A stretch of 64,000 bases of DNA from Haliotis cracherodii (taxonomy: Eukaryota): the NCBI RefSeq assembly GCF_022045235.1, contig NW_027266273.1, positions 28,706,001 to 28,770,000 of the forward strand. The letters run 5' to 3'. The notes beneath the pieces were generated by a model that saw only the letters and a program-made list of their open reading frames with translations, did not search any database and was not told where the DNA came from. The position numbers and the translations under genes are program-made. Positions 1 through 64,000 of this stretch are shown here, one piece after another; the stretch's first letter is position 1; each line of letters begins with the position of its first letter.

Positions 1-86
1 ACACATGAACAGAAATGCCAGCAAAATGGACGCCAAAGTATCTGCACACACGAATCATTGTCGGCTTAGAACTTTGACATCGCGCC

Positions 87-201
87 GACATGCATCAACC
101 AAGTCAGCGATTCCGTTGGTCGCCTCTTACAACAAACATAGTCGCCTTTTACGGCAAGTATGGGTTGCTGAAGACCTATTCTACTCCGGATGTTCACGGG
201 T
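87..201 (-). mobile_element. SINE fragment (Nin-domain-like mollusc SINE)
   Basis: Near-identical to part of the copy at 9347-9599 (catagtcgccttttacggcaag.atgggttgctgaagacctattcta). Family name is from recall. Confidence 0.7.
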
Positions 202-887
202 TGAACATATAGGAATCGCAACTCCTTGTAAACGGACACTGAGTGGAGGAAGTTGATACCATAGTTTGTAATATTCACCGACATATGAGGGCGACCTCTA
301 AATACTAGTCTTGAGAACGTGACAGTGAACAGTGCACATTGACACCAATTAGCCAAAACGCCACAGAGCCAGACCATCCGATATCTTGTTTCCTTCGTGA
401 GTCACTTACAGGCATGAAGCGGGTAGACGCCCTACATATCTACCCCTACCCGTAGCACCGAGTCCTGCAATACGCTATTGACACCGCGATGGAATACGTT
501 TCTAAAATCTATGTTGAACATATTGCTGATGGATATAGGGGAGACCGAGGCACACTGGGAGAATATCTATATTTCTATTGAAAGTAAGAACTTGACCAAG
601 TGCATGTTCACATGAATCTTTAAAACCAAACTTATGCTTAGTGGACAAATGCGAATTCTAATACAATAACATGAGAAATTGAAGAACTAAATTTTTCAAT
701 AATATGTCCCAACCTGCCCCAGCTTTGGGTTCACTCAGACACGTGGTGGGCTGATTGAGACACCTCACGCGCTCCATTGATTTGTCACGAGAAAATACAA
801 CAGTAAGACAAGTCATGTGAAATCCAAACATGTAATAAAAACTGACATATTGCACCAACTGGTAACACTAGTATTATTCTAAAACAT

Positions 888-1480
888 AACAAGAAAACAG
901 CGTTATCATTATCCCCCGCCATGGGGCATATTAGCGGTTTGTTTGTTCATATAGTAGTGAATATACACGGAGAAAGGGGACGTTACTCCAGAACAAACAC
1001 ATTATGGCATCAGTCTTGACAAGTTCATTGGAACGTTTTGAGAATGGCCTGATTGCAAGCGCTAATAAAATAGTAAACCTACTGGGAGGCTCATCTCCAC
1101 TAGGTAATTATGGTAACGGTTTTAGACAACCCTGCGTATATCTTTTTTTGTAGAAAATCTAAAATAGCATAACAATTTCAGCAGTATGTTAATATGAGTA
1201 ATTATGTGTAAGTGAGTGAGTTATGGATAATACACGGGAAAAAGTATGGATAGATCCTGAAATGAACACTATATCGCCCGCCCCGGTAATAATAGTAACC
1301 TGTAACTTGTTGCCAAGAAAACAGCGAAAGGCACCAGTTAATTATGTCTTGATACATGATATTTAACTGTTTCCAAGTTATGCTCCGGAAAAAAATATGA
1401 CGGACGCGCGGGTAAAAGGGCGGACGGACGGACAGCGTCCAGTCCTATATCTCTTGTGCACTTTGTGGCGGGGGATAATA
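888..1480. mobile_element. Non-autonomous Helentron-like element (HINE/DINE-1-like)
   Basis: Starts aacaag. Perfect 14-bp subterminal inverted repeat attatcccccgcca (908-921) / tggcgggggataat (1466-1479). (GGAC)n microsatellite at ~1398-1433 near the end. This is the layout of mollusc HINEs. Confidence 0.6.
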
Positions 1481-1639
1481 ACCTTTTTCAACTGGTCACT
1501 TAAATGGCAACATACCTCTTCATCATTTCTGCTACCTACTCTTCTGACATCAAAGAAATACTAATAAACAATTCTGAGCTCTTTAGGTAGGTTCTCTTTC
1601 CACATTGTAAATGAATCTAAAAGACAGACTCTCAGAACG

Positions 1640-2700
1640 TTTAAAACCGACAAGAAAAAAGATAGTTATGGTCTCTAACCTAGATCCGTTAATGGAAGTA
1701 CCGTTGTGGAATGATAAGCATATGACTTTTGACGAACAGGTTGTTTGTCATATTAGTGTCTGAAAAGTCTATGAAAGGATGCGTGGAGAACGCTGTCCTT
1801 CAGTTTGCGACGAAGTCTTTCCAGGACTATCAAAGTCTTCAGTGGAAGGTATCTGCATAGGACAAAGATGACTTCGACTGGCAGGTACAAAATCTGTTTC
1901 ATGGATTGTGATACAATATATTTGTTTCAGATTAGCATAAGTTTTCTTAACAACAGTAACGTTTATCTGCATGAACAATCTCTTTGTTCATTTTTTCGTT
2001 ACGTATGGGGTACATGTTAAACGTCGTCTCGAAGAATGAATCTCGAAGAAACTATTACATATAATCACCTGTCATCGTAAAGAGTTATGTCACTGTTGAA
2101 GACACGTGCGCATTGTTTTTCAGATGCATGTAAAGGTTCATAGTTGGTTTAAAGCATGGCTTCATTGACAACACAGTTTGCTCTGACTTACTCCACGTTA
2201 ATAGAATTTGTTATATACCCTCTACAACTCCGGGGCCGGTCAGGAAGATGATGTTATTGGTCACTTTGTTTATCCAATGGAACGAGTTAATGTCTCGGTT
2301 GCGGAACGCTGGGACCAGTCTGGTATAAAAAAGGTTTCTCTGTACACAGATCCCCCTACATTCTCAATACCTACACTTAGTACATCGAAAAACTAATGCG
2401 GAAACCCTATGGTGCCAAACAACTCTTGAAAATTCCTCTAATAGTGGCCAGACACTAGGGCTAGACACGTGATAATGTTCGTTTAGATGGAGCGGACTCG
2501 CGAGATACACTGTAGGGTTTTGTACTCAGCTACAGGAGCATAGTCTGGCTGTCTGTCGCATTCAGAGTGGTACAGTGCGCAATAGACTTGGATGAGTCGA
2601 GTCTACCACACATTAATATTCATTCTTGTTGAGGAAGATATGTTAGGTTTTCTCAATATTGGATTCATTCCTCAGGACCACATTATTAAGTAGGCTTTTT
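1640..2700 (+). pseudogene. Highly decayed DIRS/Ngaro-like RNase H + tyrosine recombinase remnant
   Basis: Broken translations WNDKHMTFDEQVVCHI (RNase H-like), LSTSK(N/T) (SKTD-like) and AFRVVQCAIDLDESSLPHINIHSC*GR (HSFRIGAAT...GRW-like) occur in the expected order, with many stops and frameshifts. Confidence 0.3.
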
Positions 2701-3529
2701 GAGATTTGCACTTTGCACTAAGATAGACACGGGTTAAGGAGGGAATCTAGAGTTCCATGTATTTTGACTCGTTAGTGAATGAGTACAATTGTACGCCGCT
2801 TTTCGCGAGCCTAATCTGATACGAATTGCTATATGTAAATGGCACGCTAAACATCAATCGCTCGCTCGCTGAATGTACAGGAAGTTTTGAATAATCTACC
2901 TAAGAGTGTGTCAACTTTATACTAATCCTTTATGCAGTGCTTTGTTGTTGCTTCTGATTTTTTTATAAAACACCAAATAATAAACCCATGTTTTCCTTCA
3001 CTATAAAGGACTCAGTATTTACATTTCTAGTTTGTGAAATGCGAAATGTCACGTTTGCATGTTCGTGTTTGATGATTGAGTTTTGTGTCTATATGGTGGA
3101 GGAGAGGCCTTAATGGTTGGGAAACTTAGTTCGGCAGCTTGATAACAGGGTTTTTGATTACAAACGCTTTCTTCTACCTGTTTGCTTAATTCTGTGCGCT
3201 GAAAGTATTGATTCATTCCTCGTGGTGACAAACACAAAGAGTTCTATACACAAAACACGGGAACATTATGTTGGACTTTCAAAGATGTATTGACAATATC
3301 TGAGACTAGCACTGGGCGGGCGCTGTGTTTAATGACAGGGGTTTCAGTGCATCAGCCTCAACATGCTGGAGTTGGACAAATAAATACACTATAAATAAAT
3401 AATAATATGCTGCACCCTTTTAGTGTTACGCCGATCGTTCATCTCAACATATCCTGCTTTGTATGAACCAGTGCCTGAAAGTTGCCTACCGCCCGAGTCT
3501 TCTATGCTCCAGCTCTATCTCGCCGAAGT

Positions 3530-3617
3530 GCTTTCCTCCCACATTAAGCTGACACGCCGTGATAAAACTGGAATACTGTTAAAAGCGGCGTTAAACCCCA
3601 CTCACTTACTCACTCAC
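3530..3617 (+). mobile_element. 3' fragment of tRNA-Leu-like SINE
   Basis: Matches the 3' ~90 bp of 11962-12228 and ends in (ACTC)n. Confidence 0.8.
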
Positions 3618-4150
3618 CGTCCTGAACCAGACAAACCAGTGATTGAAAGCGTGAACAAAGATCCAGGCCTTCGGGGTACGGTGACACGTCACCCGAGCCA
3701 TTAACTACCCAATGTACACGAGCGACACATACGAGACACATGGGTTACATGGAACCAGTTTCAACTGGAACCAGAAAAGGTATTTTTAACATCAGGGAAT
3801 ATCGAACATTGATGATGTTTCACCGGGTATGTAGCATGGCCAACCTGAGCCGCCTAATCGGGGCATGGTGAAGACCGCTTGAAATCTTACGAACATGATA
3901 AGGTGTTTTCTATGTTCATGAACTAGCTTTGTTTTTCCGGCAACGATTGCACTTGTACGCTGTCTTGTAGTAGTAGTAGTACGCAGGCCCTTGTATAGCA
4001 CCTCAAGCAGCAATTGCACAAGAAGGAATGACAAGTTTATAACAAGCTGATGGTGATGACTGCCAACGACCTTTCCGGAGTGTCCAGGAGCCTACATAAG
4101 AATCCAGGGGCCTGCAGGGGCCTTCACAAGAGCGTTCAGAAGCGTACCTG

Positions 4151-4908
4151 AGTACTGATTCCTGAGGAGCTTCCTGGTGTGTATATGAGAATCCAAGAGT
4201 GTATATGAGACTCCAGAAAGTACTGAGAATCCAGGAGCTCCTGGGGTGTATATGAGAATCCAAGAGTGTACATGAGACTCCAGAAAATACCGAGAATCCA
4301 GGAGCTCCTGGGGTGTATATGAGAATGCATGAGAGTACATGAGACTCCAGAAAGTACTGAGAATCCAGGAGCTCCTGGGGTGTATATGAGAATGCATGAG
4401 AGTCCATGAGACTCCAGAAAGTACTGAGAATCCAGGAGCTCCTGGGGTGTATATGAGAATGCATGAGAGTACATGAGACTCCAGAAAGTACTGAGAATCC
4501 AGGAGCTCCTGGGGTGTATATGAGAATGCATGAGAGTACATGAGACTCCAGAAAGTACTGAGAATCCAGGAGCTCCTGGGGTGTATATGAGAATCCAAGA
4601 GTGTACATGAGACTCCAGAAAGTACTGAGAATCCAGGAGCTCCTGGGGTGTATATGAGAATGCATGAGAGTCCATGAGACTCCAGAAAGTACTGAGAATC
4701 CAGGAGCTCCTGGGGTGTATATGAGAATGCATGAGAGTACATGAGACTCCAGAAAGTACTGAGAATCCAGGAGCTCTTGGGGTGTATATGAGAATGCATG
4801 AGAGTACATGAGACTCCAGAAAGTACTGAGAATCCAGGAGCTCCTGGGGTGTATATGAGAATGCATGAGAGTACATGAGACTCCAGAAAGTACCGAGAAT
4901 CCAGGAGC
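4151..4908. repeat. Minisatellite, 67-bp unit, ~11 copies
   Basis: Unit gagactccagaaagtactgagaatccaggagctcctggggtgtatatgagaatgcatgagagtacat, containing the 14-bp palindrome ccaggagctcctgg. Confidence 0.97.
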
Positions 4909-5312
4909 GTCTATGTGGTAATAAGACTACAGGAGCGTCTATGGGGTAATAAGACTCCAGGAGCGTCCATGGTGTAATAAGATTGGTTGGTTTGTTGTTT
5001 AACGCCGCACTCAGCAATATTCCAGCTATATGACGGCGGTCTAAATCCAGGAGCGTCTGTGGGGTTATAAGACCCCAGGAGCGTCTATGGGGTAATAAGA
5101 CTCCAGGAGCGTCTATGGGATAATAAGACTCCAGGAGCATCTATGGGGTAATAAGACTCCAGGGGCGTCTATGGGGTAATAAGACTCCAGGAGCGTCTAG
5201 GGGGTAATAAGACTCCAGGAGTGTCTGTGGGGTAATAAGACTCCAGGAGCGTCTAGGGGGTAATAAGACTCCAGGAGCGTCTGTGGGGTAATAAGAATCC
5301 AGGAGCGTCCGG
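4898..5312. repeat. Minisatellite, 28-bp unit, interrupted by a SINE fragment
   Basis: Unit ccaggagcgtctatggggtaataagact. Confidence 0.95.
4983..5046 (-). mobile_element. SINE 3' tail inserted in the 28-bp array
   Basis: ttggttggtttgttgtttaacgccgcactcagcaatattccagctatatgacggcggtct matches 9347-9405. Confidence 0.85.
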
Positions 5313-6816
5313 GAGTACATGCAATCCCAGAACTTCCAAGAACCCGTAATAACTATTTGTCACGTCTGACATTGAGTCAAGTGACAAGTACCAAGCTTTG
5401 AGCAGAGATTTCTTATGGTTATGGATATGTTTTGTCACGTTTATTTACTCCTGCTTAGGTTGTCAAGTGAAGCCGTGAAGATCTGGATCACAGAGGTATA
5501 GACTCCTTTGTGTACAGACCACCGTCATACATCTCGATTATTGCTGATTGCGGCGTTAAACAGCAATCAAACAAATAAGCAAAGACGTGAAGTCACGAGA
5601 CATTACAAACATTATTTCCGGGTCAGGGACATGTTCTCGGTGAAACAAAATCTTCATTTTTATCTTCATGAAAACCAAATCTTCATCTTAGCCATACGTT
5701 CATACTTCACTGAATTTCTTGGCAATATTAACTGATATGGCCGTTACAACCATCATCAAATGCCCTAGGTAGCGTTCTACCAAGATATATGATAAGACTG
5801 TTCATGTCACGCTAGCTCCTAAGTCGTGTTGAACAACATCGATCGTTCTCTTTGAGACGAACTGACGTGTCACGTATTGTTACGTATTTAGACTGCAACC
5901 ACACAGATCCGCTTCAATACGTCCACGTTAGTCAAAGACGACGCATTATTTTTTCTAAACCAACCTTTGAATATTTAATAAACAGAATTATGCGTAACTG
6001 TTCACAGGAAGACAATTTCCAGTTTCTAATTAGTATAGTAAAACTCTGTTAGTCGAGGAGCCCTGCCCACAGGGTGTCTGCACAACACAGAGGCACATTG
6101 TCACCCACAGATAGCTATAATCCATTAATCAGGGAATGTCGTAAACCGTGCGTTTCCAATGGATATGCATCCGCACCAAGCACTCGATAAGTTATCCCTG
6201 TCAAATATTACATGATCTGACGCCCCATGAAGGAGACATGCAATTAGGAAGGTATTTGATAAATTATTTCTTTCATTATTACTAAAGATATTCCGTGTCT
6301 GTGTGACGACGTACGGTCCATTGGGCTCCTTTGGTTTTCATCGCGGGGATCAGGTGACACAGACTAATCAGCCTTGTTGGCCAGCACAGAGTCCGTCGTA
6401 ATCTTTCACACAACTCAATATCGTCGAGGCATCTGTCACACGATCAATGTAGAAATATATAATTCCTGAGGCTTTGTCCTGACTCCCTCCGTTATCCATC
6501 TACCCACGACGACAACTCCTGAATCCACCTACAGTAATAGGATACTCGAGGTGAATCTTCTCCAGCAATACGAGCTTCAGAGATGTAGACAAAAGCAATG
6601 CATATGTAGACAGAGTGAGAGCTATTGACCACTTCTTAAAACCAAGTGGTATCGGTTTGTAGATAAAGCAATATCTGGTTTCCAGTTTAACATCATGTAT
6701 TGCTAACTAACATTTACGCAGAAATGATAGGATTAAACATTAATGTGATAAAATATGTGGTTGAAAATTGTGCAGGGTCGGATGGTATTCTGTTGTTATC
6801 TGGTATTCCAGGGCGG

Positions 6817-8236
6817 GGCACAGAAGTACCAAGTATCAGTAGGTGACAGTGAGCGTCTGGTACAGATGTACCCAGTATCAGTAGGTGACAGTGAGCATCT
6901 GGTACAGAAGTACCCAGTATCAGTAGATGACAGTGAGCGTCTGGTACCGATGTACCCAGTATCAGTAGGTGACAGTGAGCGTCTGGTACAGATGTACCCA
7001 GTATCAGTAGGTGACAGTGAGCGTCTGGTACAGATGTACCCAGTATCAGTAGGTGACAGTGAGCGTCTGGTACAGAAGGACCCAGTATCAGTAGGTAAAA
7101 GTGAGCGTCTGGTACAGAAGTACTCTTTATCAGTAGGTGACAGTGAGCGTCTGGTACAGATGTACCCAGTATCAGTAGGTGACAGTGAGCGTCTGGTACA
7201 GAAGTACCCAGTATCAGTAGATGACAGTGAGCGTCTGGCACAGAAGTACCCAGTATCAGTAGGTGACAGTGAACGTCTGGCACAGACGTGCCCAGTATCA
7301 GTAGGTGACAGTGAGCGTCTGGCACAGATGTACCAAGTATCAGTAGGTGACAGTGAGCGTCTGGTACAGATGTACCCAATATCAGTAGGTGACAGTGAGC
7401 GTCTGATACAGAAGTACCCAGTATCAGTAGGTGACAGTGAGCGTCTGGCACAGAAGTATTCAGTATCAGTAGGTGACAGTGAGCGTCTGGCACAGAAGTA
7501 TTCAGTATCAGTAGGTGACAGTGAGCGTCTGGTACAGAAGTACCCAGTAGCAGTAGGTGACAGTGAGCGTCTGGCACAGAAGTACCCAGTATCAGTAGGT
7601 GACAGTGAGCGTCTGGTACAGATGTACCCAGTATCAGTAGGTGACAGTGAACGTCTGGCACAGACGTGCCCAGTATAAGTAGGTGACAGTGAGCGTCTGG
7701 CACAGATGTACCCAGTATCAGTAGGTGACAGTGAGTGTCTGGCACAGAAGTATTCAGTATCAGTAGGTGACAGTGAGCGTCTGGCACAGAAGTATTCAGT
7801 ATCAGTAGGTGACAGTGAGCGTCTGGCACAGATGTACCCAGTATCAGTAGGTGACAGTGAGCGTCTGGTACAGATGTACCCAGTATTAGTAGGTGACATT
7901 GAACGTCTGGCACAAAAGTACCCTTTATCAGTAGGTGACAGTGAGCGTCTGGTACAGATGTACCCAGTATCAGTAGGTGACAGTGAGCGTCTGGCACAGA
8001 TGTACCAAGTATCAGCAGGTGACAGTGAGCGTCTGGTACAGATGTACCCAGTATCAGTAGGTGACAGTGAACGTCTGGCACAAAAGTACCCTTTATCAGT
8101 AGATGACAGTGAACGTCTGGTACAGAAGTACCCAGTATCAGTAGGTGACAGTGAACGTCTGGCACAGAAGTACCCAGTATCAGTAGGTGACAGTGAGCGT
8201 CTGGTACAGAAGGACCCAGTATCAGTAGGTGACAGT
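6817..8236. repeat. Minisatellite, 42-bp unit, ~34 copies
   Basis: Unit cagtatcagtaggtgacagtgagcgtctggtacagaagtacc. Explains the 533/483/307-aa repetitive ORFs. Confidence 0.98.
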
Positions 8237-9126
8237 ATCTGTTCCATATAAACAATTCATTGTTTAGGGAGGCGATAGAGCAGATGACGCATTGCCTGCT
8301 CATGTGCTCACACAATCGACCACTGTTTTTTTTCAGGTCCCTATCTGAAGTTCGACAGCTTCTTCAACTCACGACCTTGAACCTTAAAACACACTATGTA
8401 ACTAATAAACCTGGTAAAACATTGTACACAAATATACAACAATATGTCTTTTACATACGCACATGTGGCAATCTTATACCTACATGTTACCTACATGACC
8501 TGGAACTCATGACCTGTAAACGGAGGCCTTGCCTGGTCTGAGTCAGATTTAAAACTATGATTTAATCAATGTGCTCAAACGCCACGCATTGATCATTAAA
8601 AGGGTCTTTAATAACCGCCCGGTTATAAAACTAATGTATCGTACTTAAACGGGTTACGTAATGTCTAAAATGATATAAAGCTTTCTCAACCAGACCACTT
8701 TAGGGCACATTAAATGTTTTAAGAGCCACTGTGTGGTTCAATTTACAAAACGAAGAATGTCTATTCTGCTGTGTTGTGTCATATGTACTTTTATAAACGG
8801 CTGTTACATTTACAATGGCCGCTGTCGCATCGAGATGCAGCCTGGTGATGTGCTGTGTTGAGGTTCCATCAAAGATGGATACTATACCACTCTGTGCCTT
8901 GAATAAGGGCCAGGATCTATAGACAGGTTGTTGCTGATGCTGCTATTGGTCGTGAATGTATTCCGTTTACTTGAGGTTACTGTTTGCAGGTTGTATGCAA
9001 GAATCGCCTTTATTTAATGCTTGGTTTATCATGGGTTTCATGGTAAACGTCAAGTCCTGAATCACGCTTGTCCCACACGGATGCCCAGCCATAAAGTGAA
9101 AGGCACCCCTAAACGGCGTCCTAACC

Positions 9127-9178
9127 CACTCACTCACTCACTCACTCACTCACTCACTCACTCACTCACTCACTCACT
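9127..9178. repeat. (CACT)n microsatellite, SINE-tail derived
   Basis: Pure CACT run preceded by aaacggcgtcctaac, resembling the SINE terminus. Confidence 0.9.
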
Positions 9179-9346
9179 GTAGGGACACACGTTACAGTAT
9201 CATGCTCCAGAGTTTAGCATGGTAAGTTGTCCTAATGACATTATGAGGTACTCGTCATCATTGTCTCCCCAAACAACTGTTGCTGTGGCATCCCATTATC
9301 ACATGAGTCACATGACAATCAGACGTCTGATGATCCACATTGCAGT

Positions 9347-9599
9347 GTTGGTTGGTTGTTTAACGCCACACTCGGCAATATTCAAGCTTTATGACGGCGG
9401 TCTGTAAATAATCAGGTCTGGACCAGACAACCCAGTGATTGACATCATGAGCATCGATCCACGCAATTGGGATACGATGACATGCATCAACCAAGACAGC
9501 GATACTGACCACCCGATCCCATTACTGATCTCTCATGACAAGCATAGTCGCCTTTTACGGCAAGCATGGGTTGCTGAAGACCTATTCTATCCCGGATCT
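9347..9599 (-). mobile_element. SINE (Nin-domain-like mollusc SINE), body plus 3' tail
   Basis: Multi-copy in the window (87-201, 4983-5046). Carries the shared tail ...aatattgc.gagtg.ggcgttaaacaaccaaccaac on the minus strand. Confidence 0.75.
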
Positions 9600-9629
9600 A
9601 CCACCAACGTGCATACTTTGGTCATTAAC

Positions 9630-10917
9630 AGAGAGGGCCTAGGCTGACATCACTCTGGAGGGAGCCTTGGCTGACATCACACTAGAAAGGACCTTGGCTG
9701 ACATCACTCTGGAGAGGGCCTTGGCTGACATCACACTAGAAAGGGCCTTGGCTGACATCACTCTGGAGAGGGCCTTGGCTGACATTCCCTAGAGAGGGCC
9801 TTGGCTGACATCACTCTGGAGAGGTCCTTGGCTGACATTACACTAGAGAGGGCCTTGGCTGACATTACACTAGAGAGGGCCTTGGCTGGCATTACACTAG
9901 AGGGGGCCTTGGCTGGCATCACACTAGAGAGGGCCTTGGCTGACATTACACTAGAGAGGGCCATGGCTGACATTACTAGAGAGGGCCATGGCTAACATTA
10001 CTAGAGAGGGCCTAGAGATGACCTTGACTGATATCACTCTAGATAGGGCCTTGACTGACATAACACAAGAGAGGGCCTTCACTGATATCACTCTAAAGAG
10101 GGAATTGGCTTACATCACTAGGCAGGGCCTATAGATGGCTTTTACTGACATCACTCTTGAGAGGGCCTTGACTGACATCAGTCAAGAGAGGGAATCGGCT
10201 GACATCACTAGACAGGGCCTATAGATAGCTTTGACTGACATCACTCTAGAGAGTGCCTTGACTGACATCACACTAGAGAGGGCCTAAGCTTACATCACTC
10301 TAGAGAGGGCCTTGACTGACATCACCCTGGAGAGGGCCTTGACCGACAACACTCTACAGAGGGCCTTTACTGACATCAGTCTAGAGAGGGCCTTGACTGA
10401 CAACCCTTTTAGAGAGGGCCTTGAATGACATCACACTAGAGAGGGCCTATGATTACATCACTCTAGAGAGGGCCTTGACTGACATCCCTTTTAGAGAGGG
10501 CCTTGACTGACATCACACTAGAGAGGGCCTAAGCTTACATCACTCTAGTGAGGGCCTTGACTGACACCCTCTGGAGGGGGCCTTGACCGACATCACTCTA
10601 CAGAGGGCCTTGACTGACATCACTTTAGAGAGGGAATTGGCTGACATCACTTTAGGGAGGGCCTTGACTGACATCACTCTACATAGGGCCTTGACTGACA
10701 TCACTTTGGAGAGGGAATTGGCTGACATCACTCTAGAGAGGGCCTTGACTGACAACGCGCTAGGGAGGGCCTTGACTGACATCACTCTAGATAAGGCCTA
10801 GACTTACATCACTCTAGAGAGGGCCTGGCCGACATCTCTCTAGATAGGGCCTAGGCTTACATCACTCGAGAGAGGGCCTTGGCTGACATCACTCTAGAGT
10901 GGGAATTGGCTGACATC
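9630..10917. repeat. Minisatellite, 27-bp unit, ~45 diverged copies
   Basis: Unit ccttggctgacatcactctagagaggg (translates as ADITLERAL). Confidence 0.96.
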
Positions 10918-11961
10918 GATATCTGAATTCGGAGTGATAGAAGCTATTTGATCATGTTTCATAGACACGTGCTTATGGTACAGACGAACAATGGAATCTG
11001 CAGGTAGCAGAGATTGCTAAGGCTTATGGAAAAGGTTTTGTCGTTTATCTTTCAGAAATTGAATAAAAACCTGTTAAATCAGTTCTGTGTTTTGTTGTTA
11101 TTTTATGCTGACAAATTCATTTCTTTATATTTGATTTCTACATTGAAATGATTTTATGAAACATGATAACTTTCCACGCGCCTGTGTATCTGTCAGACTG
11201 ATACAGATCGGTAAACGTGTATGTTCCCTTAAAAAACACGGGCAAACCTTAAAAAATGAAACACGCCGGTTGTAATATCGGAATCCCAAATGTCGACTTC
11301 AGCTCCAGAACCCGTTCCAGACATCAATACTCATTGTTAATATCGTCACGATGTGGCTGTAATATTGCCGAAGTGACGTTAAACTTTAACTCGCTCATTG
11401 TTAAAGCGTTATGGGTTTTAGTGATCCATTCATATAATTGTCACAGCTATTACATCTTTCACACCCAATGGAATCTGTTTCGTTGGAAAATCAAGATAAG
11501 TTATTCTCTAGCATTGACGTTTTGTATTTCCACAACAATGGTTGTTTACAGCATGAACCTTGGTTGATGACAACATCTGGTGTGATACTGAATACTAAAT
11601 AATACTTGCATACCTGTAGTGTCTAGGTTACTTTGACATGGATATTTCAGCAAGAAGTAAGCTAATGTGCTTTAAATAATATATTCTTCAGGAAACAATA
11701 GGTAACATTAGTTACCTGAACAGACTAAATATTTTTATATCCCTTTAACATACGTATTACACAAGCATGTTTATGTTTACCGTTATACTTGCCTTGCGAA
11801 TTGTTTTTGTGTAGCGCATGTTGCAGTCGCAAAATAGATAAATGTTGTGGACAGTACTGTGTGGAACTTAATATAATATGGAAATAGCGAACGTGTTCAT
11901 AAGGCGAGACATTTCGAAATAAAATCAATAAGAGATGGTGACGATCTTCTTCAGTTGACTA

Positions 11962-12228
11962 GGTGCACGGATGGCCCAGTCGTCTAAGGCGCCGCGATTC
12001 GCTGTGCAGCGTTGCGTCCCTCTGGCACGCCAGAAACGTATGAGTGTTTCCGATTATGTTTCTAGGTTTGTCAGCACCATACGCGTGCTCGTAGGTTTCA
12101 CCGCAGTGGTAAACGTCTGAGACCTGCATTACTTCGGGCTTTCCTCCCACATTAAGCTGACACGCCGTGATATAACTGTAATACTGTTAAAAGCGGCGAA
12201 ACACCCAACTCACTCACGCACTCACTCA
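11962..12228 (+). mobile_element. tRNA-Leu-like SINE with TSD (B box deleted)
   Basis: Head ggatggcccagtcgtctaaggcgc (A box) and (ACTC)n tail. Flanks cttcagttgacta / ctttagttgacta. Homologues at 15767 and 21190. Confidence 0.88.
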
Positions 12229-12297
12229 CTTTAGTTGACTACAAAATATAGTTTTTACACGTGAACATAGCTTTGGCTATTTCAGAAGTTATATATA

Positions 12298-12656
12298 TAC
12301 TCTGCAAAAAAAAGGAACTTGATATTTGATTTTAGATGTATATTTTATATATCATATACATGAGCAACAATTGGTAATCGATTATTCAAAATTGGCGCAC
12401 ATCATTATCATTGACCCAGGTTCGATATGGTACACATGAATTAGTAGATTTTCAAGGTGAAAGTCATCTGTTCTCAACATCTTGTCATCAAGGGATGTCA
12501 CGTGGAGGTCATGTTGGTGTGTTTCGGCGCAAGTCAATCTCAATCCATGTAGAAACGACAAATTCATTTTTGGTATCAACTTTGTATGGATATCGGCAAT
12601 ACTCTGTCAGATATTTACGATTTTACCACTGTTCACTTTCTTTTTAATGAAGAGTA
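12298..12656. mobile_element. Tc1-type non-autonomous element (MITE)
   Basis: Imperfect TIRs tactctgcaaaaaaaaggaac / gttcactttctttttaatgaagagta, flanked by TA; similar to the ends of 58081-59167. Confidence 0.5.
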
Positions 12657-12703
12657 TATTATTTTGTTATGTTTAAATGCTCATATCGAAAATCAATCAA
12701 CAA

Positions 12704-13287
12704 CAATCTCATTAAAATCAGATCTTAGTTCTCGCTATCCCTAAACAAAGATCTGAGGACATCCCAATACGGGTCAGAACAACCTTTCATCAGACCAATC
12801 AAAGCGTCGCTTACCAGATCATGAAAGTGACAGTCGGAATGTGTTTTCTAAACACGCAACCACGAAAACGTTATTACGGGGTATTCCGAACGACTGATTA
12901 CGTCAAAATTATCGTATGTCTCTCGCTTCCGTAAGATAATCATTTCAACGGAGGAGGCGTTGCACAGTACGTGGGAAGCACTGCCATACAACTGTAGCCA
13001 TATATTAGACATTCCGGATTGTTCTTTTGTTCAGTTTTCAAAATTTTAATCAAGAATTGAGTCAACATATTTTTCAAGTGTAGTCTGAAATGGAAGTTGC
13101 CAGGTTGAAACGCGTGCCGTAAAGCTCGAGAAAGCTGCTTTCGCATTGGCTTATATCGACTTCTTGTTATTCCTTATAGATGTCGGTCAAAGTTCGCGAA
13201 AGGTCGTTCTGACGTGACCCGTAATGGGATGTCCTCAGATCTTTGTTTTGCGGCAGCGATAACTCAGATCTGATTTTAATAAGATTG
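12704..13287. mobile_element. MITE with ~85-bp terminal inverted repeats
   Basis: caatctcattaaaatcagatct...aaacaaagatctgaggacatccca.tacgggtca is inverted at 13198-13287. Flanked by caa/caa. No ORF. Confidence 0.85.
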
Positions 13288-13684
13288 CAATCATAATACA
13301 CTACAAGACAAACTGATTATTTCAAAAGGAACTGTTTGATTTCGGATTTCATTTGAAACATGAATACTTTTAAATGATGACATATGTGACTGTAAGCCTG
13401 TGCTGAAAATACGTGAAACTGGGGTCGGACACAAGATTATCAGGCGGGACCGGGTAATGGGTAAACACAACATAGGTATGTTGATTTTTCATGTGCATAT
13501 TATGTAAAAAACATACAGTGTTCAGTTGTTATATCCTCTGATTTCTTGTATAATGAAACCCAAATCAAATAATAAATTCTGAAAAAGGACCAAAGAATAT
13601 AACTTATGTTGCATATGGTTATAATCGCATTCTCGTTGAAAAGATGCATGTTGTTATTTTCAGGCGTCATAGTTTGGAAGTCAT

Positions 13685-13923
13685 AGTTGAGGGGAGTGAT
13701 CTGAGCCTAGAGTCAGAGTTTTGGGCCAGTAGAGGAGAGGGATCTGAGCCTAGAGTGTGAGTTTTGGGCCTAGTTGACGGGAGTGATCTGAGCCTAAAGT
13801 GAGTTTTGGGCCTAGTTGAGGGGAGTGATCTGAGCCTAGAGTGAGAGTTTTGCACCAGTAGAGGAGAGTGATCTGAGCCTAGAGTGAGAGTTTTGGGCCT
13901 AGTTGACGGGAGTGATCTGAGCC
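13685..13923. repeat. Minisatellite, ~44-bp unit, ~5.5 copies
   Basis: Unit gagtgatctgagcctagagtgagagttttgggcctagttgaggg. Confidence 0.93.
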
Positions 13924-13924
13924 G

Positions 13925-14609
13925 TCTAAATGTTACCCCACCTTGCTAGGCCCTGCAGTCTAAATGTTACTCCCACCTTGCTAGGCCCTGACATCTAAAC
14001 GTCATCTCCCATCTTTCTAGGCCCTGCCATCTAAATGTTACCCCACCTTTCTAGGCCCTGACATCTAAATGTTACCCCACCTTTCTAGGCCCTGACATCT
14101 AAACGTCATCTCCCATCTTGCTAGGCCCTGACATCTAAACGTCATCTCCCATCTTTCTAGGCCCTGACATCTAAACGTCATTTCCCATCTTTCTAGGCCC
14201 TGCCATCTAAATGTTACCCCACCTTGCTAGGCCCTGACGTCTAAACGTCATCTCCCATCTTTCTAGGCCCTGACATCTAAACGTCATCTCCCATATTTCT
14301 AGGCCCTGCCATGTAAATGTTACCCCGTCTTGCTAGGCCCTGACATCTAAACGTCATCTCCCATCTTTCTAGGCCCTGCCATCTAAATGTTACCCCACCT
14401 TTCTAGGCCCTGACATCTAAACGTCATCTCCCATCTTTCTAGGCCCTGCCATCTAAATGTTACCCCGTCTTGCTAGGCCCTGCAATCCAAATGCCATCTC
14501 CCACCTTGCTATGCCCTGCCATCTAAATGTTACCCCACCTTGCTAGGCCCTGCCATCTAAATGTTACCCCCACCTTGCTAGGCCCTGCCATTTAAATGTT
14601 ACCCCCACC
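13925..14609. repeat. Minisatellite with interspersed 34-bp and 36-bp variants, ~20 copies
   Basis: Units tctaaatgttaccccacctttctaggccctgaca and tctaaacgtcatctcccatctttctaggccctgcca. Confidence 0.95.
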
Positions 14610-14636
14610 CCGATACACCATCCAATCCAAATGTCT

Positions 14637-15540
14637 TAAGCATTGACTATGTACTTTTTTCGGTTCATTGAGGTATGAATCGAAAAACCAATGTGCAAAC
14701 TGTATAAATCAGCGTAGCGGATTTTACAAAGGTTTGCACAGTGGTTTTTCGATTCATACCTCAATGAACCGAAAAAAATACACAGTCAATGCTTATAATT
14801 AAATTCGACAACATAAAACGTGTTTTATCTACAATAGTTTAACCAAAAACAGTTGTATATATCAAAACAGAAAAAATGACGAGATTGATAAACATTCAAG
14901 GTGTAGGAATACATACTGTGGCGTGACATGAATCAGGTGTTCGTTTAATTTATGCACATAACTTGACACACAGTCAGTAGCCAATCAACGGAGAGCAGGA
15001 TCAAAACAATGTTCATAGGACCTGTCAATTAAGACAGGAGGCGAAAAGAACTGCAACAGTCAGACTGTAACGAACAGAAGGAAATATGTCCGGGAGAAGG
15101 CGGCTGTTTCAAATTACATGGTCAGTTACCGCCGGATTCAAACATTACTTCCCTGATTACGGTAAAACACAGTTGGAAAAATGCTAGTTAGAAATGAAAC
15201 CCGAAAACATGACTGTTGAACTGAGGTGAGCAGAAAAAAAACAGGCGAGCGAGACTGCGCGTTTGCTGTTTCATTCATTCTCGGCCTTCGGTTTCAAAGG
15301 TTTGTTTGGACAATGAATATGCATGAAAGTCGCAAAATGTCCTGTGCATGGCGATACACGTGAGCAGAAAGGGAATTCCCTCGACTGTAATATTGTAATT
15401 CCCGACATTCCGAAGTAATAAAAGTATTGCGCCTCGGTGGGCGCGGCTTAATCTTTGCAATAATGAATGCAATAACACGTGACTAATTCAGCTAATCAGC
15501 ATACAGGAATTTCAATGAACACAATGAAAATTTAAATATT
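14637..15540. mobile_element. Hairpin-ended non-autonomous element, Crypton-like
   Basis: Long palindrome at 14637-14795. Short inverted pair ataattaaatt (after the hairpin) / aatttaaatat (15529-15539), with a cacgtgact...agctaatcagc motif near the far end. Family assignment is an inference. Confidence 0.5.
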
Positions 15541-15766
15541 ATCTGATGAACATGTGTTTATTCATCACAATAGATGCTACCAGATGTTCGCAAAAAGGGC
15601 CGCGTATCCTGCCGCACCGGTTTCCCCTGTCACAAACACATGCATGCTGTTACGCTGATCAAACAACTAAGAGTCGTATGAGTCGTGTGAGCTTGAGTAG
15701 TCATTGAGGTCTAGGCAGAAAAGAGAAACTCGATTATTCCTCGAAAGCTTGAGATGTAGACACCAA

Positions 15767-16025
15767 GTGAGTGAGTGAGTTGGGTTCAAAGTCGCTTTTC
15801 ACAGTATTCAAGTTATATCACGGCGTGTCAGCTAAATGTCGGGGGAAAGCCAGAAGTGATGCAGGTCTCAGCCGTTTACCACTTCGGTGAAACCCACGAG
15901 CACGGGTATGGTGCTGACAAACCTAGAAACATAATCGGGGCAAATCGGGATTCTGGAACCGAATCACAGGTTTCTGGCGTGCCCAAGGGACGGAACTCTG
16001 CACAGCGAAACGCAGCCGTGCCCCC
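15767..16025 (-). mobile_element. tRNA-Leu-like SINE with 8-bp TSD
   Basis: Homologous to 11962-12228. Flanked by gacaccaa (15759-15766, 16026-16033). Confidence 0.88.
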
Positions 16026-16312
16026 GACACCAAAGGATGGAGCTGCAGGATAAAGATAAAGGCGGCTGTCATCCCTCACGTCATACAGTCTAAATAGCAA
16101 ATAGATATGGCGGTAACACTGGTCTCTTTCGTCTCTAGTTCACGTGGAGCTTAAGTTAAACTTGCTATTTCCTTTCCAAGTTCATTAGCGGAATGGAATT
16201 ATCGATTTGACCATTTTGGAACGATAACAGATCATCGACATACCTGAAGCTTACATTAAACGTCGTGATCAAGTTTCGCGTCAATCTGAGCAGAATGTAT
16301 ATGTATACTGTA

Positions 16313-17433
16313 TACTGAACCGTAAAAGAAACGTCACCCCAAGTAAAATTGCATGAAAAGTTTTCATTTAAATAGCTTGGTAATTGTTGTCAAAGTTATT
16401 AAAATTCCCATTCCCATGCAGCGGCAGTATCTTCAAGATCGCTTTGTTACTGCTGCGGAATCTGATCGACAGACCACGGGGACACACCAGCGACACATTA
16501 GTGCAGACACCGTGCGTCGACGACTGACGAGCAGACACCTCTACTGTCACAGGCCACACCTAGAACCCATTCTGACACCATGTCATCGCCGGGACCTTCT
16601 CTAGTGGGCAATACATCACCAGCATAAGCGCCACCAGCAGCGGAGAAGTGTCCTCTTCTCAGACAAGAGCCGTTACTGTATCTCAACAGCAGATGGCAGA
16701 GAGGGAGTCTGGCGACACCGTGGGGAACGTTATTCGGATGATTGTGCTTTTGAGAGAGAATCGTGGGGTGGTCCGAGCATCATGGTGTTTGGTGGAATTG
16801 GTCTTGCACAGAGGTTCGGTCCTGTGGTCTTCCAGAACATTGGACCAGGGAGAGGCAATGGGGTCACAGCAGCTCGGTACATTGTTCAAGTCTGGAGACC
16901 ACATGCCATACCTCATTTGGAACGTCGCCGCAACCACGAGTTTCAGCATGATAACGCCCGTGCCCACACTGCGAGAGCAGCAAGAGACTTCCTCCAGCAG
17001 AATGGCATCAGAATCATAAAGTGTCCTGCCCTCGGTCCCGATTTAAATCCCATTGAGCACCTGTGGGACGAGATTCAAAGGCGGCAGAATGACGTCCGAC
17101 CAAGGCCGACAACTGCAGCTGAACTGCATCAGGCGTTCCTCAGAGTGTGTGCCTATGGCCTTCATCAACCGCCTCATCCATTCCATGTATCGACGTTGCA
17201 CGGCAGTCATCAATGCACATGGCGGACACACGAGATACCGACTTGTGATGCCTTTTTTCTCAGACTAGAGTTGTGTTTCACTTTAAGAACATTTGACACT
17301 TTAATTTCAACTTTGATGATCAGTTTTGCCAAATTTCGCCTTTTTAAAATGTTTCAAAGTATGTTTACAGTGTTTGGACAAATAAGGTTTCTTATATATC
17401 TATCCATGGTGACGTTTCTTTTGCGGTTCAGTA
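16313..17433 (+). mobile_element. Tc1 DNA transposon, internally deleted
   Basis: TIRs tactgaaccgtaaaagaaacgtcacc / ggtgacgtttcttttgcggttcagta, TA TSD, transposase remnant inside. Confidence 0.95.
16417..17240 (+). pseudogene. Tc1 (DD34E) transposase pseudogene
   Basis: Motifs ISADTVRRRL, VLFSDKSRY, IMVFGGI, FQHDNARAHTA and PDLNPIEHLW. N-terminus missing; stop and frameshifts present. Confidence 0.93.
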
Positions 17434-18239
17434 TATAAAGAATCGTTATTTTATTGAAATGAATATATTGTCCTAGATAATATTTGAACAGTATAATCGT
17501 GCTTGAGACTGTTGAAAAAAGGTTCTGTGTAATTATGTTTTTATTTAGGCACATAGTTGTAATTTTACAACAGCATCTGGTGTTGCAGATGTTGCTGATA
17601 GGGTGTCTAATCTGCATACAAAATCAGATTCTTCTTTCATTTGGAATATGTTTTAACTTGGCAACTTGTATTGCAATTGCCAACGTTTAACAAGATTATG
17701 TAGCTATTGGAACCTTGAGATTTAAGCGAATCTCATATTCATGTTTATGTAATACCTTGAAAAAAACAAACCAAGACGTACACAGGGGAATATACGTGGG
17801 AAGCGAAATCCAGCACACGCTGATCGTTTGCAATATTCCGAACACAACTTTCGTCATTCATGGAATCAAGTTAGCTTCAATAAACTGTCCTATAAACACA
17901 GTAACATTGGGTTAAACAGGATCCAGAAATTGGATGAGTTGCTGGTGTGTCCAGAACTGATTATTACTATTTTATATGGGTGTTCCTTCGATTCCATATA
18001 GTTCGTATGTATTTATTAAATGTCATTGTACAGGTTTTGCTTATACACAAGACGTTGATTGTACAATTGTGTTATTGGATAAAAAAAACCTTCTAGGTCT
18101 GGTGAAAACCACCTTTTTCTCAGTCTCAAAGTGTCATTGAATATTCATGCATTCCAGTAAGACCCAAACCTCTTCTATTGATTTGTAATATTGACACTTT
18201 TATTTCACGTGTGCATATAGAAGTTAATATCTGTGTCGA

Positions 18240-19380
18240 TGAAACTGCATGTCAGTTCAGGCGAGAGCTGAAGGAGCCCATATTGCCTGTCAATGTCCGT
18301 GGGTTGATATTGTAACTTGACAGCCATTGCTCTTTGATCCGCAGTGATATATATTCTGACAAATCATACGATCATGGCATATCATTTATATAGCCTTGAC
18401 TAGTGTAATTTTAAAATGCAAATAAATTCCCTAATGTATGTTCCATCGCCACCTGTGCCAGGTCCAGTCCTTCGTCTCACAGACTGCCACAACCACCTTG
18501 CTTCAACAGCAGTGTTGTACAATGGTCGACAACAATAAAGCCAGTGGTGAAGTGTTCTTTTTTTACACTTTATAACCTTTGTCACGATTTTTTTGTAATT
18601 GTATTCCCTTGGTTTAGCGATTATTCTGATCGAAGTTAGTATGTTGATACACAGCATGCACAAATAGATCCCTAATAGGTCACTGTGTGCAGGTGCAATT
18701 ACTAAATCACACATCAAGAAAACCAACATTTGCAGCAATGTATATTTGTATTGAAGCTCCTAATGGATCTGTGTCAGTACATTGTTGCATCTGTTACCGT
18801 GCACACGCCCTATAGTTGTATAGACACCTGTGATTTGAAGTGACTAAATGAAGCATATTACACAGCAAAACATGCGTCCCTCCCATCCAAGGTCGTTTTT
18901 GTTAATGACACGTTACGTTGGATTCGTAATTTAGGCTGTATTGATTGCTTGTAGTGATGGTGATAAATAATGTCAGTCACATTGTGTCGATATCAGCCAG
19001 GCGTATGAGATTAATCTGAATATGAAACCAGATGTAGATAAAATATATTGGCATGTGGAATAATTAATAGCCTTGCAGGTATTGATATGACAATTCGAAA
19101 GTTGATGTATAGGCAGCGTCGAGAACATCGATGTATATTTCACGCCAATATTGTCATAGGAGCTTGCAGTTTTGTATGGGCAAATTCTTTTATTGAGTCA
19201 ACCGTGGTAAATGGTCGAATCCTGGTTGTTCTGGCTTCATTTGCCTCTTCATCATTGGAATTGTATGTGTTGCTGTCATTTGGTAACACGGCGAAATTAT
19301 TTGAGTAATGATTATATGGTATGATGAAAAGTTGTACAGATTCACAATACACTCTTACAGAAGCCGTAACCACTGTTACC
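18240..19380 (-). pseudogene. Possible ancient LINE ORF1/endonuclease remnant
   Basis: RRTGPGTGGDGTYIRE resembles the GGGVxxYIR motif of AP-endonuclease domains; SNNFAVL resembles NRFxVL of ORF1. Very decayed. Confidence 0.25.
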
Positions 19381-21189
19381 AGTCCCCATACATTGACTCA
19401 TCACTCATGGTTGTAACACGCGCGGCTTGTTAGAGTCATTCACGTCCGACGGATGTAGTAGAGCTTTTGTGAATCTGATTTGTCGAATTTACAACTGATT
19501 TAACTACGTATTCCAGACAAATCTTACTTAGGTTTCTCAAATAATGAATATTGTGGATTGACTTCGTTTCGTAAATTGCTGATTCAGCATTCAGTGACAA
19601 CCGTGTATTTGAAATCCCTCGCACTTTCAGTTTAATTGGTCACAGAAGCGATAACTATAACAACATTCTTATGAAAAAATGAAACTTCACTGTACATTAG
19701 AAATAATGCTTTTACAACTGATTTTTTCTAATTTATTCAAACGTTTACATAATGAGGCGAAGCTGTAGTATAATATGAATTTATTTATTTTTTATAGATA
19801 TTTTCCAAGTCTTTTCAAAAACATTTTTTTGTCAAGTTAAAACTGCAAAACATTTGAAAGCACGTTGTAGTTCTGACCTGGGTAAACAAGCCATGTGCTT
19901 GTGTGGCGTGAGTGTTCTAACTGAAGTGACCTAGTTGATTTGTATTCCGAATTTCTACATATACACGTATTTGTGTATGACCAAGGCTGTATTGGACTCC
20001 TCTGTTGTCTTAGCGCCATAACTCAGATCAAATATACACAAATTAACATCGTTCTGTTAGGGACCACGTAATAGCACGGTGTCGTGGTCGATATATCGAT
20101 TTATCGCATGTGTTGTGTATGACATTAATACACATAACGCCATATCAAAAGCTGATATACGGATATTAAAAAAACTAAGTAATTTAAATTACGACACATT
20201 AGGAATGTAAGCATCCAAAGTTTTATGATGCCATCGTGTACAAGGTAGAATGCTTATATTGCAAGGCAACATACACAACTACTTGGGGAAGTGTTGGCCA
20301 AAGGGGCAAACTATTGCTGATACAACACAGGACACGCCAGCGGCATTCTGGATCACAGCGTAGATATACAGCAGGGTAGCGGTCAAAGGCGCCAGGTGCT
20401 GAGATCGTATCTCGCTTGTGACCGGGTTCTAATTTAGCCTTGGGACCAACAATATTTACTGGTGTTGACAGTGTTGTCACTACCCCTAGTGTACAGTACA
20501 TTCACCCTGTGCAGAAGAACCCACTCAATCAATCTTTTTTACAGAAATACTGAAAGGCCCTAGGCCTATAGTACATATCTTTGTGGCTATGGGGTAGACA
20601 TAGTGATTTCTATTTGTTTAGGTCACTCATTTTATCATTTCTAAAATTCATTGCATGGAATATATACGCAGTCAAAGGCTTCAGTACATTAATATTTATG
20701 GAAGACATTAATTCAATAACTAACATTGATTGATGAAGGTATGCAATTCGTCAATTCTGTAATGGACAAATGGGAACAAAATGGTATTCATCGTCTATTA
20801 GCTGTAAATGACACATTCTACATGATCTAATTACCTTTGGGGTTTTGGAATATCTTCCCGTTTCAACATTCAATTCATGTGATGAGCATCTGAATCTTAA
20901 AATGGCAATTCTATATTTGTACAAGAGTGGTTTCAAAAGATATTCTGCAGTTATAAACTGTGTTTTAAACAAACTAAACTACTGACATTTTGACAATAAA
21001 GCTAACAAACAATACTACATTTGTAGGTAGGCATCATTGAGCCTAAATCATCAATGAACTTTTTATCAAACAATATCATAGTTTTATAACACATTATTGG
21101 GTCCCTATCATTTGGCATCCTTCATAACCTCAACCAATACTTTATGACCTTACTTTGTGCATATATATATATATATGGAAACCTACCAC

Positions 21190-21465
21190 GGTGAGTGAGT
21201 TTGGTTTAATGCTTTTCACAGTATTCCAGTTATATTACGGCGTGTCAGCTTAATGTGGGAGGAAAGCCCGTAGTGATGCAGGTCTTAGACGTTTATCACT
21301 TCGGTGAAACCTACGAGCACGGGTTAAGTGCGGACAAACCTAGAGACAAAATCGGGGCGAACCGGCATTTGAACCCGCACTCATAGGTTTCTGGCGTACC
21401 CAAGGGACGCAACTCTGCACAGCGAATCGCGGTGCCTTAGACAACTGGGCCACCCGTGCCCTCTA
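21190..21465 (-). mobile_element. tRNA-Leu-like SINE, full length, with TSD
   Basis: A box tggcccagttgt and B box ggttcaaatgcc on the minus strand. Flanks aaacctaccac / aaacctagcac. Confidence 0.9.
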
Positions 21466-21758
21466 AAACCTAGCACATTCACCTTTACAGCTACATTGGA
21501 AGTGTTTACATGCATAAACATGAATCCTTTCAACCGAATCTAACTGATATGCACTCTAAATTTCAGCCCCCATATTATAAAATTGGCTTTTTTTGTGTCA
21601 AAGATTTAAAAATAAATAATTAAAATTTACACTCTCAATAGATCTAAGACTGTTTAGTATCCCATAAAGATCTTTCCTTGCTTGTGTTGCAGATTGCATG
21701 GAATGAAGATTCCACGATGATTTGATAGAAAAATATACTACCAAATATTTATAGCTTG

Positions 21759-22315
21759 TACTAACTGGCAAAAGAAACGCCACCAAATAATTTTTCTGGT
21801 CTAAAACAAAACAGAAGCAAAATTTAGTAACTGTTGATCTTTTATAATGAAAAACATTTATACAAAAACGGTATTTGAAAATGACAAGATAAAAAACAAT
21901 GTGCTTATAGTTACCGGCCTGCAGCACTGCCAGTTTGGTGCACTTGAAGCAGCCCATGTTCCTGGCAACGTGCTGCTGCGTCGCTCCCATTTGCAACATA
22001 CCGATGGCTCTCTCCCTCTGGCCTGCGGTTAGTCGAGGCATCTTCGTTGTTTTAAACGCTTCATATGATGAGAGAGTACAATCCTGTTGATGTTTTATAC
22101 CAGGATTTCATACGGGAAACTGTGTGCACATTTTGTATTGTTTTGTGATAAAAGTAACTTTTCTCGCAAATCACGTGAAGCACGTGCACATGTTCACATG
22201 GAATTCTGCGTTGGATTCCAGCTATGTGTTCCCAACTGTTTTCGTGCTGTTTGGCATATTTGTTGAAAACTGACGACCATTATTTATTTGGTGGTGTTTC
22301 TGTTGCCCCCTAGTT
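21759..22315 (-). mobile_element. Tc1 deletion derivative retaining the transposase N-terminus
   Basis: TIRs tactaactggcaaaagaaacgccaccaaataa / ttatttggtggtgtttctgttgcc. MPRLTAGQRERAIGMLQMGATQQHVARNMGC starts at 22041. Confidence 0.87.
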
Positions 22316-23978
22316 GGAGTCCAGATAACTGTCTTTGTAAATCTCTCTCTCCCTTTTGGATAACATACCGCAGTCTTTCAATGCAATAACGTTAATCTTT
22401 TTCTGACAAATTGATCCAGTACAATTTGCTGACATTGACATCCGAATACAGTACTCGAAATCATTACATCATCGGCAAACAGAAGCAAAAAAATAAAAAT
22501 AGTTGAACAATATCTGCCAGCTCAATTATAAAGAAAGTAAAGAGAAAAGGACTTGTCGAACACCAACATTACATTCAAAATCTTATTTGCCATTACTTCT
22601 TACCCAAGGCTTTACTTGTTCATAGATACTTGTAAAAAGTTTCAACTTCTTCTTACTTACTCTTCGTAATTTAAGCAAGGCCCAAAGTTTATCACGTTTA
22701 AAGGAATCAAATGCTTTTAAAAAAAATGGCATAAAGTTTCCCTCTTTTACTTGATAAATAACGTTGAATTAAAGAATGTAACACAAAAACATTGTCTATA
22801 GTTGAGTAATCATCTCTAAAACAAGCTTGTGCCTCTTCTACTTTCTTAAATGATTCAGCCCAAAATACTACATCTTCTGTTAATGGTATCTAAGAATATT
22901 TTACTAAGTATCCTTAATAATGTGATGCCTCTGCAGTTATTGCTATAATTTACAATACCTTGTTTTATGAAGGGTAATGTTGTCACTACCCCTAGTGTAC
23001 AGTACATTCACCCTGTGCATTCAAATAGAACTCACTCGTCCGATGGTAGAAACACGAATACGTACATACAACCGAAACACTAGTGTCAAAACGTGTAGAT
23101 TCGCCCTTAGTTCAAATGAGGATGATATATGAAATGCAAACGGATCCACTGGTCGGGGAACAAAACAACACGCAGATACTAGTCCCCGGACACCTGTGGT
23201 ATATAAATGTATGATATAATTAATGATAATAAAGAGATGTGTTCTGGAGTAGATTGCAATTTCCCGTTGACTTCTGTGCTTGGTGGGATTTGGAAAATAT
23301 TTAATGGATGTGTATTCGGTACATGACTATAAATACTACCGACTAACAGAAAATTATAACGTATCCAAGCAACCTTTATTAAATGTATTGCATTGTCGTG
23401 AAAACACGAATGCAAGAACACACTAAGTGTTTTATTCAGCACCCAAATAGGTTTGGGACGTTGAATAAGATACTGATTGATTCCACGCTGGTTGATCATG
23501 TCAATTCTGTTCACTTCTGTAATAATATTTTCAACGACAAATACTTTCTGATAAAAAATGAAATTGGATGACTTAAATATTGTTTTCCTACATATAGCCG
23601 TAGCCATGTTAATTAACACGGGTTTTACTTATTTAAGGAGACCAGTCAATCTTGCCATTCCCTGTTGTTTGTGGTTACATTTTCTTGGGCAACATATATA
23701 ACAACCCGACAATTGATTGTTTTGTAGCAAACATATATGTGTATCTGCCACATTCACAGCGTATACTAGAACTTTGGGTAGAAAGGGGAACACAAAGGAC
23801 GTTTTTGCAGGCAAACATTTGAACAATTTTCATAGTATTTCATCCTTGTTAGGAGCAATACAAAGACACAAACATCTTCCAGAATCATCCCCTGTTAGAG
23901 ATTATTACCCACAATCAACTAGATCACATTGTGGTTTGCACACAGCAAGAATGTTAACTAAACCATCATCTAAACTTT

Positions 23979-24585
23979 GGAAGTAATTGATCTAAACAAC
24001 CCTCTACACACAGGAAGTTAGTCATCTAAACGAGCCTCTACACACAGGAAGTAAGTCATCTAAACGAGCCTCTACACACAGGAAGTAAGTCATCTAGACG
24101 AGCCTCTACACACAGGAAGAAAGTCATCTAAACAAGCCTCTTCACACAGGAAAAAAGTGATCTAACCCAGTCTCTACACACAAGAACTAAGTGATCTAAC
24201 CCAGTGTCTATACACAGGAACTAAGTGATCTAACCAAGTGTCTATACACAGGAAGTAAGTGATCTAATCCAGTGTCTACACACGGGAAGTAAGTGATCTA
24301 ACCCAGTGTCTACACACGGGAACTAAGTGATCTAACCCAGTGTCTACACACGGGAAGTAAGTGATCTAACCCAATCTTAAAACACGGGAAGTAAGCGATC
24401 AAACCCAGTGTCTATGCACAGGAAGTAAGTGATCGAACTCAGTCTCAACACACAAGAACTAAGTGATCTAACACAGCCTCGACATACAGGAACTAAGTGA
24501 TCTAACCCAGTGCCTATACACAGGAAGTAAGTGATCTAACACAGCCTCGACATACAGGAAGTAAGCGATCTAAACCAGTCTCTAC
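23979..24585. repeat. Minisatellite, 34-bp unit, ~18 copies
   Basis: Unit cacacaggaagtaagtgatctaacccagtgtcta. Confidence 0.95.
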
Positions 24586-24699
24586 CAGCAAACAGCCTTT
24601 AATGAACGTTCATAAATCGGATCACATCGCCTACTACATGAGGTGAGTTGTCACATGCTGGCTCTACCTTCTGACGTGTTGGTCAGACATCGTTACTCT

Positions 24700-25680
24700 C
24701 CTGTGTTACGGCCCGGCGGGATATTGGAAGACATTGCTCGGTCCCAGTAGACCGAGGTACAATTTTCGCATTACCCTCACCAAGCCCTCCCTGATTAACG
24801 CGACCTTGTTACCAGTTGGAAGTCCGCTTCTGTGAGCACAGCAACGTGAACGACAGCATAATTCGTCTGCGGAAACCCTATGTGGCACTGAGTGTTAAAC
24901 AATGCATACCGAGGCTCAGTGGGAGACACATATATTTGTCAATGACCAATAAAGTTCGATCAAACGATCATGATTGAGAGAAATTGGTCTGAGTTTGTAT
25001 GTGGGCAAAAGTATTGTCATTTTGAGTCCTGAAATTTGACTAACTGATCGACTGAATTTTACACCCTTGATATATGGAACATTTGTTTGGATTTGTTACC
25101 AACAGCAGATTTCCCATTTACTTGATAACTGATGGATGTAGAGAAGACAATTTAGAATGACTTGAAATATTCAGAGAGTCTTAATCCTTTTTTCGACTTA
25201 TTTGGTGTAACTTCAATCGTTAGATTCGGGAACATTTCACAGAACTCGATCGTGCTCAAAGGGCAAGGAGTAAGTAAGTTAGTTTCTTCTCGTGTTCCAC
25301 TTTGCTAACTGACTTGGAGGTCAGACTCGGTGACTGGTCAAAATAAGATTTAAATGATCTGTCTAATGCCATTAGAGACACACAATCATAAGTCATAAAA
25401 ATGAGCAGTATCCCTTGTTTTGATGTACTCCTAGTGTAAATTAGATTCCTCGTATCTTAATTTAGAACCTCGCGTTCTGCATTAAGGAGTAAGTATACTG
25501 TGCCTGAGGGGAGCGTCTAGGTTTAACTGTGGCATGTTATGTCAGTGATCTAGCACTCTTAAGTCCCGCATTATTCCGGGCTTGTACATGCTGCCACGCA
25601 CAAGTGGATGCACGTCGGTGTGTAGGTGGAATAATGTTGAACGCGACCTTCAGCCCCATGCCACCTCCCCTCACGTGATA
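24700..25680 (+). mobile_element. Decayed DIRS/Ngaro-like tyrosine-recombinase retrotransposon 3' part
   Basis: Broken translations LREI...TDRLN (RNase H end), LFGVTSIVRFGNI (FxxxxRxxN-like) and RLGDWSK (GDW), followed by a terminal-repeat-like segment (tgtggcatgt...ccgggctt...ccacctcccc). Confidence 0.35.
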
Positions 25681-25748
25681 AGAGTAGCGTGACGTATCAA
25701 TCACTTGGGGAACAACGGGGACGTGCTTCCCCTTACATTGTACACGCG

Positions 25749-26500
25749 ATGTTTATCCTTACAGCTGCCGTAATTTTGTCATCATTAAATGTCCATCCTA
25801 AACAGCTGCCGTAATATTGTCATCATTAGATGTCCATACTAAACAGCTGCCGTAATATTGACATCATTAAATGTCCAAACTAAACAACTGACGTAATATT
25901 GTCATCATTAAATGTCCATACTAAACAGCTGACGTAATATTGTCATCATTAAATGTCCATACTAAACACCTGACGTAATATTGTCATCATTAAATGTCCA
26001 TACTAAGCAACTGACGTAATATTGTCATCATTATTGACATAATGTCGATACTAAACAAGTGGCGTAGTTCTGATATCATTATTGACATAATGTCGATACT
26101 AAACAGCTGACGTAATACAGTTATCAATAAATGTTGATGCTAAACAGCTTACGTAATACTGTTATCATTAAATATGGACACTAAACAACTGACGTAGTAC
26201 TATTATCAATAAATGTCGATACTAAACAACTGACGTAATATTGTTTTCATTAAATGTTGATGCCAAAAAGCTGACGTAGTACTATTATCAATAAATGTCG
26301 ATACTAAAAAACTGACGTAATATTGTTTTCATTAAATGTTGACACTAAACAAGTGACGTGGTACTATTATCAATAAATGTCGACACTAAACAGCTGACGT
26401 AATACGTTTATCAATAAATGTCGATACTAAACAACTGACGTAATACTGTTAAATATAAACACTTAACAGCTTACGTAATAATGTTATCATTATTGACATA
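25749..26500. repeat. Minisatellite, 41-bp unit, ~18 copies
   Basis: Unit aaacagctgacgtaatattgtcatcattaaatgtccatact. Confidence 0.95.
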
Positions 26501-26921
26501 ATTATTACTTAAGCCATTGTATTCTTACTGATGAGGTCACCTCTTGACGTAATGACGTTGCGTGTATATTTATCTACAACAGATATTTTGCTTCACAAGC
26601 ATAACAATATGTTTACTTCTTTCCTGTGTGTTCCTGCAGCACCACACACATGGCGGATGGGGATAGAGATCGGTGCATCTCGTCACAGATGCAATCCCGG
26701 CAGCCACACAACAAACATTGAAATAGATTTCCTGATCCGCTGTATTGACCCATGTGTTCTGTTCCCGGGTTGTAGCCTGGTATTATTCCGTCGTTTGGGC
26801 GCAATCCCCACCTTCATTCAGACGGCATGTGTGTTCTGCCTAATGTCTCTTTCATGTCCTCAGTCTACGAGCGACGTCTCATCTGCATGCCTTGTTGACG
26901 ACCTGCATAGACCAAAACACC

Positions 26922-27050
26922 AGTGAGTGAGTGAGTGAGTGAGTGAGTGAGTGAGTGAGTGAGTGAGTTGCATCACGGGGCCTGTTTGATGGGAGAGAGA
27001 GCTGGGTTTCACGCCGCTTTTAACAGGTTTTCTGATATTTTACGGCGGGT
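26922..27050 (-). repeat. (GAGT)n microsatellite with adjacent decayed SINE tail
   Basis: Pure GAGT run at 26922-26968; tttcacgccgcttttaaca...tacggcgg follows. Confidence 0.8.
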
Positions 27051-27168
27051 CTGTTTGATGGGGCGGGGGTTGGGGCGCGAGATAGTTTGTTTTATCGCCG
27101 TATTTCAAGTGTATCACTGCGAGCTATCACAGTTTGGGATGGACGCCCGGAGTGATGAATGTCTTAGA

Positions 27169-27524
27169 GTTGAGGCGAAATGGGATTAAACGTCAGGTTC
27201 AAGATTATTGCCCTTATATAGCGGAGTGTGTGTGCGTGCGTGCGTGCATGCGTGTGTGTGTGTGTGGCTGCTAGTACTAGTCCGGACTGATGCCGATTTA
27301 TAGTGCTAGCTCACTGATCTACCATGCCGCAGTTTAGCATGAATACCCCGCTCAGACACAGTATACTGACTCCGAGCCGACAAGTCCTTGTTTTAGCCCC
27401 TTAATGCCGAGTGCCAAACAGGGTAACAACAAGTACGTCTTTTGGTACAAGGCGGCCGGGGATCGAACCTCGGACTTTCCGCTCTCCGGATGAACGCTCT
27501 ACCACTCGATCACGGCGGCGGTCC
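27169..27524 (-). mobile_element. tRNA-derived SINE with Meta/MESC-like central domain and TSD
   Basis: Minus-strand head gtggtagagcgttc...ggttcgatccccggccg; central tggcactcggcattaaggg. Flanks gaatgtcttaga / gaatgtctgaga. Homologue at 43863. Confidence 0.87.
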
Positions 27525-27676
27525 GAATGTCTGAGACGTTTACCAGTGTGGATGAAACCCACCAGCCACAGCATGACAAACCAGGAATTGTGATCAGCGC
27601 AAATCTGGGACGCCATCCAGCAACTGTATAATACCGACACATCGCAGGAACGCAAGATATACATCAGCAACATACG

Positions 27677-27800
27677 GTTCCTCGTCACACCGAAGGTCCG
27701 GGTTCTATTCCTCACATGGGAACAATGTGTAAACTCGAGCTCCCACGCCGTAATAGTGCCGAAATATTGCTAAAAGCGGCGTAAAAACATGCTCACTCAC
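27677..27800 (+). mobile_element. tRNA-Asp-like SINE, decayed
   Basis: Homologous to 57641-57804. B-box-like ggttctattcc and the shared tail aatattgctaaaagcggcgtaaaa. Confidence 0.75.
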
Positions 27801-28154
27801 ATACGGCTTCTCTCATGGCTGGGCCACCCATCCAACTATTTCAATGATGAAACAGTTTTATCGTGAAACTGTATGATAAACATTACCACTGGAAACATTC
27901 GATTTCCTCTCTCTATTTTGGATATCGTCTTACCCTTGTGTTATAAGACCTTTACTGTCTTCATAATACTATTGACTCTGTAGGAGCAGGCAAACAGACA
28001 GCGTACCTCTAAGTAGTTATACTGCGTCCTCAGTCTCGAACGTGAGGACTCTTGAATTATCTTGTTTGGAGATTCGAACTTTCTGTGAAGGCGGTATTTG
28101 TTTTGGCTAGCTGTATTACTCCAAGGAGTAGTCAGTTAAAAAAGTCAGCTCCAG

Positions 28155-28343
28155 TTGAACAACTATTTTGAGATCATTTTTGTTTCTCCAATATCATATA
28201 AATCAGTTTTCTGTAAAGACAAAGACGTCATGACTAGATGTCAAATAATTGTGTTTGCGAAGCCTCAGTGGACTCGTACATCAACTCTCTATGCAACTGA
28301 AAGAGAAATCTTGTCAGTCCTTATTTATTTTAATCATCACTAA
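28155..28343 (+). pseudogene. Possible Gypsy-type RNase H remnant
   Basis: IVFAKPQWTRTSTLYATEREILSVL resembles IAYASxxLxxxxxxYxxxERExLAV. Confidence 0.3.
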
Positions 28344-30031
28344 CTTGAGTTATGATTATTCATGATATGACGCGAGATTAGGATCATAAAGAATTGAAGT
28401 CGTGGACAATATTCTGTTAAGTAAACACACTTTCTGTTGTACTGTTGACCATGACGCTATAACCAGTACTCACTGATGGAAAGTCCTGGGCCGCGTAAAC
28501 ACAGGTCGAATGTGTTATTCTAACGAAAATGTCTGAACCTTTTACATCACTGCCAGCAATCACTTTCCTTCATCATATACATCAGCAGGAATGAGAGTTT
28601 ATGAAAACGTAGATGCAGTGTGGATGTAATGATATTTCTCACGGAGCGTGTTATGATAATACTCTGTCAATAACAATGTAAAGGTCAAATATTGTTCTTG
28701 CCTGGACGTATTATGGTGAAATATAGATGTGTACAAGTGTACGCACTGGGACCAGACCTGAACAACGCTCTATTCATGTTGGAAAGTCAGTGAATGAGTG
28801 AGTGAGTGACTTTGGTTCAACAGTATTGCAGTTATATCCAGGCGTATATCCAGGCGTGTCAGCCGAAGGAATGCAGGCTGACCACTTGACGGACATAGTG
28901 TTGATATCCCCAGACAAATAATCAGAAATACAATCTGGTATCCGAAGGCACAATCAAACATTTCTTTTACGTTCAAATTAACGTATAAAATTGTGAGTGG
29001 TCGCTATACATTTGCAAACAATCTCAAAGCGTTTAAATATAATGTGTGGTACATCTTTCTGAAATCTACGTTTGTTCTCATTTAATAGTAATTGATTACA
29101 GTGTTAAACAGTGTTCGTCTCACATCCAGGTGTCTCTCTGTAAGGGTCAAGCACCTGCTATTCGTCACCAGTGAGCACTGATTTCAAAGACTTTGTTCAT
29201 GATATCAATATATCAAATCGAAAAGACATAACAAACAACATATGAAAAATAGTAATACTGTTTTAAATGTTAATAAGATGTCTTTCTGGTGTCTGAAATA
29301 CAAAATAATTAAGATTTTAAAATCCAATGTTGCAACGTCTTTGCATTGTAACAATTAAGTTTTGAAAACAATCCTACTCAACCCTGCTTTTGACACACCG
29401 GTACCGCCTGATGTCTATCTATCATCCGTCTGTGCTACATAGGGTCTCCATCATTAACACAAACAGCTTCTGTACTGAAGAACACGACATAAAACAAAAG
29501 AACTCGGAGACAAGAATATGTCCGACTCTACCCAGAAAAATGATGGCGTTCAAAGAATGTTTGCTGGTAAACGAGAACAATAAATACTTCCCACGTTCAT
29601 CATCTGCTCATCGTGTGTTCATCAGCTGGACGCGCCTCCCCGTGTCAAGTTATCGACAGACAAGCGAGTGTTTCTCTGCTTTTCGTGTCAGCGATAAATC
29701 TCGGAGATGTTATCTTCGTTCAAACTGTGCAGAACAAACATAAACAATAACACGCTCAATAACGCAAATAAACTTTATTCCAATAAAAGTTTACTGAGAC
29801 GACGAACGGCCCTGCGGCAGTGGATCAAACTTATCTACCATTGTTTGATGGACAACTCAGCATGTACACACCGGGTATGCAGTATTCAGCACAGAGAAAA
29901 TGTGGAATTCAAAATAAAGCAAGGAACACTTAGGTCAACACAGAGAAAGCGGCATGGAAAGAGTAACGGAATGTACACGGGACGTAAGTGCCCTGATGCC
30001 AGGATGTGGGAGAGTCTCGTAGTTAAAGGTT

Positions 30032-30391
30032 AACTGTCTGTATACACTTACATAAGACCCAACGTTGATGCAGCAACTGTCTGTATACACTTACATAAGA
30101 CCCAACGTTGATGCAGCAGTTGTCTGTATACACTTACATAAGACTCAACGCTGATGCAGCAACTGTCTGTATACACTTACATAAGACTCAACGCTGATGC
30201 AGCAACTGTCTGTATACACTTACATAAGACTCAACGCTGATGCAGCATCTGTCTGTATACACTTCCATAAGACTCAACGCTGATGCAGCATCTGTCTGTA
30301 TACACTTACATAAGACTCAACGTTGATGCAGCAACTGTCTGTATACACTTACATAAGACTCAATGTTGATGCAGCAACTGTCTGTATACAC
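30032..30391. repeat. Minisatellite, 43-bp unit, ~8 copies
   Basis: Unit aactgtctgtatacacttacataagactcaacgttgatgcagc. Confidence 0.97.
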
Positions 30392-30428
30392 GTACATACG
30401 ACAATGACATTTTATGCATTTTGATTTT

Positions 30429-30490
30429 GTATAGTGGTCCAATCCGTCGCCATGCCATGAAACGCTGGCGTAGGTTCGAGTCCCAGCTCC
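30429..30490 (+). mobile_element. tRNA-like SINE head fragment
   Basis: A-box-like gtatagtgg and B box ggttcgagtccc; no intact cloverleaf. Confidence 0.45.
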
Positions 30491-32717
30491 ACACAGTGTC
30501 TGGTTTGTCTGCACCATACACGGTACAGTGGTCGTGGAATGGTTAGCGACTCCCACCTCAAGCGAAGATCCGTCATTGAACTGAACTACTGCAACATTAA
30601 CACGCTGAACACATTCGCCAGGGCCGCGTTCTTTTAATATTCCAGTTGTTTCCTGTTAAGTAAAACACACTGACATTGCTAATGAGGGTGATTGCAACTA
30701 TCCCCCTGAAATGTACACTGGAAAATAATGGAAAGTCTTAAGCAGTTTTACATTTTAAGACCAAGCAAAACGTGAAAAAAAGCTAATACAAGAATATTAT
30801 TGGCAACCAAGATATTCCATAAATCGTGTACATAGAAGTTCTCGGAAACATGCGGAGCGATCAGACAGCTAATCTATAGCAGAGAGAGAAATCGATGAAC
30901 AACAACAACAGCATCGGTGACGTCGCCACCCATCACACACGCCACACTGTCCTCCCAGCGTCCAAGCTTTCACTTGCCCAGGTAAGTGATATCCTTCCCA
31001 CTCAGCAATGTACAATTTGGAACACCGTAACAATGAGAATATTGTCATAAATGTCAGATTTCAGTACAGGAAATTGAATTGCCTGTGAATCGACGATTGT
31101 AGAGATGGACGACAGTTGTATTTGACAATGTTATACGACACAGGTTAAGATGAAGTCACAGAGAGATACAAATCAAAGTCGAGGCATGTAAGGAAAACAC
31201 TCCCAATCCTTAATCAGGGGAAAGCTGTGCTGAAAGCAAATTTCATATTCTATAGCCACTAGATTGAAAGTTTTGTGTTTATGAATCACTATCAAAATAG
31301 AATAGGGGTGATACCACGTGTTCACGAAAACACATGCAAAGCCAAGTCAACTGTTAAATTGACAAAGGTCACATCAATACACACCATACAACATGATACA
31401 TCATGATACAACACCGAATGGAGATGTATCGGTACAATTGTGAACGGTTACAGTTGACAGAAGGCCTGGTGAACGGCTTGTACTCACACTGTATTTACTG
31501 CGCAGAGTGTCTAGTGAAAGTAAAACGCAAGAAACTGCAAATAAAAGGATGTTCGTAGATTGTTTAGGGATCAGTGTATAATCAAAAGGGACTTTTTTAT
31601 ACTATTCGCATAGTCATGAATGTGTTTTTGTAAATGTATATTTTTTTTATAAAAGAGACGAAATGTGAGCACATATTTTGATGCTGAATATTTAGCAGTG
31701 AAGGAAAGGGTGTTTACTCTTTCATAAATCAACAGCATTATAACAGAACCCCTCGGTAAATGATATCTGCTCAGTTCTAATGATATCATCATGTGTATAT
31801 GTGCTTACGCTCATTAAAAAAAGTCATAATTACTTTAAAGTTTAGATAGCAATACATGTGTCTCATCAAATATTTACCGAAGACCTATCGAATGTCACAC
31901 ACTATGACAAGGAGGCTCTGGCTGACAGTCAGCTGGTAGCCTGCACCGAATGTTTAACTATTTCAATTTCAAAAGTATTGCGGTACAATGAACAGATCCT
32001 TCTATCAATGCTGAGGAGAAAATATTGCATTAAACATAATCACTGTAGAAATAATGTGGTTTAAAGATTAACCGTGACATATTTTCTTCTTTCCTTCGTC
32101 TGAATAAAGAGAAACCTGGTTAGTCCGATCAACCCTCTTTGCAGTGAATCGTGCCGTGAACGTCTATTCTGAAAGAGGCATAAATAATACATTGTTTGTG
32201 GATAACTTCTTTAATAAGAAAACTAGCAGAAGCAGTCCACATTGGCCGCCGCAAGCCACCAATCAACAGAGATCAAGGCTATTTTATCCCATCCGCCTAC
32301 TATGAACTCATTAAGCAATAATCACTTATCCTGTTTAATTGGCTTCATGTCCCCTTGGCGTGCACCAACGTGTTCTCTGTCCAACGTGTTGTGACAGTAT
32401 TATCCTTCTATTGTCATTACTTACTCATGTTATCCCACTCATCTATGCAATTGTTGATACTGTTCATCCTCCACCTACTATATATTTTCTGTACAATGTC
32501 CCTCATTCAGTCCTGCTTGACACCGGTATAAGGATCCCTACCGAAACGTCGCTTTTTGCAGTATTAAAGAGGTTTTTATCCATAAATTGTGTCTACTTTG
32601 TCAATCGTCAACCTCTAAGTAATGCCTATCAATTCAAATAATATACTATTCGCTAATCATGATACGTGTTAAAACATACATATACAGGTCTATAGTCTTT
32701 GTAACGTTGTTCATCGG

Positions 32718-32865
32718 GTGAATGAGGACAGGAAGTAGTCTTGAGATGAACTGATGAAGGGGCACGTACAGCACTGAAATGTCGTTTACTCAATGAAAGG
32801 GCAAGAGTAGTCCTGAACGTCGTTTACTTGATTAAGTGGCAAAAGTAGCAACTGAAACGTCGTTA
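32718..32865 (+). ncRNA. Tandem array of four minimal hammerhead-ribozyme-like motifs (degenerate)
   Basis: ~37-40-nt units of (c/t)tgatga - stem II hairpin - gaaacgtc - gtt; each copy has some core changes. Confidence 0.5.
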
Positions 32866-32933
32866 CAAACAGTAAAGAAAGTAAGAGAGAGAGTTTATGG
32901 ATGTTAACTTGTTTATATCGAGGAACAAAGCAA

Positions 32934-32980
32934 ACATCACCTGATGAAGGAGTAACTTGATACTCCGACACGTTGTGTGT
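32934..32980 (+). ncRNA. Minimal type I hammerhead-ribozyme-like motif (GAAA>GACA)
   Basis: acatcac-CTGATGA-a-ggagta-acttga-tactcc-GACA-cgtt-gtgtgt. Stem II is a perfect 6 bp; stem I is aca(t)cac/gtgtgt. Confidence 0.6.
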
Positions 32981-34138
32981 CTCATAATAAAGAAGTTGAC
33001 TGCCACAAATTCTCTCTCTTCATGCCCATCAAGGACCTGGTACGTATTTGTGAGAACCACTCTCCTGAGAACTGTACCGTCCGGATTAATGAGGTTGCCC
33101 GATTAACGAGGTGTCTCGCGCACTTTCGTCTGTGTGTCGCGAAGTATGTTGACACACTTGTAAAACTGCGAAGAGAGTACATGCAGGTGAGTGTTTTTCA
33201 TCTTCGGCCTACGTTCACCCAACTGTAAGAACACGTCCCAGATTCGGTTATGTCACTCACGAATACTCTCAGAACCAAGTAATGTTCTTTGGCGTTGAAT
33301 ACATTTGGTGTTCAACATGCGATATGAGCATTTTGACAGTACTCAGTTTGGTGAAGTGTCTCAGATAGCAACACGTACAATATTTGAAACGGGTTCGTTA
33401 GGTGGAAATATCTGTTTATATCGATCCGACGAAATCAAGTTCATTTACCCAGCTTATGATTGTGACAGATTTCAAGGCAAGTATTTGTTATGGTGGAATA
33501 AGGCTACAGATTCAGCCCTGACTGTTTCGTCCGGCCATCCGGAAAGCTATTGTCGTGTGATGCAGAATCGATAGCCCTGGCCTTTTTCAGCTCTCATTTT
33601 CATTGTATCAATGTTAAGTGGTCGGCGTGATTGAGCATAGTTCATGCTTAATTTAATCTGGTTCACTTGAATCACATGACACAGATTTAGTCCCGGCATG
33701 TTTGATGTGAATCGCATGAAGACCAGTTCCTGACAGCTGGACTCGGGAGATCATGACGGGAAATCTACCTGGAGTGCGGGAAGTGAAGATGTTATCTCCG
33801 GAACTTCTAGCCTGACCTGATGCGGAATACATTAGCCAGATATTGCGATATAACATTCGTTGCCCGTCTATAGAATCAGTGCTTGATGCGCGTATGTCTT
33901 CGACATGGTTGTATCTGTTTTATGAGAAAGCAGCAGTTGTGAATAATTCATGTGGTGGTTCTTGATATGTGTATCATGTCTGTGTAGACATTGGGACTTT
34001 CAAATTCTGAATACATATTTCATGTCTAAGATTACGTTCCATGTTAGTTCAGCTTCTGTATCAGAAGGATGCTTTCATAGTGAGAATCTTCATTTATAGC
34101 GACAGTAAAACGTGAAACATTCTGATTACAAACTCCTT

Positions 34139-34659
34139 TATAGGTCTGGAATCCCAACATACATGAAGCGAGGTTTAGCACGGACTTGTATATTATATAG
34201 GTCTGGAATCCCAACATACATGAAGCGAGGTTTAGCGCGGACTTGTATATTATATAGGTCTGGAATCCCAACATACATGAAGCGAGGTTTAGCGCGGACT
34301 TGTATATTATATAGATCTGGAATCCCAACATACATGAAGCGAGGTTTAGCACGGACTTGTATATTATATAGGTCTGGAATCCCAACATACATGACGCGAG
34401 GTTTAGCGCGGACTTGTATATTATATAGATCTGGAATCCCAACATACATGAAGCGAGGTTTAGCACGGACTTGTATATTATATAGATCTGGAATCCCAAC
34501 ATACATGACGCGAGGTTTAGCACGGACTTGTATATTATATAGGTCTGGAATCCCAACATACATGAAGCGAGGTTTAGCACGGACTTGTATATTATATAGA
34601 TCTGGAATCCCAACATACATGAAGCGAGGTTTAGCACGGACTTGTATATTATATAGGTC
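34139..34659. repeat. Minisatellite, 57-bp unit, ~9 near-identical copies
   Basis: Unit ggtctggaatcccaacatacatgaagcgaggtttagcacggacttgtatattatata. Confidence 0.98.
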
Positions 34660-36334
34660 CGTGGGTTTAGGAAATAGTCCACAGAATGAGAAATATTTTC
34701 TACCTCAACAGTTCTGTCTGTGTAGTACAATACGATGAATATATTTTTACATAACGCAGGTGCTACGAGAAAGAGAGTTTGTGTAAATGTTGATTATGTT
34801 ACATAATGGAATTAACTCAATACAATCGTTCCCCGGTTTGGTATGGTTTGACATAATCTGGTAACGATAAAATATTGTATCTTTAATTTTGATTTTCTTT
34901 GAATGTCATCGAAAGGCATTATTCCGTAAGAATTACAGAGATCTGTTTTAGTGTATATTCCATTCAGCAACTAACTCCTTATAGAACCCGTATAAGGATA
35001 AGGAAGAGAAGTTATGGATGTCTACTGTCACACCATCACTACTGTTGACATGTACAGTTGTAAACTTAGAACCGGATGCCGTCCATATGTTGACAGGCTG
35101 TATATACTGTTCACAGACCGGAAATGTAAAACCATTTCTATATTCATGTGAAATCGCTGCTTAAAGCAGGGTCCATTGTACGATTCCGACTGTATCACGA
35201 GCTTGTGTGTATGAATCACCATCAAATAGTGATGATACCAGGCGAAAATTCATGTGAACGTATCTTGACCCACCGATGGCACTCGTCATAAACACATGCA
35301 AAGGCAAGTCAGTTACTCACCCCAAAAGGCACGGGAACAAATGGTACAAGTTAGAATAGGGAATTGCTTCGGACATCAGTTTTGTCACTGATGCGTCAAA
35401 TTAACAAATATCCTCTATCATTTTTGGAAAGCTTTATTGAGACCTTGTAATCCAGATCAGATAGAATAAGTCAGATGTTACTGATGTTCGCAAAAAGGTT
35501 CAGAAGCAGAAAAAAAACCACATCAACAATGACATTCAAGATCCGTGTAATACTGCACTTGATACATTAATGCTCGTATGACCTGTTTGACTCGATTAAA
35601 ATAACATCTGATATGGTCAGTATCACAGAATGCCGTCTCGCTTCCAGAAAGATGATTTTTTTTATCAATACAAAGTCAGCTTGGCATGCTTCAATGAAAC
35701 ACTACAATTGTGGATTTTCAAAGCAATTCGTGATGCAACTGCTTACATACGTGAGAGATAATATCTTAGATATATCCAGCAGATAGATCCTACTCTATCT
35801 CTCGTCATTAGCCGCGCAATCGGTTCAGTACATGCCTCAGGCTAGGCTTCAGTTTTTGTATTTAAAGAGTCGACAAACACCAAATTAGTCGATGGAAATT
35901 CACGATTTCACAATCAGCTGCCAGTGTGTAAAAGTCAAGTGTTTTCTGCCGATGAATCTTTATAGGATGTGAAGTTAGGTAACCAGGATACACATCCTCC
36001 GAGTCCTGGTTTCACAGCTTCTACCTGATTGAGCATTGAAGGGAATAGAAAATGCCCTTAAATGTAATCCGAAGCTGAAAAATCGAAGAGGGCAAATCTC
36101 TATCTTTTGTCAGCGTGTCATCTAGTGACGGGGTTGGAGAAGCCGCTCATTTGGCTGATTATTCCAACAGGATGCCTCGTTATTGGGGTTTACCTGACTT
36201 CTTGGGGTTAATCGACGTTATCACAAACCACCTTACAAGAAAGGCAGTGGCCTATTCAGTCTGATGGAAAACCGGAGGTTGTAAAATAATGAAATTACTG
36301 TGTGCCATGGAGTGGCACAACCATCTGCTTGACT

Positions 36335-39300
36335 TTGGCGTTGTCTGTACAAGGGCACTTCTAGCTGTGTGACATGGCGTGGTCTATATGAGGGCACTTC
36401 CAGCTGTGTGGCATGGCGTGGTCTATATGGTGGCACGTCTAGCTGTGTGGCATGGCGTGGTCTATATGATGGCACGTCTAGCTGTGTGGCATGGCGTGGT
36501 CTATATGAGGACACGTCTAGCTGTGTGGCATGGCGTGGTCTATATGAGGGCACATCTAGCTGTGTGGCATGGCGTGGTCTATATGAGGGCACATCTAGCT
36601 GTGTGACATGGCGTGGTCTATATGAGGGCACGTCTAGCTGTGTGGCATGGCGTGGTCTATATGAGGGCACATCTAGCTGTGTGGCATGGCGTGGTCTATA
36701 TGAGGGCACGTCTAGCTGTGTGACATGGCGTGGTCTATATGAGGGCACGTCTAGCTGTGTGGCATGGCATGGTCTATATGAGGGCACGTCTAGCTGTGTG
36801 GCATGGCGTGGTCTATATGGTGGCACATCTAGCTGTGTGGCATGGCGTGGTCTTTATGAGGGCACGTCTAGCTGTGTGGCATGGCGTGGTCTATTTGAGG
36901 GCACGTCTAGCTGTGTGGCATGGCGTGGTCTATATGAGGGCACGTCTAGCTGTGTGGCACAGCATGGTCTATATGAGGGCACTTCTAGCTGTGTGACATG
37001 GCGTGGTCTATATGAGGGCACGTCTAGCTGTGTGGCATGGCGTGGTCTATATGATGGCACGTCTAGCTGTGTGGCATGGCGTGGTCTATACTAGGGCACT
37101 TCTAGTTGTGTGGCATGCCGTGGTCTATACTAGGGCACGTCTAGCTGTGTGGCATGGCGTGGTCTATTTGGAGCACATCTAGTTGTGTGACATGGCGTGG
37201 TCTATACTGGTGCACTTCTAGCTGTATGATATGGCGTGGTTTATACAAGGGCACTTCCAGCTGTGTGACATGGTGTGGTCTATATGAGGGCACTTCTAGC
37301 TGTGTGGCATGGCGTGGTCTATATGAGGGCACGTCTAGCTGTGTGACATGGCGTGGTCTATATGAGGGCACGTCTAGCTGTGTGGCATGGCATGGTCTAT
37401 ACTAGGGCACTCCTAGCTGTGTGGCATGGCGTGGGCTATATGAGGGCACGTCTAGCTGTGTGGCATGGCGTGGTCTATATGAGGGCACGTCTAGCTGTGT
37501 GGCATGGCGTGGTCTATATGAGGGCACGTCTAGCTGTGTGGCATGGCGTGGTCTATATGAGGGCACGTCTAGCTGTGTGGCACAGCGTGGTCTATATGAT
37601 GGGACGTCTAGCTGTGTGGCATGGTGTGGTCTTTATGAGGGCATGTCTGGCTGTGTGGCATGGCGTGGTCTATATGAGGGCACGTCTAGCTGTGTGACAT
37701 GGTGTGGTCTATATGTGGGCATATCTGGCTGTGTGGCATGGCGTGGTCATATGAGGGCACGTCTAGCTGTGTGACATGGAGTGGTCTATATGAGGGCACA
37801 TCTATCTGTGTGGCATGGCGTGGTCTGTACAAGGGCACCTCTAGCTGTGTGACATAACGTGGTCTAAACCAGGGCACTTCTAGCTGTTTTACATGGCGTG
37901 GTCTATACCAGGGCACATCTATCTGTGTGACATGGCGTGGTTCATATAAGGACACATCTAGCTTTTCGGCATGGCGGGGTATATACAAGGGCACTTCTAG
38001 CTGTGTGACATGACGTAGTCTATACTAGGGCAGTTCCAGCTATGTGGCATGGCGTGGTCTATACCGGGGCACTTCTAGCTGTGTGACATGACGTAGTCTA
38101 TAGGGCACCTCTCGGTGTGTGGTCTATACACCAGCTGTGTGACATGGTGTGGTCTATACTAGGGCACTTCCAGCTGTGTGACATGGAGTGGTCTGTACGG
38201 GGGAACTTCTGGTTGTGTGATATGGAGTGGCTTATACGAGGGAACTTCTAGCTGTGTGACATGCCGTGGTCTTTTCTGTAGCACCTCTTGCTGTGTGAGA
38301 TGGCGTGGTCTATACAAGGGCACTTCTGGCTGTGTGACATGGCGTGTTCTATACTGTAATACTTCTAGCTGTGTGACATGGCTTGGTCTATTCTGTAGTA
38401 CTTCTTGCTGTGTGACATGGCATGGTCTCTACTGGGGGACTTATAGCTGTGTGACATGGCATGGTCTATACTCGGGCACTTCTGGTTGTGTGACATGGTG
38501 AGATCTATACTAGGGCACTTCAACTATGTGACATGGCCTGGTTTTTACGAGGGCACTTTTGGTTGTATGACATGGAGTGGTCTGTACAAGGCCACTTCTG
38601 GATGAGTGACATGGAGTGGTCTATAAAAGGGCACTCCTAGCTCTGTGACATGTAGTGGTCTATATTAGGGCACTTCTAGCTATGTGACATGGCGTTGTCT
38701 GTACAAGGGCACTTCTAGCTATGTGACATGACATGGTCTGTACAAGGTCACAAGTACTTCTAGCTGTGTGACATGGTGTGGTCTGTACAAGATCTATGCT
38801 AGATCACTACTTTGAACCCACTCCTTTACATGGCCTGGTTTTTACGAGGGCACTTTTGGTTGTGTGACATGGCTTGGTCTGTACAAGGCCACTTCTGGAT
38901 GAGTGACATGGAGTGGTCTATAAAAGGGCACTCCTAGCTCTGTGACATGGAGTGGTCTATATTAGGGCACTTCCAGCTGTGTGACATGGCATGGTCTATA
39001 TTAGGGCACTTCTGGCTGTGTGACATGGTATGGTCTATATTAGGGCACTTCTAGCTGTGTGACATGGCATGGTCTATATGAGGGCACTTCTGGCTGTGTG
39101 ACATGGTATGGTCTATATTAGGGCACTTCTAGCTGTGTGACATAGTATGGTCTATATGAGGGCACTTCTGGCTGTGTGACATGGTATGGTCTATATTAGG
39201 GAACTTCTGGCTGTGTGACATGGAGTGGTCTATATGAGGGCACTTCTGGCTGTGTGACATGGTATGGTCTATATTAGGGCACTTCTGGCTGTGTGACATG

Positions 39301-40340
39301 GTATGGTCTATATTAGGGCACTTCTAGCTATGTGACATGGCGTTGTCTGTACAAGGGCACTTCTAGCTATGTGACATGACATGGTCTGTACAAGGTCACA
39401 AGTACTTCTAGCTGTGTGACATGGTGTGGTCTGTACAAGATCTATGCTAGATCACTACTTTGAACCCACTCCTTTACATGGCCTGGTTTTTACGAGGGCA
39501 CTTTTGGTTGTGTGACATGGCTTGGTCTGTACAAGGCCACTTCTGGATGAGTGACATGGAGTGGTCTATAAAAGGGCACTCCTAGCTCTGTGACATGGAG
39601 TGGTCTATATTAGGGCACTTCCAGCTGTGTGACATGGCATGGTCTATATTAGGGCACTTCTGGCTGTGTGACATGGTATGGTCTATATTAGGGCACTTCT
39701 AGCTGTGTGACATGGCATGGTCTATATGAGGGCACTTCTGGCTGTGTGACATGGTATGGTCTATATTAGGGCACTTCTAGCTGTGTGACATGGTATGGTC
39801 TATATGAGGGCACTTCTGGCTGTGTGACATGGTATGGTCTATATTAGGGAACTTCTGGCTGTGTGACATGGCATGGTCTATATGAGGGCACTTCTGGCTG
39901 TGTGACATGGTATGGTCTATATTAGGGCACTTCTGGCTGTGTGACATGGTATGGTCTATATTAGGGCACTTCTGGCTGTGTGACATGGCATGGTCTATAT
40001 TAGGGCACTTCTAGCTGTGTGACATGGCATGGTCTATATTAGGGCACTTCTGGCTGTGTGACATGGCATGGTCTATATGAGGGCACTTCTAGCTGTGTGA
40101 CATGGCATGGTCTGTACAAGGTCACTAGTACTTCTAGCTATGTGACATGGGGTGGTCTGTACAAGATCTATGCTAGATCACTACTTTGAACCCACTCCTT
40201 TACATGGCCTGGTTTTTACGAGGGCACTTTTGGTTATGTGACATGGCTTGGTCTGTACAAAGCCACTTCTGGATGAGGGACATGGAGTGGTCTATAAAAA
40301 GGCACTCCTAGCTCTGTGACATGGAGTGGTCTATATTAGT
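36335..40340. repeat. Minisatellite, 39-bp unit, ~100 copies, with higher-order repeat
   Basis: Unit ctagctgtgtggcatggcgtggtctatatgagggcacgt. A non-unit spacer recurs at 38791, 39439 and 40165. Confidence 0.98.
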
Positions 40341-41130
40341 GGTCTCAAAGGTATAGCCGGATAAATGGTGAATAAAGGTACATCTAAAGAGGGCCGTGTC
40401 AATGTTAAAGCTAAAGACGTTTTTCATTGGCTTTAACTGATCACTTCAAGTGGCAAAGAATCATTAAGGACTGATTAGACTGATCAACATGAGTTACAAC
40501 AAGGGTCGCATTTATCTTTGTGGGATGTCCACAGTGTCCTGTATTCCTATCAACACGGTTTAGGGGAGGACCTCCTTTACATGGAGGTCTTTTTCTCGAT
40601 AATGCCATCGACCAATAATAAGATATTAAATAGCTCTCTAAACATTTATTGTTGACATCTGGATTATAGTATTTAGAATGTTGCAAGTGGAATGGCGTAT
40701 CTCTCATGTTGTGATGACAAACTGGAAATGTACAACTCATATTTTATGGGCACTCATTGTCGTCATAAAATATTCCACTACTTCATGTAAAGTGGTTGAG
40801 TCCTCTAAATGTACGCTGACTATGCTACTGGCAAGGAGGGATTGTAAACGAGTAATTGAATTTGTAAACATCATTTGTTAAACTGTTTAACAATAATCTG
40901 AATTTCCTCGTACATCAAGCTATTTCATTTATGCTAATATGAGTATATCATTGCAATCTTAATCGATGTGGCTCATTAAAGCAGAGAGATTGCGTTACAC
41001 ATTGTCAGCATGCACAAAGTCACAAAGCAGATTAACCAGAAATATTCGCAATGCGCTAGCCACATCTAAAAACTTCCTGACGTTCAGCCGCAGTAAGGCA
41101 GGGGATTCAGCGTCATTTGGTACTCTACAT

Positions 41131-42088
41131 AACACAAGTCTCATCAGGAACATTATAACAGAGAGTGGCAAACACGAGTCTCATCACAGGAACATTACAA
41201 CAGAGAGCGACAAACACGAGTCGCATCAGGAACATTATAACAGAGCGGCAGACACGAGTCTCATCACATGAACATTATAACAGAGAGTGGCAAACAAAAG
41301 TCTCATCACAGGAACATTTTAACAGAGAGCGGCAAACACGAGTCTCATCACAGGAACATTACAACAGAGAGCGGCAAACACGAGTCTCAACACAGGAACA
41401 TTATAACAGAGAGCGGCAAACACGAGTCTCAACACAGGAACATTATAACAGAGAGTGGCAAACACGAGTCTCAACACAGGAACATTATAACAGAGAGAGG
41501 CAAACAAAAGTCTCATCACAGGAACATTATAACAGAGAGCGGCAAACACGAGTCTCAACACAGGAACATTATAACAGAGAGAGGCAAACATAAGTCTCAT
41601 CACATGAACATTGTAACAGAGAGAGGCAAACATAAGTCTCATCACAGGAACATTATAACAGAGGGCGGCAAATAAAAGTCTCATCGCAGGAACATTGTAA
41701 CAGGGAGAGGCAAACAAAAGTCTCATCACAGGAACATTGTAACAGAGAGCGGCAAACAAAAGTCTCACCACAGGAACATTGTAACAGAGAGAGGCAAACA
41801 CGAGTCTTATCACAGGAACATTGTAACAGAGAGAGTCAAACACGAGTCTCATCAGGAACATTATAACAGAGAGCGGCAGACACGAGTCTCATCACAGGAA
41901 CATTATAACAGAGAGAGTCAAACATGAGTATCACCACAGGAACATTATAACAGAGAGTGGCAAACACGAGTCTTATCCCAGGAACATTGTAACAGAGAGA
42001 GGCAAACAAAAGTCTCATCACAGGAACATTGTAACAGAGAGAGGCAAACAAAAGTCTCATCACAGGAACATTGTAACAGAGAGAGGCA
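41131..42088. repeat. Minisatellite, 42-bp unit, ~23 copies
   Basis: Unit caggaacattataacagagagcggcaaacacgagtctcatca. Confidence 0.97.
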
Positions 42089-43862
42089 TTATGTGTACCG
42101 GTAACTTCCAGGAGGCTCTACAGATTGTACAAGATGGCAGTGACAGGGTTTATGATGGTTTTGGTTCACGACAAAACTTTATAATTGCTGTGTACAGTGA
42201 GTTATAAGGTTAGATACACTGTCCAATTACGGTGGCACTACCGCCTGGAAACAATGTCAAAAGCCCCAGTTGAGGTCATGGCCATGTGCAATGTATCCCA
42301 GGGGATGGTTGGTGTTGACAAGCTAAGCATCATAATAATATTTCGGAACCACACAGTGTACACCTCACCACAGACCACTGGGCCCATGCAAGAATGTCAT
42401 GGGCATAAATCGTGAATTGTGCTGTGTTTGGCTTACGTTAGGGGTTTGTTCATCGTTACAACAGTTCCCTTGTGTTTGGTTCAATGTTTGGCATTCTGAA
42501 TAGAGCTTTGGATTTTGTCTTAAAATGGACCTTTCATATATTTTAATGCATCAGTTGGTTTTGAAGGCTGAAGTGTAATAATATTATCAATCTCATGAAA
42601 TGTCGTTTGCAGAGTAGACCTCGTTTAATGATCCTCGGTTGTATATATTTAACCGGATACGTTTACATTATTTTAAATAAATCAATTTAAAACCGAGGAC
42701 TGACCTTGATTTGTTCGTCCCTCGTCCATTTTTTTTAAATTAATGATTAAAAAAGGGCTTCTCATCCGACACGTTGAGGCATTCCAATCTTTTCGTTTAG
42801 GCTATATTTCACACCAACAAATTTAAATTTTACTTTGAGCAGTACTTTACACATAAAAAAGACTACTTCGAGCAGAAAGCGTATGGTCTGTATTAAATTA
42901 ACAAGCTGCTTGCAGCGAGTCTGATATTTCTGTCTCAAATTGAAGGAAGATTGGCTGCACGTAAGATGTTGTTTTTGGAGGAGAGATAAGTCCAGTTAGA
43001 CTGCGACTTTATGCATGCTGAGTGCTGTTTGTTTCATAATTTACGTTTCTCCGAGAGTTTGAACTTCATTATAATAACAATACTGGCAACTGGTTGGCAT
43101 CGAGTGGCTCTCACATTGAAACAACCACTCTCTTTGGTATTTATTTGTTGAACCGGAACTCTCCAGTTGTATAAGAATTCTTTAAATCGATTGTTTGTAT
43201 CACAGTGTGAGTGTTGTTCTCAGAAGGATGATGACGGTATCTCATATAACATTCGAGAAGCTGTTTAGTTCGGTTAGTTTGTTATACCAATAGGTGAGTG
43301 AATTGGGCTTGAGCTACGAAAGAGATTTAACAACCCGGACTTTATAGAGACAGTCATGCTATGTTCTTTACAATCTGATACTGAGAAGCTACATGACATT
43401 ATCAACAACAAGGTGCCGCATACATACACAGAGCAAACGGGTGTCCTGCCTTTAACAACATTAAAAACCTTCCACCTTATCGAAATCTGTGAGTACATGC
43501 TGACATCCTGCTAGTCACCATACAGACACACACTGCACGGCAATCCAAGGCAACTTGAGCCAACACAAGTCAGGTCCCATCTGTCACTATCGCTCTTGGA
43601 AAGGAAGATTTCGACCCGTGCACATCTTGAACCAACTGGCATAGATGTGGAGGTTAAAATGCGCTCCAAGGTCTTTTCCCAGTAACCAGAGCCCAGTGTA
43701 CAAGTCTCGCCATATCCTCAGCATGTGTTCATGAGTCTCTATAACATTGTGATGACGCACAATGGTGAACGTATCCTTGCAAAACCGGTGCTACTCGTCA
43801 CAAACACACGCAAAGGCAAGACGCCCTTGTTTGACAGCTTCATATAGATGCTCTGGTCTGAG

Positions 43863-43924
43863 GTAGGGTGAAATGGCATTTACCACGCGTCCAAGATTAT
43901 TGCACTTATATAGCGACGTGCATG

Positions 43925-43964
<40 letters not shown>

Positions 43965-44198
43965 CTGCTTGTACTACCGGACTGATGCCGATGTATAGTG
44001 CTAGCCCACTGAGATACCATGCCGCAGTTTAACACGAATACCCCACTAAGTATACTGACTCCGAGCCGACTAGTCCTTGTTTTAGTCCCTTAACAGGGTA
44101 CCGTCTTTTAACGTCGTTTGGTATGACGCGGCCGGGGATCGAAGCCCGGACCTTCCGCTCTCCGGGCGGACGCTCTACCACTAGACCATGGAGGCGGT
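43863..44198 (-). mobile_element. tRNA-derived SINE (Meta/MESC-like) with internal (GT)n and TSD
   Basis: Homologous to 27169-27524. Flanks ctctggtctgag / ctcgggtctgag. Confidence 0.87.
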
Positions 44199-47100
44199 CT
44201 CGGGTCTGAGTGAGTCAGACCTTGGCACAGCGTAGATTAGGATAGCCTTGTAGCATACAGACGTTTTATAGTCACGTCGCTGCAAGATCGATTCGGTAAA
44301 TGTATTGCTGAACTTCTATTCGCAAAAGAGTGACATTTCAGCCATTAAGAAAGGTACATAGTCTGCATGTCATTGCGATGTGATGCATCCGTTCACAGAT
44401 GGGTCATTATCATGGATATATTATTATTTTTATATGCATATGACGGGGTTAGGGTAATCAGGATCATGGAACAGCCATAGCGATATCACTAACAGTTCAG
44501 GGCCTAAACATTATATATTACACCACAGAGAGTCCCAATTTCCTCCCCAACGACTGCTGCTGTCTGCGCGTCTGTAGATAAGCTTCATAATGTAACAGTG
44601 TAGCTAATGAGTGCGCGCGTGTATGATTGGAGCAATTATCGTTAATCGGTGCATAACGCAGCACGGCCGTGACCTTCAGGGGTCATCACGAGGCTGACGA
44701 TCCATACAGAACTTATAACATGTACTGAGTCCCTGTCTATCGGCCATCTGGGACCAATAGCAGTGTACGGAAAAGCATCAACAATCGATTCTCACCAAAT
44801 AATTTCTTCTACTGCAATGAACCATCCAGGTACAGATTCGTCTGTCCTCGTGGGGACACATAGCGCCGTGGCACTTGCCATTTTATTTATTCTTCATGTG
44901 TTAGGACTGAATAAGTATGCAACATATCACTTACATCAGACAATTTAGGCAATGATGCTCACTATAACGGTTTTCTTATTTGAGGCCTTGCCAGTGGGAA
45001 CAACTACTAACTGTTTATGTAAGGCAACCAAACTGTGGATGAGAACTGGTTGGGACAGAATCGATGTATTCCGATACTGTTTCCACTTTGTGTGCATTTT
45101 ACCAATGCGAACATCACGCACGTAATTCCTTCTTAAAGACATTCAATAGCTCACCTTCACTCTTGGCCACCTCTTTGACATAGGCTTCCATACCAACCAT
45201 AATTATTCTAATTATCATATTTTTCAATAACCGACGAAGTCGTTATTGTCAACAACGCTGAAGTCACCTGTGAGTATATGACTAACAAGTTGGTAGCAGT
45301 ATGATGAGTCTTGGCAGCCAAGAATAACATCATGAGCTGTCACGTCCATGTCCAGCTTCACGCGTGTACAACTGACAGGAAATGAAACTGTTGGTGGTTC
45401 CTGAAATCAAAAATATAGTGAGACATTTAGGGAAAGTTTTCTCTGAGAATGTTACTTACATGTAAGTTTAAAGCCGCAGCTGTCTTGTTCGTAAATTTCA
45501 AATTCAGGATTATGTCGTCTTTTTCGGATTTAGTGGAGTTTAGTTTGGCCAAACCTTTCAAAGCTATATCAAGAATTGTACTGTGTATTCGATACTGTGG
45601 GCTTTTACCGTTTGTAGACCTATCCATCAACACAAGCTGCTGAAGTCGTTTGATTTCTATCAACGACAGAGATACAGTCTTGTTCTTACTTTGTTCAGTC
45701 CCTGTGGTTACTGGCGGTGATGCAACCTATCTTCTAAATCACTGGTATTTGGCCTGCGAGCTTTCTGGTGGCGGCATCTGAAGGGACCCAATACATGGGC
45801 TGTGGCTGATCAGTGGTTAGAAGATTAACAACGTCTTTAAATGTATGATTACATCCATATGAAATGCTGTACACAACCAGTTGAATGGACATTCTATATG
45901 GTCTTTAAGGTTAGTAGATGGATGGTATATTTTCTTTAATGTCGTAACTTGTAGGAAAGAGACTGAGTGATTTTCAAAATTGAAATGTTGGTAGACACAA
46001 TTGGAAATAGATTTGCTCATCGACATGAACGAGCTTTTCAAAGCGTATACAACGAACGGAGCATGCGAATACGGATTGCAATACAACGGATATAGCGCAC
46101 AATTGTTTGAGTATATTCCTCAGCGGAAGTAGTGTGGTATATTACTCATATACTGCAAGAACAAAATTTTACTTGTGAAAGAATGGCGTATGCAAATTGG
46201 TAACTGGTGATTTTCCCGCCTACATTACGACCAGTGATTAAAGTCATTTTAAAGAGAACTGATACAACACATTTTGATCAAATTTATATAGCGAGAAAAC
46301 CATCAATTACAAAACACCTGTATTCGGTGAAACGAGAAATTGTGTTAGCAGTGAATTACAGGCCGGGGTAGTCTGTGATACAGACCCTGTAACAAATATA
46401 TAGCCCATGCAAGTCAATAATGTTTGGAAAGTCTAGATTACTGCAGTATCAGGAAATGAAGAAAGTCTCTTGGCGCTTTTTTATTACATTGTACAACTAT
46501 AATATAACAACTGTTTTATTTCTGTAAAATATGTTCATTTCAGAGACAAGGTGTTAGTCTAAGACCGTGGCGGACGGTGACGGCGTGGCGTCCCCATGTG
46601 TCAGTGGAGTATATCTTTTTACCTGCCCAAGCATATAGTCGTGATTGTTTTGACATATTTCAGAAAGAATCTTTAGGTATATGTTACGCCATGTGCGATA
46701 CGAGATTGTATCGACTGACATCATAGAGGTCACAGCCTTGTTCGAAGGGAGACTAATCCAATGTTTTGCTGAGTCTGTGACATAATCTTCTTATCAACTG
46801 TCTTTGTGTAATTACTTTTGAAATGTTTAAAATCGAAAACAGATCGAAGGTTGTAATGAGGGCCCAAGATTCTCGAAGTGTCATCGAAAGTACTTATTGT
46901 AACCTAACAGTGACATCACAACATGATAATTTAATATGCGAGGACAGTAAGCAGGGATGTGGGTCGTGGTTTCCGTGCAACTCATAGTGAATTGCGACAC
47001 CCTTGACAAGCTCGTCAGTCCCTGCAGTTGACTGTCCTCGCCCACAATGGAGAGGTGAATGTGTTGCACTGAGAATATAAATCCGCCGTGTTTGCTGCTT

Positions 47101-47755
47101 GTTCTGGGAGAATGTTTGGCCATAACCCTGTTATGATAGCAGATTTACTAATACAACTCCCTAGTACAACGATAACGTAATGAGGTAGCAGTAAAACTGT
47201 TTCACAAAGTAACTCTGTTGTGAAGTTATTTGTGTTTTCAACAGAAGCAACCTTGATAGGAGGCCAAAGTAAATAAACCCATCAGGCCATGTAGGTGTTT
47301 TTACACCTCGGCTAGATTTCAGATCCATTTTGGTATAAAGTGTTGAACTTGTGACCCGAAGTCATGTTGTTACCTTTCAATAAAGAGATCCATGTGTGCG
47401 AGAGACAAGCCGGCAGTAAGAGGGGGCGGGTGTCGGGGCTGGTGTGAACACAGTGGCGGACTTGCAGGCCCATTAACTCTTGCTGTGGCGCTAACCTGTC
47501 CGAGCAGATACATGTAAACAACGTAGAAAGTAGTTCACGTGCCATTACACTAGAAAAACATTCTGATGTTTACCGGTGTACGATCGAACACACACGGAAC
47601 AACGTTACGTCAATGTGTGTTACGTGACACTCCCGAGAGCATGGACACCATGTGCGGTAAACAAAGTGTTATTGACATCAGTTTGACCGAGGCAAGGACA
47701 CCGAGGCCATTGTCACAGGTGTGCGAAACATGTAGGGGATCCCCACCGTACATCA

Positions 47756-48240
47756 TTGCCACGATGTGACTGAAATGTATATTGCCACGATGTGACTGAA
47801 ATGTATATCGTCACGATGTGACTGAAGTGTATATTTTCACGATGTGACTGAAGTGTATATTTTCACGATGTGACTGAAGTGTATATTGTCACTATGTGAC
47901 TGAAGTGTATATTGCCACGATGTTACTGAAGTGTATATTGCCACGATGTTACTGAAGTGTATATTGTCACGATGTGACTGAAGTGAATATTGCCACTATG
48001 TGGATGAAGTTTATATTGCCACGATGTGACTGAAGTGAATATAGTCACGATGTGACTGAAGTGTATATTGTCACGATGTGACTGAAGTGTATATTTTCAC
48101 GATGTTACTGAAGTGTATATTGTCACTATGTGACTGAAGTGTATATTGTCACTATGTGACTGAAGTGTATATTGTCACGATATGACTGAAGTGTATATTT
48201 TCACGATGTGACTGAAGTGTATTTTGTCACGATGTGACTC
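47756..48240. repeat. Minisatellite, 26-bp unit, ~18 copies
   Basis: Unit cacgatgtgactgaagtgtatattgt. Confidence 0.97.
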
Positions 48241-48296
48241 AATGGTGTATTGACTCCATGTAAATGAAGTGTGTATTGTCGGTATATGGTCTCTGG

Positions 48297-49584
48297 GGTT
48301 ACAGGCCGGCAAAGCCACATTTCGAAAATAGATAGCCCAAATTGACGTGGCTCTCGCGGCAATGGTTATGGTTGCGTGATTGTATAATGTGGCTCTCGCG
48401 GCTATGCTGTCAAAACATGCTTTGTGATTCTAACAGGTTACCGTATATAACAAAACAAGTCTCGTTTTCTCATTTTTTATTCAACAAGGATAACACATTC
48501 ATCAAAACTTTATATTGATGAATAGCATATGAATATCATAATGGATTTAATGGCATTACTGCAGATGAAGGAGGGAGCCCACGTGGTCAGCATATTCCAT
48601 CTCACTCAGGTGTTGGTTCAGGAACTGGATCTTGAGGGACGCAATACGTGCATCGATTGCCTTGTACTTCTTTCTTCGTGAAGGTTCTGACCACTGGTGA
48701 GAGAGTCTCAGGACTGCAACCTCTTTGAGTGACTGCTCTCGCTGAAATAGCTTCACTACCTCGTAGATGTTCGGGTGGCACTTCTTGGCAAGTTTCTTTA
48801 TCTTATTGTGCCACCCTTCCAGGTGATTGTTGGTACGGTGGCCTTGGTTTTCGAAATGGTTCCAAATCTCTGGCATGAAGGCCCCTCCTTGAACCCAACT
48901 GGTTGTCACGTAGTCCATGAAGGCAGTCACTTTAGGGCCAGCAGGAGAGTCAGCAATGGCATCAAGCCACACATCATCCACTTTGTCACGAGGTACTAGA
49001 GGGAGGGCAGCAGCTCTTCTCACCAGCTTCTTCACCTCCTCATCTTCCTTAAAGTCCATCACCAGACCTTCTTTCTGCACCCTCCTCTAGATACATTGGG
49101 TGAAGTGAAAGAAACACCCTCTAACTAATGTCCCAGGAAATACATCAGTCACGGCATTGTGAGCTGCACGTTTAAAGTCCAACTGAATTGTAAGTGGGGC
49201 AAACTCTAGACCTCCTCTACTAGCAAAATCGCATAGGTACTGAAACATGTTGACATAACACTCTTTTTTTTCGATTGGACAACAAACAGTAAACTAATGG
49301 AAACATATGGCCAAACACCTCAGCATGTAAACAATAAATCTGATCAAACAACTTGGGACAGGCATAAAATGTACCATCACAAAATACAATGTCTGCAGTA
49401 CACTCATTTAAAGGTATCTCTAAAGAACACCACGCTTAGTAATTTAAATGTGGGACACTCATATAAAGGTATCGGTAATCGGATTAATTGATTACCCGCT
49501 AGAATAGGTGAAATGCACTCAGCTGAAAATGTGGCTCTACCGGCAATAGCCATTTCTGAAATGTGGCTCTCCCGGCTAGACACC
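48297..49584 (-). mobile_element. Mutator-like (MULE) DNA transposon, internally deleted
   Basis: Imperfect TIRs ggttacaggccggcaaagccacatttc / gaaatgtggctctcccggctagacacc. Exact 8-bp TSD gtctctgg (48289-48296, 49585-49592). Confidence 0.9.
48556..49403 (-). pseudogene. MULE transposase pseudogene (catalytic domain)
   Basis: Motifs FCDGTFYACP, FPLVYCLL, IQLDFK, GCFFHFTQ and RTNNHLEGWHN. Frameshift in an A-run near 49265 and a TAG stop near 49088. N-terminus missing. Confidence 0.93.
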
Positions 49585-49664
49585 GTCTCTGGTATTAAGT
49601 TGAGTTTCAAACCGCCGGTGTTCTTATTGTCCCTGAGCCGCCCTACTTTAATTTGAAGTTGACA

Positions 49665-51078
49665 CGATATACGGTTGATGTGAGATATACAGTGGATGTG
49701 TGATATACGCTGGATGTGAGATATACAGTGGATGTGAGATATACGGTTGATGTGAGATATACGGTTGATGTGAGATATACAGTGGATGTGAGATATACGC
49801 TGGATGTGAGATATACGGTTGATGTGAGATATGCGGCGGATGTGAGATGTACGGTTGATGTGAGATATACAGTTGATGTGAGATATACGGTTGATGTGAG
49901 ATATACGGTGGATGTGAGATATACGGTTGGCATGAGATATACAGTGGATGTGAGATATACGGTTGGTGTGAGATATACGGTTGATGTGAGATATACGGTG
50001 GATCTGAGATATACAGTGGATGTGAGATATACGATGGATGTGAGATATACGGTTGATGCTAGATATACAATGGATGTGAGATATACGATGGATGTGAGAT
50101 ATACGGTTGATGTGAGATATACAGTGGATGTGAGATATACAGTGGGTGTGAGATATACGGTTGATGTGAGATATACAGTGGATGTGAAATATACGGTTGA
50201 TGTGAGATATACGGTTGATGTGAGATATACGGTTAATGTGAGATATACGGTTGATGCGAGATATACAGCGGATGTGAGATATACGACTGATATGAGATAT
50301 ACGGTTGATGTGAGATATACAGTGGATGTGAGATATACGATGGATGTGAGATATACGGTGGATGTATGATATACAGTTGATGTATGATATACAGTGGATG
50401 TGAGATATATGGTGGATGTGAGATACACGGTGGATGTGAGATATACAGTGGATGTGAGATATACAGAGGATGTGAGATATACAGTGGATGTATGATATAC
50501 GGTTGATGTGAGATATACGGTTGATGTGAGATATACGGTTGGTGTGAGATATACGGTTGATGTGAGATATACGGTGGATGTGAGATATACAGTGGATGTG
50601 AGATATACAGAGGATGTGAGATATACAGTGGATGTATGATATACGGTTGATGTGAGATATACGGTTGATGTGAGATATACGGTTGGTGTGAGATATACGG
50701 TTGATGTGAGATATAGGGTTGATGTGAGATATACAGTAAATGTAAGATATACGGTTGATGTGAGACATACAGTGGATGTGAGATATACGGTGGATGTGAG
50801 ATATACGGTTGATGTGAGATATACGGTGGATGTGAGATATACGGTTGGTGTGAGATATACGGTTGATGTGAGATATGCAGTTGGAGTGATATATACAGTG
50901 GATGTGAGATATACGGTGGTGTGAGATATACGGTTGATGTGAGATATACTGTTGATGCAAGATATACAGTGGATGTGAGCTATACAGTGAATGTGAGATA
51001 TACGGTTGATGTGAGATATACAGTGCATGTGAGATATACGGTGGATGTGAGATGTACGGTTGATGTGAGATATACGGC
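49665..51078. repeat. Minisatellite, 18-bp unit, ~78 copies
   Basis: Unit gatgtgagatatacggtt. Explains the 518- and 491-aa repetitive ORFs. Confidence 0.98.
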
Positions 51079-54000
51079 TCATGTTGAGGACGACTGGTGG
51101 GTCACCTAACAGCGACATTGACGTTCACAAGCGTATGGATGACGCATTATGACGTTCATAATTCGTGCATGAGACTGAATTTTTGGAATGACGTAAACAC
51201 TGACGGACTACTTCCACAATACTTGGGAAGACCCTGGGCATTCCCTTACATGAATACACACAGCATGGCTGGTTCTGATCATTAAGATACGTTAATCTTC
51301 AACTCTTGTGTTTTGCATATATTGGAAAATGTCCGAGTGTTTGACTGCAGGTCGCGATCGACTATCGTCAACCCTAACCCTAACCCAGTGAACAAAGTGG
51401 GGAGATGAGCCAGTAATTAACTTTCGCATCTTTTTAATCGGCCATTTGATCAATGATGACTGACGCCTAATCGCCACAGGTTCATTGACAACTTCGAGAG
51501 TCTTGATCGTGTCGACCATATTCACGTCCTATGCTTGAAGTACGCACAGTGGCGGACTTCTAAAGATGGGTAGTTCTTGACAGACATTCCTCATCTAATG
51601 TCGATATTATCTAAATTTGTTTGCTTAAACTAAGACAGAAAACATTTTAATGTGGAGCAATTTCAACGTTTATTCACCCATGTCATCTTTCGTTTTCAGG
51701 AACTTTTTCATTTCGCGATGCTGCTTGAAGCAACTGGTTGTCTGTAAACATGAAGTCACGCGTGCAAAATTGAAATGTGTCTACATCCTTCGATGTACAG
51801 AATAGATTTTATCTGTTTGACGGTTTGTCCTCCGGTAAACAAAGTGATTGGGAATTCTTAATACTTGGTGACTTGCGGTGAAAGATGTGCCGTTCAGATA
51901 GTAGCTATTGGTCGGACAATGGGGATAGGTGCGCCTCAGTATCGACACACTGTAGTTTTCGGCGCTGGCAGCTCATCATGCCGCATGCGCAGATGTAGCC
52001 CAAACCTACAGCGATGCGTTTAAAGCTGATGTGTAGGCTTTACCCCGACGGGACACAAATACCGTCATTAATCAAATGGTAAACATCATATCCTTTTGAA
52101 AACATAACACTGTTTATAATGTACTTAACACCTATACGAAAATGGAAGGCACCACTTAGGGCCCTGCTGTATCTTGCACGCATCTGTTGTCAACTGACAA
52201 ATGCATCTCGTCTCCTTACAGCCCCGGCCATTATTCGAGTGTAACATAAACAACTAACACAGGCCCTCGGCGTATGTCCAGCGAGTACTGAAGTGAAAAC
52301 GGTAAGTGTTAATGTCTGAGCCGATTGTTCAAGAACATCCTGGCGTTCTTCATTCAAGCGATCATCAGGCTGTCAGTGAAGATGGTGTGTGAATCACCAC
52401 CTATTTTGCACGATTAGTAGTTACTGACAGACACAAGGTACTCCAGCCGCTCAGTGGCGGGTGAAGATGTATGGCAAACCGGAAGTACCATCCCAACATC
52501 ACCAACTAGCGTATGGATATCGCGTGTCACCTTTACAAGGTTGGAGCTACTTCAACTGAGATGATGGCAGGCTTTCCGACTGGAGTGGAACGTTTTAGCT
52601 ACTTAATGGCGTGTGGTGTCTATTGATATTTCAGACTGCCTGTCCGACATAAAGAAAGTACATGCTATCGTAAGGTTAAACGACATCAAAGGTGAATGCT
52701 TCTGGCATTTAACATTGCTTCAGGAAATATATACAAACAGTATCACGGCGCTGAAGCTCACCTGGATATGTCGTCAACAATTCAGAATGTCAGCCACTTA
52801 ATAAAAATTGCCAACAGCATTGATATCCAACATTATTATGTCCTCCATAGAAAATGATGACTAGTTGATACTATAAAGCAAGGTGCAATACCTTTTAATC
52901 TAAACTCAACAAAATACGTATCAATTTTCTTTTTATCAATTTCAGAGAAAAATGAACTTGTGTTTGCCACATTGTCTGAGTATGAAAGTCACGTGTCGGG
53001 ATATCATAAGAAAAGAACGCGATGTGTTGGTTCCTACTATGGAATTACAACAAATAGAATTACAGTGTGAACAAAACTAGCTGAGTAATGTAAATGTGTC
53101 TTTTTCCAATATTTCTGCCCTGGCGGCCCTATCGAAAACGTGAAATTCAAACATCTTGTAACAAACCACGTTTCGCTAAAAACGGAACATAAATGCCGAT
53201 TTTCTATTCATTACACATTTATTTGTAAATGGCGACCGCGGCGTCAGTTTTTAATTCGGATCGAAGCCTCTTGAACAAATCTTGGTATAATACTGTGTAT
53301 CCATATCCATGTCAATAGCAAACGTCAGCCCAGAGACTAACCAGGCTCGATTAACCGACGAAACAGATCCTTTTGCGCGGAGACGGCAAAACAGCGGTGA
53401 AAACTATATGAATGGATGACTGAAGATCAGTTGTGAAAAAAGGGAGAGCATGTCATGTTGTAGTGGTAACAAGGTTATGCTTCATCCGTTGGCGGGTGAT
53501 GCAGGGCTTAGAGAATATATGTTTATACATGACGACGGACTAAAGACAAAAACACAGTGTCCTTGGCCCACCGGACTTTTGGTTTCGGTGAGTTAAATAA
53601 TCTTCTATGGTTACACAATATATAAGATGACCAAATACGCTTTTATTTTCATGTAAATGATAATATGTTAGGTGTACTGGGTGTGAATGCCAAAAGGTCT
53701 ACTAATCTCTTTCTCACAATAAATGGCGTTATTGACAAAAATAGTGGCAACTGTAGAACATGTAAGTGTTGTGTGAATCATTTCGTGAGTCACAGATACA
53801 CAGATCACGTTGAGAGGGTTACACGGACCGAATGCGAAAAGGTGTCGCATCAGCAATGGTGGTGATGACGTTGATGAAGCTGAACATGCAACATCAGTGA
53901 CAAAACATCATCGACTTTATAATTTGGAACATTGCAGATAATACAGACGGAATTTTACCTCATTTCCGAATCCATTCGAGGAGAAGCATGTTTAGAGCAT

Positions 54001-55099
54001 TGTGGTGTGTAGCTCGTACGTAACAGGCAATGAGTAGTCGTTAGTGCACACGGGGGAGAGCTCCCCACTCGCCCATTATATTAATGTATTTCTTTATGAG
54101 GGATAATAGACACAATCACTCTGTTTACTGTCATAAACCTGCAATAAACACTGAAACTGTCGAGAAAACATGCATACACGTGTAATCCCTAATGCAAAGA
54201 TGCCTGTTCCTAAGAGGATTACGCGAATTGATCATAAATATTTCACCGTCCGTTATGCTCTCCTGCATCCGCTTGCTAATGACATCGTTGTCATTTTGAG
54301 AACTGATGGAAATGGTGAGTGTGTTACTGAAACCGCTGCTGGACTGGTTGTGTTGTGGTTGTGTTGGGTGTAGGATTTATGAATGGGTCGTTGTCTGGGG
54401 ACAAATAACATAACATCAGCGGCTGTTTGAAAAGAGACCATCGATGTGCATTGATGAAAAGTGTAATTGAGTGTGTGAGGTTATGGGTCATGGGTGTGTG
54501 TGGAGGGGATATGGATGTTGGTACGGTCATAAGAAAGGATATGGAGTGTGTGTAGATGCATGAATTTGGATATGGGTGTATTTGTGAGTGAGGTTGAGTG
54601 TGTGTGGGGGGTGCGTGTATGTCTCGAGTGAGGGGGTGGGGGATATCTGAATGTGTTTGGGTGTCTGTTTAGTATGTGCGGGAGAATATTAGAATGATTG
54701 ATTGAGTGCGTATGTATATGTGTGTGTATGCATGAATGCATTATGTGATTGTGTTAGTGAATATGTGTATATGTAGATATTAAGAATGAGCATGATTACT
54801 TTTTTTTTTATCTAATTGTATTTTAATATTTGTAATATCTTAAGGTGTCATTTCGGCCCTCTGAGGCCTGGTGTTTGTATGTTAAGTGTGTGCTAAATGT
54901 TGTATTGCTTTGTAACACATGACACTGTAATAAACTATATTGTTTTTATTATTGATGTCAAACGGTAGAATGTTGACGAAATGAACCAATGGTAGGTGAT
55001 GCAGCACGGTGCATATTGGGATCCCAGAGGTTTGCTTAAAAATGATTCCTAGTAATAGTTTATGACAACCGTAGGCCTAAGAAATTAACTTAAACTGAT

Positions 55100-56015
55100 T
55101 ACGTTGCTAGATAGCCTGTGTTGATGTATTCAAAACAGATTCATCCCGTTACTAGATAGCCTGTGTTGGTGGTATTCAACTCAGACTCATCACGTTGCTA
55201 GATAGCCTGTGTTGATGGTATTGAAATCAGACTTATGGTGTTGCTAGATAGCCTGTGTTGATGGTATTCAAAATAGACTCACCACGTTGCTAGATAGCTT
55301 GTGTTGATGGTATTCAAAACAGACTCGTGGCGTTGCTAGATAGCCTGTGTTGATGGTATTCAAAATAGACTCACCACGTTGCTAGATAGCCTGTGTTGAT
55401 GGTATTCAAAACAGACTCGTCACGTTGCTAGATACCCTGTGTTGATGGTATTCAAAATAGACTCACCACGTTGCTAGATAGCTTGTGTTGATGGTATTCA
55501 AAACAGACTCGTGGCGTTGCTAGATAGCTTGTGTTGATGGTATTCAAAACAGACTCGTCACGTTGCTAGATACCCTGTGTTGATGATATTCAAAACAGAC
55601 TCATCACGTTGCTAGATAGCCTGTGTTGATGATATTCAAAACAGACTCATGACGTTGCTAGATAGCCTGTGTTGATGGTATTCAAAACAGACTCGTCACG
55701 TTGCTAGATACCCTGTGTTGATGATATTCAAAGCAGACTCATCACGTTGCTAGATACCCTGTGTTGATGATATTCAAAACAGACTCATCACGTTGCTAGA
55801 TAGCTTGTGTTGATGGTATTCAAAACAGACTCGTCACGTTGCTAGATACCCTGTGTTGATGGTATTCAAAACAGACTCATCGCGTTGCTAGATAGCTTGT
55901 GTTGATGGTATTCAAATCAGACTCATCAAGTTTCTAGATAGTCTGTGTTACTGGTATTCAACTCAGACTCATCACTTTGCTAGATAACATGTGTTAATGG
56001 TATTCAACTCAGACT
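55100..56015. repeat. Minisatellite, 46-bp unit, ~20 copies
   Basis: Unit ggtattcaaaacagactcatcacgttgctagatagcctgtgttgat. Confidence 0.97.
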
Positions 56016-56083
56016 TGGACTAGATAGTCTTCTTCTTTGTATCTTCCTCTTCTTTCTACACATGCTTCTTTTATTGTGCGCGC

Positions 56084-56236
56084 GCACTGAGATACCATAC
56101 CGAGGGTTAACAACGGATACCCCACACAGACACATATACTCTTCATGCTGAGCGCCAGACAGGATAACAAGTACCACCCTTAACGTGTTTTGGTACGACG
56201 GTCAGTCCCGCTATCCACTAGACCCCAAAGGCGGTT
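56084..56236 (-). mobile_element. Decayed copy of the Meta/MESC-like SINE
   Basis: cactgagataccat...atacccc...atgctgagcgccagacagg...aagtacc...ccactagacc matches the 27169 and 43863 copies, with deletions. Confidence 0.7.
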
Positions 56237-57640
56237 AAGATTGTTTTGATGCCAAAGGCGAGTGAGCGTAAAAACTACTGTGTTCGCTCTTCATTTTTTT
56301 AAATAGATACTTTTCACAAATGTTAGTATATTATAGGACATGGCAGCTGGTGTATTTCGTGGTCGTGTACTCAAATCATGGCTTAGTCTTAACTCACAAT
56401 GCGTCAGTGTTTTTCCTCTGTTACTTCGTTTCAAGTAAAACTTCATCCTTTCAACCTATCCTGAGATGCCAACATTGTTAACTTATAAACTAAATTTATA
56501 TTTAATTCACTTAGCAGGCAGATACAGCATGATTACTGTGTTTTTAACACCTTTAATGCTGGTCTAATCCGTCTCCCATTCCTATGTCAATGCCTGGCGT
56601 GTTTGTGAATGTTGTCTGGGGGGAAGTATGCAGCTGATGGGGTTAATATATGTATGATGGTCCTCCGGCGGATTACCGTGCGCACACAACATGAAGGGCA
56701 CCCACGGCCCAGTGAATGGGGAAAACACCGTTCCCTGGTTGCTCGTCTGTTCAAATGACCTTGGGAAAGGGCTACGTGGTGTCCGAGGATGCTTATTAAT
56801 TGCTTCAGAATGAATTCAACGCAGCCATTCCACATTTCCACATGTAGAAAATGCGACCTATTCTGTTCCATTACAATAAGAGTACACATTCATTTCCTGT
56901 TATGGTTAAACAAATGGCGAACATATACAAATCATCAAACAGAGGTTACCGAAGCCAATTGAATGGTAATCGGAGCGAGAATCACATCCTTTTTAAGTCC
57001 CAGAGCTTCAACTCAACCCGGATGATGCAGACTGAAATAGTCAATTGTTTCCAATGTTAGCATTTTTTTCGTTTCGAAAAGGCACCCTGTTCGAAATCAT
57101 ATTTTGCATTAACGCAGAATGTTAAAATATATTTCATAATTCTCGTTTTACTTTGCCGTCTTCGTCCCACGTTCCCGTGTTTCAGGTTATAAACATTTTT
57201 GTTTCGCAATACAAACTCCATTATACGATCCCCGACTTTATCATAATCATGTGTAAATATGATCACTTAATGCCATTTAAAAAGTGGTACATGTAACAAA
57301 TGTTATATTTGGGATAACACTTTCTTGGTAAAGTACAGATTCTCGTACTTTTTTAGTTGAGTCCCGCTTGGAAGCCCAGGTGGCTGAGTGGGTTAGATCG
57401 CTGAATTTGTGTGCTGGCGATTAGGCGCTTGTCATACACTCATACATATGTTATGTTATGCATAAATTTAAATGTTAACAGATGAGGCCGTTTCACTGGT
57501 CCCTTTCATTTGTATTTCAGGAGTGCAGACTAGTGGAAGGGAAATGGCTATTCGACCATTCTTGAACAATATCAGATCATCGAGACAACTTCTTGATTTT
57601 GATTTTGGCAATCAGGGCAGAAATTCTGATTCATATGCAA

Positions 57641-57804
57641 GAGTGAGTGAGTGAGTTTCATTCTACGCCGTTTTTATCAATATTCCAGCAATATCACGGC
57701 GGCGGACACCAGAAATGGGCTTCACACGGGCTATGTCGGGAATTGAACCCGAGTCTTCGGCGTGACGAGCGAACGCTTTAACCACTAGGCTACCCGACCG
57801 CTCC
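57641..57804 (-). mobile_element. tRNA-Asp-like SINE
   Basis: Minus-strand A box tagcctagtgg, gtc anticodon-like loop, B box ggttcaattcc, shared tail and (ACTC)n. tcatat occurs on both flanks. Confidence 0.88.
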
Positions 57805-58080
57805 TCATATTTCTCACCGCAAGAAGAAAAAGATGAGCAAGAATGGAAGTGCAGTTGTTGAACGTAGGGAGGTCTGCTCTTGCTATGATGGAATTGTTTA
57901 TCTCTAAATGCCACAGCTATATCAGCCACGAGGAAGCCCAGCACTTACACCACTGGGTTCAGTGTACACTTCATATGACATTTGCCTGCATTTTCCACAA
58001 AACGTCGTTTGTAAATGTTGAAGTTGAGCTAGACATATAGTGTGTTATGGAGACCACACAATGCTCTTCCGAATAATATA

Positions 58081-59167
58081 CACTGTTCAAACAAAATCTG
58101 GTATATAAATTGGATATATGTTAATGGCCTGATATTCGACAAACTGTGGGTCAAATGATAGCCATTGTAAATTGGCAATGTCTTAAACGGCATTGTTTTC
58201 ACAAAATAATGTCATGGAGGAAAACAGTAAAACAAAATGCACGTGCAAGTTATGGCATTCGTAACTCGTGGTAGTGGCTATAAAAAGGAAAGCATAAGCC
58301 AATAACTTGTCATTCGATTGTGAACATTTCTCGAAAATGCCGAGACTCAGCGACTAAGTGTAATCACCCCTGCACAGGATCGCTACATTCGACTGTTCCA
58401 CCTACGTCATCGCAATGCATCAGCTACGGAGACTGCAGGACGCATCCCTTGTTTGAGGAGGATATCGGGCCAGACTACCAGGAACCATCTTTGTGAGGCT
58501 TGAGTCCAACCCAGGAGACCATTTATCATCTATGTTTTGCAACAGATCCATCGACAGCGACGCTTGCGTTGATGCCATACCTTACAGCCTTGGAATTTAA
58601 CAGCTACCGCTACGTGAATCATATTCTTCAACCTGACCTTGTTCCAATCATTGACCGCCAGAGGGAGCTGTTTCAACAGGACAACGCCCCACCGCAGACA
58701 GCTCGTGTCACGGTAGACTACCTTCACAATGCCAACACCAACGTTTTACCCTGGCCGTCGAGATCTCCAGATCCCAACCCAATCGAACACTTCTGGGAGG
58801 AACTCGATCGACGTGAATACTCCAACGTCAGAACACGCCGCAGACACTGGCCAACGCGTTACAAGCAAAATAGCACAAAATTCTGCAGGACAGAGTTCGT
58901 ACACTTCTCCAGCCAGTGTCGAGGAGATGCAGAGCCGTGATTGCTGCCCAGGGCGGTCACTCGAGATACTGAGTTTAGCGTAGCCTTGTGGCCTTATGTG
59001 ACATGACAATGAACAGTTTTCAATGCCTTTTGTACAACGACATGATGTGAATATCGAGCTCGAAAATTTCACATTTGTACCTATGATATTAAATTAAATA
59101 TATCGACTTCATTATGTACAATAAATTTACTAAAAATCTACCTGTGCGTTTCTTTTTTTGAAGAGTG
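58081..59167 (+). mobile_element. Tc1 DNA transposon with decayed transposase
   Basis: TA-flanked TIRs cactgttcaaa / tttgaagagtg. Motifs MPRLS (58338), TPAQDRYIRL, FQQDNAPPQTA and WPSRSPDPNPIEHFW. Confidence 0.92.
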
Positions 59168-60304
59168 TATGTGTCCGACAGTCCAATATTCAGTCGCCAC
59201 TGTTGCCACGTGATCTCGTTCAAATCATCAAACGTCAGAGTGCTGACACCTGTTCTGCATATGGATTCCGCGGGAGCGAGAAGTTCGTCATGTTACAGTT
59301 ATCAAAAACACGTTACGACCGTTCTGATTACAACGTTAAAGCCTCAGAGATATCTGTACTCGTATATCTGTCAAACAATCTCTCTGTAATCTCAAAGAAC
59401 CATTGGTGGTGGCACAACAGCGTTTCTTGAGTTACACATGTAGAGAGCAGGATGACGAGCCATAGGGGCGTCGTATTACGTATTAAAACTGTGAAACATA
59501 AGACGTGTATTGTAATTTGTACACCCCTGTGCACACAGAGGATGTTCAATATTGTAACCTTTGATAACCTGGGGATACCCGCCAACTGCAGAGGAATATG
59601 TTATGGATTTCAATAGCATTTGCTGGGGGCCTCTCTAAGTTACACATCCTGATGTATACTATGTCAGCATTCTTCAGCCTTGTAGCGATATTAGATGAAA
59701 GTTCACACGTATTTCAACTGGTGATAACAGGACCTGTCAGCAGAGGGTAGAGCACCACCAGGGACAAGGTCTGTTTAGGACCCGTTTGGGCCCAAAGTAT
59801 GAACATAGTTTAACAAATTAGCAAAACGTGTGTGAGTCGTTATGTTTTCTTATGTGTAGATTTGAATAATAGATCAGACTGTTCCTCTCTATACTTGCGT
59901 TTTGAACTTCTCCCAAAATTACATGTTTACGTTAGGCTCTAACGTGTCACAACGTCAGCTTTAATATGCTGCCATGAAGCTTTGAAGTTTTTGAACCCGA
60001 TCTGATATTCCTTTGTAATGTAGTTAAACATAGCATAAACAGTTGGTTATATATTCACCTTGGATTACATTTACAAATGCTTTTCACTCATGTGAGTTAT
60101 ATATTTGTACTTGACAACGACAACAATCTATCGACCTGGTCACGTGTACGGAAACATCTTCTATCCCCAGCTACATTTGATCAGTTTGCGTCCAGGAACA
60201 AGCTCGCTCTGAAACTGATGAGCACGGAATTTGGAAAGTCGGGTATGTCTTCAGCTTCGAAGGAAGAAATAAAAGCTATGTATACGTTGGCCTTGCATAA
60301 TACA

Positions 60305-60525
60305 GTAAGATTGTAATCTGGTAAGAGTTTCTAATTGGAATCTAGAAAGAGTTTTACATTTGAATCTAGTAAAAGTTTATCATTGTAATTTAGTAAGAGT
60401 TCTCATTAAAATCTAGTAAGAGTTTCACATTGGATCCTGGTAAGAGTTTCTCCATGTGATCAAGTAATAGTTTCTCCATGTGATCAAGTTACAGTTTCTT
60501 AAAGTGATTTAGTGTAATCTGGTAA
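60305..60525. repeat. Degenerate minisatellite, ~24-bp unit
   Basis: Unit approximately gtaagagtttctcattggaatcta. Confidence 0.75.
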
Positions 60526-61805
60526 GTAGTGAAGTTTTTGTTCCCATTACAGGTAAACATATAATACTCATATAATGAGTCATTACTTGTGACATGTGCA
60601 ACATTTCGCTGATATTAATCGCACTTTAATTGCGTAGACTATATCATGTGACTTAAATATAACAATTGATGGGGATAATAGGGCTTAGTTTCAGTAAAGA
60701 GGGCCTCATAATGCGTGGCAGAAAGGTAACATGGCGCTAACTGTACACACGTATTTATATTCTCTCTGATTCCCCAGGCATACACCACAAAACACCCACA
60801 TGCATGTGGTGGGATGCGGGCGCTTGATATAAATTCATTATCTATTTAATTCATTATTCTTACCCCCATTCTTCCCCAACGGGGATCAGTGTTATCGTAC
60901 GACCTTTCAGAGGATACTCATTACAACTATTTACATAGAGAAAGGTGTTAGAATGTACATGGAAATGTCACTACCGTGGAGTCGATCAATGGGCGTGCTA
61001 CTGTGACATCACTCTGATGGCGGGAGTCCCTGTACACCTCCAGTCCATTTCGCGCTCCTTGCACACAACCTATACCTGGTTTTATGGCTTTGGGTAACTT
61101 TGAACAAGTCAAAATGACATATAAATTTAATCAGATTTAACTGTGTTGCTGATACAAAGAATGTACATGCTGACATTTGAGAAAAAAAATATGACATGCT
61201 GAACAAGTATGCTCCTATTATTGAAGTGTTAAACACAGGCAGGACAGTGTTGATGTAATGGCCATAGCGTGATGGAGGCGATCATGTGCTTCTGTGATGT
61301 GTAATTCCTGCGACACAGCAGGCCGCCGTGATAGATTGTGCACTGAAAATGGGATATTCAGCTTTGTCATTAGGTCTGTCGAGGATAACGACAAGTTATT
61401 GTCTTCCAATTGATGAACGTGCCTTTGCTAATTATAATGCAATTCACCCCCGATGTGCACTTTTATAGAGACTTCTAGAGATGCCATAAGTATGATGGTT
61501 TAGGTAAGATTATCCGAAGGAGAAGATAGCTGATCTGATGTAAGAGGAACAACTGTAGATATAACGACCTTCAAGAGCAATCACCCGCACCTCGTGTTGC
61601 AGAGGGCATTACAGACTATTGGTAAAAGGACCACTGTGCATAGACGTAGCCCAAGCTTTTGCAGAATCGGTTCTTAGTACCATACTGAGGCTCCTATTGG
61701 ACTTTGGGCTTCCCTGTGGCGTGGACTGTTGTTCACACTATCTCTTCCTGTATTGTATGAACCAGCCTGGAATGTAACTAGAATTTGTGTCGTGAAAACA
61801 GAACT

Positions 61806-62558
61806 CACCCGCTTAGCTTTATAGGCGACCATATACCGATATTCGCCCACTAAGCTTTTCAAAGAACATATACCGATACTCGCCCACTTAGCTTTGTGAG
61901 AGACCATACACCAATATTCGCCCACTTGGCTTCATCACAGACCGTATACTGATGCTCGCCCGCTAAGCTTTTTCAGTGACCATATACCGATACTCGCCCA
62001 TTTACCTTTATCAGAGTCAATATACCGATACTCCCCCACTAAGATTTTTCAGAGACCATAAACGATACTCGCCTACTTTGCTTTATCACAGACCATATAC
62101 CGATTTACGCCCAGTTAGCTTCATCAGAGACCATATACCGATACTCGCCCACTTAGATTTATCAGAGACCATAAACCGATACTCGACAACTAGGATTTAT
62201 CGGAGACCATTTACCGATACTCGCTCTCTCAGCTTTATCAGAGGCAATATACTGACACTCGCACACTTAGCTTTATCAGAGACCATTTACCGATACTCGC
62301 CCACTTAGATTTATCAGAGACCTTATACCACTACATGCCCATTTAGATTTGTCAGAGACCATATAACGATACTCGCCCACTTAGCTTTATCAGCAACCAT
62401 ATACCGATACTCGCCCATTTAGTTTTATCAGAGACCTTATACCGATACTCGCCCACTAAGATTTATCAGAGACCATGTACCGATACTCGCCCATTTCGAT
62501 TTATCAGGGACCATACATATACTGATACTCGCCCACTTAGCTTTATCAGAGACCATAT
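61806..62558. repeat. Minisatellite, 38-bp unit, ~20 copies
   Basis: Unit ttagctttatcagagaccatataccgatactcgcccac. Confidence 0.96.
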
Positions 62559-64000
62559 CGCGATCTATGGTCTCGGGCTGTATTAAAGTCGTTCTGCAAC
62601 TGAACCCAAACCAAATGAATAAGTACGTATACTTTCCAGGGTGCCCCATTTTCCAATTCCCCCTGGCTTTGTGAACAAAGCCTACTTTAATGATATTCAG
62701 GTTGGCTTGGCCTTTTAAGTGGAACCCACATCTGACGCAAGAGCGGATGCTAAAATTTCCTTTTTTTCGGATATTGAATTCAGCAGACCGGTGTGGAGGG
62801 TTTACTTCCTATATTGGCCTGTTACATCATTGCTACCGGGCAACTCTGCACGACCCCAACTATGACCTCGTTGAGACGGATGCCGGACCGTCCAAGCCTA
62901 ATTACCTTGGTACGGTTTAAATGCCTTGTTTACATGTTGCGGACGCGACAGATGATAACTCGCGGCTTATCTCATATTGAGAATGATAGAAGAGGAAATG
63001 AGACTGCCTATCGTTTGATCTTTCTGTCGTAATGTCCTGATGTCGTGTGTTTCTGTCTGTGGAACCCACCCGCCACTGGCGTGTTGAGATTAGCAAAGCC
63101 CATGGCGGATCACTGTAGTTGTACACTGCTAGAAGTAGGTTATCTCATGATTGAAGCCATTCACGTGTTTCCATCCTTTGTTGTGGTCATATGTCCTTGG
63201 TTGTTGTGTCTCAGTCTGTTATAACACCGGGTTGCCGGGGTGTGGGCAGGAATTTGGGGTGGGCGTAGGGTCGTGTGTTGTGGGTGTGGGGTTGTCGGGC
63301 TGGGTGTGGCGTTATGGGATGGGTCGGGGTATCAGATGTGCAAACATCATCAGTTAACCCTGTTATGAAATGATTGCAGCAGGAGAAGTCAAAAAGCAGA
63401 ATGTACAAGGTTGTTGTTTAAATAGTTTTTACAAAGGTCGCTTAGTTCAAGGGTGGTTACTCATCATGCACGTTCACGATTATTTCCAATAAAATCGTTT
63501 TAAAAAGGAATGTGATTCGCTTTTTGATGCTGTCGATAACACTAACAACATGGACATGACGCTATGCACGGCCTTGTTTTGAAGGAAATCTAATATCCCT
63601 TTATTACCGATTTCCGAACATGCTCCGAAGTAGTAACTGATATATCAAACAAACATTCGTTAACGTGTAACCCAATTTCTGATTAAAAAACTTAATTAAA
63701 CCAAAAGTAACAAATAACAGACAAAAAACGGCTGAAGAGATAGCATATTTCAATTCGAGGACAAATGTGAAAGTAGGTGAGTGTCAATTGAAGCGAATGG
63801 GGCATCTGATGACATGAAAGATGTTCCCTGAGGAGCTGAACCACCAGTTGATTTTGCCTTTGAAGGAATACAAAAACATAGGAAACTCCTCCAGAGCATC
63901 ATAAAAATAATCCGTGTAACGCTGGTCAACAAAGCGGGGAGCTGGAGTCTACAGTGAGATCAGGACGATCACGCCCTTGTGGTATACCATCTCTTTTGAT

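Follow-up and report, generated by a model that had tools for sequence, protein, structure and literature searches.

Six motifs resembling the hammerhead ribozyme, four of them in tandem, lie together in a 64,000 nt stretch of the 1.18-Gb genome of the abalone Haliotis cracherodii (GCF_022045235.1, NW_027266273.1:28,706,001-28,770,000, forward strand; hereafter the window), and they raise the question of whether a ribozyme-sized unit has multiplied itself here or has been carried along by something else. An earlier note on this DNA treated all six motifs as one unit that might represent a minimal self-cleaving repeat or retrozyme family. A single unit or family found no support in our family alignments, which trace the motifs to three families of Penelope-like elements (PLEs), here called A, B and C. 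We consider it highly probable, as one joint reading, that the cluster consists of three adjacent, decayed PLE ends, each with its own minimal hammerhead ribozyme (HHR), and that the four-unit run is a minisatellite of local origin, with microhomology-guided copying slips at a 5′-inversion junction as its seed.

Three Penelope-like families at one site

A direct check of the sequence located all six hammerhead-like strings on the forward strand at the places originally given (Table 1), and the tandem copying of a ribozyme-sized unit was likewise confirmed, with units of 38-40 nt (~37-40 nt had been claimed) that contain little beyond the ribozyme. TRF reported a 38-nt period at 32773-32864, covering units 3-5 with a 75% match. 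Three near-copies of the 12-nt unit end lie within 85 nt in the window, whereas none of 60 dinucleotide-block shuffles reproduced this clustering, a lenient control as the 12-nt motif had been picked from the window itself. Some two dozen other minisatellite arrays, unrelated to this one and with periods ranging from 18 to 70 nt, were reported by TRF between 4165 and 62558 of the window.

Table 1 Features of the hammerhead cluster (window coordinates) and loci with a LINE next to a PLE hammerhead
Position	Strand	Feature	Basis
32182..32219	-	Probable tail arm (inverted, with an internal deletion) bounding the family A copy on its 5′ side	Inverted repeats I7 and I15; family by eye, not recovered by BLAST
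32216..32632	+	5′-truncated family A 3′ end: last endonuclease ORF codons, 3′ UTR/pLTR, hammerhead, tail	Family alignment
32517..32550 (core 32517-32523, triplet end 32550)	+	Motif 1, family A minimal HHR, U3-A8 variant, A9C, weakened stem II	Family A copies
32689..32711	-	Family C inverted tail arm (5′ inversion)	Inverted repeat I3 with 32856-32878; aligns to L050 tail
32712..32861	+	Motifs 2-5, a decayed tandem of four 38-40-nt units derived from the family C hammerhead	TRF, family alignment
~32712-32750	+	Unit 2 (motif 2), heavily decayed, without GAAA, without GUH	
Core 32751-32757, triplet end 32783	+	Unit 3	
End 32821	+	Unit 4, 5′ box decayed, GAAA minus one A	
Core 32828-32834, triplet end 32861	+	Unit 5	
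32862..32882	+	Family C tail, ended by the family B inverted arm	Family alignment
32883..32927	-	Family B inverted tail arm	Inverted repeat I1; layout shared by numerous family B loci
32937..33020	+	Family B PLE-type end with motif 6 (core 32941-32974, A14C) and tail	Family alignment
Core 32941-32947, triplet end 32974	+	Motif 6, family B; A14C in the window copy	
L014:527-536 and 1500-1509; L015; L239, L246, L258-L260		LINE beside PLE HHR	
L005, L006, L008, L011, L012, L013, L207		LINE beside PLE HHR, further loci	

The family A stretch (32216-32632) is 82-89% identical over ~420 nt to loci L007, L009, L010, L016 and L020, and a genome-wide search with 32500-32632 gave 1683 first-look candidates. 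A 594-aa open frame of this family matches the reverse transcriptase domain RVT_1 in Pfam (E=5e-11) and bears a weak likeness to telomerase reverse transcriptase (E=0.028); its C-terminus is GIY-YIG-like, as judged from atlas clusters at 0.96 in which the Pfam share is 12-20%, while a Pfam search of the ORF returned no GIY-YIG match. The hammerhead follows the ORF on the same strand in four of seven loci, in L186 ~200 nt past the stop codon. By these sequence features, family A is an endonuclease-bearing PLE. It also looks young, with many copies 95-99% identical over the endonuclease region and with open frames, two of which reach 535-594 aa.

Motif 6 belongs to family B (485 candidates genome-wide), in which an inverted tail often precedes the hammerhead, as it does in the window. 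Family C was reached through a pattern for the intact form of the tandem, which led to two solo copies and from these to 242 candidates; unit 5 and the next 21 nt align to the family C hammerhead and tail, and 32689-32711 is the same tail inverted. With the ORF link made for family A alone, we infer from the common tail and inversion layout that families B and C are PLEs as well. A fourth family, D, surfaced in later searches. In the window, family B interrupts the family C tail and the family A end lies 57 nt before the family C arm; six motifs are clustered because the ends of three families adjoin. Of 57 solo loci, 7 have the end of another family at a distance of up to 1.5 kb, several of them of up to 50 nt; set against a rough density estimate of 1-4%, PLE ends may be mildly clustered. 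Neighboring ends of different PLE families were seen in L008, L049, L051, L150, L004 and L015, and at 32632-32937 of the window.

At the family level, the motif is a genuine conserved PLE hammerhead, because solo copies from different families show covariation of both the 3-8 pair and stem II, as a consensus and covariation check proposed in the earlier note confirmed. We counted 7091 intact-core matches in the genome against 295 in the control, that is, ~6,800 intact-core minimal HHRs. With all other core letters fixed by the search expression, the 3-8 pair is U-A in 24/24 copies of family A, C-G in 12/14 of family B, C-G in 11/11 of family C and U-A in 8/10 of family D. The first five pairs of helix II are nearly always kept and differ between families; the helix opens with G10.1, with one extra base before it, and the 10.1-11.1 pair is G-U in 10 of 11 family C copies. 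The observation that stem II varies between the motifs and still mostly pairs therefore stands as regards pairing, but the variation is a difference between families and not one within a single family. Helix III is absent and positions 15.2-16.2 are palindromic in the parent families, in searches whose patterns demanded the palindrome, and the identification of minimal PLE-type hammerheads with a palindromic stem III remnant is borne out by alignment to dispersed families with intact cores. The available text on minimal HHRs in the pLTRs of metazoan PLEs (PMC4209133) describes the same lack of helix III, the palindromic 15.2-16.2, the extra base after position 9, the G10.1 pair, the U3-A8 variant, whose covariation is thus known for PLE hammerheads, and thousands of mostly solo copies with close opposite-strand pairs. 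In contrast to what is described there, the abalone families have a helix II of 5-6 bp and a helix I of only 2-4 bp, and 36-60-nt arrays made of the HHR alone are not described in that main text, the supplement of which may show short arrays.

The suggestion that the window copies carry core mutations and may be inactive holds for most of them, with complete core letters in one of the six (unit 3), but not for the TTGA-A start of motif 1, which is the normal family A core (24/24 copies); the damage in this copy is limited to A9C and a change that weakens stem II. Unit 3 lacks stem I in the window allele, and a full spacer before it would give just two stem I pairs. In a different DNA sample, a contig of single-copy depth covers 32615-33095 and carries six additional spacer letters before unit 3, and the array is therefore allelic, single-copy and decaying. 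From their sequences, self-cutting by the window copies appears unlikely and the locus is probably inert. A Rfam search over 30000-36000 gave no hammerhead among six weak matches at E<=10, and Rfam is uninformative for minimal HHRs. Contigs of three presumed-RNA runs cover the family A and B parts, not 32662-32853, and have no bearing on expression or cleavage. At 32265-32305 these contigs lack 39 nt of family A sequence, in two parts separated by two letters, and probably derive from a deleted family copy.

Short hammerhead arrays across the genome

The genome search for tandem arrays that the earlier note had proposed was productive. A pattern of two close HHRs gave 238 matches (28 in the control) and a core-blind pattern, which ignored the 5′ core, gave 104 (2 in the control); a stricter tandem pattern, limited to spacers of 0-6 nt and to an exact C3-G8 core, was too tight and had 0 matches genome-wide. 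From the matches listed (the best 100 of 238 and the best 100 of 104) we examined 57 loci, 47 of them from the core-blind pattern, and kept in the counts L175/L176, L177/L178 and L121/L122, which are duplicates of one event. A partly overlapping set comprises 42 family A and D duplications, drawn from the best 100 of 122 matches to a pattern without a cleavage-site requirement. The four-unit tandem of the window itself had only its self-match in a genome DNA search of a kind that can miss copies.

Among the matches listed, the arrays have periods of 24-63 nt and from 2 to ~72 copies, and all four families are represented. The longest hammerhead arrays among them are L181 (~72 x 60 nt, C6:30199907-30204163), L113 (36 x 41 nt), L116 (31 x 46 nt) and L222 (39 x 39 nt). 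Of the 42 duplications examined among the matches listed, 31 run out into the parent tail and 29 are preceded by an inverted tail; such an inverted tail was present in 29 of the 47 core-blind loci among the matches listed versus 11 of 30 solo copies, one strand having been mis-entered. Junctions vary between loci, several units take in DNA from the inversion tip, and many first copies are shorter than the second. In the window, the junction apparently has 3 nt of microhomology just past the cleavage site, at +3. Two family D arrays, L107 (C4:8680465) and L299 (C15:5032552), have two unit variants in common, of 38 nt and 40 nt, the proportions of which are reversed between them, each array with its own junction sequence beside its own inverted arm, and L299 shows small stutter repeats at the inversion tip.

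What was observed, then, is three families, a layout of inverted arm, tandem and tail, many parallel arrays with differing junctions and an indifference to the state of the core. The four-unit run is likely a minisatellite seeded by copying slips at the 5′-inversion junction, and likely grew and decayed as ordinary DNA. A PLE insertion truncated just upstream of the hammerhead would gain an inverted arm, and during or soon after insertion a polymerase, either the PLE reverse transcriptase or a host repair polymerase re-priming near the hairpin tip, may slip back over a few common bases and duplicate 24-63 nt. Some of these seeds would then expand by slippage or unequal exchange and decay in a minisatellite-prone genome. 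The hammerhead would be a passenger, often captured because many insertions stop just upstream of it.

The available text of Craig et al. (2021, PMC8557442) describes insertions of endonuclease-bearing PLEs that are 5′-truncated, often adjoin an inverted copy and occur in partial tandems; in contrast, the partial tandems of the abalone are only 24-63 nt long and sometimes reach at least 70 copies. Tandem repeats derived from transposable elements grow through local duplication, with a transposon piece being duplicated and then locally expanded, in the account available from Ahmed and Liang (2012, PMC3389668), compared with which the abalone arrays differ in having a seed tied to the PLE 5′-inversion junction and often including a ribozyme motif. 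The array is a minisatellite of this kind by the homology of its unit to the flanking element, by a locus-specific junction and by neutral decay, the last in the 5′ core box only.

Ribozyme activity and rival explanations

A contribution of ribozyme activity to amplification was not detectable in four tests. In the core-blind set, mostly intact repeated units were present in 24 of 47 loci among the matches listed, and of the arrays with at least five anchors, 6 of 18 among the matches listed are without an intact repeated unit (for example, 28 x 36, 20 x 44 and 24 x 35 nt). Tail segments free of HHRs form arrays as well (29 nt x 27.9, 32 nt x 43.1 and 47 nt x 10.3), with the top TRF row not confirming the array in two of five tail-control loci (L225 and L228); against this, an HHR anchor yielded more loci (47 among the matches listed) than a tail anchor did (~13, judged by eye), with unmatched search patterns. 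Among the matches listed, the 3′ breaks of the duplications fell at the cleavage site (-1/0) in 8 of 42 cases by script and 10 by eye, in loop II (-14 to -12) in 9 of 42 and beyond the cleavage site in 11 of 42, and breaks before the triplet numbered 23 of 42 by script and 18 by eye after five mutated copies. Finally, across 16 long arrays the 5′ core box varied about as much as base composition predicts (28 observed, 30.1 expected). From core state, HHR-free tails, junction positions and 5′ box variation, the ribozyme apparently is not the driver.

Over the whole core, nine "live" arrays varied less than expected (17 versus 25.5, p=0.008), with the low-variation signal confined to the 3′ box on which the search had been anchored (4 versus 10.9); core variation pooled over 16 arrays gave p=0.06, and the 11 arrays found without a core requirement gave p=0.33. 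We rejected an ungapped test of core conservation (p=0.003) for alignment and ascertainment bias, the gapped test having kept the signal of the anchored 3′ box only, and likewise a pile-up of 14/55 breaks at offset 0, since the anchor hid upstream breaks and several tails had been misread; that analysis was redone without the anchor. We read low core variation and cleavage-site junctions as bias and hot spots, and a contribution of cut RNA ends, or selection on some arrays, is possible.

If PLE RNA were cut by its ribozyme in vivo, a reverse transcriptase at the end of its template could jump, once or repeatedly, onto the 3′ end of the cut 5′ fragment and leave junctions at the cleavage site. 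The breaks at -1/0 would fit, some of them having only 0-1 nt of microhomology, as would family D junctions at which microhomology amounts to 0-2 nt and copying resumes at any of three points, and a first copy that is often shorter than the second, as template switching during insertion would produce. However, loop II, which is not a site of cutting, has a peak of equal size, the TC found before the usual resumption point also stands at the end of both peaks, several units carry inversion-tip DNA that is absent from any RNA 5′ end, and the window junction is not at the cleavage site, so that we regard this route as quite improbable. An ordinary minisatellite that resembles a hammerhead by chance might be expected in a window full of unrelated minisatellites and at a locus without a Rfam hammerhead match, but alignment assigns every motif to a dispersed family whose cores are intact, with C3-G8/U3-A8 covariation and compensatory stem II pairs between families; chance resemblance is refuted by these alignments and keeps a practically negligible probability.

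If the arrays were a minimal retrozyme family, their transcripts would self-cleave as permuted dimers into 36-49-nt monomers, which would form circles and undergo rolling-circle reverse transcription. In L116, L182 and L112, a complete permuted hammerhead can be drawn across neighboring units, with stems I/II/III of 3-4, 5-6 and 4-5 bp, folds predicted to lie within 2.4-4.5 kcal/mol of the minimum; some long arrays are mostly intact (51/71, 29/35 and 23/30 units), and the available text of a 2026 preprint (Li et al., 10.64898/2026.07.22.740005) classes such tandems as retrozymes with a consensus from 51 bp. Against this, most arrays among the matches listed finish in the parent tail at their own insertion and no dispersed, parent-free unit emerged, dead units amplify too, arrays joined at the cleavage site lack stem I, and the window tandem is single-copy. 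In addition, minimal HHRs are described in PMC4209133 as cutting weakly even as dimers or trimers, and eight of nine Xenopus dimers tested were uncut according to the preprint. Three families, a single-copy tandem and the amplification of dead units and HHR-free segments thus leave a minimal self-cleaving repeat or retrozyme family unsupported and, in our estimate, very unlikely.

The comparison with animal non-LTR retrozymes (PMC7229834; Li et al. 2026), as far as the available text describes them, points to a common origin from the PLE pLTR and to tandem units that each carry a type I HHR, and Li et al. also propose local tandem growth from a PLE end. The abalone arrays differ in that their 36-49-nt units are shorter than the shortest consensus of 51 bp, their HHR is minimal and not canonical, they stay within the parent insertion and contain many dead units, and the window array lacks the two intact units required there. 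The window units of 38-40 nt also fall below the published range of 51-972 bp (220-240 bp in coral); by one published non-LTR retrozyme criterion, arrays such as L113, L116, L181 and L182 would qualify and the window array would not. PLEs with minimal HHRs in tandem are mentioned for the axolotl (Fig. S7C of PMC7229834), a figure that may already show such arrays.

PLE ends as insertion sites and as natural multimers

A LINE that bears an RNase H domain (Pfam RNase_H, E=4.5e-17; 3910 3′-end matches) often inserts on the same strand as the PLE hammerhead, ~15-25 nt upstream of its core, and the two copies of the 9-10-bp target duplication have private variants in common. Of the first 30 LINE ends on contig C1, three abut a PLE pLTR, versus <0.1% expected from a rough density estimate; at these three junctions the HHR and tail are intact in two (by script) and the HHR is deleted in one (by eye). 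A second element, with a CAA tail, inserts likewise in L015, L208 and L049. The PLE pLTR is possibly a target hot spot for LINEs, and LINE read-through RNA would acquire a hammerhead behind its 3′ end; a literature search found no account of LINE insertion upstream of PLE hammerheads.

The minimal hammerheads of PLEs, their U3-A8 variant and the local growth of tandems at PLE ends have already been published, as far as the available text of PMC4209133 and 10.64898/2026.07.22.740005 goes, and a literature search that combined hammerhead, minisatellite and Penelope returned the 2026 preprint only, the supplements of which may hold short arrays. The locus is mostly ordinary transposon debris. The genome-wide set carries a warning, as pipelines that call any tandem of two HHRs a retrozyme will count passive minisatellites. 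We consider it unlikely that intact 36-49-nt arrays form complete permuted hammerheads across neighboring units, with unit-length RNAs or minicircles as their products, and that the cleavage-site peak records jumps of the reverse transcriptase onto ribozyme-cut ends; if true, this peak would be a genomic footprint of in vivo cutting by minimal hammerheads. L116, L182 and L112 are natural multimers for the question of whether a minimal PLE hammerhead can cut efficiently when its neighbor supplies stem III, and if they do, they would have the shortest units of any natural self-cleaving repeats described in the available texts, below the 51-bp consensus of the preprint.
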